DNA of 63,535 nucleotides, the filler included, from Phoronis australis (lineage: Eukaryota; Animalia; Phoronida): NCBI GenBank assembly GCA_002633005.1. It is 6 parts of 6 records of this genome, joined end to end, with 100 filler letters (N's around TTAATTAATTAA, not from the genome) between each part and the next. Parts side by side here need not be neighbours in the genome. Positions count along the whole stretch, not along the records: positions 46,425 to 59,637 come from NMRA01000293.1; 5 more parts are not named here. One strand, 5' to 3'. The notes under the pieces are model-generated. The model searched no databases, was not told the DNA's origin, and was given only the letters and a program-made list of their open reading frames with translations. Both the position numbers and the translations under genes were made by a program. How positions within the stretch are numbered: position 1 is the stretch's first letter; each line of letters starts with the position of its first letter. Of the stretch, positions 1 to 63,535 are shown piece by piece.

Positions 1-400
1 GCTGCATTCAGGTTGGTTTAGCTTCTATTGAACTAGACTGCAGCCTATTTCTTAATGATTTATGACATCTAAATTTGTCATATGAATGTTATGATGTTCT
101 TCATCATGGCCACCACCATCATCATATTCGTCATCTTCGTCATCATCTCCGACGTCGTCTTTTCTTCAGTTAATTTCGCCAAGTGTCGCTGAAGACTGTA
201 GCCTATTTCTTAGTGATTTCTGACCTCTATGTTCGTTATATGAATGATATCATAACTAGGGTTGTCCATTATCGCCACCATCATCGTCATAGCTGTCATC
301 TTCGTCATCATCTCTGTCGTCGTCTTTTCTCGTCCTCTCGAACGTGTTTTTTTTTGGTTAATTTCGCCAAGTTTCGCTCCTCAGAGCGCTTTCATTTCAT
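1..400 (+). mobile_element. 3' end of another copy of the 33632-34905 family
   Basis: Aligns by eye to 34532-34900, including two (CATCAT/CGT)-rich units that end in ATTTCGCCAAGT. Confidence 0.8.
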
Positions 401-2074
401 TTCATTACTTAGTTACAAAATATGGAGTGTACGCATGAGATTTAGAGGTCTGCTTACTTTCAATTGGTAAATTTACTCCAGAATTCCAAGGAAACCTTAA
501 GTGATACAAACACCCCCACGGGATACAATGCCAATGTTCCCCTGCTTTTAGATACACTACTAAGATTCGTTGAAAGTTAAGTGCAGTAATGCAACCAAGC
601 AAAGTAAATTATTCCTAGTAAATATTTTCCTTGAAAAATACACGGGATTCTTGCCACCAATTTTCACATGAGAACAACCCTTTTGGTGTTTACACAAGGC
701 GCACTTGCCACAGCGCAATTTGGCACGGCGAGAATTGCTCCACTTCAGTTGCATTTACGCTATATTATTTCAATCTATTTTATCCCATACTTAGTCAGCA
801 TGCCAGTCAAATTATACAAAGAAAGTCTACCATAGACAACGTCCAACGCAACGATCACACATGTACCGTATGTACACCTTTGCACTAGCCAGTGCAACAG
901 AGATGATCTTGCTTTGCTCTAGTTAGTATTTAGAGGTGCTGTTGACCCTGGAGCTAGTAATCGAGTGCAACTTTCTGTACCTCTCAAAAATTATGTCAGT
1001 TAGCTCCAAGTCAGTTGTATTTACACTGATACTTGTGCCCAATCGGCTGTTCTGTATGAGCTGCTTGTAAATGCGGCTTTTGATATGAAGCTTAAGTGTG
1101 TAATGTTGTTTTGCTTTACCAGGTATACATTATCTGTTAGTGATGTTGACTTAATTTTTCTAAAAATACTGATTCAAACTCAATATTGTTACAAGCATTT
1201 TGAAGCAGGTTTCCAAACCAACTGTGCAGAAATCTCAATTTTTTCCACAAATTTAAACTTGAACTTTAAATAATGGTTAGACCGACTATGCCTCTTGCTT
1301 GTTGTCAGTATTCTGTAGCATTCAGTAGCAGCTCAAAATCTTGCTATTTCATTTAATGTTTCACACTGATATGATTTAGTATTGTGTGATTATATTTGTA
1401 ATAATTTCCCTGGATAGATGACAGGCACTGGCTGTAACTGATAGCACAGTCTAGGGGCTGTTAATGAGCTTTGTACAAAGTGAAATATCACATGATTATT
1501 GCTTTCCCTCCCAGGTGATGATCGGGAGGATAATATTTACATCAATTACCTGCACTTGGTGATATATGGACTTTCCCTGCAGTAAATCAGCTACTGCTTC
1601 ATTAGTTAACCAGGAAATTAATTCAGCGAAGTTATCACAAGTGGGTGCTAATGTTACCGTCACCCTTTTTCGAGTATGGATGGTGATTTACATTGTAAAG
1701 AATCCAGCAAACACATTAATAAACTGACACTGATACTTCCAAAATAGCAAATATTATGACGACATAATATTAATAGTTATTAACCAGTCACTGCCTGTTG
1801 TAGACATATGCAGCGACCCCTGTTGATAACTCCAGAGGCATCAAAGAAATAATGTGTTCTCATTATCTAAAACTTCTACAACAGCGAAACTTTGCAGCCA
1901 GTGGGAAAGAACTTAGTGGTAAATCACTAGAGAAACTCCACTGATTTGTTGTGATATCCCAGCCTGTCTACAGATGTTGCTTGCTGCTGCTAAGAATTTA
2001 AGAAAGTCATTAAAGCTCTGCATTTCATCCTCTTTATCTGAGTGAAAAAATGAGAATTGAAGTACGCCTTTTAT

Positions 2075-2390
2075 CATGCACGCACCCTAGGGGCTCTGGG
2101 GGCTTGAATGAGTCTTCCATTTGGCGAAGTGGGTAAAAAGGTCCGCCTCAGAGAAACAAAAAATCCGAAAAAGCAGAAAACAAGACAAAAGTCCACTAAA
2201 AAATCAGGAACTACCAAAATTGGGCAAATGCACAATTCATAGCTCTGAACGTACCACATTTTAATTTTTTATTTCTTTTATTTTATAGTTTTTGTAAAAA
2301 TTAATGTCCTCGTTTTCTTTTTTCTTGGTAGAAAGGTCCACATTCTCAAAAATTCGAGCCCATCATTTTTTTAGGCGGGGTGTGCGCATG
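2075..2390. mobile_element. MITE with CATGCRCRCACCC TIRs
   Basis: Terminal inverted repeats; an inverted homolog lies at 20639-20891. Confidence 0.7.
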
Positions 2391-2760
2391 TTTATTGTCA
2401 TCAATTGGTTTCATTTGTTCCTTACCACGATGGGATAGTATTCCCATAACCAACTTACCTTGGGGTAAGTCCTGCATCCCTTTCCGAATTGGTGATGTCA
2501 GGCTATTGGCTATATATAACCCAATAAACTCTGAAGCGTTTTTTAAAGTTGTTGATGGTTTCAGTATTCATGTTGATAACAGAAATAAAATGTGATCATG
2601 ATAAACGGTATTTTGACACTAATTTCGTGAGAATAAATGGTACAGTTTGACTTTTGTTTTTTATCCAGCTAAACAGCATAACTCAGTTGTGATTACAATT
2701 GATGAATACATACACACATACATGGCTGTACTTCGGGAGCAAGTTTTCAGTTATACAGAA

Positions 2761-2840
2761 TTTCTTCTGTATAAAAAAACATACATACATACATACATAC
2801 ATTTCTTCTGTATAAAAAACATACATACATACATACATAC
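2761..2840. repeat. (ATAC)n microsatellite within a roughly 40-bp tandem duplication
   Basis: TTTCTTCTGTATAAAAAA(A)C(ATAC)5 occurs twice. Confidence 0.9.
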
Positions 2841-2943
2841 GACTTCATCTTTATTTAAACTCGTGCATTCATAAATGCAAACATTAGCCAAAGGGTAGCC
2901 CGATGATGCATAGTATTAACTTGATATTACAAAATAAATATAG

Positions 2944-3073
2944 GTTATACAACATACGTGTTTGTACCAGTGGTTATTATATTGAGATTCGTGATATGTA
3001 AATGAATTTGAACGAGTTCGTATCACGAATCGAGATATAATATCACACTGGTACAAACAGGTACGTTGTATAA
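2944..3073. repeat. Hairpin of about 130 bp
   Basis: GTTATACAAC..TGTTTGTACCAGTG..ATTCGTGATA mirrored by TATCACGAAT..CACTGGTACAAACA..GTTGTATAAC. Confidence 0.75.
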
Positions 3074-4019
3074 CATATTTATCCTTATGTGCCCCATTGA
3101 GGATTATTTAAAGAAGCTGGTTTTCACAGATTGTTCCGCTTGTTTTGGTGCCGTTTGTCATCTTTTATCAATGATGATCGCAGATCGCATGACACGTATA
3201 CGTGCACGCAAAAGTTTTATGAATGAATTTTTTGCAGCCTGCATGACACGGCAGTCAAGTTGTATTTTACAGCAGCTACAGGCTTGGGGTGCATATCTAC
3301 TATTTTTGGTATTTTCGTCAGAGTTCGAGCTAGATATGTTAAAGTTTGCCGACATTTCTGAAGATTTTTTGTGACTTCGTTGAGTAATTTATGCGGAGGA
3401 TTTGTGGCTGATGCATGTTCAGACGCTTCTTTAAAATGGTCCTTGTGCGCGGTTCTTATCATTTTTAGATAGAAAGTATTCCGAAATTTATCGTAAAATT
3501 GACAAAAATACAATGTTTACAGAAGTGGCCGCAACGAATTTAAAAATTGACTCATATTTGACCATAAAGCACCTAAATTGGTGTAGTGCAATGGGTGACC
3601 AAAAGTAGGCAATTGCATTTCGCAAGGGTAGCAGCCAGTGGGAAACGCCGAGGGAGGGAAATAGCTCACCTAAGTGTGAACCGAGTGTTCATCGCAAGAG
3701 ACAGGAATACTTCTTGAAGAGACCGTGTTCAAAGCTTCAATCAGAATTTCTGCCACTGTCAGATTTTAGTAGGCAAGGTGTGCGGCTGCGAGATTCTTTC
3801 CCCATGCAGTAAAAATTTCTTTCCACTTAGAACATTTGACACTGCCGTAACACAAAGTACGTTTATACTGTTTTACAGTGAAAACTAAGAATGCACTTAA
3901 AATATTGTATAGCTCACAAAGTATATAGATCTATTTACGAAAGTTGCATCATAAATGTACATAATGAGGTAGAAAGCCTGAGATACCTGTATGAAGACTA
4001 TCTTCAACATACAGCTAGG

Positions 4020-4260
4020 TAGCCATGTGTGGACTGCTCCGTCAGACACCGAAATTTTACACAACCCAGGTGCTCAGTTCATCACCTCGTCGTGAAACTT
4101 AGACCTAACATTACCTGCTGAGGTGCATGCAGAATTACAGCTGTTGATAGAAGTAAAACAAATCTAATAAACATTATTTTTTGTAATTCTCCGCCTTTTG
4201 TAACAAAGGAAAATCTGTCTTCGTTTTGAAAACAGTGCATTCTTGTGACACGCGCACGTA
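4020..4260 (+). repeat. Dispersed repeat fragment related to about 11690-11960
   Basis: Shared blocks CTCCGT.AGAC..GAAATTT.ACACA.CCC.GGT and TAAT.CTCCGCC.TTTTGTAACAAA. Confidence 0.6.
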
Positions 4261-5611
4261 AGCACCATTTCCTGAAATTTTGCGATATTTCGAGAGTTTG
4301 TTCTGAAATTGGGTTATCTGGTATTAAAACTTGTAACGAAATGAAACCACTTCCAGTTTTTACGTCATGTACGCAACCTCACAGATTATTGAAGATCATG
4401 GAAATTGGCCAATAGGTGACGCAAATGGCGCCCAAAAGTGCATCGCAATTTTAGCAGCAGAATAACTGAAGAACGCCAATTTTCCAACACCGGAGTAAAT
4501 AATTTAGTTTACTCAAGGAAGATTAAACATTTTTTAATGAGGCATCATTAATTTTGGCGGCGACACAGAGGCCCGATGACTTATATACGCGACAGAAGCT
4601 AGAGGGAGTGAAATTAAGTCGACAGAGTGACATCACCGAGGCCGTTGAACCGACCGACTGACATCACCAAGGCCAGTACGAAACTGGCTACACTCCTTCT
4701 GCGTCCGCATAAAAAGGGCCCGAGAGAAAAAATAGAACACCTTGAATCCAAATAGGGGCCGGTGCAATACCTGGGACCAAGGAGGTGCCAAAATGGGCGC
4801 AACGAAGATCTGTAGTGGGGCGGGGCAGACGGAGTTTGTGCAAACGATGCATTTCATATAATAGAATGTTTCTACCAGTTGTAGTGTATTGTGTGCACAG
4901 GAGGGAATTTTGGTGAGAAAGAAGGCATCCATATTCAATGCGCGTTGAATACGGAAAAGTAGTTCTTCCATATCAAACCTCACAATCCGACCGCTATTTC
5001 ATTCCCATATTGTCACGCGTATAGGATAACACGGAGTATTTACAAATGTGCTGGGAGTAGTTACAAAAACATACATGAGGCAGTGCAATCTAGATAATGC
5101 AGGTATTGAAAGTATAGTGAGGTAAAATAGAAAAAAAGATCTGTTTAGATAGATAATGACTATGTTGAGATACGTGAAAAGGATTCCGTGTACCCGATTG
5201 TTGTGTACACTCAGTTAAAAAGCTCATATATACAACTTGGACAGTGTAGACAAGGATGAAGATGTGAAAGAGTTCTACGGTATTATTTTTGAGATTTTGT
5301 TTTATTTGAAGTTTTGAAAATGTTAGATAGGTAAGTACATTTTTATTTCAAGTACAGTTTTCGAGGAATACAAAATTTATTTTGATAATTTTCTCCTCCA
5401 AACTGAGTCGTAATCAATGATTGTTTGAGGGTTGCTTGATTGCACTGCAGGTGTGGGAATGCCTCAAGATTTACAGTGGAATACAGAAGTAATCCAACGA
5501 AATATTGGTTCTGGTCATGACAAACCAAATTGTCACAGTGTGCAGCACTACCTTGCGATTACTTCACCTATGTAATAGCATCACCTACTGTTTACTTCGA
5601 TGACCGTTAAA

Positions 5612-6093
5612 CAGGCCTTTATCCAGGATTTTGAAAATAAGATGTCCAAAATGGGGTTCCCAATATTCCAGGGCGTCCATGATTCCGACGCATAACCCCC
5701 CACCCCCAGCAATACCCCCAAACATGCAGATTTTTTTACAAAAAAATGCATAGATCAAGGTTTTTACATCTAAGTTTATAAAACAGCCTTCTATGGTGAG
5801 CATTTTTACTAAAAAAACTGTAGACCAAGACTTTTACAATACTGTCAATCAAGTGTCAAAATAGCAACAATGCATATATTTCGTATATACATTGTATATT
5901 TCGTCCTGCTTTGAAAAAGAGCCCCCACTGTGAGCCTTCAGAGGCTTCCTAGTAATCATTACAATGTGTGAGTCCAAACTTGAAAGGTTCCTATTGACAG
6001 TGGGCCTCCAAATGATAGATTGGGCGTCCTTGTATCCAGATTAGTGCTAGGGTGTCCATTTGGATGCCCAGGATGTACCTGCATAAAGGCCTG
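5612..6093. mobile_element. hAT-type MITE, about 480 bp
   Basis: 16-bp TIR CAGGCCTTTAT(C/G)CAGG; degenerate 8-bp TSD ccgttaaa/ccgtgaac; two more copies in the window. Confidence 0.85.
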
Positions 6094-9000
6094 CCGTGAA
6101 CTACTGAAGCCAGTATGAATGGTTTAGTTAACTTCGCAGTTTACGTCGACGCTCCGCTCAAAGCGCAGTTAAGTCAAGGCCTTGATAGTTGTGAATGAAG
6201 GCTTAATTAGCCAGCCGCCATGACACGCACGGGATACTAGGACGGTTGTCACATAGATATCGGTAGATAGGCGTATCCATTGTTCACTTTGATTTTTCTT
6301 TCTTATAATAAAAATAACGTTAAGTATTTATCGCCATCCGCTGATGTGTGCCCAAGGTACAATATCGGTGCGACCAGCATTGTTACATTATCCAATAAAA
6401 ATGCAACAAAGAAAAACAATGGTAACATCCCAATTAGGCGATAACCATGCGACACGCTTACGCCTTTCGCACTGGATCTCGCAAGAAAACAAAAGCTTGC
6501 GAAATCCATGTGATATCATTTGGCATCAGGGCTGGGAATTCTGTGTCATTTTGTCTTCAGGAATATAGTTTTGCTTGTAGTGCCTTCTACTTGTAATTGC
6601 CCTAATGAAATCCCCTGTCAGTGATTTGCTGTGATCTTAATCACATTTATTGACCCAAATGTCTAGTTAAATGACTGATCTCTTGCTTATGGATTTTTAA
6701 ATTTGCCTCGTTATAAGACATGCATGTTGTTTGTCTTCATTCATTCTGTCTGATCTATTGCATATGTTTGCTTGATTCATGCCATTATAGGGTGATAATG
6801 TTGTTTGTCTTCGTGCTGTCAAGAGCTCTCTCATTGCTTGCTCTTGCTCTCTGAGTGCAAAATAGTTTTCTTTAGTCATTAGATGCTGCGGATTATTGAT
6901 TTTTTGTTATTCGGTGTCTCCTCAGGTGAAATTTGAGGTTTACGTTTTGATCAGTCTTCTGGATGCATGTAACAATTGTAACTGGGATGTCTGAATGTAA
7001 GTTTTGTGTTCTTCACAGATTCCGTGAATTACCACTGGGCATCTACATAAAGTGTAAATTTCTTAAAAAATATAAACCGTGAATTATGATGAAAAAGTTT
7101 CAGCTAGTAATGAGTGTGAGAGATTTGGAAATGACAATTGAACTTTTTCTTTTGAACCTTTGGCAGATCTCGGATATAATGAGGGACTAACATTTTTCAT
7201 TGCACGATTCTGCTCTTCCCTTTAACATGCACTCTCACAGAAGTGCACACCTGGGATTAGCCGTAACATAATAAATGTCAAATGTTTTTCATGTCCTTTT
7301 ACTGTTTATTTTGTCAGTAGCCTAGGGAGGTTTCATCCCTGGCCCTGAGCCAGCTCTAAATTCATATATTGGTCTGTACCCCATCAGGTTTTCCCAATAG
7401 TTTCCACATACATGCAACTCTGTTGAAAGTTCAGTTTAAAGTATACCCATTACACTGGAACCCCGTTGTTTCTGAAGTAAGTAAAATCTTGATAATCACC
7501 TGTTAGGATCTGTCCTGCTTTGTTCAAACCCCCTTCTCTAATCACATAATCCAATCATTGGTTATTTATGCATGTCTAAAGGCTCTTTCATACTAATAGG
7601 AGTGGAACATCCATGTTAACTGTGAACTAATTGAATCGCTCATATCAGCTTCGGTAGATAACGACATCGAAGTAATCATAAGGTAGCGCTATTTATGCAT
7701 CCCGTGCATGGTATGTTTTTTATGGTACAATTTGAGAAAATTTACGTGTGCTAATTGACATAAAACTTATTTCAAATTAGATTGGTGATAATTCGAGCAA
7801 AATATAAGCAAATGTTAGTGACAACACTGCCGTTTAATTATTGACCATAGTAGTTGCCCCTGGTGATATTACTTCAAGGAGACCAAAGTTAATGGTTCAT
7901 ACCACACTGCAGTGTCGACTCTGCTTTAAAATCCACCTGTTAACTGCGAAGTTAACTGAGGTTGTTAACTTCGATCCAGCACCGAAGTTAACCTTCCGTA
8001 TTAATCACAATTCCCCAAAACAACTACGCATTGACAGTAATAAGAAAGCGGGGCCTATAGGTTTATTTTGTTAGATATGGAATGTTAATTGTTTCTATGT
8101 GGCAGTTTGGGACAATGTAGCTGAAAATCCTAAAAATGAAAAAAAAAATATGTTGTAAGCCAAACCGCCGTCTCAGAGGCCGTCGTTGTTGCACTCATTG
8201 TTATCATCAATCTTTACCTCAGGCTCTAATAATTCAGACACTCGACTTTCTTTTGTAATGGTTTGTACGGCCAGTTTTGTCTCTTATTAATTCGGAATGC
8301 GAAACTCTCAACACTAGTGTAGGAACTATTAGAGAAAACACAGTAATCACCCATCCACTGCTTTTGAATATTTTTGCCCTGACTTTTAAAAATATGATGA
8401 AAGTTAATATACCCCTTAATGTCAATTAGTTTAGTAATTTTGTGTATTTATACATAATGACTGTTTAATAGGGAATGCCATTATTTTTTAAATGCCATTT
8501 GATTGTGCAGTTTGCTGGATTCTTTGTTCGTTTCATCACATATGGTACGATTCTGTTGTGTACTTTCTTGTCCTTTTAACATTTGTTGTGACAACATTAC
8601 TTTAAAAAATGTAACAGTTGTCTTTGTCTCGAAATATCTGTGTAACTTTCAACAGCCCTTCTTCTATGGATCCCTGTCGATGAAGTGACGTATTTGCACA
8701 TGTGTAGATATTGGTTCCTGTTCCTGTGTCTAATTTCGTTCATGACTTATGGGGCCCATGATACACGTTTGACATTTTCCAATGCAATATTTTGGCAAAA
8801 CCGTTGTCAACTCTGATTCCTGTAAGAACTAGAACTTGAGAAATTATAAAGGTAAGCTGTCAAAACCTGAATCCAATAATCGCCATTTTATAATGAAGTT
8901 TTTGACCGGATTAGGAGACAATTAGAATGCCCAACAGAGGGCGCATCACGTAAACCGACTGGTCTTGTGGTCTTAACAGTAAGATCAAGCAATTTAAACA

Positions 9001-10159
9001 GTCGAGGAATAATTGCTTATGTAAGGTGTACACACGGAGACGTACCGACTTGAGCCGATTGGGATACATGCACTTGAAGTGAGTCAATCTGGAATTAGTG
9101 TAAATGGAGCATTAGTTTTTTCTAAGTGGTTTATCATTACAACAAGCAAACAATATTTAAGTCAGTGTAATAGCAATGAGCTTTGAAGGTGGTTAATGTT
9201 CAATTGATTTTTAGATAATAAATTTCAAATAATGTTTGAATGAAAACAGCATCCACTGTCCTACTTCAAGTGTTGATTTTTATGGCAAAGAATATTGATT
9301 AGTGCTACTTCATCTAGAAGCCATATTTTATAATGATTATGATAAGGACAATTAGTTACTATCACCAGATGTTTTTGCTCAGCCGGCTTACGGCATGCGT
9401 ATCTGGAGATTCTTCAGCGCTCAGAGTAAAGGAACATTATGCTAATGTTATCATCACTTGCCATATGGTGAAATTATGAAATTTTATTTGGAATAATTTT
9501 GAATGTATATACATATATATATGGGTTATGATGTCATCCCCAATGTGGTGCCCATGTAGCATGTGCTGCTCTATCTCCTATACACTTGAATGGATATTTG
9601 TGAGATTTACATTCGTGTTCCGATCATCATCAGACAGCTTGGGGAATTTTTCTGATGGATTTTACTACTCAGCTGCACCCCCTAGAGGAAGTTGTGGATT
9701 TGAGTATGTTTGGAGTTAAAGAGCGTGTTCACAAATTGCACTTACAAAATGTGTCACTCAAATGGATTACTTTTTCAAAAATTGCCAAAAAAGTTTGCTT
9801 TAAACTATATTGATTTGCCGTCAAATTTATATGAAATTTAAAATAGGTTCATGTGACTAGTACAGAAACAGATTTCAGGGTATCTTTCACAAGTATTCAC
9901 TTCTGTACAGGTTACATGGTTCTTAGGTTACCTGACTAAATCTGTATATACACAAGCAATGATTGTCTTGACACGAGTTATCACAGTGCGAGAGTCGCAT
10001 CACTTTACTTGCACTTACATGATGTTAGATGGCCAACTGCATCAGCATGAAACATTTACATGAAGACTGTCTGCCAATACTTGTGTAAACTATTATAGCT
10101 ATTAGGTCCAATCCATGTGGAATGCCAGTGGGTCACACTTTTATAGGCATTGCACAATA

Positions 10160-10309
10160 GTAGTAGAGATGATGATCCCAATTTTGCCTTGCCCCAGTAG
10201 CAGAGATGATGATCCCAATTTGGCCTTGCCCCAGTAGCAGAGATGATGATCCCAATTTGGCCTTGCCCCAGTAGCAGAGATGATGATCCCAATCTGGCCT
10301 TGCCCCAGT
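10160..10309. repeat. Minisatellite, four copies of a 37-bp unit
   Basis: Unit GTAGCAGAGATGATGATCCCAATTTGGCCTTGCCCCA, near-identical copies with no spacers. Confidence 0.95.
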
Positions 10310-13300
10310 TTTTGTTTAGTCACATTGACACTGTACCAACTGAGTGAGTACAACTTGTTCTACTTCTCAAACGAGTAAAAATGTCTTCCATTGGTCAGAT
10401 ATGACTCCCACAATGTCAAGTTGGTTCATGTTAGCAGTGCTTACAAACACTGCACTTCTTCAACTGTTCAATGTTAGCTATTCTGTGTGGAATGGCCTCT
10501 TCTAACTATGCCTAATGAACACATGGCACCCTCATCTTGCTGCATCTTCAGATAACTATAGCAGTTTCATTTATAATGAGCAAATTGAGCTTGTCACTGT
10601 CAATTTCCATTCAATTGAAAATATTTGCGGAGATGTGACTAATGTTAGCAATTGTATTTAATTGACATGAACAAGGAGTACTAGTAATATTTGATAACAC
10701 TTATGGCAATTGTTGCTATTAATTACAGTCATCGATGACCTTGACCTTTGGATGTTCTAATCAATACAAGCTAATTCTTCACTTATTTAGGTCACAATAT
10801 GGCCGACAAGTGAAATTCTATTTTATCAAAGTTTTCCACATAAATAAAGGTTAAAAGGTTTAGTCTATTGCAATCACGGTTTGAACTCAGTGTAGAAGTC
10901 TAAAAGCAAGTCCTGTTATTTTCCTTTGTTTTTAGTAAAGAAATCAGCTTGGGAAAACTACCAAGTTTGGCGATTATTTTTGCATGCTATGAACATTCCC
11001 ACTAAATAAAATTGGTTCTAACCCCGGTGGTTAAGGTAAACGGCGGGGTATGGAAAATTGAACTAGACCGTATTTATCCACCTTGGCTGAGTCGCACTCG
11101 GCTCACGATCAAAGGGATGCCGCCAGGCTGCTCTAGTCATCGAGTCACGAGCGAGGATAATTGGCTTCGCTCATGCGGATATGATCAGCTGATTACAATC
11201 TAGCTAGCAGACTGTACTTTTTATGGAGAGAGTTTTACGTAGTTTTTACTGTAATATTTGAAAAGAGGAGCGAAAACAAATATGAGTACAACTTTGAATT
11301 TTTCAAATCGGCCCAGGATAAGAGATTTTGCAACACAGCAACACTCACGATTACTTTCATTCGGCGCGCACTAATACAAAAATATAGGACCCAAGTTATT
11401 TAGATTTTGGAACACATGCATTGCAATATTCAAAATACTTTTATTATGAATCTTACAAGCTGTAAAACGACGTTGTTAATTTCATTGTGTTCATTCATTG
11501 TCATCCGTCAAATCGGCAATTTCCGAGATGTGATCTGCGGCGTGCGCGTATGTGTACAAAACACGTGATTGTTATGTTCCTGAAGTACGAAAATTAAGAA
11601 GGCTTTAACATGCCGTTATTATTGACAGGGACACGATAAAACGAATTTGGATTTTGACTATAGTCTTGATACAGCGATCTGACTGACCAATGCGTCAGTG
11701 TCTCCGTTAGACCCAGAAATTTCACACAGCCCGGGTAGTTCATTTCGTCCCCAACATGTAGATCGAGCCTTGGACTATTAATACTCCACGGCAGAGCTAA
11801 CGACAGTCGGCCTGTGCACACAAAATCTGTGAGTTAACCAGCACTCACCTTGCACGTTACAGCCGTTTAAGTGAAAAACAATCTAGTAAACGCCATTTTC
11901 TTGCATAATCCTCCGCCTTTTGTAACAAAAAAGTCTATCGTCGATGACCCGCACACGCACGCTCACTCACTCTCATACACAGACGACCTTCAAAACAAAC
12001 GTCACGTGACAACAACATGTGTGTTCATCCAGAGATTTTTCTCTTGTTGTGGAGTACGATGTAGCGCACATTTGGACTTAATCGCAATTAATCTGGACTC
12101 CACATGAACTTTAAAAATTGTAAAACATCAGGAAGATTTCAGGTAATTTGTTGAGTCGAAACTATATTTTTATTCAAGAGTACAAGTTTTCCTATTGACG
12201 ATGGCGATTCAGCGGCGACGCATCAGTCGGCAAGTTTTCGCCCTGTGATGAGCACAATTTTTTGAAAAATTATCGTAATTTAACAACGGAAGTTCATAGC
12301 AATGCACCACAATTTTGTAGAAAGACTGTCATAGGCTAAAAATTCGTCACAAAGCGTAAATTTTATGAATCCTAGCTTCCGATTTTACCCGTTTGGGAAA
12401 CCGGCTTTCAACTGCCGTAGGCTACAATAAGAATCCCCTCCCCGTGAAATGATTTTTTCTAAGCGTTTATTAGAGCCAATACAGTATACAGCTTTCCACC
12501 AAGGCTAGGTGATACTATGACATTATTCTTTGTTGCATTAGTAACTGGTCTTGGCTAATATTATCATTTTATGGCCTGGTCGTCCATTCAGCCAAAAGTA
12601 GTTCCAGAGGTGGCTTATCTGCCAATTATTCACGCATGCTGACTCACAATAGAAGCCTGATAAGAGTGAAGGTGGATAAATGCAGTGTTCCTACAGTTTC
12701 TTGTTTTAGTGGATGTGTTCACGACATGTGTAACAAATATGTGGAGAATTATTGAGGTTTTCTATTCATTTTGACGTTGATATCAAGTTTTTGTTGTCAT
12801 AAACTTAATACAAGTTTGAAATAATACGCAGCTCACCATTCATGCTAAAGGAGGCTCAGGTTTAAGCTGAAGAATTGAGCCTCTGTTGGACCATTATACA
12901 AGACTGTGTATTCAGCCTTAACTATGTATGTGTGTGTTCAGGTAAGAGGGTTCATCAAGTAAGCACAGTAGAACCCCAATAGAATTTGAATTTTGAATAA
13001 ATTGGGTCTCATGACTATGTCTTTTTGGTAAATTTAGCAAAGGACGATTGTACATTCATTACAAACCAACGGTGACCAAAATTACCAAATTTTTGTTTTG
13101 ATATGAAGTCACAATTTAGAACACTGTTACAGATTTCTAAATTATTTCATTTTGGTTTTTTGCAACTTCTGTTAGAATGTGTTTAGGACAGTTTTTCATG
13201 GTTTGTTAGTTTAGGCGTTTCCTTGTACACATTAAGTTTAAAGTTATCTATTATTGAGTGGAGACAACATTCTTGGTACATCTATCTACTTCTTCATGGA

Positions 13301-14261
13301 ATAGATCTTAGTTCATTATGTTTGTTTATGTTCCATTTCCTTGTTTTCTATAGATTTCAGTTGGCTTGATAGACCATCTATTATATTAGATGTTTGTGGA
13401 CTTAATGACACTGATAACCTGTTGTATTTTCATACCTGTAGCAGCTTAACTCTATAATCCTATTTAGCTGCCCCTATTGTTAAGTCTTGACTTGTATTTA
13501 CAATCATCCCAGCCCAAGCTTCTTCCCTATTGGTTAGTTTTCTATTTTGTGCACATTCTGATTGGTCTAATAGGTACATGTACACCAGAAGTTTTTAATA
13601 CATCATATAGAACACATGTGTTTTTCTCTAGGAACCACCTTGGGTTTTCTCCTTGCACAATAAAACACACATTACTTCAATTTTTTTCATCAAAATCATG
13701 AGAGTCTTTTTACACACATATTTGTTGTCACTGATAAACAGGTACAAAAAACCCCCAAAACATTCATCATATACACATGCACACCTCAGGAAAGACCATT
13801 CTCTTATAAAGTAAACAACTGCTACCTGGAGTTTAAGTGAACAACAAAAAGGCTAACCAAGTTTGGAAATTTTTGTAGGGTTCTTCATAACCTTAATATA
13901 GCTTGCTTGTGCATGATTTGGGGATGGCATTATTAGCTTAGTTCTTCAGACAACATCCCATATTACATAGGAAAAACTCCCTCGTATCAATGATAGCTTT
14001 CATCAGACAGGAAGTGGTCTTTGGTATGGACTTGTCATCAGTTGCGCAGCCGGCAGTTAGACAACACTGAATGTCGAAATTGTATACTAATAATAACCCT
14101 GGTGAGTACAATTTGTTGAGAAATATATTTGTGGAATACTTTCCAACTTGGTAAGAATAAAAGTTCGATCTGTCGCTGTATGCAGGAATTCTTCCTGACA
14201 TGTGATGACAGCTGGTGGTGGTGGTTACAATGTCAGACCGTCGAGACATGTTCAATCTTAA

Positions 14262-14445
14262 GAAGTCGGGGATGGGCGCTTAACCGAGAGGTGGGCGCTT
14301 AACCGAGAGGTGGGCGCTTAACCGAGAGGTGGGCGCTTAACTGGAAATCTTCAAAAACCGAGGAGTGGGCGGTTAAATCATAAATCCACCCAAAGTAAGG
14401 GATGGGCGGTTAAGTGAACATGGGCGTTAACCCGAATGTTTACGG
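14262..14445. mobile_element. Right end of the CCGTA-terminated Tc2/pogo-like family, with a 19-bp tandem repeat (GGGCGCTTAACCGAGAGGT)
   Basis: Matches 30895-31022 and ends TACGG-TA. Confidence 0.75.
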
Positions 14446-14779
14446 TACTTCAAGCTTGGAACACTATCTTTTGAATATATTATTTGACTCCTCTTGAAAC
14501 ATCAGGCAAATTGCTGATTTAGAACATCATAGGTGCTGCACTGAATTATGGGATGGATGACGACTAGACAGAAATTTTGTTCTGCCTCCCCGCACTTCAC
14601 CATTACCAGATAAATATTTAGTCAATGCAATATTTAGCATGACACTTCCTGGAAATAGCTGGCAAAGTTCAAGTACCAATAGGGGTTATGGATGTATTCT
14701 CAGATACTTTGATCTTTATCTAAACTGAGTTTCAGTTATTTTTCAAAAAAGGTTATGTGGAGCGTCAATCCAAGAGAAA

Positions 14780-15218
14780 TAACGTAGAAAATAAATCTGA
14801 AACTTAAATAAGGCGATCCAGATCCTCTGTAGGATACTATTGTTTCAGGAAATGCAGAATATTAGGTAAATATAACAACCAGAATGGAGCAACTTAAATT
14901 TTCGGATATAATAACACCCTTCATCAACAGAAACAGAAATAAAGTAAAATCAAACACTATATGACAATTGACCTTTAAGATGTGGTTAATAAATGTGATA
15001 CATTGTTGCGAAAAAAATCCAATGATACAATTTAAGAAGATTTTATGTTTAATCCTTAATTGTATCATTGGATTTTTTTCCGCAACAATGTATCACGTTC
15101 ATTACCCATATCTTAAACGTCAATTGTCATATAGTGTTTGATTTTACTTTATTTCTGTTTCTGTTATTTAATATCCGAAAATTTCAGTTGATCCATTCTT
15201 GTTGTTTTATTTACCTGT
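14780..15218. repeat. AT-rich foldback palindrome (arms of about 165 bp), dispersed family
   Basis: 14864-15034 is the imperfect reverse complement of 15056-15216; an inverted second copy lies at 51277-51752. Confidence 0.85.
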
Positions 15219-17683
15219 ATATATTCTAGACATTTGCTAAATACACAGACGTTTTATACTGCCCTTACATAACCTTAATACGTGTATGGGGTCGTGGCTC
15301 ATTGCTAGGTTCAGTGATCAGCTGCTTTTGAGGACTTAGGTTGGTTCATTTCAACATTAGCTTCTGTAAAATTACTTTTCTTGTGAGGAATGTTCACAAG
15401 GAGTGACCCTCCTTAATGTAGAATGTCGTGCATGACACCTGTATCACAAGAACATTTCTTGTACATTACCCTTCCCCCCATTTGTTGTCCGTAGGAATGG
15501 TTGGCTGGGGGATGTATCTATGCCGTTTGACAACGGAGGAGACAGGTAAAACAACGCACATTCAGATTTTTTTCCGACATTTCATTTCTATATTGCTTTT
15601 TGTCGCGGGTGCAGTGCTTAATCTATGTCTTCATTTATCCTATACTTATGTTTGCTCATTTTCTACACTATGGCTGTGAGCTAGCTGATGTGATCCTTTT
15701 TTCTTCATAATCCTTACTAGAAGTGGATGGCAGTTTTGTAATCTCTGCTTTTCGCAATTTTGTATGTTGTCTTATTCTATCCATTTTTAATGTTTCTAGT
15801 GATTTTATTTTTGGTTGTCCTTTCGTGAGTTATTTCAAATTCATAAATCGTGTTTCATATTTGTCCTGATGCCATCTCGAATTGTATCGCCAAGTCAACT
15901 TTTTATTGTGTCTTTAGCTTAACTTCCTGTTGTCCTCACTCCTCAAGCTACTGTCTCCACTACAGGTTATGCAAATTCTCCTCTTCACATGAGTGATTGC
16001 AACATGATGTCATTGGTTCATCAAACATTTGTGGCACATCATTGTGTGCTATGGTAATGAGCTATTGTTTCTGTCTGTCAAGCGAATCTCAAAATGCCAG
16101 AATGATGTTTCAATGCGTTGCTTAGATTTATTGATGAATTATGGTAAAAATGATGAAGAAACTCGTAATATAACTCATGGTGAACTTTCTTGTAATCCTG
16201 TTGGAAAAATATTCTTCACACCTAACCGTCAATGTGAGGATATGTTTTTGTATCTTCTAATCGTTCTGAAATGCTAACTTAAAATTATTCATCTAAATAT
16301 GACAAAATATAGGATATGAATAACTTGGTTTGATCACTTAGAAACGCACCTTTTCAACTTCTAATCACTTGGCCGTGGTATATAATGTCATCACTGTTCT
16401 TCATACGCACATGAAAAAACTTGTACAATGTTTCACACTCAACATACCTGTTTCAATCAATCTATTGATTTTGTAATTGTACAACTCTTGACAATTAAAG
16501 CGTACGACAGACACATAGTGTCACAGAGCAATCTGTACCTCACACTGAATTGCTCTTGGTTATTGAAAGTTGTTTATTTCCTTGTCATTTTGATTGGCTG
16601 TTTTATACATCAAGTTACATATACCCTGCTCCATGGTCTCTTTAAAGACTTCTTCTAAGCACATTGGCATTGGGTTACACAATTTTTATGGTGTAGGTTG
16701 ATGTTGTTCTATCTGAGCTTCTGTTGTACCTCAGTAAAATCTTCACCAATTGAGGACTCGGTCTGATGGTGGACAAGTGAAATTAAAATTTTATTTGATC
16801 ATATTCCATAAACGTCATGTAACTAATAAGAGCTTTCCGGTAGTGATTTTTATTTACATTTCATCATAGCTGAGAGCATTTTTCCATTATTCACCAGCAG
16901 TTTGTCTTTCTATGAAAGTGACTCTTTAAACCCAGTTTTGCCTTGTTAGCCCTGGTATTAAAATGACTCTTAAACCCCTGTTGTTATTATGGTAGCAGAT
17001 ATTAATGATGACTATAACAGACTTAAGCATTGAACAAAACCTCGGGTGGGGGGATGACTGATATTGACAAGGTGCCGGCAGGCATGTACCAAAAATTGCT
17101 GAGAGACTCTCTATTGCGTTTGCCAGGTCTGCTAATTCCTACCCCCTTTTGTGGGGTTTATTTTTCTGTAGGATGATGGCCAGTTTGCCGTTTGAGGGAT
17201 TGAGGCAATGCAGTGGGGCTTTTGCAGTGACTAAATGGAAATTTAAGGGCCTATTGGGCATAGTGCGCAACTGCAAAGCTTGCTGAAGGTGTACGACCTA
17301 CCCGCAATTTATGGTACACGCCTGCGGGCACCTTGTCAGTATGAGTGACTTCACGGGAATGAAACTTAGTGCTCTCTGGAACCATCGTCGATCTAACAAA
17401 TGCTTAGAACATGTTTGAAAACTGCTTTCAAAGTCTGCTGTGGGAATTGCACATTACGAAGGGTTAAGCCTCAACTCACAAGATATGGTTTGTAACAAAG
17501 GTATTCAGAAAGTTTACTTGAATCACAGAACTGTTACTGAAGTGTAAAGTTACCTTTAGTGTATTAAAATAGGCAGTTAAGTGCAACAAAGGCCGTCACA
17601 ACCAACTTGGGGTAAAACCACCAAAACTGTGGTATCATTTCAAAAGGTCCGTGACTTCACTTACAGTCGAAATGTCTTGACTA

Positions 17684-17722
17684 CCGTAATCGTTCGGGTT
17701 AACGCCCTGGGCGGTTAAATTG
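17684..17722. mobile_element. Left TIR of the Tc2/pogo-like family, cut by the spacer
   Basis: Identical to 28042-28080 and preceded by TA. Confidence 0.8.
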
Positions 17723-17822
17723 NNNNNNNNNNNNNNNNNNNNNNNNNNNNNNNNNNNNNNNNNNNNTTAATTAATTAANNNNNNNNNNNNNNNNNNNNNN
17801 NNNNNNNNNNNNNNNNNNNNNN
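17723..17822. other. Artificial contig spacer N44-TTAATTAATTAA-N44
   Basis: Fixed 100-bp layout with stops in all six frames; occurs five times. Confidence 0.97.
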
Positions 17823-18347
17823 AAGCATTCACTGTCAGTTGTCATTTTATCGGATATTCGGCTTAAAAACACCAATTATGGTTAATCAAACAATCTATCT
17901 CAAAAATAACGCAAACATGTTTTATAGTATTAGAAACTGTCGGAAATTAGTGCCAATATTCATTTCTTACCGATGCTATGCTACCTGTATCATGAATGGA
18001 TAGTTCCCCAGTAATGTCTTTGATGATAGGTTCATATATGTAGCGCGCGCTTCCCGGCCACGTGCGTTTAACACCGAGTTATTTTTATTCGTGAGACAGT
18101 CGATGTGTCTGTACTGAAAGGTCAGACCATAGTAGGACACGGTCGTCGCCAGAGTAGCAACGCTGTTGCGTTCATTTTGAAGCACTGCGTTACTTTGAAG
18201 TGTATGTTCACGGCTAAATACAAACGTAGCAGTGCCGCTGGTGGTCTAGAAGACCCGTGCAAAAATTTTTTGATAAATTGAAGACATTACTGTAGCCGAG
18301 TTTTAGGACTGTAGGTACGTCATTGTTCGCACGTACACGTTCATGGA

Positions 18348-18428
18348 CTGGGCGCTTATTTCAGCGAAGTCTGAAAATGCATGGGGGGGCGCTTATAGGG
18401 GCATGGGCGGTTATTACGGCGAATACGG
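18348..18428. mobile_element. Right end of a related CCGTA-terminated element
   Basis: GGGCGCTTA subterminal repeats and a TACGG-TA terminus. Confidence 0.6.
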
Positions 18429-19209
18429 TACAGCTAAATTAACATTATAGCAAGATCAAGTAAATTTAATTTTACAGACATGCACAACATTGTTATAATG
18501 AATGATACAAAGTTTTAATTTACTTTTTTGACATTTGTTTCACAACATGGTTACAAACTTTTTAAACTGACTTTATGACCCTCAGTTCAACGAGCTTAAG
18601 TAATCCTTACTAGCAAAATTTATGAGCTAAAAGTACCTAACCTTATTCAAGCGTGGTCAATATTATTTAAGCTTGGCCAATATTAACCAATATTGCTCAA
18701 AGTTGGTCAATATTATTTAAGCACAACCAATAACTATGCTAGCAACCTGGCAGCTGTCTTTCTATTAGTGCACTGAACAAGCTACATTATCCTTCATGAG
18801 TATGCCATGGGATACATCTATTTTGATCACTACTTGGTAAGGAAACACTTTTTGCTTGTAATGCCCTAAAGATATTCAGCTTGAATTATGTTACTCACAA
18901 GCATTTTTTCTCAGGCTTCCACAGCAATGGTTACTGGGAGCTAAGGTTTCCAAGATTGAAATTCTATGTTGAGAAAGGTGACAGGTCCATCAAGTTTATT
19001 CAAAATTGTTTGTCAAGCCTGATTTACGTTACTCATCAGTAGTCTTTCAAGCTAAATGATCAATGCTTAGCAAGGGAGTAAGAAAATTCAAGCTCGGAGA
19101 AAAATATCAAATGTGGTGATGTACCATTAATGGTAAAATTTAGAAAAGTTAATACACCACAATATCACTGCAATAACAGTATGCGATCCGTTAACACGTC
19201 GTAGCCCAC

Positions 19210-19304
19210 CTTATCAACAGACAGTATCCTGCCTACTCTCAGATCAAGTCTGCCAGGTGACACTTCATCGCTAGTGGGTGCAGTGCCAGCATGTTTTGTC
19301 GCCT
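19210..19304 (-). CDS. YARS1: TyrRS exon 10: linker and start of EMAP II-like domain (KATKHAGTAPTSDEVSPGRLDLRVGRILSVDK)
   Basis: CAG acceptor, GT donor, 95 bp, phase 1-0. PxRLDLRVG is the start of the EMAP II/Trbp OB-fold. Later exons were not found in the window. Confidence 0.92.
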
Positions 19305-19518
19305 CTGTAATGACAAATTACACATAGCCATGCATAAAAAGAAACATGAGATGAGTGTTTCATCAGCTGGTACATAAAGTAGCTACAAGTAAAATGTGAT
19401 ATTACATTAACTCTGATCATCACCTCCATATCAAAATGCTCTAAAATGTTTATCAGTTTCATGCTGGACACTGCAGTACAAGGAACCAGTAAAACAATTT
19501 CTTCTGTGTGTTTCTTAC

Positions 19519-19645
19519 TTTCAGTTGGGTAAGCTTCGTTAGTTAATTTCTTCAGCTCAGCTGACTCAAATTCTGCCCTGATGGGACTCATCAAAGCATT
19601 TAATGCAGCTTCGACAGCCGGCTTCAAGTCACCAGGGTGAACCTC
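19519..19645 (-). CDS. YARS1: TyrRS exon 9 (EVHPGDLKPAVEAALNALMSPIRAEFESAELKKLTNEAYPTE)
   Basis: AG/GT bounded, 127 bp, HPGDLK and AYP motifs. Confidence 0.96.
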
Positions 19646-20241
19646 CTGAAGGCAGAAACAAGTCATTGTGTCACATTGGCTTACACCTGTAGCCTCAGTA
19701 ATTAACGTGATGTGTATCACTTTTTGTTAAATGGTTTAAATAATTTATATTTAACAACTGGGAGTTCAAAATTCACCAAGTGGTGCTGGTGACATCATTC
19801 CTAACTATATATTAAATACATGATTGAATAGAGTAGTAAAGTTTCGTTACTTTTACTGATTCAAATACATTACAACAAATACATAAAAAATGTCAACACG
19901 CCAAATATGACCTGAAAAAAATCCCCAGGTCGCCAAAAGTGAATTGAGGTTGCCAAACCTCATTGGCAAGAGCCGACAATGAAATAAATGAGATATATAA
20001 AGTGAAAAGCCAGTAAAGCTGGTGCACCCAACATTGCCTAGACAGTTTTTTTTTTGCTCAAATGTTAAGTCAGTATTGTCTCGCGTGCTGTATGATGACC
20101 AATTTCTCCTTCTTGGGCCCAATATCCCAAAAACAGGCCCACTTTGTGAGGCAGACAAACACGATCAAGCCCCCAAATTGGCCAACTGTTCAATAGATGA
20201 ATGATCGCACACGAAGCATGCATTCTTAAGCACACATTTAC

Positions 20242-20306
20242 CTCTTTACCAAATGCACTTTCCAATTCGTCATAATTCTTGAAGACTCTGTCCAAAACCT
20301 GGAACT
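20242..20306 (-). CDS. YARS1: TyrRS exon 8 (EFQVLDRVFKNYDELESAFGKE)
   Basis: AAG acceptor, GTAAAT donor, 65 bp; phases 1-0 fit both neighbours; YxxLExxF motif of the anticodon-binding domain. Confidence 0.88.
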
Positions 20307-20638
20307 CTTCAACACAAAAACACACACAGTTACAATGAAGTTACTAACAAACGTCACACAACAGCACACCTAAAATGCAAATTTTTAGGAAATCAAATTT
20401 AGGAGTCCCATCATGTGAACTTCAATAACAATTCAATAAATTTTGAGCATGGTAAATTCTAATTATTAGATTCTAGAGCATAGGAATTCAACCCCTGCTT
20501 CAACAAGATGTCACTGCAATTTTAGCAGTCTTCTGGAAGGTAGTTTCATGACTTCCCAACATAATTAGTCATGTCATCCATCACCTTCAAAATGTAAATG
20601 TAACAAGAGTGAAACCGGGACACTTTTGGTGTACATTT

Positions 20639-20891
20639 CATGCACACACCCAGCCTAAAAATAGGGGGGGTTCAAATTTTTGAGAATGTGGACATTTTAC
20701 TCAAAAAAAAACGGTACAGTCAGAGCTATATATTGAGAATTCACCAAATTCCTGTGTTTTTAGTGAACTTTTGTCTCGTTTTCTACTTTTTTTCGGACTT
20801 TTTATTTCTCTGAGGCAGACCTTGTTGCCCACTTCGCCAAATGGGGGGGGCTCGTTCGAGCCCCCCCGAGCTTCCCCTGGGTGCGCGCATG
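20639..20891. mobile_element. MITE of the same family as 2075-2390, in YARS intron 7
   Basis: Same TIRs and reverse-complement internal sequence. Confidence 0.7.
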
Positions 20892-20940
20892 CACTGTTTC
20901 ATCTCAAACCATTGGTTATGACCTTGTCACACTTTCTTAC

Positions 20941-21123
20941 CTCCATTTGGCGAGAGTGGCATCAAGACATACTTGACAAAGGACAGGACACCATTATCAG
21001 TGATGTTGCCTGGTTCACAGAAGGCTTTCTTGATCTTCTTCTTCACCTGAGCAGCACTGTCCAGTAAGTCAATTTTGGAGTCAGCCTCCGATGAGCTCAT
21101 CTTACCACCAGTTAGGCCAGGAA
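20941..21123 (-). CDS. YARS1: TyrRS exon 7 ([22 protein letters not shown]...[30 protein letters not shown])
   Basis: AG/GT bounded, 183 bp, class I KMSSS motif. Confidence 0.97.
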
Positions 21124-21685
21124 CTACAACAACATGGAAACAATGTGACAATGATTGAGGGAGTCTGGATACCTTGAATGCAATACCCGTAAGGCTACAC
21201 ATTTTGAAAATACCAGCAGCGTTTTCATCATTAACTGGAAAACCTGAATATGTGAAGTATATAATGAAGTTTTGCACCTTCAGCTGGTTGATATGACTAA
21301 AGACTGTATCGATATTTGTTGAGACAGAGAACTAGAGTTTGGCTGTACTTCATACTTGAAATACATGTAGCAATATACATTATTTTGATGAGATCAACTA
21401 TAGAACTAGGTTATATGAGGATACGACACATTGAAAACTATCAATTGTGTAACAACAAGACACATTCATTTAAAACACCGAAGCAAAGGTTTGCTTTTGC
21501 TCATTCACTTGGCAACAATTTATGTCCAGCAAGTTTTGCCCAGTTGTACCACAGAGTTCTAATATAAACATTAATTTTAAAAAAATAAATTTACGTTGCC
21601 CTCTTCTCAGAAATTAAATTTCCTGTGTAAGCAGGTGTGTTTCATTCGTGATACTGTTAAGATTCCGATAAGGCGACCAACTCAC

Positions 21686-21737
21686 CCATTGGGTTCATAA
21701 GATGTATCCTCTTTTTGTAGCCAAGTCTGGGCATTGT
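21686..21737 (-). CDS. YARS1: TyrRS exon 6 ([17 protein letters not shown])
   Basis: CAG acceptor, GTGAG donor, 52 bp; the phase-1 junction joins exon 7 to give NPMVPGL. Confidence 0.95.
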
Positions 21738-21874
21738 CTGTACAAAAGAGAATTAAATGAAGATGGATTACAAGACATGACAGAACTCTTCAAAGAATAA
21801 GAATAAATATACGATAAATTATCAATGATAATGGTTATCATTAAACAATATGAAAGACTGACACAGTAACAAAC

Positions 21875-21955
21875 CTTTTCTGCGAATGTGAATATCTTTC
21901 TCTGGTCAACGCCACCAAACTGTGCATCTACTTTAAGGTACTCCTCATCAAGAGC
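21875..21955 (-). CDS. YARS1: TyrRS exon 5 ([27 protein letters not shown])
   Basis: AG/GT bounded, 81 bp, GGxDQRK motif. Confidence 0.97.
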
Positions 21956-22251
21956 CTTGAAATGTCATAACATAATGTTATTAAGTAAAATAAATGACAA
22001 CAATGACACCAAACTGTTGCAGGTAAGGAATAGTCTAGAAGTTTCTATAACAAACTCATTCATATCCGCAGTTCACAGGTCATCTTATCTAAGCAACCAT
22101 GCACTATTTTCATCTTAACCCTGTGTAAATATATTAATTTTTTCATTCCTGTCTTATCAAACAGTCTGACTAACTTTAAAGTATGAACACAGAATAGTTG
22201 GTTCACCTGTATTAAGAACGATGTCTATTCCTTTAATTTCACAAAAAAATA

Positions 22252-23500
22252 AACAAGAGCAATGCGTAGTGTTGAAAAGCGCCCACGAATGCACTGCAAA
22301 CGGAGTGATTCTAGGGTTGTTTATTTGTTTCATAAAAATAGCCAGAAGATGGCTAAAAAAACGTCCAATCCATCTGAAAATAGGAGCATGCCATCGCTTC
22401 TTTAATAGAAAGATATAATTTCATAAAAATCTGTCAAAGAACTTCAGAGAAAAAAAGAAAACAGAAATAATGAAAATGCCACTATGGGGCACAGCATTTA
22501 TTGGATACACCTGAAAGATGTCATCATCTGTTGTTAGCTTCATATAAATACAATTGCTCAATTTAATACAGATCCTGCAGTGAAGACGCCACAGTAGTTG
22601 AATTCATTATCGTCAACTGTCCTCTTCACACTGAGAACATATACACAAATTTTCAAAATCATCCTTAGAATGGTTTGGTTGATCAAGGGGTGGACGCCAA
22701 AAAATAAGACTTGAAAACAGGAAAAATGGCCACTAGGTGGCGCAAAGTACCTCGATTCCATCTGAAAGCGGGGGGATAGCATCACCTCACCAATAAATGC
22801 CTTATTCTAAACTTTCTGATAATCTGTTGAGGACCTTTTAAGATGAGGTAAGCCTAAAAAATGAAAATTGCCACAAGGGGGCAAACTGGTAGTCAGATCC
22901 GTCCGAATGTTTGTCATCTGTTGTCAGCATCATATAAATACACTTGCTAAATTAAGCGAAGATGTTGTAAATGGTTTAGGAGATACAGCCATGGGCGCAA
23001 AAAAAGCAAAACTGCCTCTAAGAGACGCCACAGTAGTCAAAATCGTTGTAAGAACATGCATGCCAATTTTCACAATCATCCTTAAAGCTGTTTGGTTGAT
23101 AGAAGGGTGGACACCAAAAAACAGACTTGAAAACAGCAAAAGAGGCCACTATGTGGCACAAACTATGTCGAATCCATCTGAAAACGGGAGGATAGCGTCA
23201 TCTCACTAATAGATGCCTATATGCCACATTTTATGAAAATACGTTGAGGACCTTTGAAGATATAGGGACGAGCGTAAAAACTATAACTGCCACTACGGGG
23301 CACACTGGTAGTCGGATCCGTCCGAAAGTTAGCTCATGTCGTGACATCTATGATAGGAACATATCTGCGAAATTTCATGAACGTACGTCAAAGGGTTTTG
23401 GAGATGCCTGACGCCGGATGGACGGACGCTGGACGGACGGACGGACTGACGGATATGGCGGCATAATGCGTCCACATATAAATATGTGGGCGCATAAAAA
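22252..23500 (-). mobile_element. Apparently complete non-autonomous Helentron-associated (HINE/DINE-1-like) element in YARS intron 4
   Basis: On the minus strand: 5' TTTTTATGCGCCCACATA hairpin, (GTCC)n microsatellite, internal tandem core repeats, subterminal GTGGGCGC and a 3' CTTGTTT end. Homologous to 40442-41041 and 29510-29667. Confidence 0.8.
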
Positions 23501-23640
23501 TGGTCTGTAGAGTAAGAACTGACTAACAGTGAACACTAGAGGGTGTGAATTGAATATCAAAAGTTTCATAACTACTCTGAACTACACTTCACTCATACAA
23601 ACCACCCTTGTTGTGCATCTGCCTACACATTAGTGTATAC

Positions 23641-23770
23641 CTGCAGGCCAGGGTAAAGGAGACCACTCAGTAAGGCATGCTCCACCTGTTTAACCACTTC
23701 AGCACCAGCCTTTTTAGCATCATGTTCTGTGCACAGTGAGGACAGACGGTAAACATCTAGTGTATACTCC
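23641..23770 (-). CDS. YARS1: TyrRS exon 4 ([43 protein letters not shown])
   Basis: AG/GT bounded, 130 bp; motif visible in ORF 23623..23985. Confidence 0.97.
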
Positions 23771-23990
23771 CTGCAGAACAAATCATGATTCATGTGAAGA
23801 AGGTAGTGACATCTAGCGTACACTGCCAGCAGAATAAACAAATAAACATTATGAAGTAGGCAATGACATCTAGTGTACACTGCCTGCAGAATAAAGCATA
23901 TGATTAATGAAAAGTTGGTAATGACATCTTGTGTAATGCTGCCTGCAGAACAAAACATCTGATTCATATGAAGTAGGTAGTACATGCATC
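23752..23990. repeat. Degenerate tandem repeat (about 57-60 bp, four copies) spanning the YARS intron 3/exon 4 junction
   Basis: Unit ACATCTAGTGTAYACT(G/C)CCTGCAGAA..ATGAAG..GGTA.TG. Confidence 0.85.
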
Positions 23991-24250
23991 GAGCGTAAAT
24001 TTTTCAATGCTCTTTATAAAAATCTTTCAATTCACCTTATAACACATAACTACATCTGCAGTGATACTGCTTTGTTATTGGTTAATGTTTATTCCATTTA
24101 GTATCATTCAAGAACTAGCACAAGCTTCTTTGTCCGGCACCATTAATTCCTTTGCCAATGCTATATCCTGAAGAAAGCAACATGTCTTGAACATTAACAG
24201 ACACAAATCACAATTCACTATCACTGCAAAACGAGCACACCTGAACTCAC

Positions 24251-24426
24251 CTAGACAACTGGTAAGAGGTGCCTTTAACAAACTTGAGTTTCTCTAGCGG
24301 TACACCAATAGCTTTCAACATGGCTTTGATGATTGACTCGTAATATTGTACACGTAACTCCAACAATTCCCAAGGTGCTTTCATGTTGTCCAGATAAGCA
24401 TGCAGGTCAGCAAACAATATCGTCAC
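24251..24426 (-). CDS. YARS1: TyrRS exon 3 ([37 protein letters not shown]...KGTSYQLS)
   Basis: AG/GT bounded, 176 bp, in frame with neighbours, contains ADLHAYLDN and the ELR motif. Confidence 0.97.
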
Positions 24427-24764
24427 CTGAAGTTGAACAAAACATTAACTTGTAGATGGGCTATGAACAAGGAAGGGAGAACACAACACATGAATTTGTA
24501 CAAAGGCAAAGAAAAGTAGAATGAAAATTATAGCACATGCATAGTGTCTTTGACATGCTCTCATCTAATGTCATAAGGAGTCTTGGCTTTCATGGAAATG
24601 TTGAGAGAAAGGAAGATCACAGTATACACCCAGGGGCAAGAAAACTTCAGTGCTGACAAAATACTCAACACATGCTTTGTTATAAAAGGTTCACAAATAT
24701 CGATCTGGTAAAATTAAAACATGATGTGTCAAATTATTGTTCTGTTATAAAAGTTAAATCTTAC

Positions 24765-24911
24765 CTCACAACCAGCCTTTAAAAAGTCAGCAATTTTTGA
24801 CATGGGCACAAAGTAAGCGACATGGGGCTTGCCCGTAGTCGCAGTACCCCAATAAACCTTCAGGTCTCTTTCTTCTAAAATCTTCTTCAATTCATCTTCA
24901 CCAAGAACTTC
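24765..24911 (-). CDS. YARS1: TyrRS exon 2 ([49 protein letters not shown])
   Basis: AG/GT bounded, 147 bp, phase 0-0, contains the HIGH-like HVAY motif. Confidence 0.97.
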
Positions 24912-25185
24912 CTGGAAAAGATATTATACGTGTAAATCTTTTCACTCCTATAAACATTGCAATCTTTCATATTCCACTAATTAATGATACAATCTAACTC
25001 ATGTGATAAACTATAGTCACCAAAATAAAGTAAAAATTTGGTAGTTGATAACATGCTGATACATCATGACTATATTTCACTCGAGATGAAGCATTAATTC
25101 TGAACAATTCACATTACACATGATATTTGATATCTAATAAAAATGATCAAAATTGGTGGAGGATTTGGAAAGTGGAAACACTTAC

Positions 25186-25257
25186 TTGAAGATTTCTTGT
25201 TATGAGCTGTAACTTTTCCTCAACAGTTAAATTTATGTTTTCTTTATTTTCTGACAT
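25186..25257 (-). CDS. YARS1: Tyrosyl-tRNA synthetase, cytoplasmic, coding exon 1 (MSENKENINLTVEEKLQLITRNLQ)
   Basis: ATG at 25257, GTAAGT donor after 25186. The EEKLxLITRNLQ N-terminus is typical of eukaryotic TyrRS. A TTTCAG acceptor just upstream implies a further 5'UTR exon. Confidence 0.93.
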
Positions 25258-28200
25258 TTTAGGCTGAAATAGAAATTTTCATCTACTAGTGACTATGCTA
25301 TGTATAAAAATCAAACTTAATGTAAACACGTTATTTCAGAACCTTATACCAGATTCAGTTACCACTCCCTTAGCATAAATAAGCTAAGCAAAAAAGAGAA
25401 ACCAATTAGACAGTTTTGCAGATTATAGCTTTGTTTATAGTCAACTATAAAATAATAGAATTATAAAGAATGACAAATTTTTTCTATCATCACCAGTCGC
25501 CTTTTGTTAAAGAAAAAGTTGCCATGGATGCTTTTTTCCTTCATTTTCCCATTTCGCAGAAAAGCTGTCATATACAAAGTTTTTAAATGCAATTAATTTT
25601 TCAGCATTATAATACTCATAAGTGTACGTAACTTGTGAAAATTAGGTATCTTTTTGTGACATCTCTCCTTGTAAATGTACTGTTTGGCAAGTAAAAGCAA
25701 AATGTTACGGTAAAGTCACGCGATTTTCGGACACTGAAAATTAATTCCAATAGAAGAAATTCATTCTTGGACGAATCTCACGAAACATCATTTTTTTGGT
25801 GTCCGACTTTGACGGACTTCCAAATTTGGGTTTCGGCTAGTGTCCCAATTTCGTGGGTGTTCATTATTTCGATGAACTGTCGTAGTATCAACATTGCTGG
25901 CTCGGTCATTTGATAGTAGTATAAGTGCAGGTCAATAAGACTCAAACGGTCTGCGCTATTAATTTTTGAAAATCTGTCTTTCCCAATAAGAAATGTGCGT
26001 TGTCAACGCATAAAGACCGTTCCCGACAAGTGTTGGTTCTTCTTTTCAAAGATGCCCTTTCTCAATATGAAATATTCGGCTTGCATCGCTGATGTAGAAA
26101 ACCGTTCTCGCCAAGTGACGGAATCTTATCAAAAAAGCGCTATCTCACTTGAAATAGCGGGCTGCGTTGTGAAAAGAGTCTTAATGGTGACAAATATGGG
26201 CTTTCCAATGAGTGGGTCTGGTTTGCGTTGTTGACGCACATGAAACGTTCCAGACAACTGATTCTCTTCTCAATATCAACCCACAAAGAGCGCTTCGATA
26301 GGCGCTTTTTTAATACGGTTTCTCAATAAAAAGCTGGACTTGCGTATTCGACACACAAAGAGGGTTTTCGACCATCAAAACATGTGCTTTCTCAATTTTA
26401 ACGAATTTTGCATTAAGCGTAACAGTAATGGATGTGGGAACGAGTTCAATGAAGAAAGTGATGAACAATGACCAGAACATAGTATGTATTTATGTTTGTT
26501 AAACGTATCCATGCATTGTCTGCTGGTTACAAACCGAAACGCAATTTAACTCTGACATGTTTATTTCCATATTAACTGAAAGCTCAGTTTCAACATGAAA
26601 ACTTCGAATGAACAATTATCCAAAATCACGATAGTAAAATGAGTAGTTTCTCATCAACTCGTGATCCCCATTCGTCGTTCTAGTAGTCATCTGAATTGTT
26701 GAAGAAGCGCTGTCGTTTAGGCCTACTGCAAACGATGGGAATACGTCGACTAGTACAGTGGTGCGTGGCTGAAGACAAGATTAACTAACATGTTGTACAT
26801 ATAAGGGCGTTGTCTAGAAAGTGAATGCAATTTCAAATGCTACCAACATCAAATTCATCCAACCGTTTTTTACAATTAAGACGTTTCTCATCCACAGCCT
26901 TTGAAACGTCTGAGGTGACCTAACATATCTGGGTTCGCTTACGTTTTTAACCACAGTGAAAACTCTGACTTGTGAAATCTGTTCGTGGATGAAATGAAAC
27001 TGATAATCGTTAACGCTTTCTGATAATCTGCGTGGAAGATAACAGGGACGTGGTCGTCACCAGTTTAACGCCGTCCACGGTCGTCACGGATTTCGTGCAG
27101 CTCAGTTTCCCTCATTCACTACTTATTTTGCCCCCCCCCCCCCCNCGGCCTCCTGCTGCACACCAATGTCGATTTTTTTTTGTGCCACTAATTCTACAGA
27201 AGTCTGCTAGGTGCACCCCTCTGCCACGACTGTTCTTGCGCACGTTGATACAATAGGCTACTGGGCAGATCACGACTGTTAGAAGAATCGACTAGTGAAT
27301 AGAAAAACGAAAACATTGGGACAGCATGAACTCATCAAGGACACAATTTAAGAACCAGTCTACTATTTATATACTTAATTTTCTTCCTTAATATATACTT
27401 AACCAATTACAATCCATCTATGTCAACCATTTTCATTTCATTGCGTCATATATTTGCTACAGTTACGGAAAATAGTTCTTCCCACAGGTCTCTGCTGATG
27501 GACGTCACACTTATGCTAAAATTTAAAGAATGAACAGTCCCGAGTTTACTGAAGTCTCATTATAAGTACAGAAATATTGTTGAAGAAGAACAGTGACTAA
27601 CTGAAGAGGGGAATACATAACAAAATAAAATATGGAAACACCAAACAAAAATCAAAACAACACTAACCTGTTGCAATAACACCTTAAACGCGAACGTACT
27701 GACCGACTTGCATGAACGGAATGTTAGTTGAACATGTTAGTAGAACAAAACTGTCAATGAAATTTTCATGGTTTACAGGTTTAAGAAGATCCACCGTAGA
27801 TTTCCGTATACAAGTCCAGCAGAATATATGCCCAATTTGCGGATCTTAATTTTTTTCCCTAAAATATACCTGAGATGCATATCTGTGAATAAAAATGCAT
27901 GCTTGAAATCTAAAAATAATGCTATTCCCACTGGAATACAATTAGGGTGAGTTACACTATTTTTCTATGTTCATGTATTCAGCATTGCCGACTATAGGCC
28001 CTGGTATATTTTTACGTAAGACGTTTGGTTTCCCGAACTTACCGTAATCGTTCGGGTTAACGCCCTGGGCGGTTAAATTGGCGAATCCAAAAAATTGGGG
28101 GAGAGCGGTTAAACGAGCAGTGGGCGGTTAAATCGAAAATCCACCTAAAGTAGGGGATGGGCGGTTAACTGAACATGGGCGCTTATTACGACAGACAACC

Positions 28201-29667
28201 GCCCTGGGTGGTTAATCTTACCTGGCGATCTAAATCCCGACATGACAATCATACTCGGAACGCGTAGCCCTTTTCAAAGAGCTTTATCGTCACATCGCCA
28301 AATGACTGTGAAAACATCATAACAGCGGATGATCCAAACAAAGGTTCTCTTGCCTTCAGATTAGTCATTCACTATTAAATTTACAAAATTGCTGAGTACT
28401 AGCCCCGTCCCGTCCTGCGGTGCGCAGACGACCAGTGACCTCGCAGCCTCCACTAGAATTAAAACTGTTTGAAGATGTGACCCTGCTTAAGTGCACGCGT
28501 GCGAGCTTCACGTGTTGCAGAGGTCAGACATCAAATTCATGGTTAGTCTCGTACTATATGTAGCTGTCAAGTTCCGACTCAGAGAGCAGTTTTAAAATTG
28601 GTTGTAATAAAAGTTTGAAAAACTTAACTCTGTTGTTTTTTTGTGTTCGGGATGTTATAGTCGAGACTCCGTGACTCAATGACATTAATTTTCAGCGTAT
28701 GGTTCTGCGGCTAGCTGTCTTATCTCGACAGCCCGGCATTGCTCTCTTGCCGTTGCGCCAAACATGCTATGCAAAGAAGTAAGACAAGGATCGGGTGGTG
28801 GTCGAGCCAGTCGTCGATCAAGAATAAAATTTCAAGCAACTGCATAAATATGTTACAAAATGTCAGAAAACAGCAATGTTTCAATTCATTATTCTAAACG
28901 ATCACCTTACCAAACTTCGTGGTGGAAAAACATTTATTTTTTATGCAAGATGTCCAGATTATCCTATTTATATCACTTGTAATATCGCTGTTATCGCGCA
29001 ATGTCTCAGTCGGCTGACAATCGTGACTTGGAAATGCCGTCAAGTAATATAACGGCCTCTTTCAATATGCATCTCGTTTTTTATGGCCAAAGATAGTGGC
29101 GGTATTCAGCACGCACGTAGGGCATACGTGTGAGTCACCTGTCAATCACATGTTGGTGTCAAGGTAACATGCACTCCAAAGTGTGGGAACTTGCGCACGT
29201 GCACCACTACAAATCAGTCACACATACCGACAGTCCGAAGTAACAACAAGAGCAACGCAGAGCGTTGAAATGCGCCCACAATTGCACCGTATACGGTATA
29301 CTTCTAGGGTTGTTTATTGGTACCATAAAGTGGCCAGTAGAGGGCATATATGTAGTATGTTGTACTTTGCAAAATGTAAAGGCATGGTCACTGTCTCCTC
29401 AATAGGCTAGGGGCAAAATGTGAGTGATCTTCATAATACAAGCACATCCTATACATCAGTTGCTTAAAGCACCACAAAAACATAGACAAATTTACCACCA
29501 TAAAGATCCGGAGATACAGCCATGGGCGCCAAAAAAAAACTGCCACTAGGAGGCGCCACAGTAATCAAAGTCATGGGAAATTCAGCGTGAACCGTCCTCT
29601 TCATAGTAAGAACATACATGCCCAATTTTCACAATCATACTTAGAGCGGTTTGATTGATAGAGGGGT

Positions 29668-30276
29668 NNNNNNNNNNNNNNNNNNNNNNNNNNNNNNNNN
29701 NNNNNNNNNNNNNNNNNNNNNNNNNNNNNNNNNNNNNNNNNNNNNNNNNNNNNNNNNNNNNNNNNNNNNNNNNNNNNNNNNNNNNNNNNNNNNNNNNNNN
29801 NNNNNNNNNNNNNNNNNNNNNNNNNNNNNNNNNNNNNNNNNNNNNNNNNNNNNNNNNNNNNNNNNNNNNNNNNNNNNNNNNNNNNNNNNNNNNNNNNNNN
29901 NNNNNNNNNNNNNNNNNNNNNNNNNNNNNNNNNNNNNNNNNNNNNNNNNNNNNNNNNNNNNNNNNNNNNNNNNNNNNNNNNNNNNNNNNNNNNNNNNNNN
30001 NNNNNNNNNNNNNNNNNNNNNNNNNNNNNNNNNNNNNNNNNNNNNNNNNNNNNNNNNNNNNNNNNNNNNNNNNNNNNNNNNNNNNNNNNNNNNNNNNNNN
30101 NNNNNNNNNNNNNNNNNNNNNNNNNNNNNNNNNNNNNNNNNNNNNNNNNNNNNNNNNNNNNNNNNNNNNNNNNNNNNNNNNNNNNNNNNNNNNNNNNNNN
30201 NNNNNNNNNNNNNNNNNNNNNNNNNNNNNNNNNNNNNNNNNNNNNNNNNNNNNNNNNNNNNNNNNNNNNNNNNNNN
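29668..30276. other. Scaffold gap (N run) between two repeat copies
   Basis: Plain N run flanked by a HINE fragment and a hAT MITE. Confidence 0.97.
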
Positions 30277-30755
30277 CAGGATTTCGAAAATAGGGTGTCC
30301 AAAATGAGGTTCCCAATATTCCAGGGCGTCCATAATTCCGACGCGTAACCCCCCATCCCCAGCAATCCCCCCAAACACACAGATTTTTTTTACAAAAAAA
30401 TCCATAGACCAAGGTTTTTCATCTAAGTTTACAAAACAGCCTTCTGTAGTGAGCATTTTTAATAAAAAATTGGTGTAGACCAAGACTTTTACAATGCTAT
30501 CAACCAAGTGTGAGCATAGCAACATTGTATATACTTTGTATATACAATGTATATTTCTTCCTGCTTTGAAAAAGAGCCCCCACTGTGAGCCTTCAGAGGC
30601 TTCCTAGTAATCATTACAATGTGTGTGTCCAAACTTGAAAGGTTCCTATTGACAATGGGCGTCCAAATGATACATTGGGCGTCCTTGCCAGGGCGTCCAT
30701 ATTAGTGCTGAGGCGTCCATTTGGACGCCCAGGACGTACGCTGCATGAAGGCCTG
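30277..30755. mobile_element. hAT-type MITE, same family, left end lost in the N gap
   Basis: Internal sequence matches 5625-6093 and ends GCATGAAGGCCTG. Confidence 0.85.
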
Positions 30756-31504
30756 TACCTGTATTGTAATTCAGATTGCTAAACCACCGTCTCGGAGTCC
30801 CGGCGTCGCTGCACTCATTGTGATAGTCAATCTTTTTCTAAAAGTCGGGGAATCGCGCGTTTCCTTAGCACTAGGCGCTAAATCTTCATTCTTTAAAAGT
30901 CGGGGATGGGCGCTTAACCGAGAGGTGGGCGCTTAACTGGAAATCTTCAAAAATCGCAGGGGGGCGCTTAATCGAGCAGTAGGCGGTTAACTGAGCATGG
31001 GCGTTAACCCGAACGATTACGGTATAAACGGAAATCGCTGGTAATACTTCCCAAAATTATTTACACTTGCTGCAAGTAAGGCATCACCTCGGGTAAAAAT
31101 AGAAGAATAATAATTAGAAAATGTAACAGTCGTCTCTTTCGAATCAAACACAATTAAATACAGTATAGCTGAAATACCTCTAAAACTATCTTAAGTAATA
31201 CAAAATGCATGGTCTGTAGTTTAAGATCATGTTTCTTTTTTGTCTCAAAACTATCAACTGAAGGCGGTGACATGGACAAGAAGACCAGGCCCTGTGGAAA
31301 GTATAGATGAAACTCCAGGTCAGAAACACTTATAAGGTCCCAGGCTCGTTGCAGGTCTTGATATATTCTTGTTAGCCTACCCCTAGGACCACAAGAAGCA
31401 ACGACTATCAATTCTGATTCAACTGACTTATCATTTTTCGAAATGATTGGTGGAGGATTTTCTTACGGTCGCATCAGACAGAGATCGAGTGCCACAGGGG
31501 CCCG

Positions 31505-31649
31505 CATGGGCGGCGCAGCATTGAAAATAGTGGGGGGGCTAAAGCCCCACAGCCCCCTGTGGTGCATCGCCTATTGACCATGCGTGGCGTAGCACTGAAA
31601 AAAGTGGGGGTTATAGCACCCCCCAGCCTCCTATGGTGCGCCGCCCATG
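31505..31649. mobile_element. Short GC-rich MITE-like dimer (CATGGGCGGCGCA...TGCGCCGCCCATG)
   Basis: 13-bp TIR and two internal units of about 70 bp; homologs at 59460-59596 and about 38080-38130. Confidence 0.65.
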
Positions 31650-33108
31650 TCCCGGTGTCCTCAGTTGTCAGGATTTATCTTAATCTCGGGACACCGTGGA
31701 GTCCAGGTTGTTGTACCTCAGACGGTACAAGGCGCGAATTAACACGACCACAAGTACACAGACCAATGGATGAGCAAGCAAAATTGGGTCGCCGCAAATT
31801 CAATCTTTTTTAGGTCTACATAGGGGTAAAGCTCGTAACGCTAGGACTTCGCTAAAAAACAAGAATTCGTGAAATTATGTGACATATTGTGTATATTAAT
31901 TGAAAACGTGATTTTGGCTAGATTTTTCTATTCTCAAGACAGCTACTGAACTCTACCCTAGTCTTCGTACAGGGGCGCATGGGTGAGAATCTCACGAGCA
32001 CGCTAGACTGAAGACTTCGAGACGTACGGTTGGTCAAGTATTGCAAGCAAAGCACACAATCACACTAGCTTCTTTAGCGAGATTCTTGCATCTGCGATGC
32101 TGGTCAGAGACAGAGAATTTGTAAGGGTAGTGAAGCGTGGTTACGTGGATTTATATCAGTTTTTGATAAGTGTTACAGTACATAACATAAGGCAAGGATG
32201 CAATGTCTCTGTAACAATTGTGTGTGCGCCAGTGCGCCGTTCTGAGTGCTGGGCCTTGCACTGCCAAACACATTACACGAATGAGCACTACCAAGAAGAC
32301 ACTGAAAAACGAAAGACGTTTGAACTGCATACAGATTTTTAATGAAAAATTTTCGTTTCAACCCAAAAATTTTGTTGTCAGAAGCACTGAATGTAGTCAG
32401 TATTGGCTCATTCCTTGCTAACTGTCCCACTCAAAATTATTAAGCAAGCCCAGAATGGCTGCACAAAGATTTCAATCATTAGCCGAGATGCAGGTAAGTG
32501 GCAGCAAAACTTATTGTCCGACGATAGTTGGGCATTTGCAAAGGCCAGGACGTTTTAACAATAAAAAAGTTTCGTAAACACCAAGTTGATGTCGGGCGTG
32601 CAAGTTCAATGTCACAGTCGGAAGTCGAACAGCACGGTCTAATTAAACCAGAGCACATGTTACGCTACAACGAAGTTGCAGCCTTCGGTGTATTTCCTAT
32701 TTGTATTTTCATCAGAAATTTTTGTCATGCGGGACTCGGTGATTCTTTTCATAGCTAAAGTGCCAAACACAAGCTAAACGCAAGACAATCGAGTAACAGT
32801 CGTGACGTCAAGACAAGGTAAAAATTACAAAGCCTGTTATACCGATTCTTGTATTCAAGCCTTATACAATAGTAATCATGCGCTTTAGTGACACAGGAGT
32901 TGCGTCGATCCCAAATTACCATTTCTAAAATTTTCCTTGTCCGAAAGTCGAGGGACAAAAATCCGATGTTTATGACATTGTCTGAAATTTGAGGATCATT
33001 GAAAAACAGTTTTTGGACCTTGTACAAATTCCGTGGACTATGAAAAACACATTTCGGAAGTATTTATTCTTGGTCAAAAATGGCGGGCCGTCCGAAAATC
33101 GCACGACT

Positions 33109-33545
33109 TTACCATAAATAGAAAATCGTGCTTCTCATAAAGTCCAAGAATAACACGTTTGTAAGAGAGACAGTTGGGAAGATGAATGAGACACTTGTTG
33201 CAATAATCCTGTATAATATTCTAAATTGGAACCATCTAATGTTGGGATCCTTTGTAAATTCATAAGGCAATGCATACATTTTCTTCCAATCTAAACTATC
33301 TCCTAACTCTATTTCGAATTTACACTCTGACTTAGGTTTCTTAACGTTATTAAAGACTGAACAAATATGTCTACAACCTTTCAAATCTTTCTGTAAATGA
33401 CTAATTGCTAAAGCCATGCAAGGAGAGAAGACATTAACACTATTAAATTTACTTTGAAATAGACTTTTTTGAAACCTTAGAACAGAAACAACACCATTAT
33501 AATCAACAAAGTTGGTTTTACATCGAACCCATTCTTCCACTTAAC
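33109..33545 (-). mobile_element. L1/Tx1-type LINE ORF2 C-terminal fragment
   Basis: DWKKMYALPY..TKDPNIRWFQFRILYRIIAT resembles the conserved segment preceding the zf-RVT knuckle. Confidence 0.75.
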
Positions 33546-33631
33546 TCAGCATTAACACTATATGAGAAGTGTACAAGTTCGTGTCTGAACTCGAAAGTTC
33601 AACATTTCACTCTAAATACAGCTTGAGTTCT

Positions 33632-34905
33632 TATTACTTGGCGAAATTTATTTCGCCAAGTAATGTTGCTCTTCCACTAAGTTTGTTTTTTACTTGGCGA
33701 AATAAATTTCGCCAAGTATATTGCTCTGACACTATGTTTGTTTTTTTTTTGTTTTTTTTTTTTTGTTTGTTCGCACGATACAGGTCGCAATTTTCGTCCG
33801 ATCATCACGAAATTTACACACAACACGTACTTCCGGAAGTACTGGAAGCCTATGGTTTTTCGTCAAAATCGGATCTAAGATGGCGGCTGTGGTGGCCATT
33901 TTGTTTCCATTTAAAGGTTCAAATGCTTCTGGAGGCTACAATTTTTTATGTACAGAGTTGAAACTCGGCACAATTATTGGAATGGACGTGCGCTACAAAT
34001 ATACCGGAAATTGTTTACTTCCGTTTAAAGATAGCGGAAATATCGGCGCACTTCGATTTTGGCCTAAAAACATTTTCTCCTGTAGAGGGCACATTATAGG
34101 GCCAATTCCTTCGAATTTTTGCAGGTGTTAGTTTCTTATGACTTGCTATTACACCGAGCCAAGAAACCGGAAGTTGCTTTCAAGATGGCAGATATGGCGC
34201 ATGTTGACCCATTTTCAGTCTTGTTAGAGTGCCATTTTAAACGGGAAGAGAAAAAGACGTGATTTTGCATGTGGATTCTCTGAGGTATACTCTTTCAAAT
34301 GACCTTCAACAATTTTTCTCAGACTTACCGTTTTCGAGTTATTTGACTTTGAATTTCAAAAAAAACGCAAATTCATTTTTTTCGAAAAACTTACGGAATT
34401 AGGTGATACCATCAGTTTAGAAAGAATTTTGAACGGACTTTCAGAAGATGTTCTCCATTTTTCGCTACGACGACTACTTTTTGAATTATTCGAGATTTTC
34501 TGATAACACTGTTCCTTTGTTGAGCGCTCTTGCTGCATTGATGTTGGTTTAGTTTCTATTGAACAAGAGTGTGGCCTATTTCTTGCTGATTTATGAAATC
34601 TAAGTGCTTCATATGAATGTTATTATGTTGTTCAGCATCATCACCATCGTCATCATATTTGTCATCTTCGTCATCATCTCCGTCGTCGTCTTTTCAGTTT
34701 ATTTCGCCAAGTGTCATTCAAGATTGTAGCCTATACTTACTGATGTCTAGCCTCAACGTTCGTCTTGTGAATGTTATCATTACTTGAATTTTTCATCATC
34801 GCCACCATCGTTGTCATATTTGTCATCTTCGTCATCATCTCTATCGTCGTCTTTTCTGTTAATTTCGCCAAGTGTCGCTGCTCGGAGCGCTTTCATTCTA
34901 ATTTG
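33632..34905 (+). mobile_element. Second HINE-like family element (TTTCGCCAAGT subterminal repeats)
   Basis: 5' hairpin TTACTTGGCGAAAT..ATTTCGCCAAGTA present twice, then a T-rich tract, and 3' (CAT/CGT)-rich repeats each ending ATTTCGCCAAGTGTC. Confidence 0.7.
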
Positions 34906-35116
34906 TAGCTCAAACGCATAGGACCATCAAGAGCGAGCTTGGATTAGGCATTCATCAACTGATCAACAAGGCTTGGAATGATTAATGACAAAAAAGAAGA
35001 AAATTTTCAAGGTGACGCATCAATTCAATGTTTTCTGTGCTGTAAAATTAAACTGAAAGAAATGTTTTTGCACAAATGAAGTCAAAATAATAAATAAAAG
35101 TGTCTGCTTTACGTGC

Positions 35117-35308
35117 TTTATGGCATGCGCGCGTGGCCGAGTTATGTGTGGGAAAAACAATGATTACCATATGGCGTAATGTGTAAGAAGAGGAGCAAAT
35201 TCAAAGTATGTTCTGTACACAAACTACTAACCAGTCTCAAAGTAGATTTACACCTGAAACAATGTTGTTTCAGATTCAGATTGACTCTCTCTTACACCAC
35301 TTTCCACA
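35117..35308 (+). repeat. Direct repeat copy 1 (about 190 bp)
   Basis: Closely matches 37436-37634. Confidence 0.9.
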
Positions 35309-36438
35309 TTATGAATGGAAAATAACTTAAACAACTAGATGACGATGACATCAACACTTGGATCTCAGCCCGGGTGCCGGCTCCGATGCCGCAGTGGAAC
35401 TCAAATTTCAGTTAGACACTGAAACTGCCAAACTTACAATGATGTAAATTTTTCACCGCATGTTTTAACATTTGTAATGCCTTGCTTATGGCATATGTAT
35501 CAGAGAACGATACCGTAAATAAAACAACGCAAGGTCATGGGTTGACAGTTTGAACGTAAAAGCGTAGAATCTTCCCCTTGATTGTAGTGGCGCAGTACAA
35601 GCAACAAAAGTGTATAAACTATGCCACAATCGTAGTGGTTGGCACTCCTCTGCATAAAGGCAGAATGAGCAATTAGGGTGAACATGCATGGACGGACTAT
35701 GCCCAGGCCCCATATACGCGAACAAGTTTTGAAAATAACTTTTTTCTTTCTGCTTACAAAAATGCACCTTCATCCACGTGAATAGTTTCCACACCATCTT
35801 TTATGAATCACAATTCTATGTGTGGGTTATTGTTGCCATATCGTTGCTAAAACAATTTCGGTCTACACATAGTTTTGTGTCAATTCATTTATATCTTGTG
35901 TGTTTTCGCATTAAAAACCACATGCGGACGAAGTGCGTATTCGGAAAAAGTTGTGTTTTCAAAAAATATCTAATCGTTTACAAGAAATATCTACTATGCA
36001 TATGCATGTAAACAAATCAAGGCCTACAACAATAAGGTATCCTGTCAGTCATTGGCCAGTTTGCCTCCGGCATTCTTATGTCACACGGGGTGAATAAATC
36101 AAAAATATGTCTGCTTACCATAATAATCAGGCAATTTCAGCTATTGAGAATGAACTTACAGGTAACACGGGCACAGTACATCAATTGTGGAAGCTGAGAT
36201 ACAGGTCTGCTCAGTAATTAAGAACAACAAAGAAGGAGCGTCGTTGCCTATATCGGCGTGATTCGCAATATAATCAATGATCGCGCCAACACTGGTTGTT
36301 CCAAATCTGCCCTTGCCATAAGTGGGCATCCAAACCAGCAGTGTTCTGTCGACACTGGGTGTCCTAAGGCTGTTCTGAGCATACTTGCCAGGTCATCCAA
36401 ATTTGAGCTTGGGCGTCCCTCGATACTAACCAGTCATC

Positions 36439-37056
36439 ATGACCAGGCCACGGGAGCTTTATCTCGATTTTTTAGAGCTCTCTAGCTGGCCCCAGTCGAT
36501 GTCTTTAATTTCTTCTAACTCGAACACTTATTCCCATAATCGAAAGGCACAGATGGAGCCCATTGTTGCAACGGACGGCTCACCAAGAGATGACACTACA
36601 GCTTGGGCAGTTGTTGCTTGGACTCGCGAGGGTCAACGCCTTTTCGAATGGTCAACAGCACGGGTTGGAAAATCCTCGTCTTTTAGAGCTGAATTTGAAA
36701 CATATGAAGACGCCCTAGTCTGGCTCTCACAGAACACAACACCTGCAGACAGATCATTTCTACTTACAGACTCCCTCAGCCTCATTAGCAGGCTAAAAAC
36801 TGGTCATGTGAAAGATTCTTGGAACCCTCTGTTCAGCTCTATTAATGGTCTCATCACCAGTGTTTATATACCAGGACATTGTGGCATCTCATTCAACGTA
36901 AAGGCGGATGAGCTTGCAGACATCGCAGAACCGATTGCCGACCTGCTCCTCACACCAGCAGATGTAATCTCCAGAGTGCGTGAATCGCTTACAGATGCCG
37001 AGATTGTACAACAGCAGGAGAGATGGGCAACAAAGCACCTCATAGAGCAAGGATGA
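36439..37056 (+). mobile_element. RNase H domain of a non-LTR retrotransposon remnant
   Basis: Motifs ATDGS / SSFRAE / LLTDSLS / YIPGHCGISFNVKADELA match retroelement RNase HI (D-E-D-H-D); the upstream region has no long ORF. Confidence 0.88.
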
Positions 37057-37435
37057 CAATACGGAGATGCAGCAAAAACTCGTATCAGGGTAAAAGATCA
37101 ATAGGTGTGTAACTAGCACGAACTTGGTTGCATCTCCAAATTTACATTGCGTGCGATACAGGAAGGAGGAGGGCCAGAGACCATCCCAGTGCCTTACCCT
37201 CTGACGTCACCACAGAAACAAACAGAAACAGATTGGCAGTCAGGCTTGCTAATCTCAAAATCACACAAAAGATCTTGGAATTCCAAGTTCACACAACACA
37301 CACTTTTGCGTGATCTTGAGATTAAGTTAAGTGATATTAGTTCACGTACAGCATAATTCAATAATCTGGTACTGCGCCCGGAAAGGCAAAGCCAAAGAGC
37401 AGACTGCTTTACATAGTCTTGACAGTTTGACTTAG

Positions 37436-37634
37436 TTTATGGCATGCGCGCGTGGCCGAGTTATGTGTGGGAAAACCTATGATTACCGTATGGCGTAATG
37501 TGTAAGACGAGGAGCAAATTCAAAGTATGTTCTGTACACGACAAAGTTGATACTAACCAGTCTCAAAGTAGATTTACACCTGCACTAATGTTGTTTCAGA
37601 TTCAGATTGCCAGTCTCTTACATCACTTTCCACA
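37436..37634 (+). repeat. Direct repeat copy 2
   Basis: Closely matches 35117-35308 with a few substitutions and indels. Confidence 0.9.
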
Positions 37635-38499
37635 ACGTGGCGCTCAATACAATCGCAAAGTGATGTTTGAGCGTACGACACAAATAAAGAGTTCTCAAAT
37701 AAAATTTAAAAATATTCAAAACAAAAGAGGTGTTTTAAAGTATAATTTTTCATCTATTAAAACGAAACAAGAGAATTATTGTGCAAAGAGTGATTCTGTC
37801 CATTTATAGATTTACGACAATATACTTACAGCACAGAGATCAAAGAGCGGCACGGAAACAAACTTGGGTTGTGCCTTTGGCTTTATGGGTCATGTGTTGG
37901 GCAATGAATGAGCATCGCGTTGTTTGCTAGTGTATTTGATGAGAATCCTTGAAATCACGTTAACAGTTATACTGNNNNNNNNNNNNNNNNNNNNNNNNNN
38001 NNNNNNNNNNNNNNNNNNNNNNNNNCTGAAAAAAGGCCCCCCCCCCCCAGCCCCCGTGGTACTCCGCCTGGCACAGACCCAGGGCGGCGCAGCACTAAAA
38101 AAATGGGGGGCTCTAGCCCCTATGGTACACTTCCCGTGGAGAATGAGTTGAGTCAATCCAGTCTGAGGCAGAGAGGAGGACCCCGTCCCGGGACTAGGAG
38201 TAGGAGATGTTAGATTTTGCGGGGTGGACAGTGCCACCATCTCGACTGGCCCATACATAAGTTAACTTCATAAGCCCACAGGATTGGCTAAATCGCTTGA
38301 TTAGCAACCTTGCAATCATGGAATAGCACGCCATTCTGCAATTGTTAGATTAGCAACTATAGCGCTGATATAATTGCAGATTAATGTCCAACATTCAACA
38401 ACTGGCACAACGTCAGTCTGACAAGCGTCAATCACCTTGGCAGTTGTGGGAATGCAAATGGTGCCCCTAGCGGTCTCCTGGCTTGACTATGAAGCTGAG

Positions 38500-39480
38500 G
38501 AATTGCTGATTAGTAAGCCATCAATCAACGCTAATATGCAGAATCACTAGAATGGCAAGGTAGCCCCTCAGAGTAGCCTGTCAGAGTAGTCCATCATTCC
38601 GTGTAAGCAGCACCCCTAGTAAGTTGTAAGTTGTAGAATTGCTGATTAGCTATTAATGTGCGATTGAAAGCCTTCAGTTGATGCTAATATACAGAATCAC
38701 TAGAATCACTAGGAAGCCCATCAGAGTAGCCATCGTCATTCCATGTAAGCGGCGTCCCTAGTGTTCTACAGTTGTAGAATCACTAATTAGCTGCTGTGAG
38801 ATTGAAAGCCTTCAATTGATGCTAATGTGCAGAATTGCTAGAATTGCAAGGTAACCCCTCAGAGTAGCTAGTCATTCCATGCAGGCCTTTATCCAGGATT
38901 TCGAAAATAGGGTGTCCAAAATGGGGTTCCCAATATTCCAGGGTGTCCATGATTCCAACACATAACCCGCCCCTCACCCCCAGCAATCTCCCCAAACACA
39001 CAGATTTTTTTACAAAAGAATTCATAGACCAAAGTTTTTACATCTACATTTACAAAACCGCCTTCTGTAATGAGCATTTTTTACTAAAAAAAACTGTGTG
39101 GACCAAGACTTTCACAGTGCTACTAACCAAGTGTGAGCATAGCAACATTGTATATACTTTGTATATACATTGTATATGTATTCCTGCTTTGAAAAAAGCC
39201 ACCACTGTGAGTCTTCATGGGCTTCCTAGTAATCATTACAATGTGTGTGTCCAAACTTGAAAGGTTCCTGTTGATAGTAGGCCTCCAAATGACACATTGG
39301 GTGTCCTTGCCAGGGCGTCCATATTAGTGCTAGGGCCTACGCTGCATAAAGGCCCGATTCCATGTAAGCAGTGCCCCTGGTGTTCTACAGGTGTAGAATC
39401 GCTGATTTGATGCTAACATGCAGAATCGCAAGGTAGCCCATCATTCCCTGTAAGCATTGCTGATTAGCTGCTAATGTGCG
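38500..39480. repeat. Degenerate tandem satellite (about 135-bp unit) interrupted by the hAT MITE
   Basis: Recurring GCTGATTAG..GATGCTAAT..CAGAATC..TCAGAGTAGC..TCATTCCATGTAAGC..CCCTAGT. Confidence 0.8.
38882..39356. mobile_element. hAT-type MITE, same family as 5612-6093
   Basis: Same TIR and internal sequence; perfect 8-bp TSD ATTCCATG (38874-38881 and 39357-39364). Confidence 0.9.
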
Positions 39481-40190
39481 TATGTAGTGTCGCTCAAACA
39501 CCAAAAGTTTGCACTGTTGTATATACAATAGGGAGAACTACCCCAACTCTGTGCATGAGCAGCTCATCTCGCGGTGTAATGCTCAGTGCTGCCTGCTATT
39601 TTCCTTTCAAATCTTATTGCTAATATCAGGACGAGATAACCAGGAATGGACAACTAGTATGCAGGTCTGTTTTTCTAGTGTTGTAGCAAATAGCCAGTAC
39701 TGTGTTGTGCTCAAGTACTCCTGCAAACAAATCTTTTTCTCCCGCAGTCCTTCATTCAGTTCCCCAAATCGGCAGTTGGCCATTTTTGCATTGTCCGCGT
39801 CCAGGAATATGACTTCATATCAACAGACGCGAGGAGCTTGAGTGACACATCAATTCCCTTGTTAAAGCTAGATCTCAGATCTGTATTAAACCTTTTTGGC
39901 CTTAGACCAAACCTGGTCAGTGCAGTTTGCTGAGGAAATCGTACTTCAAAATTATTTAAAACATGTTTGTATGGGTTTTATGGTTTAGCATGTTATGCTG
40001 AATTTTTAAAATTGTGTTTCCAGGTAGACCGAAACTCCTACCAGGCATGAATTACATTATATATTCTGAAGTATGAAGTGAATTTGCAATGTCTCATGAA
40101 ACATGTTCGTGGACAGGAATTTCTGCCATGTTATTTCCATTGGTTTTCATTCGTTCAGCTATACCTTTGGTATCTATTTCAGAGTCAACC

Positions 40191-40368
40191 ATGGGTTTGT
40201 GGTCGCAGTTCAAACAACTGATCCTACCTCACTTGCTGATTGGATACATATTTCTGGCTAGTGGTTTTATTGTCAACATTTTGATGCTTTGTACCTGCAT
40301 ACTGTGGCCATTTTCCAAGTCTACGTACAGAAAAATTACCCACTATCTGGCATATTCTCATTGGAGTC
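40191..40368 (+). CDS. 1-acyl-sn-glycerol-3-phosphate acyltransferase gamma/delta (AGPAT3/4 family), first coding exon
   Basis: TTTCAG acceptor at 40182, Kozak-like ACCATGG, peptide MGLWSQFK..HLLIGYIFLASGFIVN..LWPFSKSTYRKI..LAYSHWS, GTGAGT donor. The remainder is cut off by the spacer at 41042. Confidence 0.9.
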
Positions 40369-40441
40369 GTGAGTTGTCTTAATATCTTAACTATACTCGC
40401 TGAAATTTCATCTGTTTTAGACAAAAATGATTCTCAAAAGC

Positions 40442-41041
40442 ATTTTTATGCGCCCACATACTTATATATGTGGACGCATTATGCCATCATCTCCGTCCGT
40501 CGGGGCGGCGTCCGGCGTCCGCTGCTCTATCTCCAAAACCCTTTGACATACGTTCATAAAATTTGGCACATATGTTCCATTCATGAATGGGACAGCGTGT
40601 GCGAACTTTCGGACAGATCCGACTACCGGTGTGCCCCCTAGTGGCAATTTTAGTTTTTTACGCTTACCTTTGTATCTTCAAAAGTCCTGAACGGATTTTC
40701 ACGAAATTTGGTATGTAGGCACCTATTAGTGAGATGACACTATCCTCCCGTTTTCAGATGGATTCGACATAGTTTGCGCCACCTAGTGGCCATTTTTATT
40801 GTTTTCGAGTCTGTATTTTTGCGTCCACCCCTCTATCAACCAAACCGCTCAAAGGATGATTGTGAAAATTGGCATGTATGTGCTTACTATAAAGAAGACA
40901 GCTGACAATGATTTTCAGGCGATTTGGACTACTGTGGCGCCTCCTAGTGGCAGTTTTGTTTTTTTTTGCGCCTATGGCTATATCTCCTAAACCGTTCGCA
41001 GGATCTTTACGAAATTTAATTAGTGTATTTATATGATATTA
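40442..41041 (+). mobile_element. Second copy (5' part) of the same HINE-like family, in the AGPAT intron
   Basis: Begins TTTTTATGCGCCCACATACTTATATATGTGGACGCATTATGCC and closely matches the reverse complement of 22930-23500; truncated by the spacer. Confidence 0.8.
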
Positions 41042-41141
41042 NNNNNNNNNNNNNNNNNNNNNNNNNNNNNNNNNNNNNNNNNNNNTTAATTAATTAANNN
41101 NNNNNNNNNNNNNNNNNNNNNNNNNNNNNNNNNNNNNNNNN
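41042..41141. other. Artificial contig spacer
   Basis: N44-TTAATTAATTAA-N44. Confidence 0.97.
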
Positions 41142-41950
41142 TATTTTATAAGATTTGTCTCCAACAGTGAGCTTAATTGGAATCAGTTAGCAAGGTAAAA
41201 ATATCAAGTATATTGATCTCTACGAGTTTTCGCTCTAGGCTTCATATCCAACGATTTTGAACATGACATGCAGTGATCTTGCTATCATTTAAGATGAGTG
41301 TACAGGGTTTGAGTACCAGCTGAACACCGTGAGTCACATCAGAGAAGGGGACAGAGACTATTGCAGCCTTTGTTCTTTTTCTTTTTGGATATTAAGATCA
41401 TAGTTTGATACAAATGCTAAGATTCTGACTGCAGAGGGCATGATATTGAAACATGAGACTGAAGTGACTCAACATTTAAAATGTTGAAACTACGGAAAAG
41501 CATTGCAGAAGTGGAAACAGGTGTGACAATCAGTCACAGACTGAGCATGGGGTTCATGTTTTGAGCAAAGGGGTCAAATTTGAGAGTGGGGTTCAAACTT
41601 TCAGTGTGGTGCCTCACCACGCCCAAAAAGCCTGGAGAGAACACTGACGTTGTCCAGGGTAAACACAATTCACATACTTGCATTAAAATTATTAGACATT
41701 AGACATGCATGTAATCATCAATGCTACAAACTTGGAAATATCGGTTCCCAGGGATTTCAGTGGCCTTCTGATATCGTGACAAGATTTTTCATTGAATACA
41801 AAACAAAAATATCTTAAATTGTGTTCCTGTCATTTCTTGTCAAAAAGTTTTCATTTTTGCCAAATATAGTAGAACAAGTGATCCCACACAACAGCGCGAG
41901 TCTCCGCAACAACTGACACTTGAAATTATTCATTTATTCAGTTATGAAAA

Positions 41951-42261
41951 GTTATCTATCTGCACCCCGATTTCTGCTGAGTAGCTTAGCTTTCGCATCC
42001 ATCTTGGATCCTTCCTCTGGGCACTGATCAGGAACTTTTGATCATGTAACCTTCAAAGGTTGAACTCTGACGAGGATCATTGACAAGAATCATGTTGTCC
42101 TTGGACACATGGGATGAGGACTCAACCTGATCCTGGCCAGAGGTTAAACCCTTGGTGGTCACATGATCAAGAGTTCAATCTTAGTGCCCCAAAGAAGGAT
42201 CCAAGATGGATCTGAAAGCTAAGCTACTCAAGAGAAATCAGGGTGCAGATAGGTACGTAAC
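41951..42261. repeat. Imperfect palindrome (arms of about 125 bp) in the SLC6 intron
   Basis: CTATCTGCACCC..GAGTAGCTTAGCTTTC..ATCCATCTTGGATCCTTC is mirrored at 42190-42252. Confidence 0.85.
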
Positions 42262-42525
42262 AACCATAACTACTCGTCACACTACCACAGCCATTTATGA
42301 CACATTTGTGCACTGCTACAATCACTACTCATCTTACTACTAAAAATGAAATTTAAAAATCAGCGCAACAACGTAGTTTTTCATGCTTAACCTTTCGCTT
42401 TAATCGCTAAAGCATTATCGCTAAAGGATGCCTGTGTTTTTGTGACATTTCTTACAGAGAAAATACAATGCGGTACAAGTTGATCCAACTTCAGAGCCTG
42501 TGTTCAGACTGCTAGACATTCCTAC

Positions 42526-42886
42526 CTCCACCGTTGCTGTAACACAGGTAGGGGAACCTCCAGACATTCCCCAACCCCACCGCATAACCGAGACTGGACA
42601 ACATGTATTCCACACGGCTGCTCCACTCCATTCGTTTATACACCGAGTGCGTTCCATCATCGTCGTCATCATCCTCATTATCACGGCCATCCAGGCACAC
42701 GTTACGGTCGATGTCGTTTTCGTCTGACAGAGTGGTCGACGTGAACTGGCTTGCTATGCTACCTCGGAAGGACTTGCCGTCGCTGTCTTGAGCGTAGGTC
42801 ACGTGACTGGAAGACTGGGCAGGGCTAAGCTGTGGCTGTTGCAGTTGTGCACTTGAGTCTGTGGCTGGCAGGTCGCTAAAGCTCAC
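42526..42886 (-). CDS. SLC6 sodium:neurotransmitter symporter exon (N-terminal tail and TM1)
   Basis: AG/GT bounded, 361 bp; signature [36 protein letters not shown] with a phase-1 intron in the GGG motif. Confidence 0.95.
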
Positions 42887-45449
42887 CTGAAAAAAGTAGG
42901 TGTGAATATTATTAGAGGCTTTATACTGATCTTACGGGGAAATGGACTGTCTTGTTCATCAAATCACAGAAAAATACTACAATACTAAAATTTGTAAATA
43001 AAATAAATTTTTAAATAAAATGAAAATAAATGAACAAAAAAATAAAAATAAACTTGTGAAAAGGAAGATGTAACAAAGGAAATCTCCAGTGAACACCAAA
43101 ATGTGTATTTCACCTAGTAAACACAAACACTTCAGTTCATTTGCAGATGACACGTTCATTCCATATTGGTCAAAGAAGGAAACACACCCTTCTCCGAAGC
43201 CTGTCACTAGCGAAGTGCCCAACATATGCAGTCATGCCTGCATGGCCCACGTAAGAAAGTCTATACAGTGCACTGAGATGCAACAAAGACATTAGCATTA
43301 ATGAGAAATAGCAATTAAATAAGTACAACAATAAATGAAGTACAGTTACTTTAGTAACAAAAAACATGAAAGTTTTAAAAACGCATTTCGACTGTGTTCT
43401 AAATCAGAAGTAATAAATCAGAAGTAATAAAAGAAGATAACTGATGATTTCACAAAACTGTAGGATTAAATTAAATATGAGATACGAAACACTGGAAATA
43501 ATAAATAAAACATTATAAAATTAAGAATTTGAATGTACAGGGCTCGATTTGGCAGATTTTGTTTGGCCACCTCATGAGAACCCCAGGTTGTCACAATGTC
43601 GCAACGCCAAATCCGAGAATGGGTTCAAAATACTACCGGAAGCAAACAGGTAGAGGTCAGAATCATTCAACAAAAAACGAAGCATTTTTTCACTTAGATG
43701 TCTTAGTTGTTGCCAACAAGGTTTGGCGACCTCAGTTCCTGCTTGGCGACCTGGTAATTTTGCCAGGTCGCATTTCACGAGTTGACATTACGTTAGGTTC
43801 AAAGCCTTGGTGTAATGCAACTTAACAATTTGACATAATCCTACTGCAGAAGTTCATCAAGTAAAATTTATTTTGACGAAATTTCTAAACAAAAATAAAT
43901 GAGAAACAAAAACAAATAGGATTTCTTTACCTTTAAAGTAAAACTGCGCTAACCTTCAGAATACCTAAAAACGCAACTTCAACAATTTAAAAAATAAAAC
44001 AAATTTGAGACCATTTTAAAGACGCCACAAGCTCCACTGCGGATACAATACAAACACGGAAAACCAGAAGTGTTAAAGCAAAAGACAATGCTACCTTTGA
44101 AAACCATAGTTTACAATCGTGTTCGAGGTGGACCCATTTTTAGGGGTTTCTTTTGGATGTAACGTGCCCACATTTTGAGAAACAGCTGATGTCCGTTATT
44201 CAATGGAGAAAACCGGTTCTCAAAATGCAGGCACGTTATATCTGACCTTCTTAATAAAGCGAGTTGGCATTCCTAATAAAACATGATGAAAGTATAGACT
44301 GAATTGTGTTTTGACATTGCTTCAATAAGATTCCCGACATTACACTTAATCTCAAATTCCAGTTTGTAGATTGTGAGGGTCTTTTACACCCCTTATTTCA
44401 GAACATGAACCTAAACACTCCGAGAAACACAAAATCAAAACAAAATCAATACCAGTTGAAACACGCATTTGGTGCAATACGAGTGACACCAGTTAGGAGC
44501 TCATTTTCTGAGTTTTAGGACATTATTTATTTACATCCACACATTAGACAATTCTTTACATTAACCGAAGTCCATATGTTAGTTTTCAGACCTCAGATTT
44601 TTGGAATCTGAAAATCAACCCGTGAATCGGGTTTAAGTCTCAATGAAGTAATAACAATTTCAAGAAAAAAATGCTAAAGAAATTCGAAAAGGCGTTACCC
44701 ACTGTAGCGATTGCTGTCGTGATTTATTGTCTGCGAAATACTGGAAAACCCATCCAACTCGGAAAATTTCTTGTTTTTCGCTCATATTCTTCAGTATAAA
44801 TGCCTTGCTTTAACAGTCAAGTATCAAAATAATCAACTTTATGAACAAAAAATGTTGCCATTCAAGAGCCTCATAGTCTTCATTCATAAAGTTAACGGTG
44901 AACTCGTTTTCTTCCAAGTGCTCTCAAGCATTGAGTATTTGCGCACTGATTCACATACGGGTATTAGTGAACATACAATCGTCAACATTTCATGTAAAAC
45001 TTGCATTTAGCACCTCATTACCCTATTCTTAGACTACATCCAGTTTCTTGACCCAGGCACCCCTTAAAGATGGCCGGTCCTGTACACGCTCGCACCTACT
45101 TTCTCCACAAAGTGGAAAAATTAAGTTTTGGTACTAATAGAAAGGATTTAGAATTTCCAAATCTTAGTGAAATGCACGAGACATTTCAACCACTACCACT
45201 TTATCACGAGGTTTATAGCTATTTAAACTGAGCCACTTTCCTCTGATCAATGGATCAAGGATTACCATTCACATGCTGTACACGTCATTCACACACGTAC
45301 AGCACGCACACGGTTTGCCAGCAATTTTTAGTGATTCGGATCATTAGTAATGTCTTGTAGATAAATGCAAAATCAGATTCATTAGTAAGTAGAGAAAAGG
45401 GTTGACACTAAACTGGTTTAAATCAAGCTATTTAAAATTCATCTACCGC

Positions 45450-45588
45450 TTCTCACACACGAAATATTTTATGCAGACTCTGTTTAATGTAGTAAATGGC
45501 AAAGCCTCCACGAAGACGCCTCACACACAAAATATTTTATGCAAACTCTGTTTAATGTAGTAAACGGCAAAGCCTCCACGAAGACGCA
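45450..45588. repeat. Tandem duplication, two copies of about 69 bp
   Basis: CTCACACAC.AAATATTTTATGCA.ACTCTGTTTAATGTAGTAAA.GGCAAAGCCTCCACGAAGACGC occurs twice. Confidence 0.9.
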
Positions 45589-46324
45589 ATATTTTAAGGC
45601 TATAGATTTTGAAAAAGACCAAGAACTGGATTGTAAATGAAATCCAGAGAACAGATTCTGAAAGCAATATCTCACTAGAAGGCAAATGAACAATGAGTGA
45701 CTACAGACTTATGTAAATTCCAGTCAACAGACTTATATAATTTCCAGTCAAGTTAATCAATGTGCAAAATTAGAGAAAAGATAAATTCTCAGTCCTAGTT
45801 TTTCTGAAATTTAATCATTTTTTCATCTGGTAAAATATCACCAATTTCGAATGAAAATAATAATTATATTATCATTTTTCATTTTTCAAGGGGTTCTTTG
45901 CCTTTCATATTATCAGACTCACAGCCAAGGATCACAACTTAAAAATGGTGAAGCATTAATTTGTTGCTACTTGACCGTCTACAATTTAAAAATCAGATTA
46001 TTTAAAAAAATCAAGAAAATAGAATTTCACATGTCCATCATATTGTCGTAAATACCGATAAGTGAACTTTGACCCCAACATGGTGTGTATTGTACATACC
46101 TCCCAGTAAACAACAGCACCAATGTGGTTATGAAAATGGCAAGTATTTTTTTCTGAAATTCAACAACCTTTTTCGTAACATTTTTTAATTTCACATCCAA
46201 CACTTTAAAACAACTAAGCTGCGAGAAAGGCAAACAACACATTTCAGGGATAATTGTAACAGAGTTCTATCAGTACAATAACCGGAAATAATCAGTATCG
46301 CTGTGAATGAAACAGCAATACTTG

Positions 46325-46424
46325 NNNNNNNNNNNNNNNNNNNNNNNNNNNNNNNNNNNNNNNNNNNNTTAATTAATTAANNNNNNNNNNNNNNNNNNNN
46401 NNNNNNNNNNNNNNNNNNNNNNNN
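46325..46424. other. Artificial contig spacer
   Basis: N44-TTAATTAATTAA-N44. Confidence 0.97.
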
Positions 46425-49099
46425 GCGGCGTTCAGGACAAGTTCCTGAACTGATGAGCCGGAAATGTGGGTACGGAAATAACCGATGACAACCGGTAATC
46501 ATACGCTCAGAGAGAAAGGTCAAATACTGTTAAAAAATCGCTTTTGGCAAGAAAGGCGAAAAGAATATAAAGAAAGGGTGTCGAAAATAAGGATTTATGT
46601 AGTAAGTATTTTCGGATAATGGAACCACATGGGCAGTTTGCAAGAAGGACTTTAATTGCATTCAAAAGGACGGAGTGTCCGGTTCGGTACAGGTAGCTGT
46701 CTCCGTCTGATTTTGGGAAATAACGTTGTTTTGCGCTTAATACAGAAGGTTCAGATTACAATTTCTAAATGTTTCGTGAAAATACAATGTGCTTGTTTCA
46801 ATGCAGATAAGTGTTTTCGTTTCGTCTAATATTTTATTCGTGAGTGTCCGGAAAAGGGTACTGGGCTTATAAGAAAAAATGATGGAAGCCACTCCTGTTT
46901 CAAGACTGCCTTTCAGTCATGCAGTGTTGAGACACCTTCCAGTCATCGGGACAGGAATTTTGAAAGAACACAAACTTCTGCAATATACATGTATGGATAT
47001 GAGCATCACTGAATGACAACTAATGAGTGGAGCCATGATTGTTTCTACAATTTATAGCTATGATAGTTTTACAACAAACATATACATGCCACTACATTTT
47101 CTGAAAGGGTAACTTTCTTACAAATGTCTTATGCTCACAGTGATAATTGACCTGTATTAAATTTAACATTTACTAATAACGGAAAAGCAACAAGAATTGA
47201 AAAAACGCAAAAAGACAGTTGTGTACATATAGAAGGGATCGCAAAATGCGCCCATGAGTGAAGCGCAGGCTCATGCACTTATAGGCTAAACATTTGAGCA
47301 AAAAATCTTTGGAAAAACGCGTTATTTCGATTGAAGGCGCACCTCTAGGACATAGAGATACTCAAAGATTCACAGTTCAGTGCGAGGTTACGTTGGTTTG
47401 TGACCAATCGAACAACATGATGCTAAAGAAAACGGTTACTTTTCCGAACAATCTCGAATTAAACATTTTCCGTTTCGAGTTGGACTACTCGCTAAAGGTC
47501 GTTACCGTTGTCGTCCGCAACCAGCAGCGATATCCTAGCTGGGCCACTTGGTAGCCAAGTCGGACAGTACTCTTTATTTTAAATTCACCAACTTGGAACA
47601 AAGCTTTGTCGGTTGAAAGATATCCTTAAAATATTAACATTTTTGTAACTTTCAGTCCTATTTGTGTTTGCCTTGTTTCACTATTATTTTTTTAAAGTTT
47701 TGTTGATTTGAAGTGTCCGCGGAAAACTAATTATGTGTCATGGCTGCAGTTCAGTGAGTGCACATTATGCACGAGTCAGCTGTCGCTCACTGCGGTAGCC
47801 TGGGTGCTACACCACCAACTAAATATTTCATATTAATTTCACTTAAGTTTAAAACTATTTGAAATTGCTGAATGAGCACAATTTGGGCTTAAATTTCGAC
47901 TGACGTAACTTATGTTAAAATCTGTTTTAGGAAGTTTGTGAACTAATTAGAAGCGGAAATAGTATCGTTATCCTTAACTTGCGAAAACGAAAGTCGAATT
48001 GGGCCATTTACTCTTATAAAATCGGTCTCGTTCTAATTCTTAATGAGATTCTTTGTGTACATCCAAACCATCAGCCTCTGTAGAAAAGGCTTCATTTCAC
48101 TTACTGGGGTTGGCCAACCCGGAATTGCAAATTCGAAAATGGCGCTTCTACGCATTGCCTGTAACTTGAGTTGAATCAATTCGATATCGGATGTAGGCCT
48201 ACCTGGCAACGCAAAAATAGATACAATGTACGAGGCTTAAATGTCTCATTCCTATACTTATTAAAATGCAATTCATCTTTGTCACTAGAGCTAGACGTGT
48301 TCAATCTCGATGAGAACTCTAAAACCTGACCCGTATTTACAATGCGAACGGAATTCCTCAAGTTGCAATTCAGGTCGGACACCTCTTTCCGGGTTTGGGA
48401 ACCGCTCCCCGTATGGATAATGGAGACCAAAACGGATCTATGATGTCTCTTGGGTGAGAGTCCAGTCACTGTACACTGTTGGCTTTTTCCACTCAAGACC
48501 ATAGGCGTCTCAGGACTTGGCCCCTTTCAGCCGCGACAAAAACAATTCTAGGGTTGCGCGAAGCGTTTTTGGAGAATTGCGGTTGGCACACCACGTGCAA
48601 AATCCTTGATCACACACTGGGTACTTCAGGTTGACAAAATTATCTAAGGAATTTGATGTTTGGGAGAAGAATAAGATCGATCTTGCGTGATTTCAACTTG
48701 CACCAAAATACATTCACACGTAAATTTCTTACAGTATTTCAATGGCAAAATCATTTATGAAAAACGACTGTTAGTCCAGTTTCTTTGGTGCCTATTAAAT
48801 ATGTTTATCGTAATCTATCAAAATAATGACGATAAATGCATTTAACAATTTAAATTTAATAAACCAGGAAGTAATCCCTTGACATCCTGACTTATCTCGC
48901 GTGACATTTATATACATGTTGAGGTGCTGGATTTTCTTTAAATCTTTACATTTCAGTGACAAAACTTTCGGTGATTCTAGTTGCAGTCTAACGCTCTGTT
49001 GGCAGTGCTAAGCGCCACTCGATGAATATCAGCATCACGATTATAACTGGTAATTTTTGGGACTTCGAACAAATTTAATTCGCTTTTAACATATTACAG

Positions 49100-49213
49100 A
49101 TCGGAAATTCTTAACAAACTGGAAGACATTATTGTGAATGTGTGTGGAAGTCTGGCTGCTGGTGTTGCGCCTTGCCTGACCTATGTCAACAGGAATACAT
49201 GGAGTAACACAGA
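49100..49213 (+). CDS. SPO11: SPO11 exon (SEILNKLEDIIVNVCGSLAAGVAPCLTYVNRNTWSNT), equivalent to vertebrate exon 2
   Basis: CAG/GT bounded, 114 bp, phase 2-2, in frame with the following exons; resembles the N-terminal SPO11-beta segment. Confidence 0.82.
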
Positions 49214-49929
49214 GTACGTAATACAACCAGTGGGGCGGCTACACACTGAGGTCGCGTTCCCTAGACACAGACACTAGCGACAAGAAGCTTTCACAAGTGG
49301 AAGATAAAGAGCGATGGATTTTATTTGAATAATTAGACATTCCAATCTCATGGCCCTATCATTTATGGTCGCCATTTTATTGACTTCGCACGTAACGCTC
49401 CCGAGCTTTTCATTCGCGTGATTTTGCAATGGTCTTGTGAAATCTTGCTCTTTGGCTAGATTCGTGCGTCTACGGAACGCTGCCCGATACTCAAGTTAAG
49501 TACCGGTCCATGTTGATAGTTTCTCCCGAAATAGCGGTAAAATATCGATAGCAAAAGTAACGGTACCTGAAGCATGGTAAAAAAATGCGTCTACAAAACT
49601 TTTCGTAAGTGATATTCCGCTTCAATATGTTGTGCGTTTTTGTAAGAACACTGTCATATCCAGCTGTACATCGGCAGAAGGTACCACGCTTTTAAGAAGT
49701 CTCCGTCTTAGGTTGCCATGTTAGACAATTCAAATTGTTCTTTGTAAACAGAATGCTGCCCAATTGTTCCAGCGTTGTTTAGCACCTGGTAGGAAATGAA
49801 TGACGTAGTTCTTTCCTGGTATGTAGCTAGAAATTAGTCGTGTCGGTGTACATCTAACTGAATGAAGTACTAGGTAATGTAACTTCTGAACAGATGTGGA
49901 CTCATTTTCTGTCTCCTGATCTCGTACAG

Positions 49930-50018
49930 GTGGGATGCGTCAACAGGAGTTGGCCTTGCTGCAAATCCAACCAAAACAACTCTTCGATTTGATTCTGCAT
50001 CTTCAAGTAAAAAGTTTG
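49930..50018 (+). CDS. SPO11: SPO11 exon (WDASTGVGLAANPTKTTLRFDSASSSKKF)
   Basis: CAG/GTATG bounded, 89 bp, phase 2-1, joins both neighbours in frame. Confidence 0.85.
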
Positions 50019-51276
50019 GTATGTCTTTCTTTAGTCAACTGATATAGTAACGTCTACTTCAAGCAAATAAAATTAACTTTGAAATAGCCTGTTGACTGGA
50101 AACTATTTTAGAAAAAGTGACTTAAAAGAAATGGCTGGAGCTCACAATTTATTTTATTCTGGGGCTTTCCATTTTGGATTTTCTTTAAACACGGTATAGT
50201 TTGCTGACACAAGCACGTGTATGTCTATGTGTATAATAAACTCATACTCGAAAAAGTAACGCTTGCAACAAGTAATTATGTATCACGTGGAAGGAGAACT
50301 AAAAAACCGAGCATTTCAAATGTATTTTGATGACAAACATTATCATGGTATGCGTTTTGTCCTAAGACCTTTCAGTTTTAATTAATTAAATGAGCGATAA
50401 ATGAAAGCAGTTCAAAACTGAAAGTGACAAAATGGCGGCAGCTATGTCAAGGAGAAAAAAATTAAAAGTCATCAGCGGCGTCAGTCAAGGGCCTACCTAT
50501 GTCATCTCCACACAATGTTGACAAGAGCCCTGATTCTCTGCGGGGGGACGACAACCTACTCTTGATCAAGCAGCTGGTGCAAGTCTTATCCCAGTGTGGT
50601 GTGGGCGGTCGATCTCAGGACGCATTCTTTGTCTAAGTTGGTCCCAAAGCTGCGGCTCTATTGGGTTCAGGTGTGGATTTGTCGCCAGCCTTTCAAGACG
50701 CCTCATGCATACCTAGGTATCGCAGATGCATCAGGATTGCCCTTGCGCGGTCACAACGGCCAGAACCCCAGGCATATAGTATAGCAGCTGTGCCCAATAC
50801 GTGAGTGCGGTATTGCTGGACATTCAAGTTTTCTCGGAGGTGAAGAAGACGCTTTTTCCCGTTGACTGAAATGCTGTCCAATACCCTGATGACGCTGCCT
50901 CCATTCAAGGGTGTCACTCGAGATATGCAACCATTGGCCTCGCTCGTACATGTTTTTCGCTGTGTAATTCATTCATCTGAATTTAACAAGAGGTCACATT
51001 TTATCATTTTCGTATGTGAACCACGTTCGTGTAAACGCAATTTCTGAAATTACAAAAGAGAATATTTGCAATGAAATTGGCATTTACGTGTTCTCTTGAT
51101 TCATAAACTATATTAGCATTTTTGAGACATTTTTGAAATTAGTCGTATCTGTCAAATTTATGTTAAAAAAGAGATGCCAGCGTTACTTTTTAAGTAGTTT
51201 TGTAAGTAAAGATACCAGGTTGTGAAAATGATGTGAAAAACTTTGCTGAAAAGGATCGTCAGATTTGAAATATATG

Positions 51277-51752
51277 TAGGTAAATAAAACAACAAGAATC
51301 GATCAACTGAAATTTTCGGATATAATAACATCCTTTGTCAACAGAAACAGAAATAAATTAGAATCAAACACTATAAAATTCAAGGCTATAATTTCAAGAA
51401 GTTTTTATGTTTAATCCATTAGGTTCAAGTGTACTGAGCTTATCTATCCAAAATTGTTCTATACACATGGATTAAACATAAAAACTTCTTAAATTATATC
51501 CTTGAATTTTTTCCGCAACAATGTATCATATTCATTACGCCACATCTTAAATGTCAATTGTCATATAGTGTTTGATTTTACTTTGTTTCTGTTTCTGTTT
51601 CTGTTGACGAAGGATGTTATTATATCCGGAAATTTCAGTTGATTCATTCTTGTTGTTTTATTTACCTATATTTATTCTACATTTCGTGAAATAATAGTAT
51701 CCTTGACAGGATCTGGATTGCCTTATTTAGTTTCAGATTTATTTTCTACGTC
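51277..51752. repeat. Second copy of the AT-rich foldback element, in a SPO11 intron
   Basis: Palindromic arms around a loop near 51420-51465; 51690-51752 matches the reverse complement of about 14780-14845. Confidence 0.85.
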
Positions 51753-52271
51753 AAATTTGAATAATAGTGATCGCCAAAAGGAGGAATTTTCCATTTTTCA
51801 AATGTTCAATTACATTATTAGAATAGAATTTTACCATCTGTGCTAACTATAACATAATTTTGTTGAGACGCTTGACATAACTAAAGATATTTTCAGATTA
51901 TTGAAAATAATTACATCCTTAAATTTTGTAAGCAAAAAAGATTCGGTTTTCGCTACTTTAAGAGAAAGTTCACAAAATATCTCTGGGAACTATTATTATT
52001 TTCTTGAAAAGTCTGACCATCTTAGAGAATTTAGGCACGTAAGAAACATAATTATTTTTATCTATTTGAAAATCGAGGCCATTATTTTAATGTTGTAAAT
52101 TCTGTTTATAAACCAAATAACAAAACCCTGCCTTCACGACTCAAATTAGGAATGGCGTTTGATACACAAAAAACTTCAGCACATGTTGAACACAACATTT
52201 GAACACTGTAGTTCATTTTTTGTCTTTAGGTGCCATGGTAGGTTTTATTGACTAAAACAAATAAATTACAG

Positions 52272-52338
52272 CTAAAACCATGAAAGTGATTGAACTCGTC
52301 TACAGATTAGTGCAGACCGACACCTATTGTACAAAACG
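52272..52338 (+). CDS. SPO11: SPO11 exon (KTMKVIELVYRLVQTDTYCTK)
   Basis: CAG/GTAAGT bounded, 67 bp; forms TKRDIYY with the next exon. Confidence 0.92.
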
Positions 52339-52831
52339 GTAAGTAGGCCGTACCTTATGGTTGTCACTTGTAGTTCTGACTATCTGTAACACTGTATTTT
52401 TTATTCTCTGGTGGCTCCGGGGTCAGCGGACCCTTCGGTCCTTTACGGAGTCAAAGTGTATTACTATCACTACTACTACTAAAGCTTCCCACGACGATCC
52501 GATGAATGTGCAGCGGAGAGATGGTCACCTCGGTCGCCAGTCGAGTAGCGTTAGGGAGCACCGGCCGGCCGTCGCCATAAAAAATCACGAATTGCTACTA
52601 TTCATCAGATAAAAATCTCCCGATCATGCTGGAAATGAATGCGTTGTATGCACCAAGCGCTGCTCGAAATGTCACTTTGGCATCAATTGAAATTATGGTT
52701 AAAAAATAATTTGTATTATTTAAAATGCTTTAAGTATTTATGATTTCTCATAAAATGAAGAATGAATTAATTCACTAATCAAACATTCAGTTCAGAAACA
52801 AAAGCTGATGACTAGTATTTTCCTTTATCAG

Positions 52832-52940
52832 GGATATTTACTACCAAAATGTAAACGTTTTTGGTTGCCAGACTACTGTGGATGAAATTATTGACAACAT
52901 ATCTTGTATGCTCGCTGTGCCCAGGTGGACATTACATGTG
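52832..52940 (+). CDS. SPO11: SPO11 exon with catalytic tyrosine (DIYYQNVNVFGCQTTVDEIIDNISCMLAVPRWTLHV)
   Basis: CAG/GTAAGT bounded, 109 bp; RDIYY..F..Q..VD..I winged-helix motif of Spo11/TopoVIA. Confidence 0.95.
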
Positions 52941-53285
52941 GTAAGTGAACTGGACTTAACCTTTAATGGACATTTGCGTTAAGCTTCGCTGTGCCTCTTA
53001 CCTGTTATAGGGTCTTAAACAGTTGCTAGGTTTTGTATTTTTTACGTTTAGTGTGACACGACACAAATGAAGTTCCGTAAACCTTTAACAACGAGTCTGT
53101 ATTTTGCGGAATTCGTATAAATTTATTTGTTTCAAACTTTTTTTGGATATAAGTGCTTGAGATGAAATGCTAAAAGGGCTGTGAAAGTTTTTTTAAATTG
53201 CCGTTTCGTTTTCATTTTATTCAGTGCAACTTTTGATTTTTTCATGAAAATCGTAAAACGGGAACATTTTGAAAACAATTCCAAA

Positions 53286-53289
<4 letters not shown>

Positions 53290-53342
<53 letters not shown>
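53290..53342. repeat. (TA)n microsatellite
   Basis: Perfect TA run of about 26 units. Confidence 0.98.
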
Positions 53343-53347
<5 letters not shown>

Positions 53348-53863
53348 CTGAAAGGTTCAGATGAATCCGATGAGCCACTTCAGACATGATGCTCCGAAGT
53401 TGACCAAGTTTGGACATTTTCCTAGGATAGTACATCCCACGCCCATCATTCATAGTTGTTGCACTCATGCCATATTTGAAGCACAACAGTGATCATTTCT
53501 AGAGCAACGGTTCAATGTGAATTCGGAACCTCACTCAGAACACAACTGTCGAGCACTTTCACCTACTGTCACTGTCAAACTGGTCTCCTGCTCAAATCTC
53601 AGATGGGACGTGGTGTTGAGTTCGGAAGATTGTTACTCGGGCCATGCTCGATTCATAAAGTGACCTGCCGTAACGACCAACTTGTTGAGCGTGGTCTCGA
53701 GCAATACCGACCTGTTAGTTCTTCCCAAACCAGAAATAACGTCTAACTTGAGAAAGGCCGGAGACGATTGAGGCCAAATTCATAGTATAAGTAGTCCAAA
53801 TCATTTTTATTCGGAAGGGCGGATTTATAGCACAGTTTCATTGGTAACTTTTTGTCTTTACAG

Positions 53864-53950
53864 CTAGCGACAACTAAAGGTCGCGTGGCAGGGGACCTCC
53901 GCTACTTTGAAGCTGATGGAAACTTTGTAGATTGTAGCTTGTCCAATTCG
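53864..53950 (+). CDS. SPO11: SPO11 exon (LATTKGRVAGDLRYFEADGNFVDCSLSNS)
   Basis: CAG/GTAAGT bounded, 87 bp, KGxxAGxL motif. Confidence 0.94.
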
Positions 53951-55074
53951 GTAAGTGTTCAATTTGAGTATGCCATTTAAAAAAGACAAAATTAAGAAAA
54001 AAAGGTAACTGTTAAACTGAGTTTCCCTATGCTGTCAGATTTTTTGGAGTTGGCGAACTGTTTTTGTTATAGTGCTCTACCCAATCGGGAATATCAAACA
54101 TCAATCGCTTAGTGACTTATACACTTGATTGCTAAACCACACAAATGTGTCTAAAACGTCTATACAAGGGTAACAGCTATTTTCATGCCCATGCTCAGGC
54201 TAATCATTTACAGCATCCCAACCGCAAAGTGCAGAAAAACCTGTCAAAAGTCGGTCATGTTTTGTCTCATCAATGTCAGAATGTCTTTCAATCTTTTCCT
54301 ATGGATACCATAAAACACGCAAGTGTTACCAAGGCAAGGTATACTGGTTTGTAAAGGCATATCAGTCGATTTGATGATAATCATGTTAAGACTATTAGTA
54401 GAACAAGTGTTCCATGGTAGAACGGAAAACCTCTCATGACCATGAGAAACCGGGACCGTCATGCTCGCGGTGAATAATCTTTGACGGATGATCTGATCTG
54501 TAATTTTAACAGTGCAGAGAGACAATGATACGACATCGTGAGACTAAATTCATCAGGTGATGAATATTTGACACCTGAATAGATCGAGATCAGACAACAG
54601 TTAATCAGCATTGGGCCGAGGTCCTCTGCTGGACTGTTGTGCGCTTACGTCACAGTTTGTTTCGTCCATACTCACTGCTGGTGTCCGGTTCGTGTACTGT
54701 TTATAGGTGAAGGGCATTTCGCCGCTGCTTAGTTGTCAGTGTTGAAATCTTAACTGAAGCGCTTTGGGATTTGAAAACATCACCATGTTCATCCAATCTT
54801 GAATTGTTGACCAATGAGCCGGCAGGTTAAGTCAAACGTATTCGTACATGGGCCATTTTTTTAACTCAAAGTGGAGCGTTTTTTGAGTCAATGATGGTTT
54901 CGATATTGTTATTGGTAACGGAAATAGAACCTTGTCAAAGTAAGGAATTTTATGAGTGTAGAATTCCTAATTTCATTCTTTTTAGCCTGCTAAACAGGGC
55001 GAAGTGCACCTTTAACTCACCTCTTACACAATCGGTTTTCTTTCACTGTCAAGCGATTTTATTCTGCATTTTAG

Positions 55075-55111
55075 GGTGTACCAGTACCTGTCCATGTTCA
55101 AGGGGTTTACA
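55075..55111 (+). CDS. SPO11: SPO11 37-bp exon (GVPVPVHVQGVY)
   Basis: TTTAG acceptor, phase 0; followed by a U12-like donor TTATCCTTT. The 3' boundary is uncertain by 1 nt. Confidence 0.82.
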
Positions 55112-55326
55112 TTATCCTTTTTATGATACGACAAAGAATGTCATTCCGGCATTTTCGTAGAGCAATATTTCTAAACATAATATGTTGCAAAAATACCCTG
55201 ATTATGCCAGGCTGGTATGTCATTAACAAATGAATACTAGGTAGATGGCTTTTATAATATATTATTAATTTTAAAAACATTTCCCAAACTGACAAAATGT
55301 AGTTATTGTACTTTAACTGTACTCAA

Positions 55327-55436
55327 ACATCGAGTCTAATGCCAAGTTCATACTGGTGGTTGAGAAGGATGCCAGCTTTCAGCGCCTACTGGATGACGAA
55401 GTGTGTCACAAGTTGGGGCCATGTATTGTAGTCACG
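55327..55436 (+). CDS. SPO11: SPO11 Toprim exon (NIESNAKFILVVEKDASFQRLLDDEVCHKLGPCIVVT)
   Basis: VEKDAxFQRL Toprim motif, GTAAGT donor; preceded by a U12-like branch point CTTTAAC rather than a canonical pyrimidine tract plus AG. Confidence 0.93.
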
Positions 55437-55469
55437 GTAAGTAGATATGCTGTCCGTTTTATCAAGGTC

Positions 55470-55812
55470 GTAGGTCCTGCCGCCGCACATGTTGAGATTT
55501 TAGCACATAATATGAATGTCGTCAGTATGACCGTTTGTGTTGTTTCTGTGTAATTGAAGATGAATACCATTTCATATCTGTTTGTAAAAAGCACTGTTCT
55601 CTGAGAACTGTATTTATATCTGAATGGTGCTGTCGTGAACCAAATAAACTTAAATTGGTAAAGCTAATGAAAATGTCAGAGCCTGTTGCTCAGATTAATC
55701 CAGTGAAATTTGTATTTCACGCCGCTGCCCTCAGGGAAAAGCTGTTCAACGTTATCCTGTAAAATTTTATGTAACACGCCGGGTCAAAGCCTTAAATGTT
55801 GAAATAAATACA
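55470..55812 (+). mobile_element. 5'-truncated LINE 3' end inside a SPO11 intron
   Basis: CCFCVIEDEYHFISVC..SLR (CCHC knuckle with EDEYHF), followed by an AATAAA tail at about 55804. Confidence 0.7.
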
Positions 55813-55870
55813 TGTAGATACTATTAAAAATATTTTTCACGGGCAGACTATAGTCAAGTTACCCAAACTA

Positions 55871-56578
55871 CACGGATAACGGACTGCTAAACACGGTGTC
55901 GGACGCAAAAACACGACTCACATACCGTTCACTGACTCACATACACGGGATCGGACTCACAAAATACGATTCATTCACCCAAAATACACGGTCACGGACT
56001 CACAAACACGACACACGGACCGCCAAACAAGGTTCACTCCGATGAAGCATGCCCGATACACGGCCACGGACTCATCGGCTTCCCGGGTAAAGAGCGCGAA
56101 ATAGTGATTATTACTACGCAGGAAGAGAATTGACACAGAGGGTCCTTTTACGGAGTTTGAACAGTCCATGTCATTTTGAGAAGAAAACAGAAGGTAATGG
56201 AAGTCGCTACTGTCACTGACAAAATTGCGAATTGATGTTACAAAAAGATTTTGGACGCCAATAAATTGTAGAACAAATAAGCAGTTGAAATGAAAATAGT
56301 GTTTATTGTTAGCCAAACAGTCATATGATCAAAATTGTATTTAATCTCGCACCCATTAAACAGCTGTCGAAGCCTGTTCCTACATTTTATCCTTAAACCG
56401 TGTTTGGCAGTCCGTGTGCCGTGTTTCTACGAAAATGTGAATCGGTGACCATGTATTTTGTGTGAATGAATAGTGTTTTGTGAATCCGATCCCTGGTATG
56501 TAAGTCAATGAACGGTGTTTGCAGGTACGTGAGTCGCGTTTTTGCGTTGACACCGTGTTCAGCAGTCCGTTAACCGCG
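55871..56578. mobile_element. MITE with long (about 165 bp) imperfect TIRs, TA-flanked
   Basis: CACGGATAACGGACTGCT... versus ...AGCAGTCCGTTAACCGCG, with TA on both sides. Confidence 0.75.
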
Positions 56579-59154
56579 TACAGTTCAGGTACCTTGATAA
56601 TCAACTTTGCGTTCGTTGCAATTAGTTTCCTTCTCATGAAAAAAGCGTCACATTCGCAAGTATTCGGACGTTCGATCTTTATTGTTCATAAAACGCCCAG
56701 TGCCCTTAGTACCGTCAAGAATTATATCAGATGCCCAATCTACAGAAAGTATGGATGCTTGTTTTTAAATTTGAAACGGTCAAAAACTAACGTGTTTCAA
56801 CCAACCGACAGGTGATTTATGAAAATACATCCGGCAGCACATGCAGAAAGTAACGCTAACGACTGGTAAAGTTCAAAATGACACTTCTTCAGTAGATTAC
56901 CGACTTCATTGTGAAGCTACAATCACTACCAGTATAAGGGACCTTCGTGAAGTTAGCTTAAGTCAGTCTTCCTGGAGCTGCAGCGGTGACTTCCCAGTTT
57001 TGGAGAACTTGCCTTTTGTGTGTGCTAGTTGTAACTGCGGTCCATCTATGTTGCTCCTGTTATCTTCAGTATCGTCAGTATCTTATAACGCCAAGGAAAT
57101 GTGTGCATCACACTGAGCGGATGTATCAGGATATCATGATCAATAGTGTCAGATTCAGACCCAGACACAAGAGTGAAAACTACAAATATACAAGCCGCAC
57201 AGCATTTCCATATAACTGCGCTTCAAGACACATGCATGATATACAAAGATGTTGGAAACTGATCTCATTTCTCCTTGGCGGCAGCTCAACCATCCTTCAC
57301 ATGCAAATGAGTTGAGGCTCTTGAAAATATTATTTCAGATAAAGGTACACAGCGAATTTTGACTCCAGTTGACTGTATCACTTTGTAGGTTAATGATCAA
57401 TCTTCGATATCGTTACAAGATAAATACGCTGACAATCATAGAAATATCGGTTATAAACGAAAAAGTGGCTCAGCTCGCCCTGTTCTCCCCTTCAATTATT
57501 TTTTATGCGAAACGCTCGCTTTGGAAGCAACTGATTCGTTATTGCCAAAACCATGCATACTTAGCCTGGTGACCGCCCTGACGAGACAAATCCGGCGCTG
57601 ACGCGGGCATAAAGAAATAACGACCTGCCTTTCCTTTCAATGCTGAGGAATCATCTCTAATTTGAGTAAGCAGGGCCGTAGGAAGCGGGGGGGGGGGNAA
57701 ATTTTCAGGCGTCAGGGTTAAACCATGGCAACTGACATACGCGTGGGGCGGGGACAGTCGAAAAAAGAAAGACTGCTAAATGCAGATAGGAGAGAAAATT
57801 CAAGAGAACATTTAACAACCATGGTTTACCTTTTGAGGACCCTGGCCAGGACATTGTTATTGCGGTCTCCGGTTTCGCAGCACAGGTTGTCTAAACGCAC
57901 TTGAAAACGTGACCAAAATGTGACCACACGACTGTGGAATGAACTGTCACTCTTTTCCAAGCTTAATGATGTTTAGCCTTTCATCTTAAGGTGTCCTATT
58001 TCAGACGGGACCCTCTCTCGGTGGAACAATTCGGAGAAATGTCCCTTTGTTCCTCTATACATGTAAATCCGACATTGCTTAGTTTTCACGAGGGAAGTTG
58101 AGATTCATCAAAAAACACAAAACATTCGTGCAGAGCACAGCAGTATCAAGACATCGACCCAAACAATCAAAATATATGAAAAAATACAACAGGTTGAGCG
58201 CCATCGAAACGGGAGAAATTTTGAGGAAGGTGAAGACCGCTATTTGTTAATTACACAAAAGGACTATTTCCTATGGTTAGTTACAGAATAATGTTTACTG
58301 TTTCTCATAGTATTACAAGAATAGTATCTCTTTTGAAAATGGTTACTATGAGTTGTTGGTAAGGAATTCTCACATGTGGAAAACACTGCTGTCAAGGCTA
58401 TCATTGGGGTGACCGTGTACATGTCGAACGAGTGTACTCAAATACTCGCAATGATAAAGAAATATTTCAGCTTTTTCTGAGGTCAAGTTCAACTAGTGAA
58501 CCGTTGTAGGTACCTCGGAAATGAGCAAAAATACACCTTAATACGAATGCCCTGTCTCCCATTTTCCCCCGGTTTCCCGTCAAAAATCTGCGAGCATGAC
58601 TGCGGAAAATGATTATAACATTCCGTTTTGATCAACAAATTCGTTGGGTTCTGATTTCAGGGCCGTAGGAAGCGGGGGGGGCGGGGCCGGGGGGGCCCGT
58701 GCCCCCCCCCAAAATTTTTCAGCGTAGAAGCTTCTGCAACATTGTATTTTGATTTGAAGTACAGTTTTCTCAGACTTACAACGAAATTGAAGAATCTGAC
58801 TTAGTTATCAGAAAAACACCATAAACGTGTGGATCAGGCAGCTTTTATTTCGCCAAAGAATCGTTTCCCAAGACTGCAGAACAAGACTTCAAGTTGATGT
58901 TTGGCGTTGTCGGCAAAGTGAAGACCTCACGTGTGTCCGGTAAGTGTTACATTATATCTAGCAGTAGCGCGTGCAGTTCTAAGCTTGAACTTTGGTGTTC
59001 AGTGCATTATTCGAGATGTCGACCACAATGGAGGTAACTGAGTTTTCTAACGTTGTGGAGTTGTTTTTACTGTTCATTGTGATTGTCGCATGCACGTTAT
59101 AGCAGGAAACTGGAGTAAATTTCGATCAGTGGTCACAAAATCTGTATTTTACAG

Positions 59155-59404
59155 GGTCTTGGAGAACTCGTGGCGTCGATTGGATACGACTCGCAGAAAG
59201 CTGGAAGTCTATACGACACATACAGTAACCTTGTAACACAAGCTGTTGAATCCCCTCTTTCTACATCTAGTTTGTTGGAAAATGCTCTGATCGACGAGTT
59301 CGCAAAATGCATAATTCCCGAATCTCACCAGTCAACACACGAACCCATTCGCACATCTGGGGACGGCAACTGTTTATTTCGAGCCGCTTCTCTTTGCATA
59401 ACTG
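59155..59404 (+). CDS. Exon encoding the N-terminal part of an OTU-like cysteine protease domain (Vertnin-like), possibly transposon-borne
   Basis: TTTTACAG acceptor, open frame ending PIRTSGDGNCLFRAASLCITG (OTU GDGNCLFRA catalytic Cys motif), GT donor at 59405. Confidence 0.7.
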
Positions 59405-59459
59405 GTATAACTTTATATTTTTCGTAATAGATTTTTGACTTTTACTTTAGTCGATATTA

Positions 59460-59596
59460 CATGGGCGGCGCAGCATTTAGTGGGGAGCTATATTCCCTCA
59501 GCCCCCTATCAGGTGCGCCGCCTACGCCCGCGGACGGTGCACCACTGAATTAAGGGGGGTGATAGCCTCTCAGCCCCCTATAGTGCGCCGCCCATG
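59460..59596. mobile_element. Short GC-rich MITE-like dimer, same family as 31505-31649
   Basis: Same TIR; flanked by TATTA on both sides. Confidence 0.65.
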
Positions 59597-59637
59597 TATT
59601 AAGAATCGATTTTGGCTCATAGTGTTTGTTTTCTGAT

Positions 59638-59737
59638 NNNNNNNNNNNNNNNNNNNNNNNNNNNNNNNNNNNNNNNNNNNNTTAATTAATTAANNNNNNN
59701 NNNNNNNNNNNNNNNNNNNNNNNNNNNNNNNNNNNNN
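59638..59737. other. Artificial contig spacer
   Basis: N44-TTAATTAATTAA-N44. Confidence 0.97.
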
Positions 59738-59848
59738 AAGTAAATAAAGCTTGAATTGAACTGAAGTTTTGAAGTAATGACTTGTCAGTGAGCTTGGTCA
59801 AGTTTTATTCTGCTTGGTCATTTGTTTTTTGACTTCTGTGAATTTCAG

Positions 59849-60026
59849 CCTGTCCTATTTCAAATCCTGCCTCTTCAGCCAAGCTTATCGACTCTGGCGA
59901 TGTGATCGGTACTGGTGCAAACCACCAACTGACCAGTGGTCACTTGGACCAGAGGAAGGCTGTCTTTGAACATCTGAATGAGCCACTCATGAAACTGCTG
60001 CCGAAGGAGGGGAAAACCAATATAGT
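59849..60026 (+). CDS. Internal exon of a WDR93-like gene (CPISNPASSAK...GTGANHQLTSGHLDQRKAVFEHLNEPLMK...)
   Basis: TTTCAG acceptor, GTAACT donor, open frame, phase compatible with the next exon. Family call is from recalled similarity only. Confidence 0.55.
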
Positions 60027-60763
60027 GTAACTGACATGATTGGTTTACTTATTTAATGTGACTGTATATACTTTTTAAAGGCAGTGAACACAGATATATG
60101 ACATTGAAAAGTTATGCTCAAACCGCATTTGGGAATTGTTAGGTCAACACAAAATCACCAACTTTAAACAAATTTGAACTAAGCTGGAATCAAATTGTAG
60201 ATTCAAGTAAAGAACTTATCCAGTCAATTGCATAAGAGTGTAGAATGTAAGATGCTAGCTCACCAGACAAACCAAACTGGTACTTAAAGATGCCCTGTGG
60301 CCTCATCAGTTGAATATTCAGTTGTTTTTCTCCAGCACTGGATTGCAGAGTGTAGTTATCACAGAGTACTTCACAAGAGGTTCAGGTTGAAAAAATGACA
60401 AAACAGTCTGACTAGGGGCACTAGACTGAAGCCAACTCGTCTTGTTTCCTGTAAGAAGTACTGGAATGTACTGGAATGTACTCATGTTGTCCAACTTGTA
60501 TAGCACCAACTTTGTGAAAAATTGTCTAATGTTTGAGATGATCTGACTGCGCATCCCATACCAAAACAGTTACTGTTTACGGAGTCTTAGTAAATTTGTT
60601 TTAATGAGTCTGATCTCAATATGAGACATTTTTTAAAGTATTTCAACGAAATAAGAGAAATTGAAAACACACCTCCCAGCTCTTTGTCTTGAATTTACAG
60701 TGACAAGTTGTTGGTTGTAGCAGTTTAGCACATTTCAGGTGGATGTTTCAATTTGTTTTGCAG

Positions 60764-60834
60764 GCAAGCCAATCTTCATTTCTTGAATGGTAACAAGATG
60801 CTTCCCATTGGCTTGGAACAGCCTGCTCATGCTG
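60764..60834 (+). CDS. Internal exon of a WDR93-like gene (QANLHFLNGNKMLPIGLEQPAHA)
   Basis: TTTTGCAG acceptor, GTAAGA donor, 71 bp, phase 2-1 linking the flanking exons. Confidence 0.6.
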
Positions 60835-61712
60835 GTAAGAATAACCAAAGGTTTATGAACCACAATGTATAGGTGAAGGTCACGGGATCTTTGTCTGACT
60901 GGTCAGATATGAGTTGGCGAACACTTGTTGACCGCACTGTTGACTCTCGGCTGTTGATTTAGTTAGCCATTTGTAGGTTTGCACATGAATATGGTCAACA
61001 TGGGATTATAAAAATCCTCTCTGAAAAGCATCTGAAAGCGTTTTGATTGTGATGGTCCATTTTGGTAAGACATGTTGTCTCTAGGCATGCCTGTATTCCC
61101 AATAAGTCATCAGGGCTTGGCGAGCAAATTTCCAACTCGTGGGACAACCGCGGTGGGTACTGAGCTAATGACTCCTAGCAGACCATTACTTGTCCACTCA
61201 GAGTTGGTAGGACAACAGGTTGATGTCTAGTTACTGAGTGGAAGGAGAAAAATTCTTGACTTGTGCTGCATATTGACCCATCACAATACAAGGCTACGCA
61301 ACTATGCCCAGCCTGAGGTAGCAATAGTTACCTGAGGTTACGTTTGAGACCAAAAATTGAATTATCCCCCCACGTTCGCAGCACACACACACCTACCAAA
61401 TCTTCCTATTGAATATTTTACAGTTAGAGATTTCTGGGAAATCTGCAGTGGGTTATGGGACACTGGGACTTCAAGGAGATCCAAAAACAACCAATGAAAA
61501 CAGAGTGAGAACGTACCGCTACATTTTCAGCCAATAAAATGGCTTGCAAGTGTTCTCTAACCATAAAATTTTAATGTTATGGCAGAAGCTGGCTGAAGGG
61601 AAGCTTATGAATAAAACACCAGGATGTACACCATCTCTTCAAGTAAAGGACCAGTAAATGAAAGGGAGCTCAAAATTTTGATAATATTAACCATGACATT
61701 TTTGTGCTGCAG

Positions 61713-61790
61713 ATCGACCCACATCCATAGCTGTATGGTGGAATGGAGGAACTCAGCTGATGCACTACTCATTGGTTAAACAAACGAAAG
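61713..61790 (+). CDS. Internal exon of a WDR93-like gene (DRPTSIAVWWNGGTQLMHYSLVKQTK)
   Basis: TGCAG acceptor, GTAAAC donor, 78 bp, phase 1-1; W...YSL..K pattern recalled from WDR93. Confidence 0.6.
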
Positions 61791-62242
61791 GTAAACTTGA
61801 TTGACTTTCGAAATGCATTTGCACCAATCAGTGTCTTTCAAATAGTTTTATGGAGTATGTAAATGTAGAATAAATTTATGCACTGGTCTAGCTTGCACAC
61901 TTCAGTGTTGTCACATTACATGGATTAACAGTTAGCTCTTCAGATTAATACAAGGCTAGACGCCTGTTTCAGTTCATTTTGTGGTGAAACTCGATCGTTA
62001 AACCGATTGAAACCTGAGCTGTGTAGCTTTTTCAATCACTGATCTTTCATAGCAAAGTGCGCACAAAGTTGAGAAGTTGCTAAGTGCGTAAAAGTTGATT
62101 TACCACATAAATAAGGAGTGGCAAAATTTGAATATTTGACGTCATTGGTTCTTGTACATGTACTTGGCTTTCTTTGCTATAGCTGTACTTTTCGGTTATT
62201 TGCTTAGTCATTTTAACTGTTGTAGCAATTTCTTTTTTATTC

Positions 62243-62342
62243 NNNNNNNNNNNNNNNNNNNNNNNNNNNNNNNNNNNNNNNNNNNNTTAATTAATTAANN
62301 NNNNNNNNNNNNNNNNNNNNNNNNNNNNNNNNNNNNNNNNNN
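62243..62342. other. Artificial contig spacer
   Basis: N44-TTAATTAATTAA-N44. Confidence 0.97.
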
Positions 62343-62577
62343 TGTCCTCATCCTCTGTACATAATACTACAAGGTATGACACTCGGGACAAGGAATTCCA
62401 GGGGTGGTTCACTACCAGGAGAAAGATATATTGCTCGTGGTTTGTTGGACCCCTGTTTTGTGTACATTTATTGAGTTTTGTGTTTGATATGGGTGAATCC
62501 CGAGTGTCATAGCTTGTAGTATACTGTGTGCCCAATTTGTATTGGCCATTGGCGACGATCAGAAGCTGAGAACGTCT

Positions 62578-63014
62578 TAGGCAATGAACATCGCCTCTGT
62601 TGGTCCGAACCAGAGGCGATGCAGAGGCTATAGGCGCTCTGTACGCCGGAAGCTTTTCGGCGAATTATGCCTCGCAGCGACTAAACCATCAAAGTCACGT
62701 TGTTATACCGTAAATACCTTTTGCGCATAGAAGAACACCTTAGGAGGTTGTCGATGTGTTTAATTCCTTCCAACTCGAACAAATACTCCCGTTATGAAAC
62801 TGTTTCTTCGAGCAGTCCCTATTTCAGTTCCCAAAATCGTGCTCGAACACCTCCTCAGGTGTTCCTCTATGCGCAAAAGGTATTTATAACAACGTGACTT
62901 TGATGGTTTAGTCGGTGCGAGGCATAATTCGCCGAAAAGCTTCCGGCGTACAGAGCGCCTCATAGCCTCTGCATGCCTCTGGTTCGGGCCAACAGAGGCG
63001 ATGGTCATTGCCTA
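62578..63014. mobile_element. Mutator-type foldback MITE
   Basis: Near-perfect inverted arms of about 170 bp (TAGGCAATG...CATTGCCTA) and a perfect 9-bp TSD AGAACGTCT (62569-62577 and 63015-63023). Confidence 0.88.
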
Positions 63015-63535
63015 AGAACGTCTGTGGTAGTAAATCATGTTTTGTGTACTCTAACAGACACTGGCATGGCATGCAAAGTGAACAAATATGAAACTTACCA
63101 GAAATCTGAAGTTCACTGTGAAAATCCTTCACTATTCTGTTATACGCGTTGGTTTCAAACTCTAAGCAACTCAAGTGTTCTTCAACGGAAATTTCAAAAT
63201 GGCGGTTTTTTTCATGAAGGTCATCTGGTGGAAAGTTTTCTTTAAAAAATAAAATTACACTGTTAATACAGCTGCTGGTAATTAATTTTTTTATGAAAAT
63301 TGAAAAGTTTTATTGTCACACATCTGATTTAAAAAAACAACAAAAGTTTTATCCTTCCTGTGGGCAAGCCTCTAACTGCCCTCTTGTGTTCAAGTCTGTG
63401 TTTACCGGTCCAATACCGGCGAGCCGCTAAGGGAAAGTTCACTGGGTTAGTGTCGTGGGGACGGTACTGGGCCATTCGTGGCCCAGAAACGTAAACCGGT
63501 ATACGGTACAAGCGTTATCAAGCAACAGAAATCCA

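What the first reader, a model, noticed from the sequence alone, without database searches (positions are those of the whole stretch)
55112..55326. SPO11 minor-spliceosome (U12-type) intron with apparently non-canonical TT...AA termini
Seen: the 37-bp exon ends ...GTTTACA and is followed by TTATCCTTTT. The next exon is preceded by CTTTAACTGTACTCAA, with no AG at the expected position and no pyrimidine tract. Established: U12 introns have an RTATCCTTT donor, a TCCTTAAC-like branch point close to the 3' end, and normally GT-AG or AT-AC ends. Inference: cutting at the U12 register (55112-55326) gives a TT-AA intron and the peptide VQGVYNIESNAKF, which aligns without a gap to my recollection of vertebrate SPO11 (IQGIRNLVTDAKF). 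The alternative AT-AC cut (55111-55328) is also in frame, but it needs an off-consensus ATTATCC donor and loses the Asn. Either reading is an unusual splice site in a gene essential for meiosis, and it could limit or regulate Spo11 dosage.
Basis: partly seen in the sequence, partly recalled or inferred. Interest (0 to 1): 0.8.

Follow-up and report, generated by a model that had tools for sequence, protein, structure and literature searches.

The report
SPO11 minor intron with TT-AA ends
In an invertebrate's meiosis gene SPO11, an ancient intron that begins with GT and ends with AG in humans and many other animals is cut out exactly although it most likely begins with TT and ends with AA, a pair of ends missing from the largest catalogue we could read, so the rare "minor" splicing machinery likely tolerates changes at both intron ends at once.

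Summary
Confirmed. RNA reads join the 37-nt exon to the next at one place, removing 215 nt: 91 reads in 2 of 3 RNA runs, no other joint listed. This excludes AT-AC (55111-55328), AG55334 and exon skipping as main products. DNA contigs of three runs (one sample, possibly the source) match exactly; two unspliced RNA reads from another sample carry T55112. A55326 was not seen in any RNA sample. Human SPO11 and 24 of 61 related loci have a U12 GT-AG intron at the same codon and phase, one has AT-AG, so both ends changed here. TT-AA is absent from a table of about 97,000 conserved minor introns; TT-AG and AT-AA are present. A Spo11 dosage brake is not supported: 2 unspliced versus 91 spliced reads. 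The scan noted CT- and GA-start minor introns on other DNA, not TT-AA. New variant of a known kind.

The parts
55112..55326 (+). 215-nt phase-1 intron, U12-type signals, TT...AA ends (the equal-product register AT...CA is 55111-55325)
   Evidence: 91 junction reads in X5 and X6; register by motif scores
55112..55120 (+). 5' splice site TTATCCTTT: U12 consensus at +2..+9, T at +1
   Evidence: T55112 in three DNA contigs and 2 unspliced RNA reads of another sample; 9.3 bits on a matrix from 18 distinct orthologous introns
55310..55317 (+). predicted branch site ACTTTAAC (6 of 8 to TCCTTAAC), second A at 55316 = position -11
   Evidence: optimum 11-13 nt in PMC3584512 section 4; branch use not shown
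55324..55326 (+). 3' splice site CAA
   Evidence: A55326 seen in DNA contigs of one sample only
55075..55111 (+). 37-nt upstream exon
   Evidence: joints 53949/55074 and 55110/55326, depth about 30; tblastn to P0073 residues 33-44
55327..55436 (+). 110-nt downstream exon, start of the Toprim domain
   Evidence: PF21180; read depth 34-42
53864..53950 (+). SPO11 exon, GT-AG introns on both sides
52832..52940 (+). SPO11 exon (PF04406)
   Evidence: loose read ends before 53863 match its 3' end
52272..52338 (+). SPO11 exon, by homology
   Evidence: no reads laid here
49930..50018 (+). SPO11 exon, by homology
   Evidence: no reads laid here
49100..49213 (+). SPO11 exon, by homology
   Evidence: no reads laid here

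Best explanation
This is the ancient SPO11 minor intron, removed as exactly 215 bases, likely by the U12-dependent spliceosome cutting before T55112 and after A55326, so that both terminal bases likely changed from an ancestral GT-AG. Shown: the joint, the genomic letters, and the same codon and phase as the human U12 GT-AG intron. Inferred: U11 and U11-48K bind the intact +2..+9 donor, U12 binds the branch site, and the acceptor is set by distance (-11) from the branch A, not by an AG. The +1 and -1 bases then need only a tolerable terminal contact. A likely path runs through known single-step states, GT-AG to AT-AG to AT-AA to TT-AA, or through TT-AG. The change is best read as tolerated drift, not as a regulatory device.
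For: One joint, 91 reads from 59 starts in 2 runs, none other listed. Donor 9.3 bits in the TT register against -12.6 in the AT register; acceptor -1.8 against -7.5; only +1 and -1 depart from the orthologues. A cut before A55111 would have an in-frame canonical AC at 55328 (branch -13) whose mRNA would escape nonsense decay, yet that joint is not listed. Human SPO11 intron chr20:57335456-57335797 is listed as U12 GT_AG with the same codon context (PMC8280824 supplement 1). Of 61 loci: 24 U12 GT-AG, 1 U12 AT-AG (L029), 2 U2-type GT-AG, 22 no intron at this site, 12 upstream exon not located (seven rows reassigned by hand, see full report). T55112 also in RNA sample X5. The other five introns of the gene are GT-AG with U2-type donors. 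No direct repeat at the ends (best 6 of 12) and no unusual fold (z -0.43), which argues against a reverse-transcription artefact.
Against: No lariat or knock-down data, so neither the spliceosome nor the register is shown. No genome is held, so U11, U12 and U6atac could not be looked for. A55326 rests on one DNA sample, and contigs drop rare alleles. The two T-carrying RNA reads may be one molecule or two. Frameshifted errors (TT-AC 217 nt, TT-AG 223 nt, skipping) would be removed by nonsense decay, so true fidelity may be lower than the reads show. The 24 GT-AG loci fall into about five groups of kin and are not independent. No close relative of this animal was available to date the two changes. 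From memory, not checked (paper not held): Dietrich et al. 2005 found U at +1 strongly harmful in human cells.
Confidence: 0.83

Rival explanations
1. The intron is cut one base to the left, AT-CA (55111-55325), with U11 bound in a shifted or bulged register; the mRNA is identical.
For: Same joined sequence. An A at +1 is normal for minor introns. AT-CA is listed 6 times among plant minor introns.
Against: Donor -12.6 bits, four mismatches in +3..+7; C at -2, where A is highly conserved (PMC2831892 section 17). With A at +1 the in-frame AC at 55328 should be used and is not listed. AT-CA is absent from the animal column. All 25 orthologous U12 introns use the unshifted register.
Confidence: 0.07
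2. TT-AA is an allele of the assembled animal; the animals that gave the RNA carry another last base (for example TT-AG), so the double change is not what is spliced.
For: No unspliced RNA read reaches 55300-55335. All DNA holders are one sample. TT-AG is a recorded pair (10 animals, 12 plants).
Against: Three separately assembled runs show A55326 with no variant contig listed. No exon differences are listed between DNA and RNA samples, and T55112 is shared, so the locus looks little variable.
Confidence: 0.06
3. The last A is edited to inosine before splicing, so the spliceosome sees TT-AG.
For: A-to-I editing turns GT-AA into GT-AG and AT-AG into GT-AG in a few human introns (PMC4176328 Table 2).
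Against: No long duplex covers the acceptor in the local fold (z -0.43, centroid open there). AA ends are the commonest non-canonical minor-intron ends without editing being invoked (823 AT-AA). A distant pairing partner was not searched.
Confidence: 0.03
4. The weak ends are kept by selection as a brake on Spo11 dosage: slow splicing sends transcripts to decay (a retained intron has a stop at 55231).
For: The rate-limiting model for minor introns (PMC3584512). A-type minor introns show higher basal retention (PMC8280824). The only unspliced reads across 55112-55300 are in X5.
Against: Unspliced 2 of 93 pooled (95% interval 0.3-7.6%); junction count equals the upstream GT-AG intron (91 versus 84); an upstream major intron shows as much unspliced depth. 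TT-AA is not shared by any of the 61 loci. Steady-state RNA of unknown selection can hide decay, so this is not excluded.
Confidence: 0.12

Closest known systems
Human SPO11 U12-type GT-AG intron, chr20:57335456-57335797 (PMC8280824 supplement 1, rows seen; conservation discussed in PMC12956336, passages)
   Same: Same gene, same Asn codon, phase 1, TATCCTT at +2..+8, TTAAC branch close to the 3' end
   Different: Human ends GT-AG and has a second AG 6 nt downstream (394-aa isoform); here TT-AA with one product seen. PMC12956336 describes Spo11 as a major-intron gene outside chordates; this animal falls outside the vertebrate clade, though its phylum is not resolved.
Non-canonical U12-type introns AT-AA, TT-AG, CT-AC, CT-AG, CT-AT (Larue and Roy 2023, PMC10639083 Table S1)
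   Same: Intact +2..+8 donor and branch site with changed terminal bases; T at +1 is recorded (TT-AG 10 animals, 12 plants), AA ends are common (823 and 690)
   Different: TT-AA is not in the table. It differs from GT-AG and from AT-AC at both terminal bases, whereas most listed pairs differ at one. The table covers conserved clusters only and its text says it may miss lineage-specific changes.
CT-AC U12 intron of mouse and rat Trappc9 (Lin et al. 2010, PMC2831892 section 17)
   Same: Natural pyrimidine at +1 in a minor intron whose orthologues are canonical
   Different: One base changed, canonical AC end; here U at +1 and A at -1.
Human ETV1 TT-AG intron (Parada et al. 2014, PMC4176328, passages and supplement)
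   Same: Natural TT start, validated by RT-PCR
   Different: Ends in AG; not shown as U12-type in the passages read. [quoted passage not shown]

Membership tests
U12-type (minor) intron | 5' splice site TATCCTT at +2..+8 | tested here: met
   TTATCCTTT at 55112; every position +2..+9 scores positive
U12-type (minor) intron | Branch sequence of TCCTTAAC type close to the 3' end, optimum 11-13 nt | tested here: met
   ACTTTAAC, 6 of 8, A at -11; optimum from PMC3584512
U12-type (minor) intron | No distinct polypyrimidine tract | tested here: inconclusive
   No run after the branch site, but pyrimidine fraction 0.65 against 0.70-0.75 in four major introns of the gene
U12-type (minor) intron | Position shared with established U12 introns | tested here: met
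   Same codon and phase as human SPO11 U12 intron and 25 of 61 loci
U12-type (minor) intron | Removal depends on U11, U12, U4atac, U6atac | not testable with these tools
   No genome held; no perturbation or lariat data
Canonical U12 subtypes (GT-AG, AT-AC) and the RT-RN class of Sheth et al. 2006 | Purine at +1 | tested here: not met
   T at 55112 in DNA and in 2 unspliced RNA reads; class definition in PMC1557818. Not filed in these subtypes. Termini do not define U12 type (PMC3584512), and TT- and CT- starts are catalogued as minor.
U2-type (major) intron | GT/GC donor of GTRAG type and AG acceptor | tested here: not met
   Neither end fits; the other five introns of the gene do
SPO11 / Top6A family (host gene) | PF04406 followed by PF21180; best hits named SPO11 | tested here: met
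   about 53% identity over 204 aa to named animal SPO11; 3' exons not in the window

The most novel reading that the evidence does not exclude
U at +1 and A at -1 form a working third terminal pair beside G-G and A-C (a U.A Hoogsteen-type contact, by analogy with the G.G contact recalled from spliceosome structures), so the second change compensated the first, and TT-AA minor introns are an overlooked class that aligners and annotations record as AT-CA whenever the last exon base is A.
Probability: 0.3. Interest if true: 0.72.

Novelty: new variant of a known kind. Interest (0 to 1): 0.5.

Why it matters
How the first and last intron bases communicate, and how the minor spliceosome reads +1, is still open: a 2025 review says the structure needed to explain A- versus G-type selectivity is missing (PMC11874965 section 10). 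A natural, RNA-supported intron changed at both ends, in a gene needed for meiosis and with canonical orthologues as controls, gives a ready substrate for the 16-way terminal-pair test. It also shows the SPO11 minor intron outside vertebrates, and a case that splice-aware aligners would miss or shift to AT-CA. It is one intron in one species, near to recorded TT-AG and AT-AA cases, so the gain is incremental unless compensation is shown.

Tried and rejected
No whole genome held, so no search for minor snRNAs or other TT introns. PDB sequence search with the 36-aa exon: 0 hits. First homologue search with a 44-aa frame: no candidate. Run search: no RNA holder listed; the RNA runs came by species label. 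X7 gave no exon depth, so no test there; X6 gave no unspliced read at 100% likeness. The exon after 55436 is not in the window. Tree of 32 rows: the window's protein lies outside the vertebrate clade (99/99) but in no supported group. Dietrich et al. 2005 not held; seen only as described in PMC2831892, PMC8280824 and PMC3584512, none of which gave the UU-AA result in the passages read. Supplement of PMC12956336 unreadable: its Figs S2-S3 on Spo11 intron classes may bear on the claim about non-chordates. One supplement file each of PMC4176328 and PMC8280824 was not searched; bioRxiv supplements are closed, so the Physarum list of non-canonical minor introns (Fig. S7) was not seen. A search of PMC8280824 supplement 1 for TT termini was uninformative because underscores are ignored. 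Rfam scan of the window: 0. One search used a register one codon short; redone. Rejected: assembly error, AT-AC cut, AG55334, exon skipping as main products, reverse-transcription artefact. Other TTATCCTT words in the window (3079, 18787, 47968, 56387, 63349) were only looked at; none was tied to a gene.

Full report
Observation. The 37-nt exon 55075-55111, the TTATCCTTTT word at 55112 and the CTTTAACTGTACTCAA acceptor region ending at 55326 are as described. Pfam places the SPO11/Top6A domains at 52812-52979 and 55317-55550. tblastn with eight full-length homologues gives seven exons from 49100 to 55436; joined they read 204 residues without a stop, and the other five introns are GT-AG with U2-type donors. 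The exons after 55436 are not in the window; the piece ends at a linker at 59638.

RNA. Three RNA runs with the same species label as the DNA holder were laid on 53700-55700; 18-19% of each was read. X5 and X6 cover the three exons at depth 30-42 on the expected strand; X7 shows none. At this intron one joint is listed: 215 nt skipped, 42 reads from 27 starts in X5 and 49 from 32 starts in X6. The upstream GT-AG intron has 41 and 43. No joint for AT-AC (218 nt), for AG55334 or for skipping is listed; forms under 3 reads or 2% would not be. All 120 of 120 full-length homologues need the Asn-equivalent residue that the 215-nt cut keeps; in the wider set, 63 of 69 did, with redundant cluster members included.

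Are the letters real? The X1 contig (depth 47.6) spans the stretch with 0 differences, and X2 and X3 span the intron with 0 differences. These are one sample and may be this window's source, so they exclude an assembly slip but are not independent, and contigs drop rare alleles. At 100% likeness X5, another sample and study, has three unspliced reads; two cross the donor and so carry T55112 (one or two molecules). None reaches the acceptor, so A55326 is unseen in the RNA animals.

Register. The exon's last base and the intron's last base are both A, so TT-AA (55112-55326) and AT-CA (55111-55325) give the same mRNA; the aligner reports the latter. A matrix from 18 distinct orthologous U12 introns scores the TT donor 9.3 bits and the AT donor -12.6, the CAA acceptor -1.8 and TCA -7.5; the branch A sits at -11, within the 11-13 optimum (PMC3584512 section 4). 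A cut before A55111 would also have an in-frame canonical AC at 55328, whose product would be stable, and it is not seen. TT-AA is therefore inferred, not shown; only lariat reads decide.

Orthologues. The human SPO11 minor intron is listed as U12 GT_AG with the same codon context (PMC8280824 supplement 1). A metagenome scan gave 61 loci. By script: 24 U12 GT-AG, 1 U12 AT-AG (L029), 2 U2-type GT-AG (L001, L002), 15 without intron, 17 upstream exon not located, 2 odd calls. By eye I moved L013, L031, L052, L056-L058 and L060 to 'no intron here' (continuous frames, or an intron elsewhere), giving 22 and 12. L012 looks like a spliced copy. Of the 12, L014 has a U12 branch and an AC end. The 24 are about five groups of kin. 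Read-through ORFs agree: 37 of 56 proteins lacking the upstream exon have Asp at the split codon, as a final G would give. No locus has T at +1 or A at -1. The likely ancestral state is U12 GT-AG, the site is labile, and both ends changed in this lineage. The tree (32 rows, none left out) puts the window's protein outside vertebrates (99/99) but in no supported group; earlier unchecked notes on this genome disagree on the phylum.

Mechanism. Shown: exact removal and the letters. Inferred: the minor spliceosome binds the intact +2..+9 donor (U11-48K contacts +1 to +3, PMC7367187 passage) and the branch site, and picks the acceptor by distance. The -1 base is known to vary, above all after A at +1 (PMC1635337 passage). 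All 16 first/last pairs were tested by Dietrich et al. 2005 as described in PMC2831892; I could not read that paper, and that U at +1 is strongly harmful is recalled only. The U.A terminal-pair idea is my inference from recalled structures. Frameshifted errors and retention (stop at 55231) would be degraded, so apparent fidelity is an upper bound.

Dosage. Unspliced reads at the donor are 2 of 44 and 0 of 49 (pooled 2.2%, 95% interval 0.3-7.6%). Unspliced depth near the 3' end of the major intron before 53864 is 4-5 in both runs. Nothing suggests a bottleneck in steady-state RNA; tissue and RNA selection are not on record.

Literature. PMC10639083: passages and supplement part 8 read; Table S1 has no TT-AA among about 73,700 animal and 23,300 plant conserved minor introns (totals derived from its percentages), with TT-AG 10 and 12, AT-AA 823 and 690, CT-AC 24, and AT-CA 6 in plants only. 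PMC1557818: passages and Tables 2-3, no T start, but its class required a purine. PMC2831892: passages, section 17, supplement search. PMC4176328: passages, supplement search, TT-AA 0. PMC12956336: passages only. PMC8280824: passages, supplement rows. PMC3584512: passages, section 4. PMC11874965: passages, section 10. PMC7367187, PMC1635337, PMC11347168, PMC7507305 and two preprints (10.1101/2023.12.22.573053, 10.1101/2020.10.12.336362): passages; in PMC7507305 all nine clinical +1 variants of minor introns were G/A swaps. Searches for the pair in print: 'TT-AA, intron, splice site' gave 1 listing, a rice starch paper that I did not open; searches showed none in their listings. Absence holds for this library only, and the AT-CA rows may hide TT-AA.

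Verdict. A real, expressed, exactly spliced intron with U12 signals at a conserved U12 position; TT-AA most likely (0.83). New variant of a known kind, interest 0.5.

Noticed in passing
L029, L014, L001, L002: The same SPO11 intron is AT-AG in L029 while its kin (L027-L050 group) are GT-AG; L014 has a U12 branch and an AC end; L001 and L002 have U2-type donors at the same site. The position switches subtype and class repeatedly.
   Followed up: partly
PMC10639083 Table S1: Six plant minor introns are listed as AT-CA, which is what TT-AA looks like when shifted one base; they may be mis-registered TT-AA introns.
   Followed up: no
P0148, P0152; human chr20:57335797 and 57335803: The human intron has a second AG 6 nt downstream that gives a 394-aa predicted isoform lacking two residues at this junction.
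   Followed up: partly
window 52247-52271: The acceptor of intron 50019-52271 is A-rich (pyrimidine fraction 0.35); a stronger-looking AG at 52228-52229 would lead to a stop. Homology favours 52271; no reads were laid here.
   Followed up: partly
window 53767-53833: Unspliced depth 4-5 in both X5 and X6 just before exon 53864, more than at the TT-AA intron.
   Followed up: no
window 54705-55039 and 55509-55700: High-copy repeats flank the two exons (contig depth up to about 2800, reads on both strands).
   Followed up: no
whole window: TATCCTT occurs 9 times on the + strand and 0 times on the - strand; unexplained, may be chance.
   Followed up: no
window 17723-17822, 41042-41141, 46325-46424, 59638-59737, 62243-62342: Five N-flanked linkers join pieces; the 3' exons of SPO11 are not in the window.
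   Followed up: yes
window 20930-21964 (-) and 42515-42931 (-): Exons of a class I Trp/Tyr tRNA synthetase (PF00579) and of a sodium:neurotransmitter symporter (PF00209) (59 of 92 long frames scanned).
   Followed up: no
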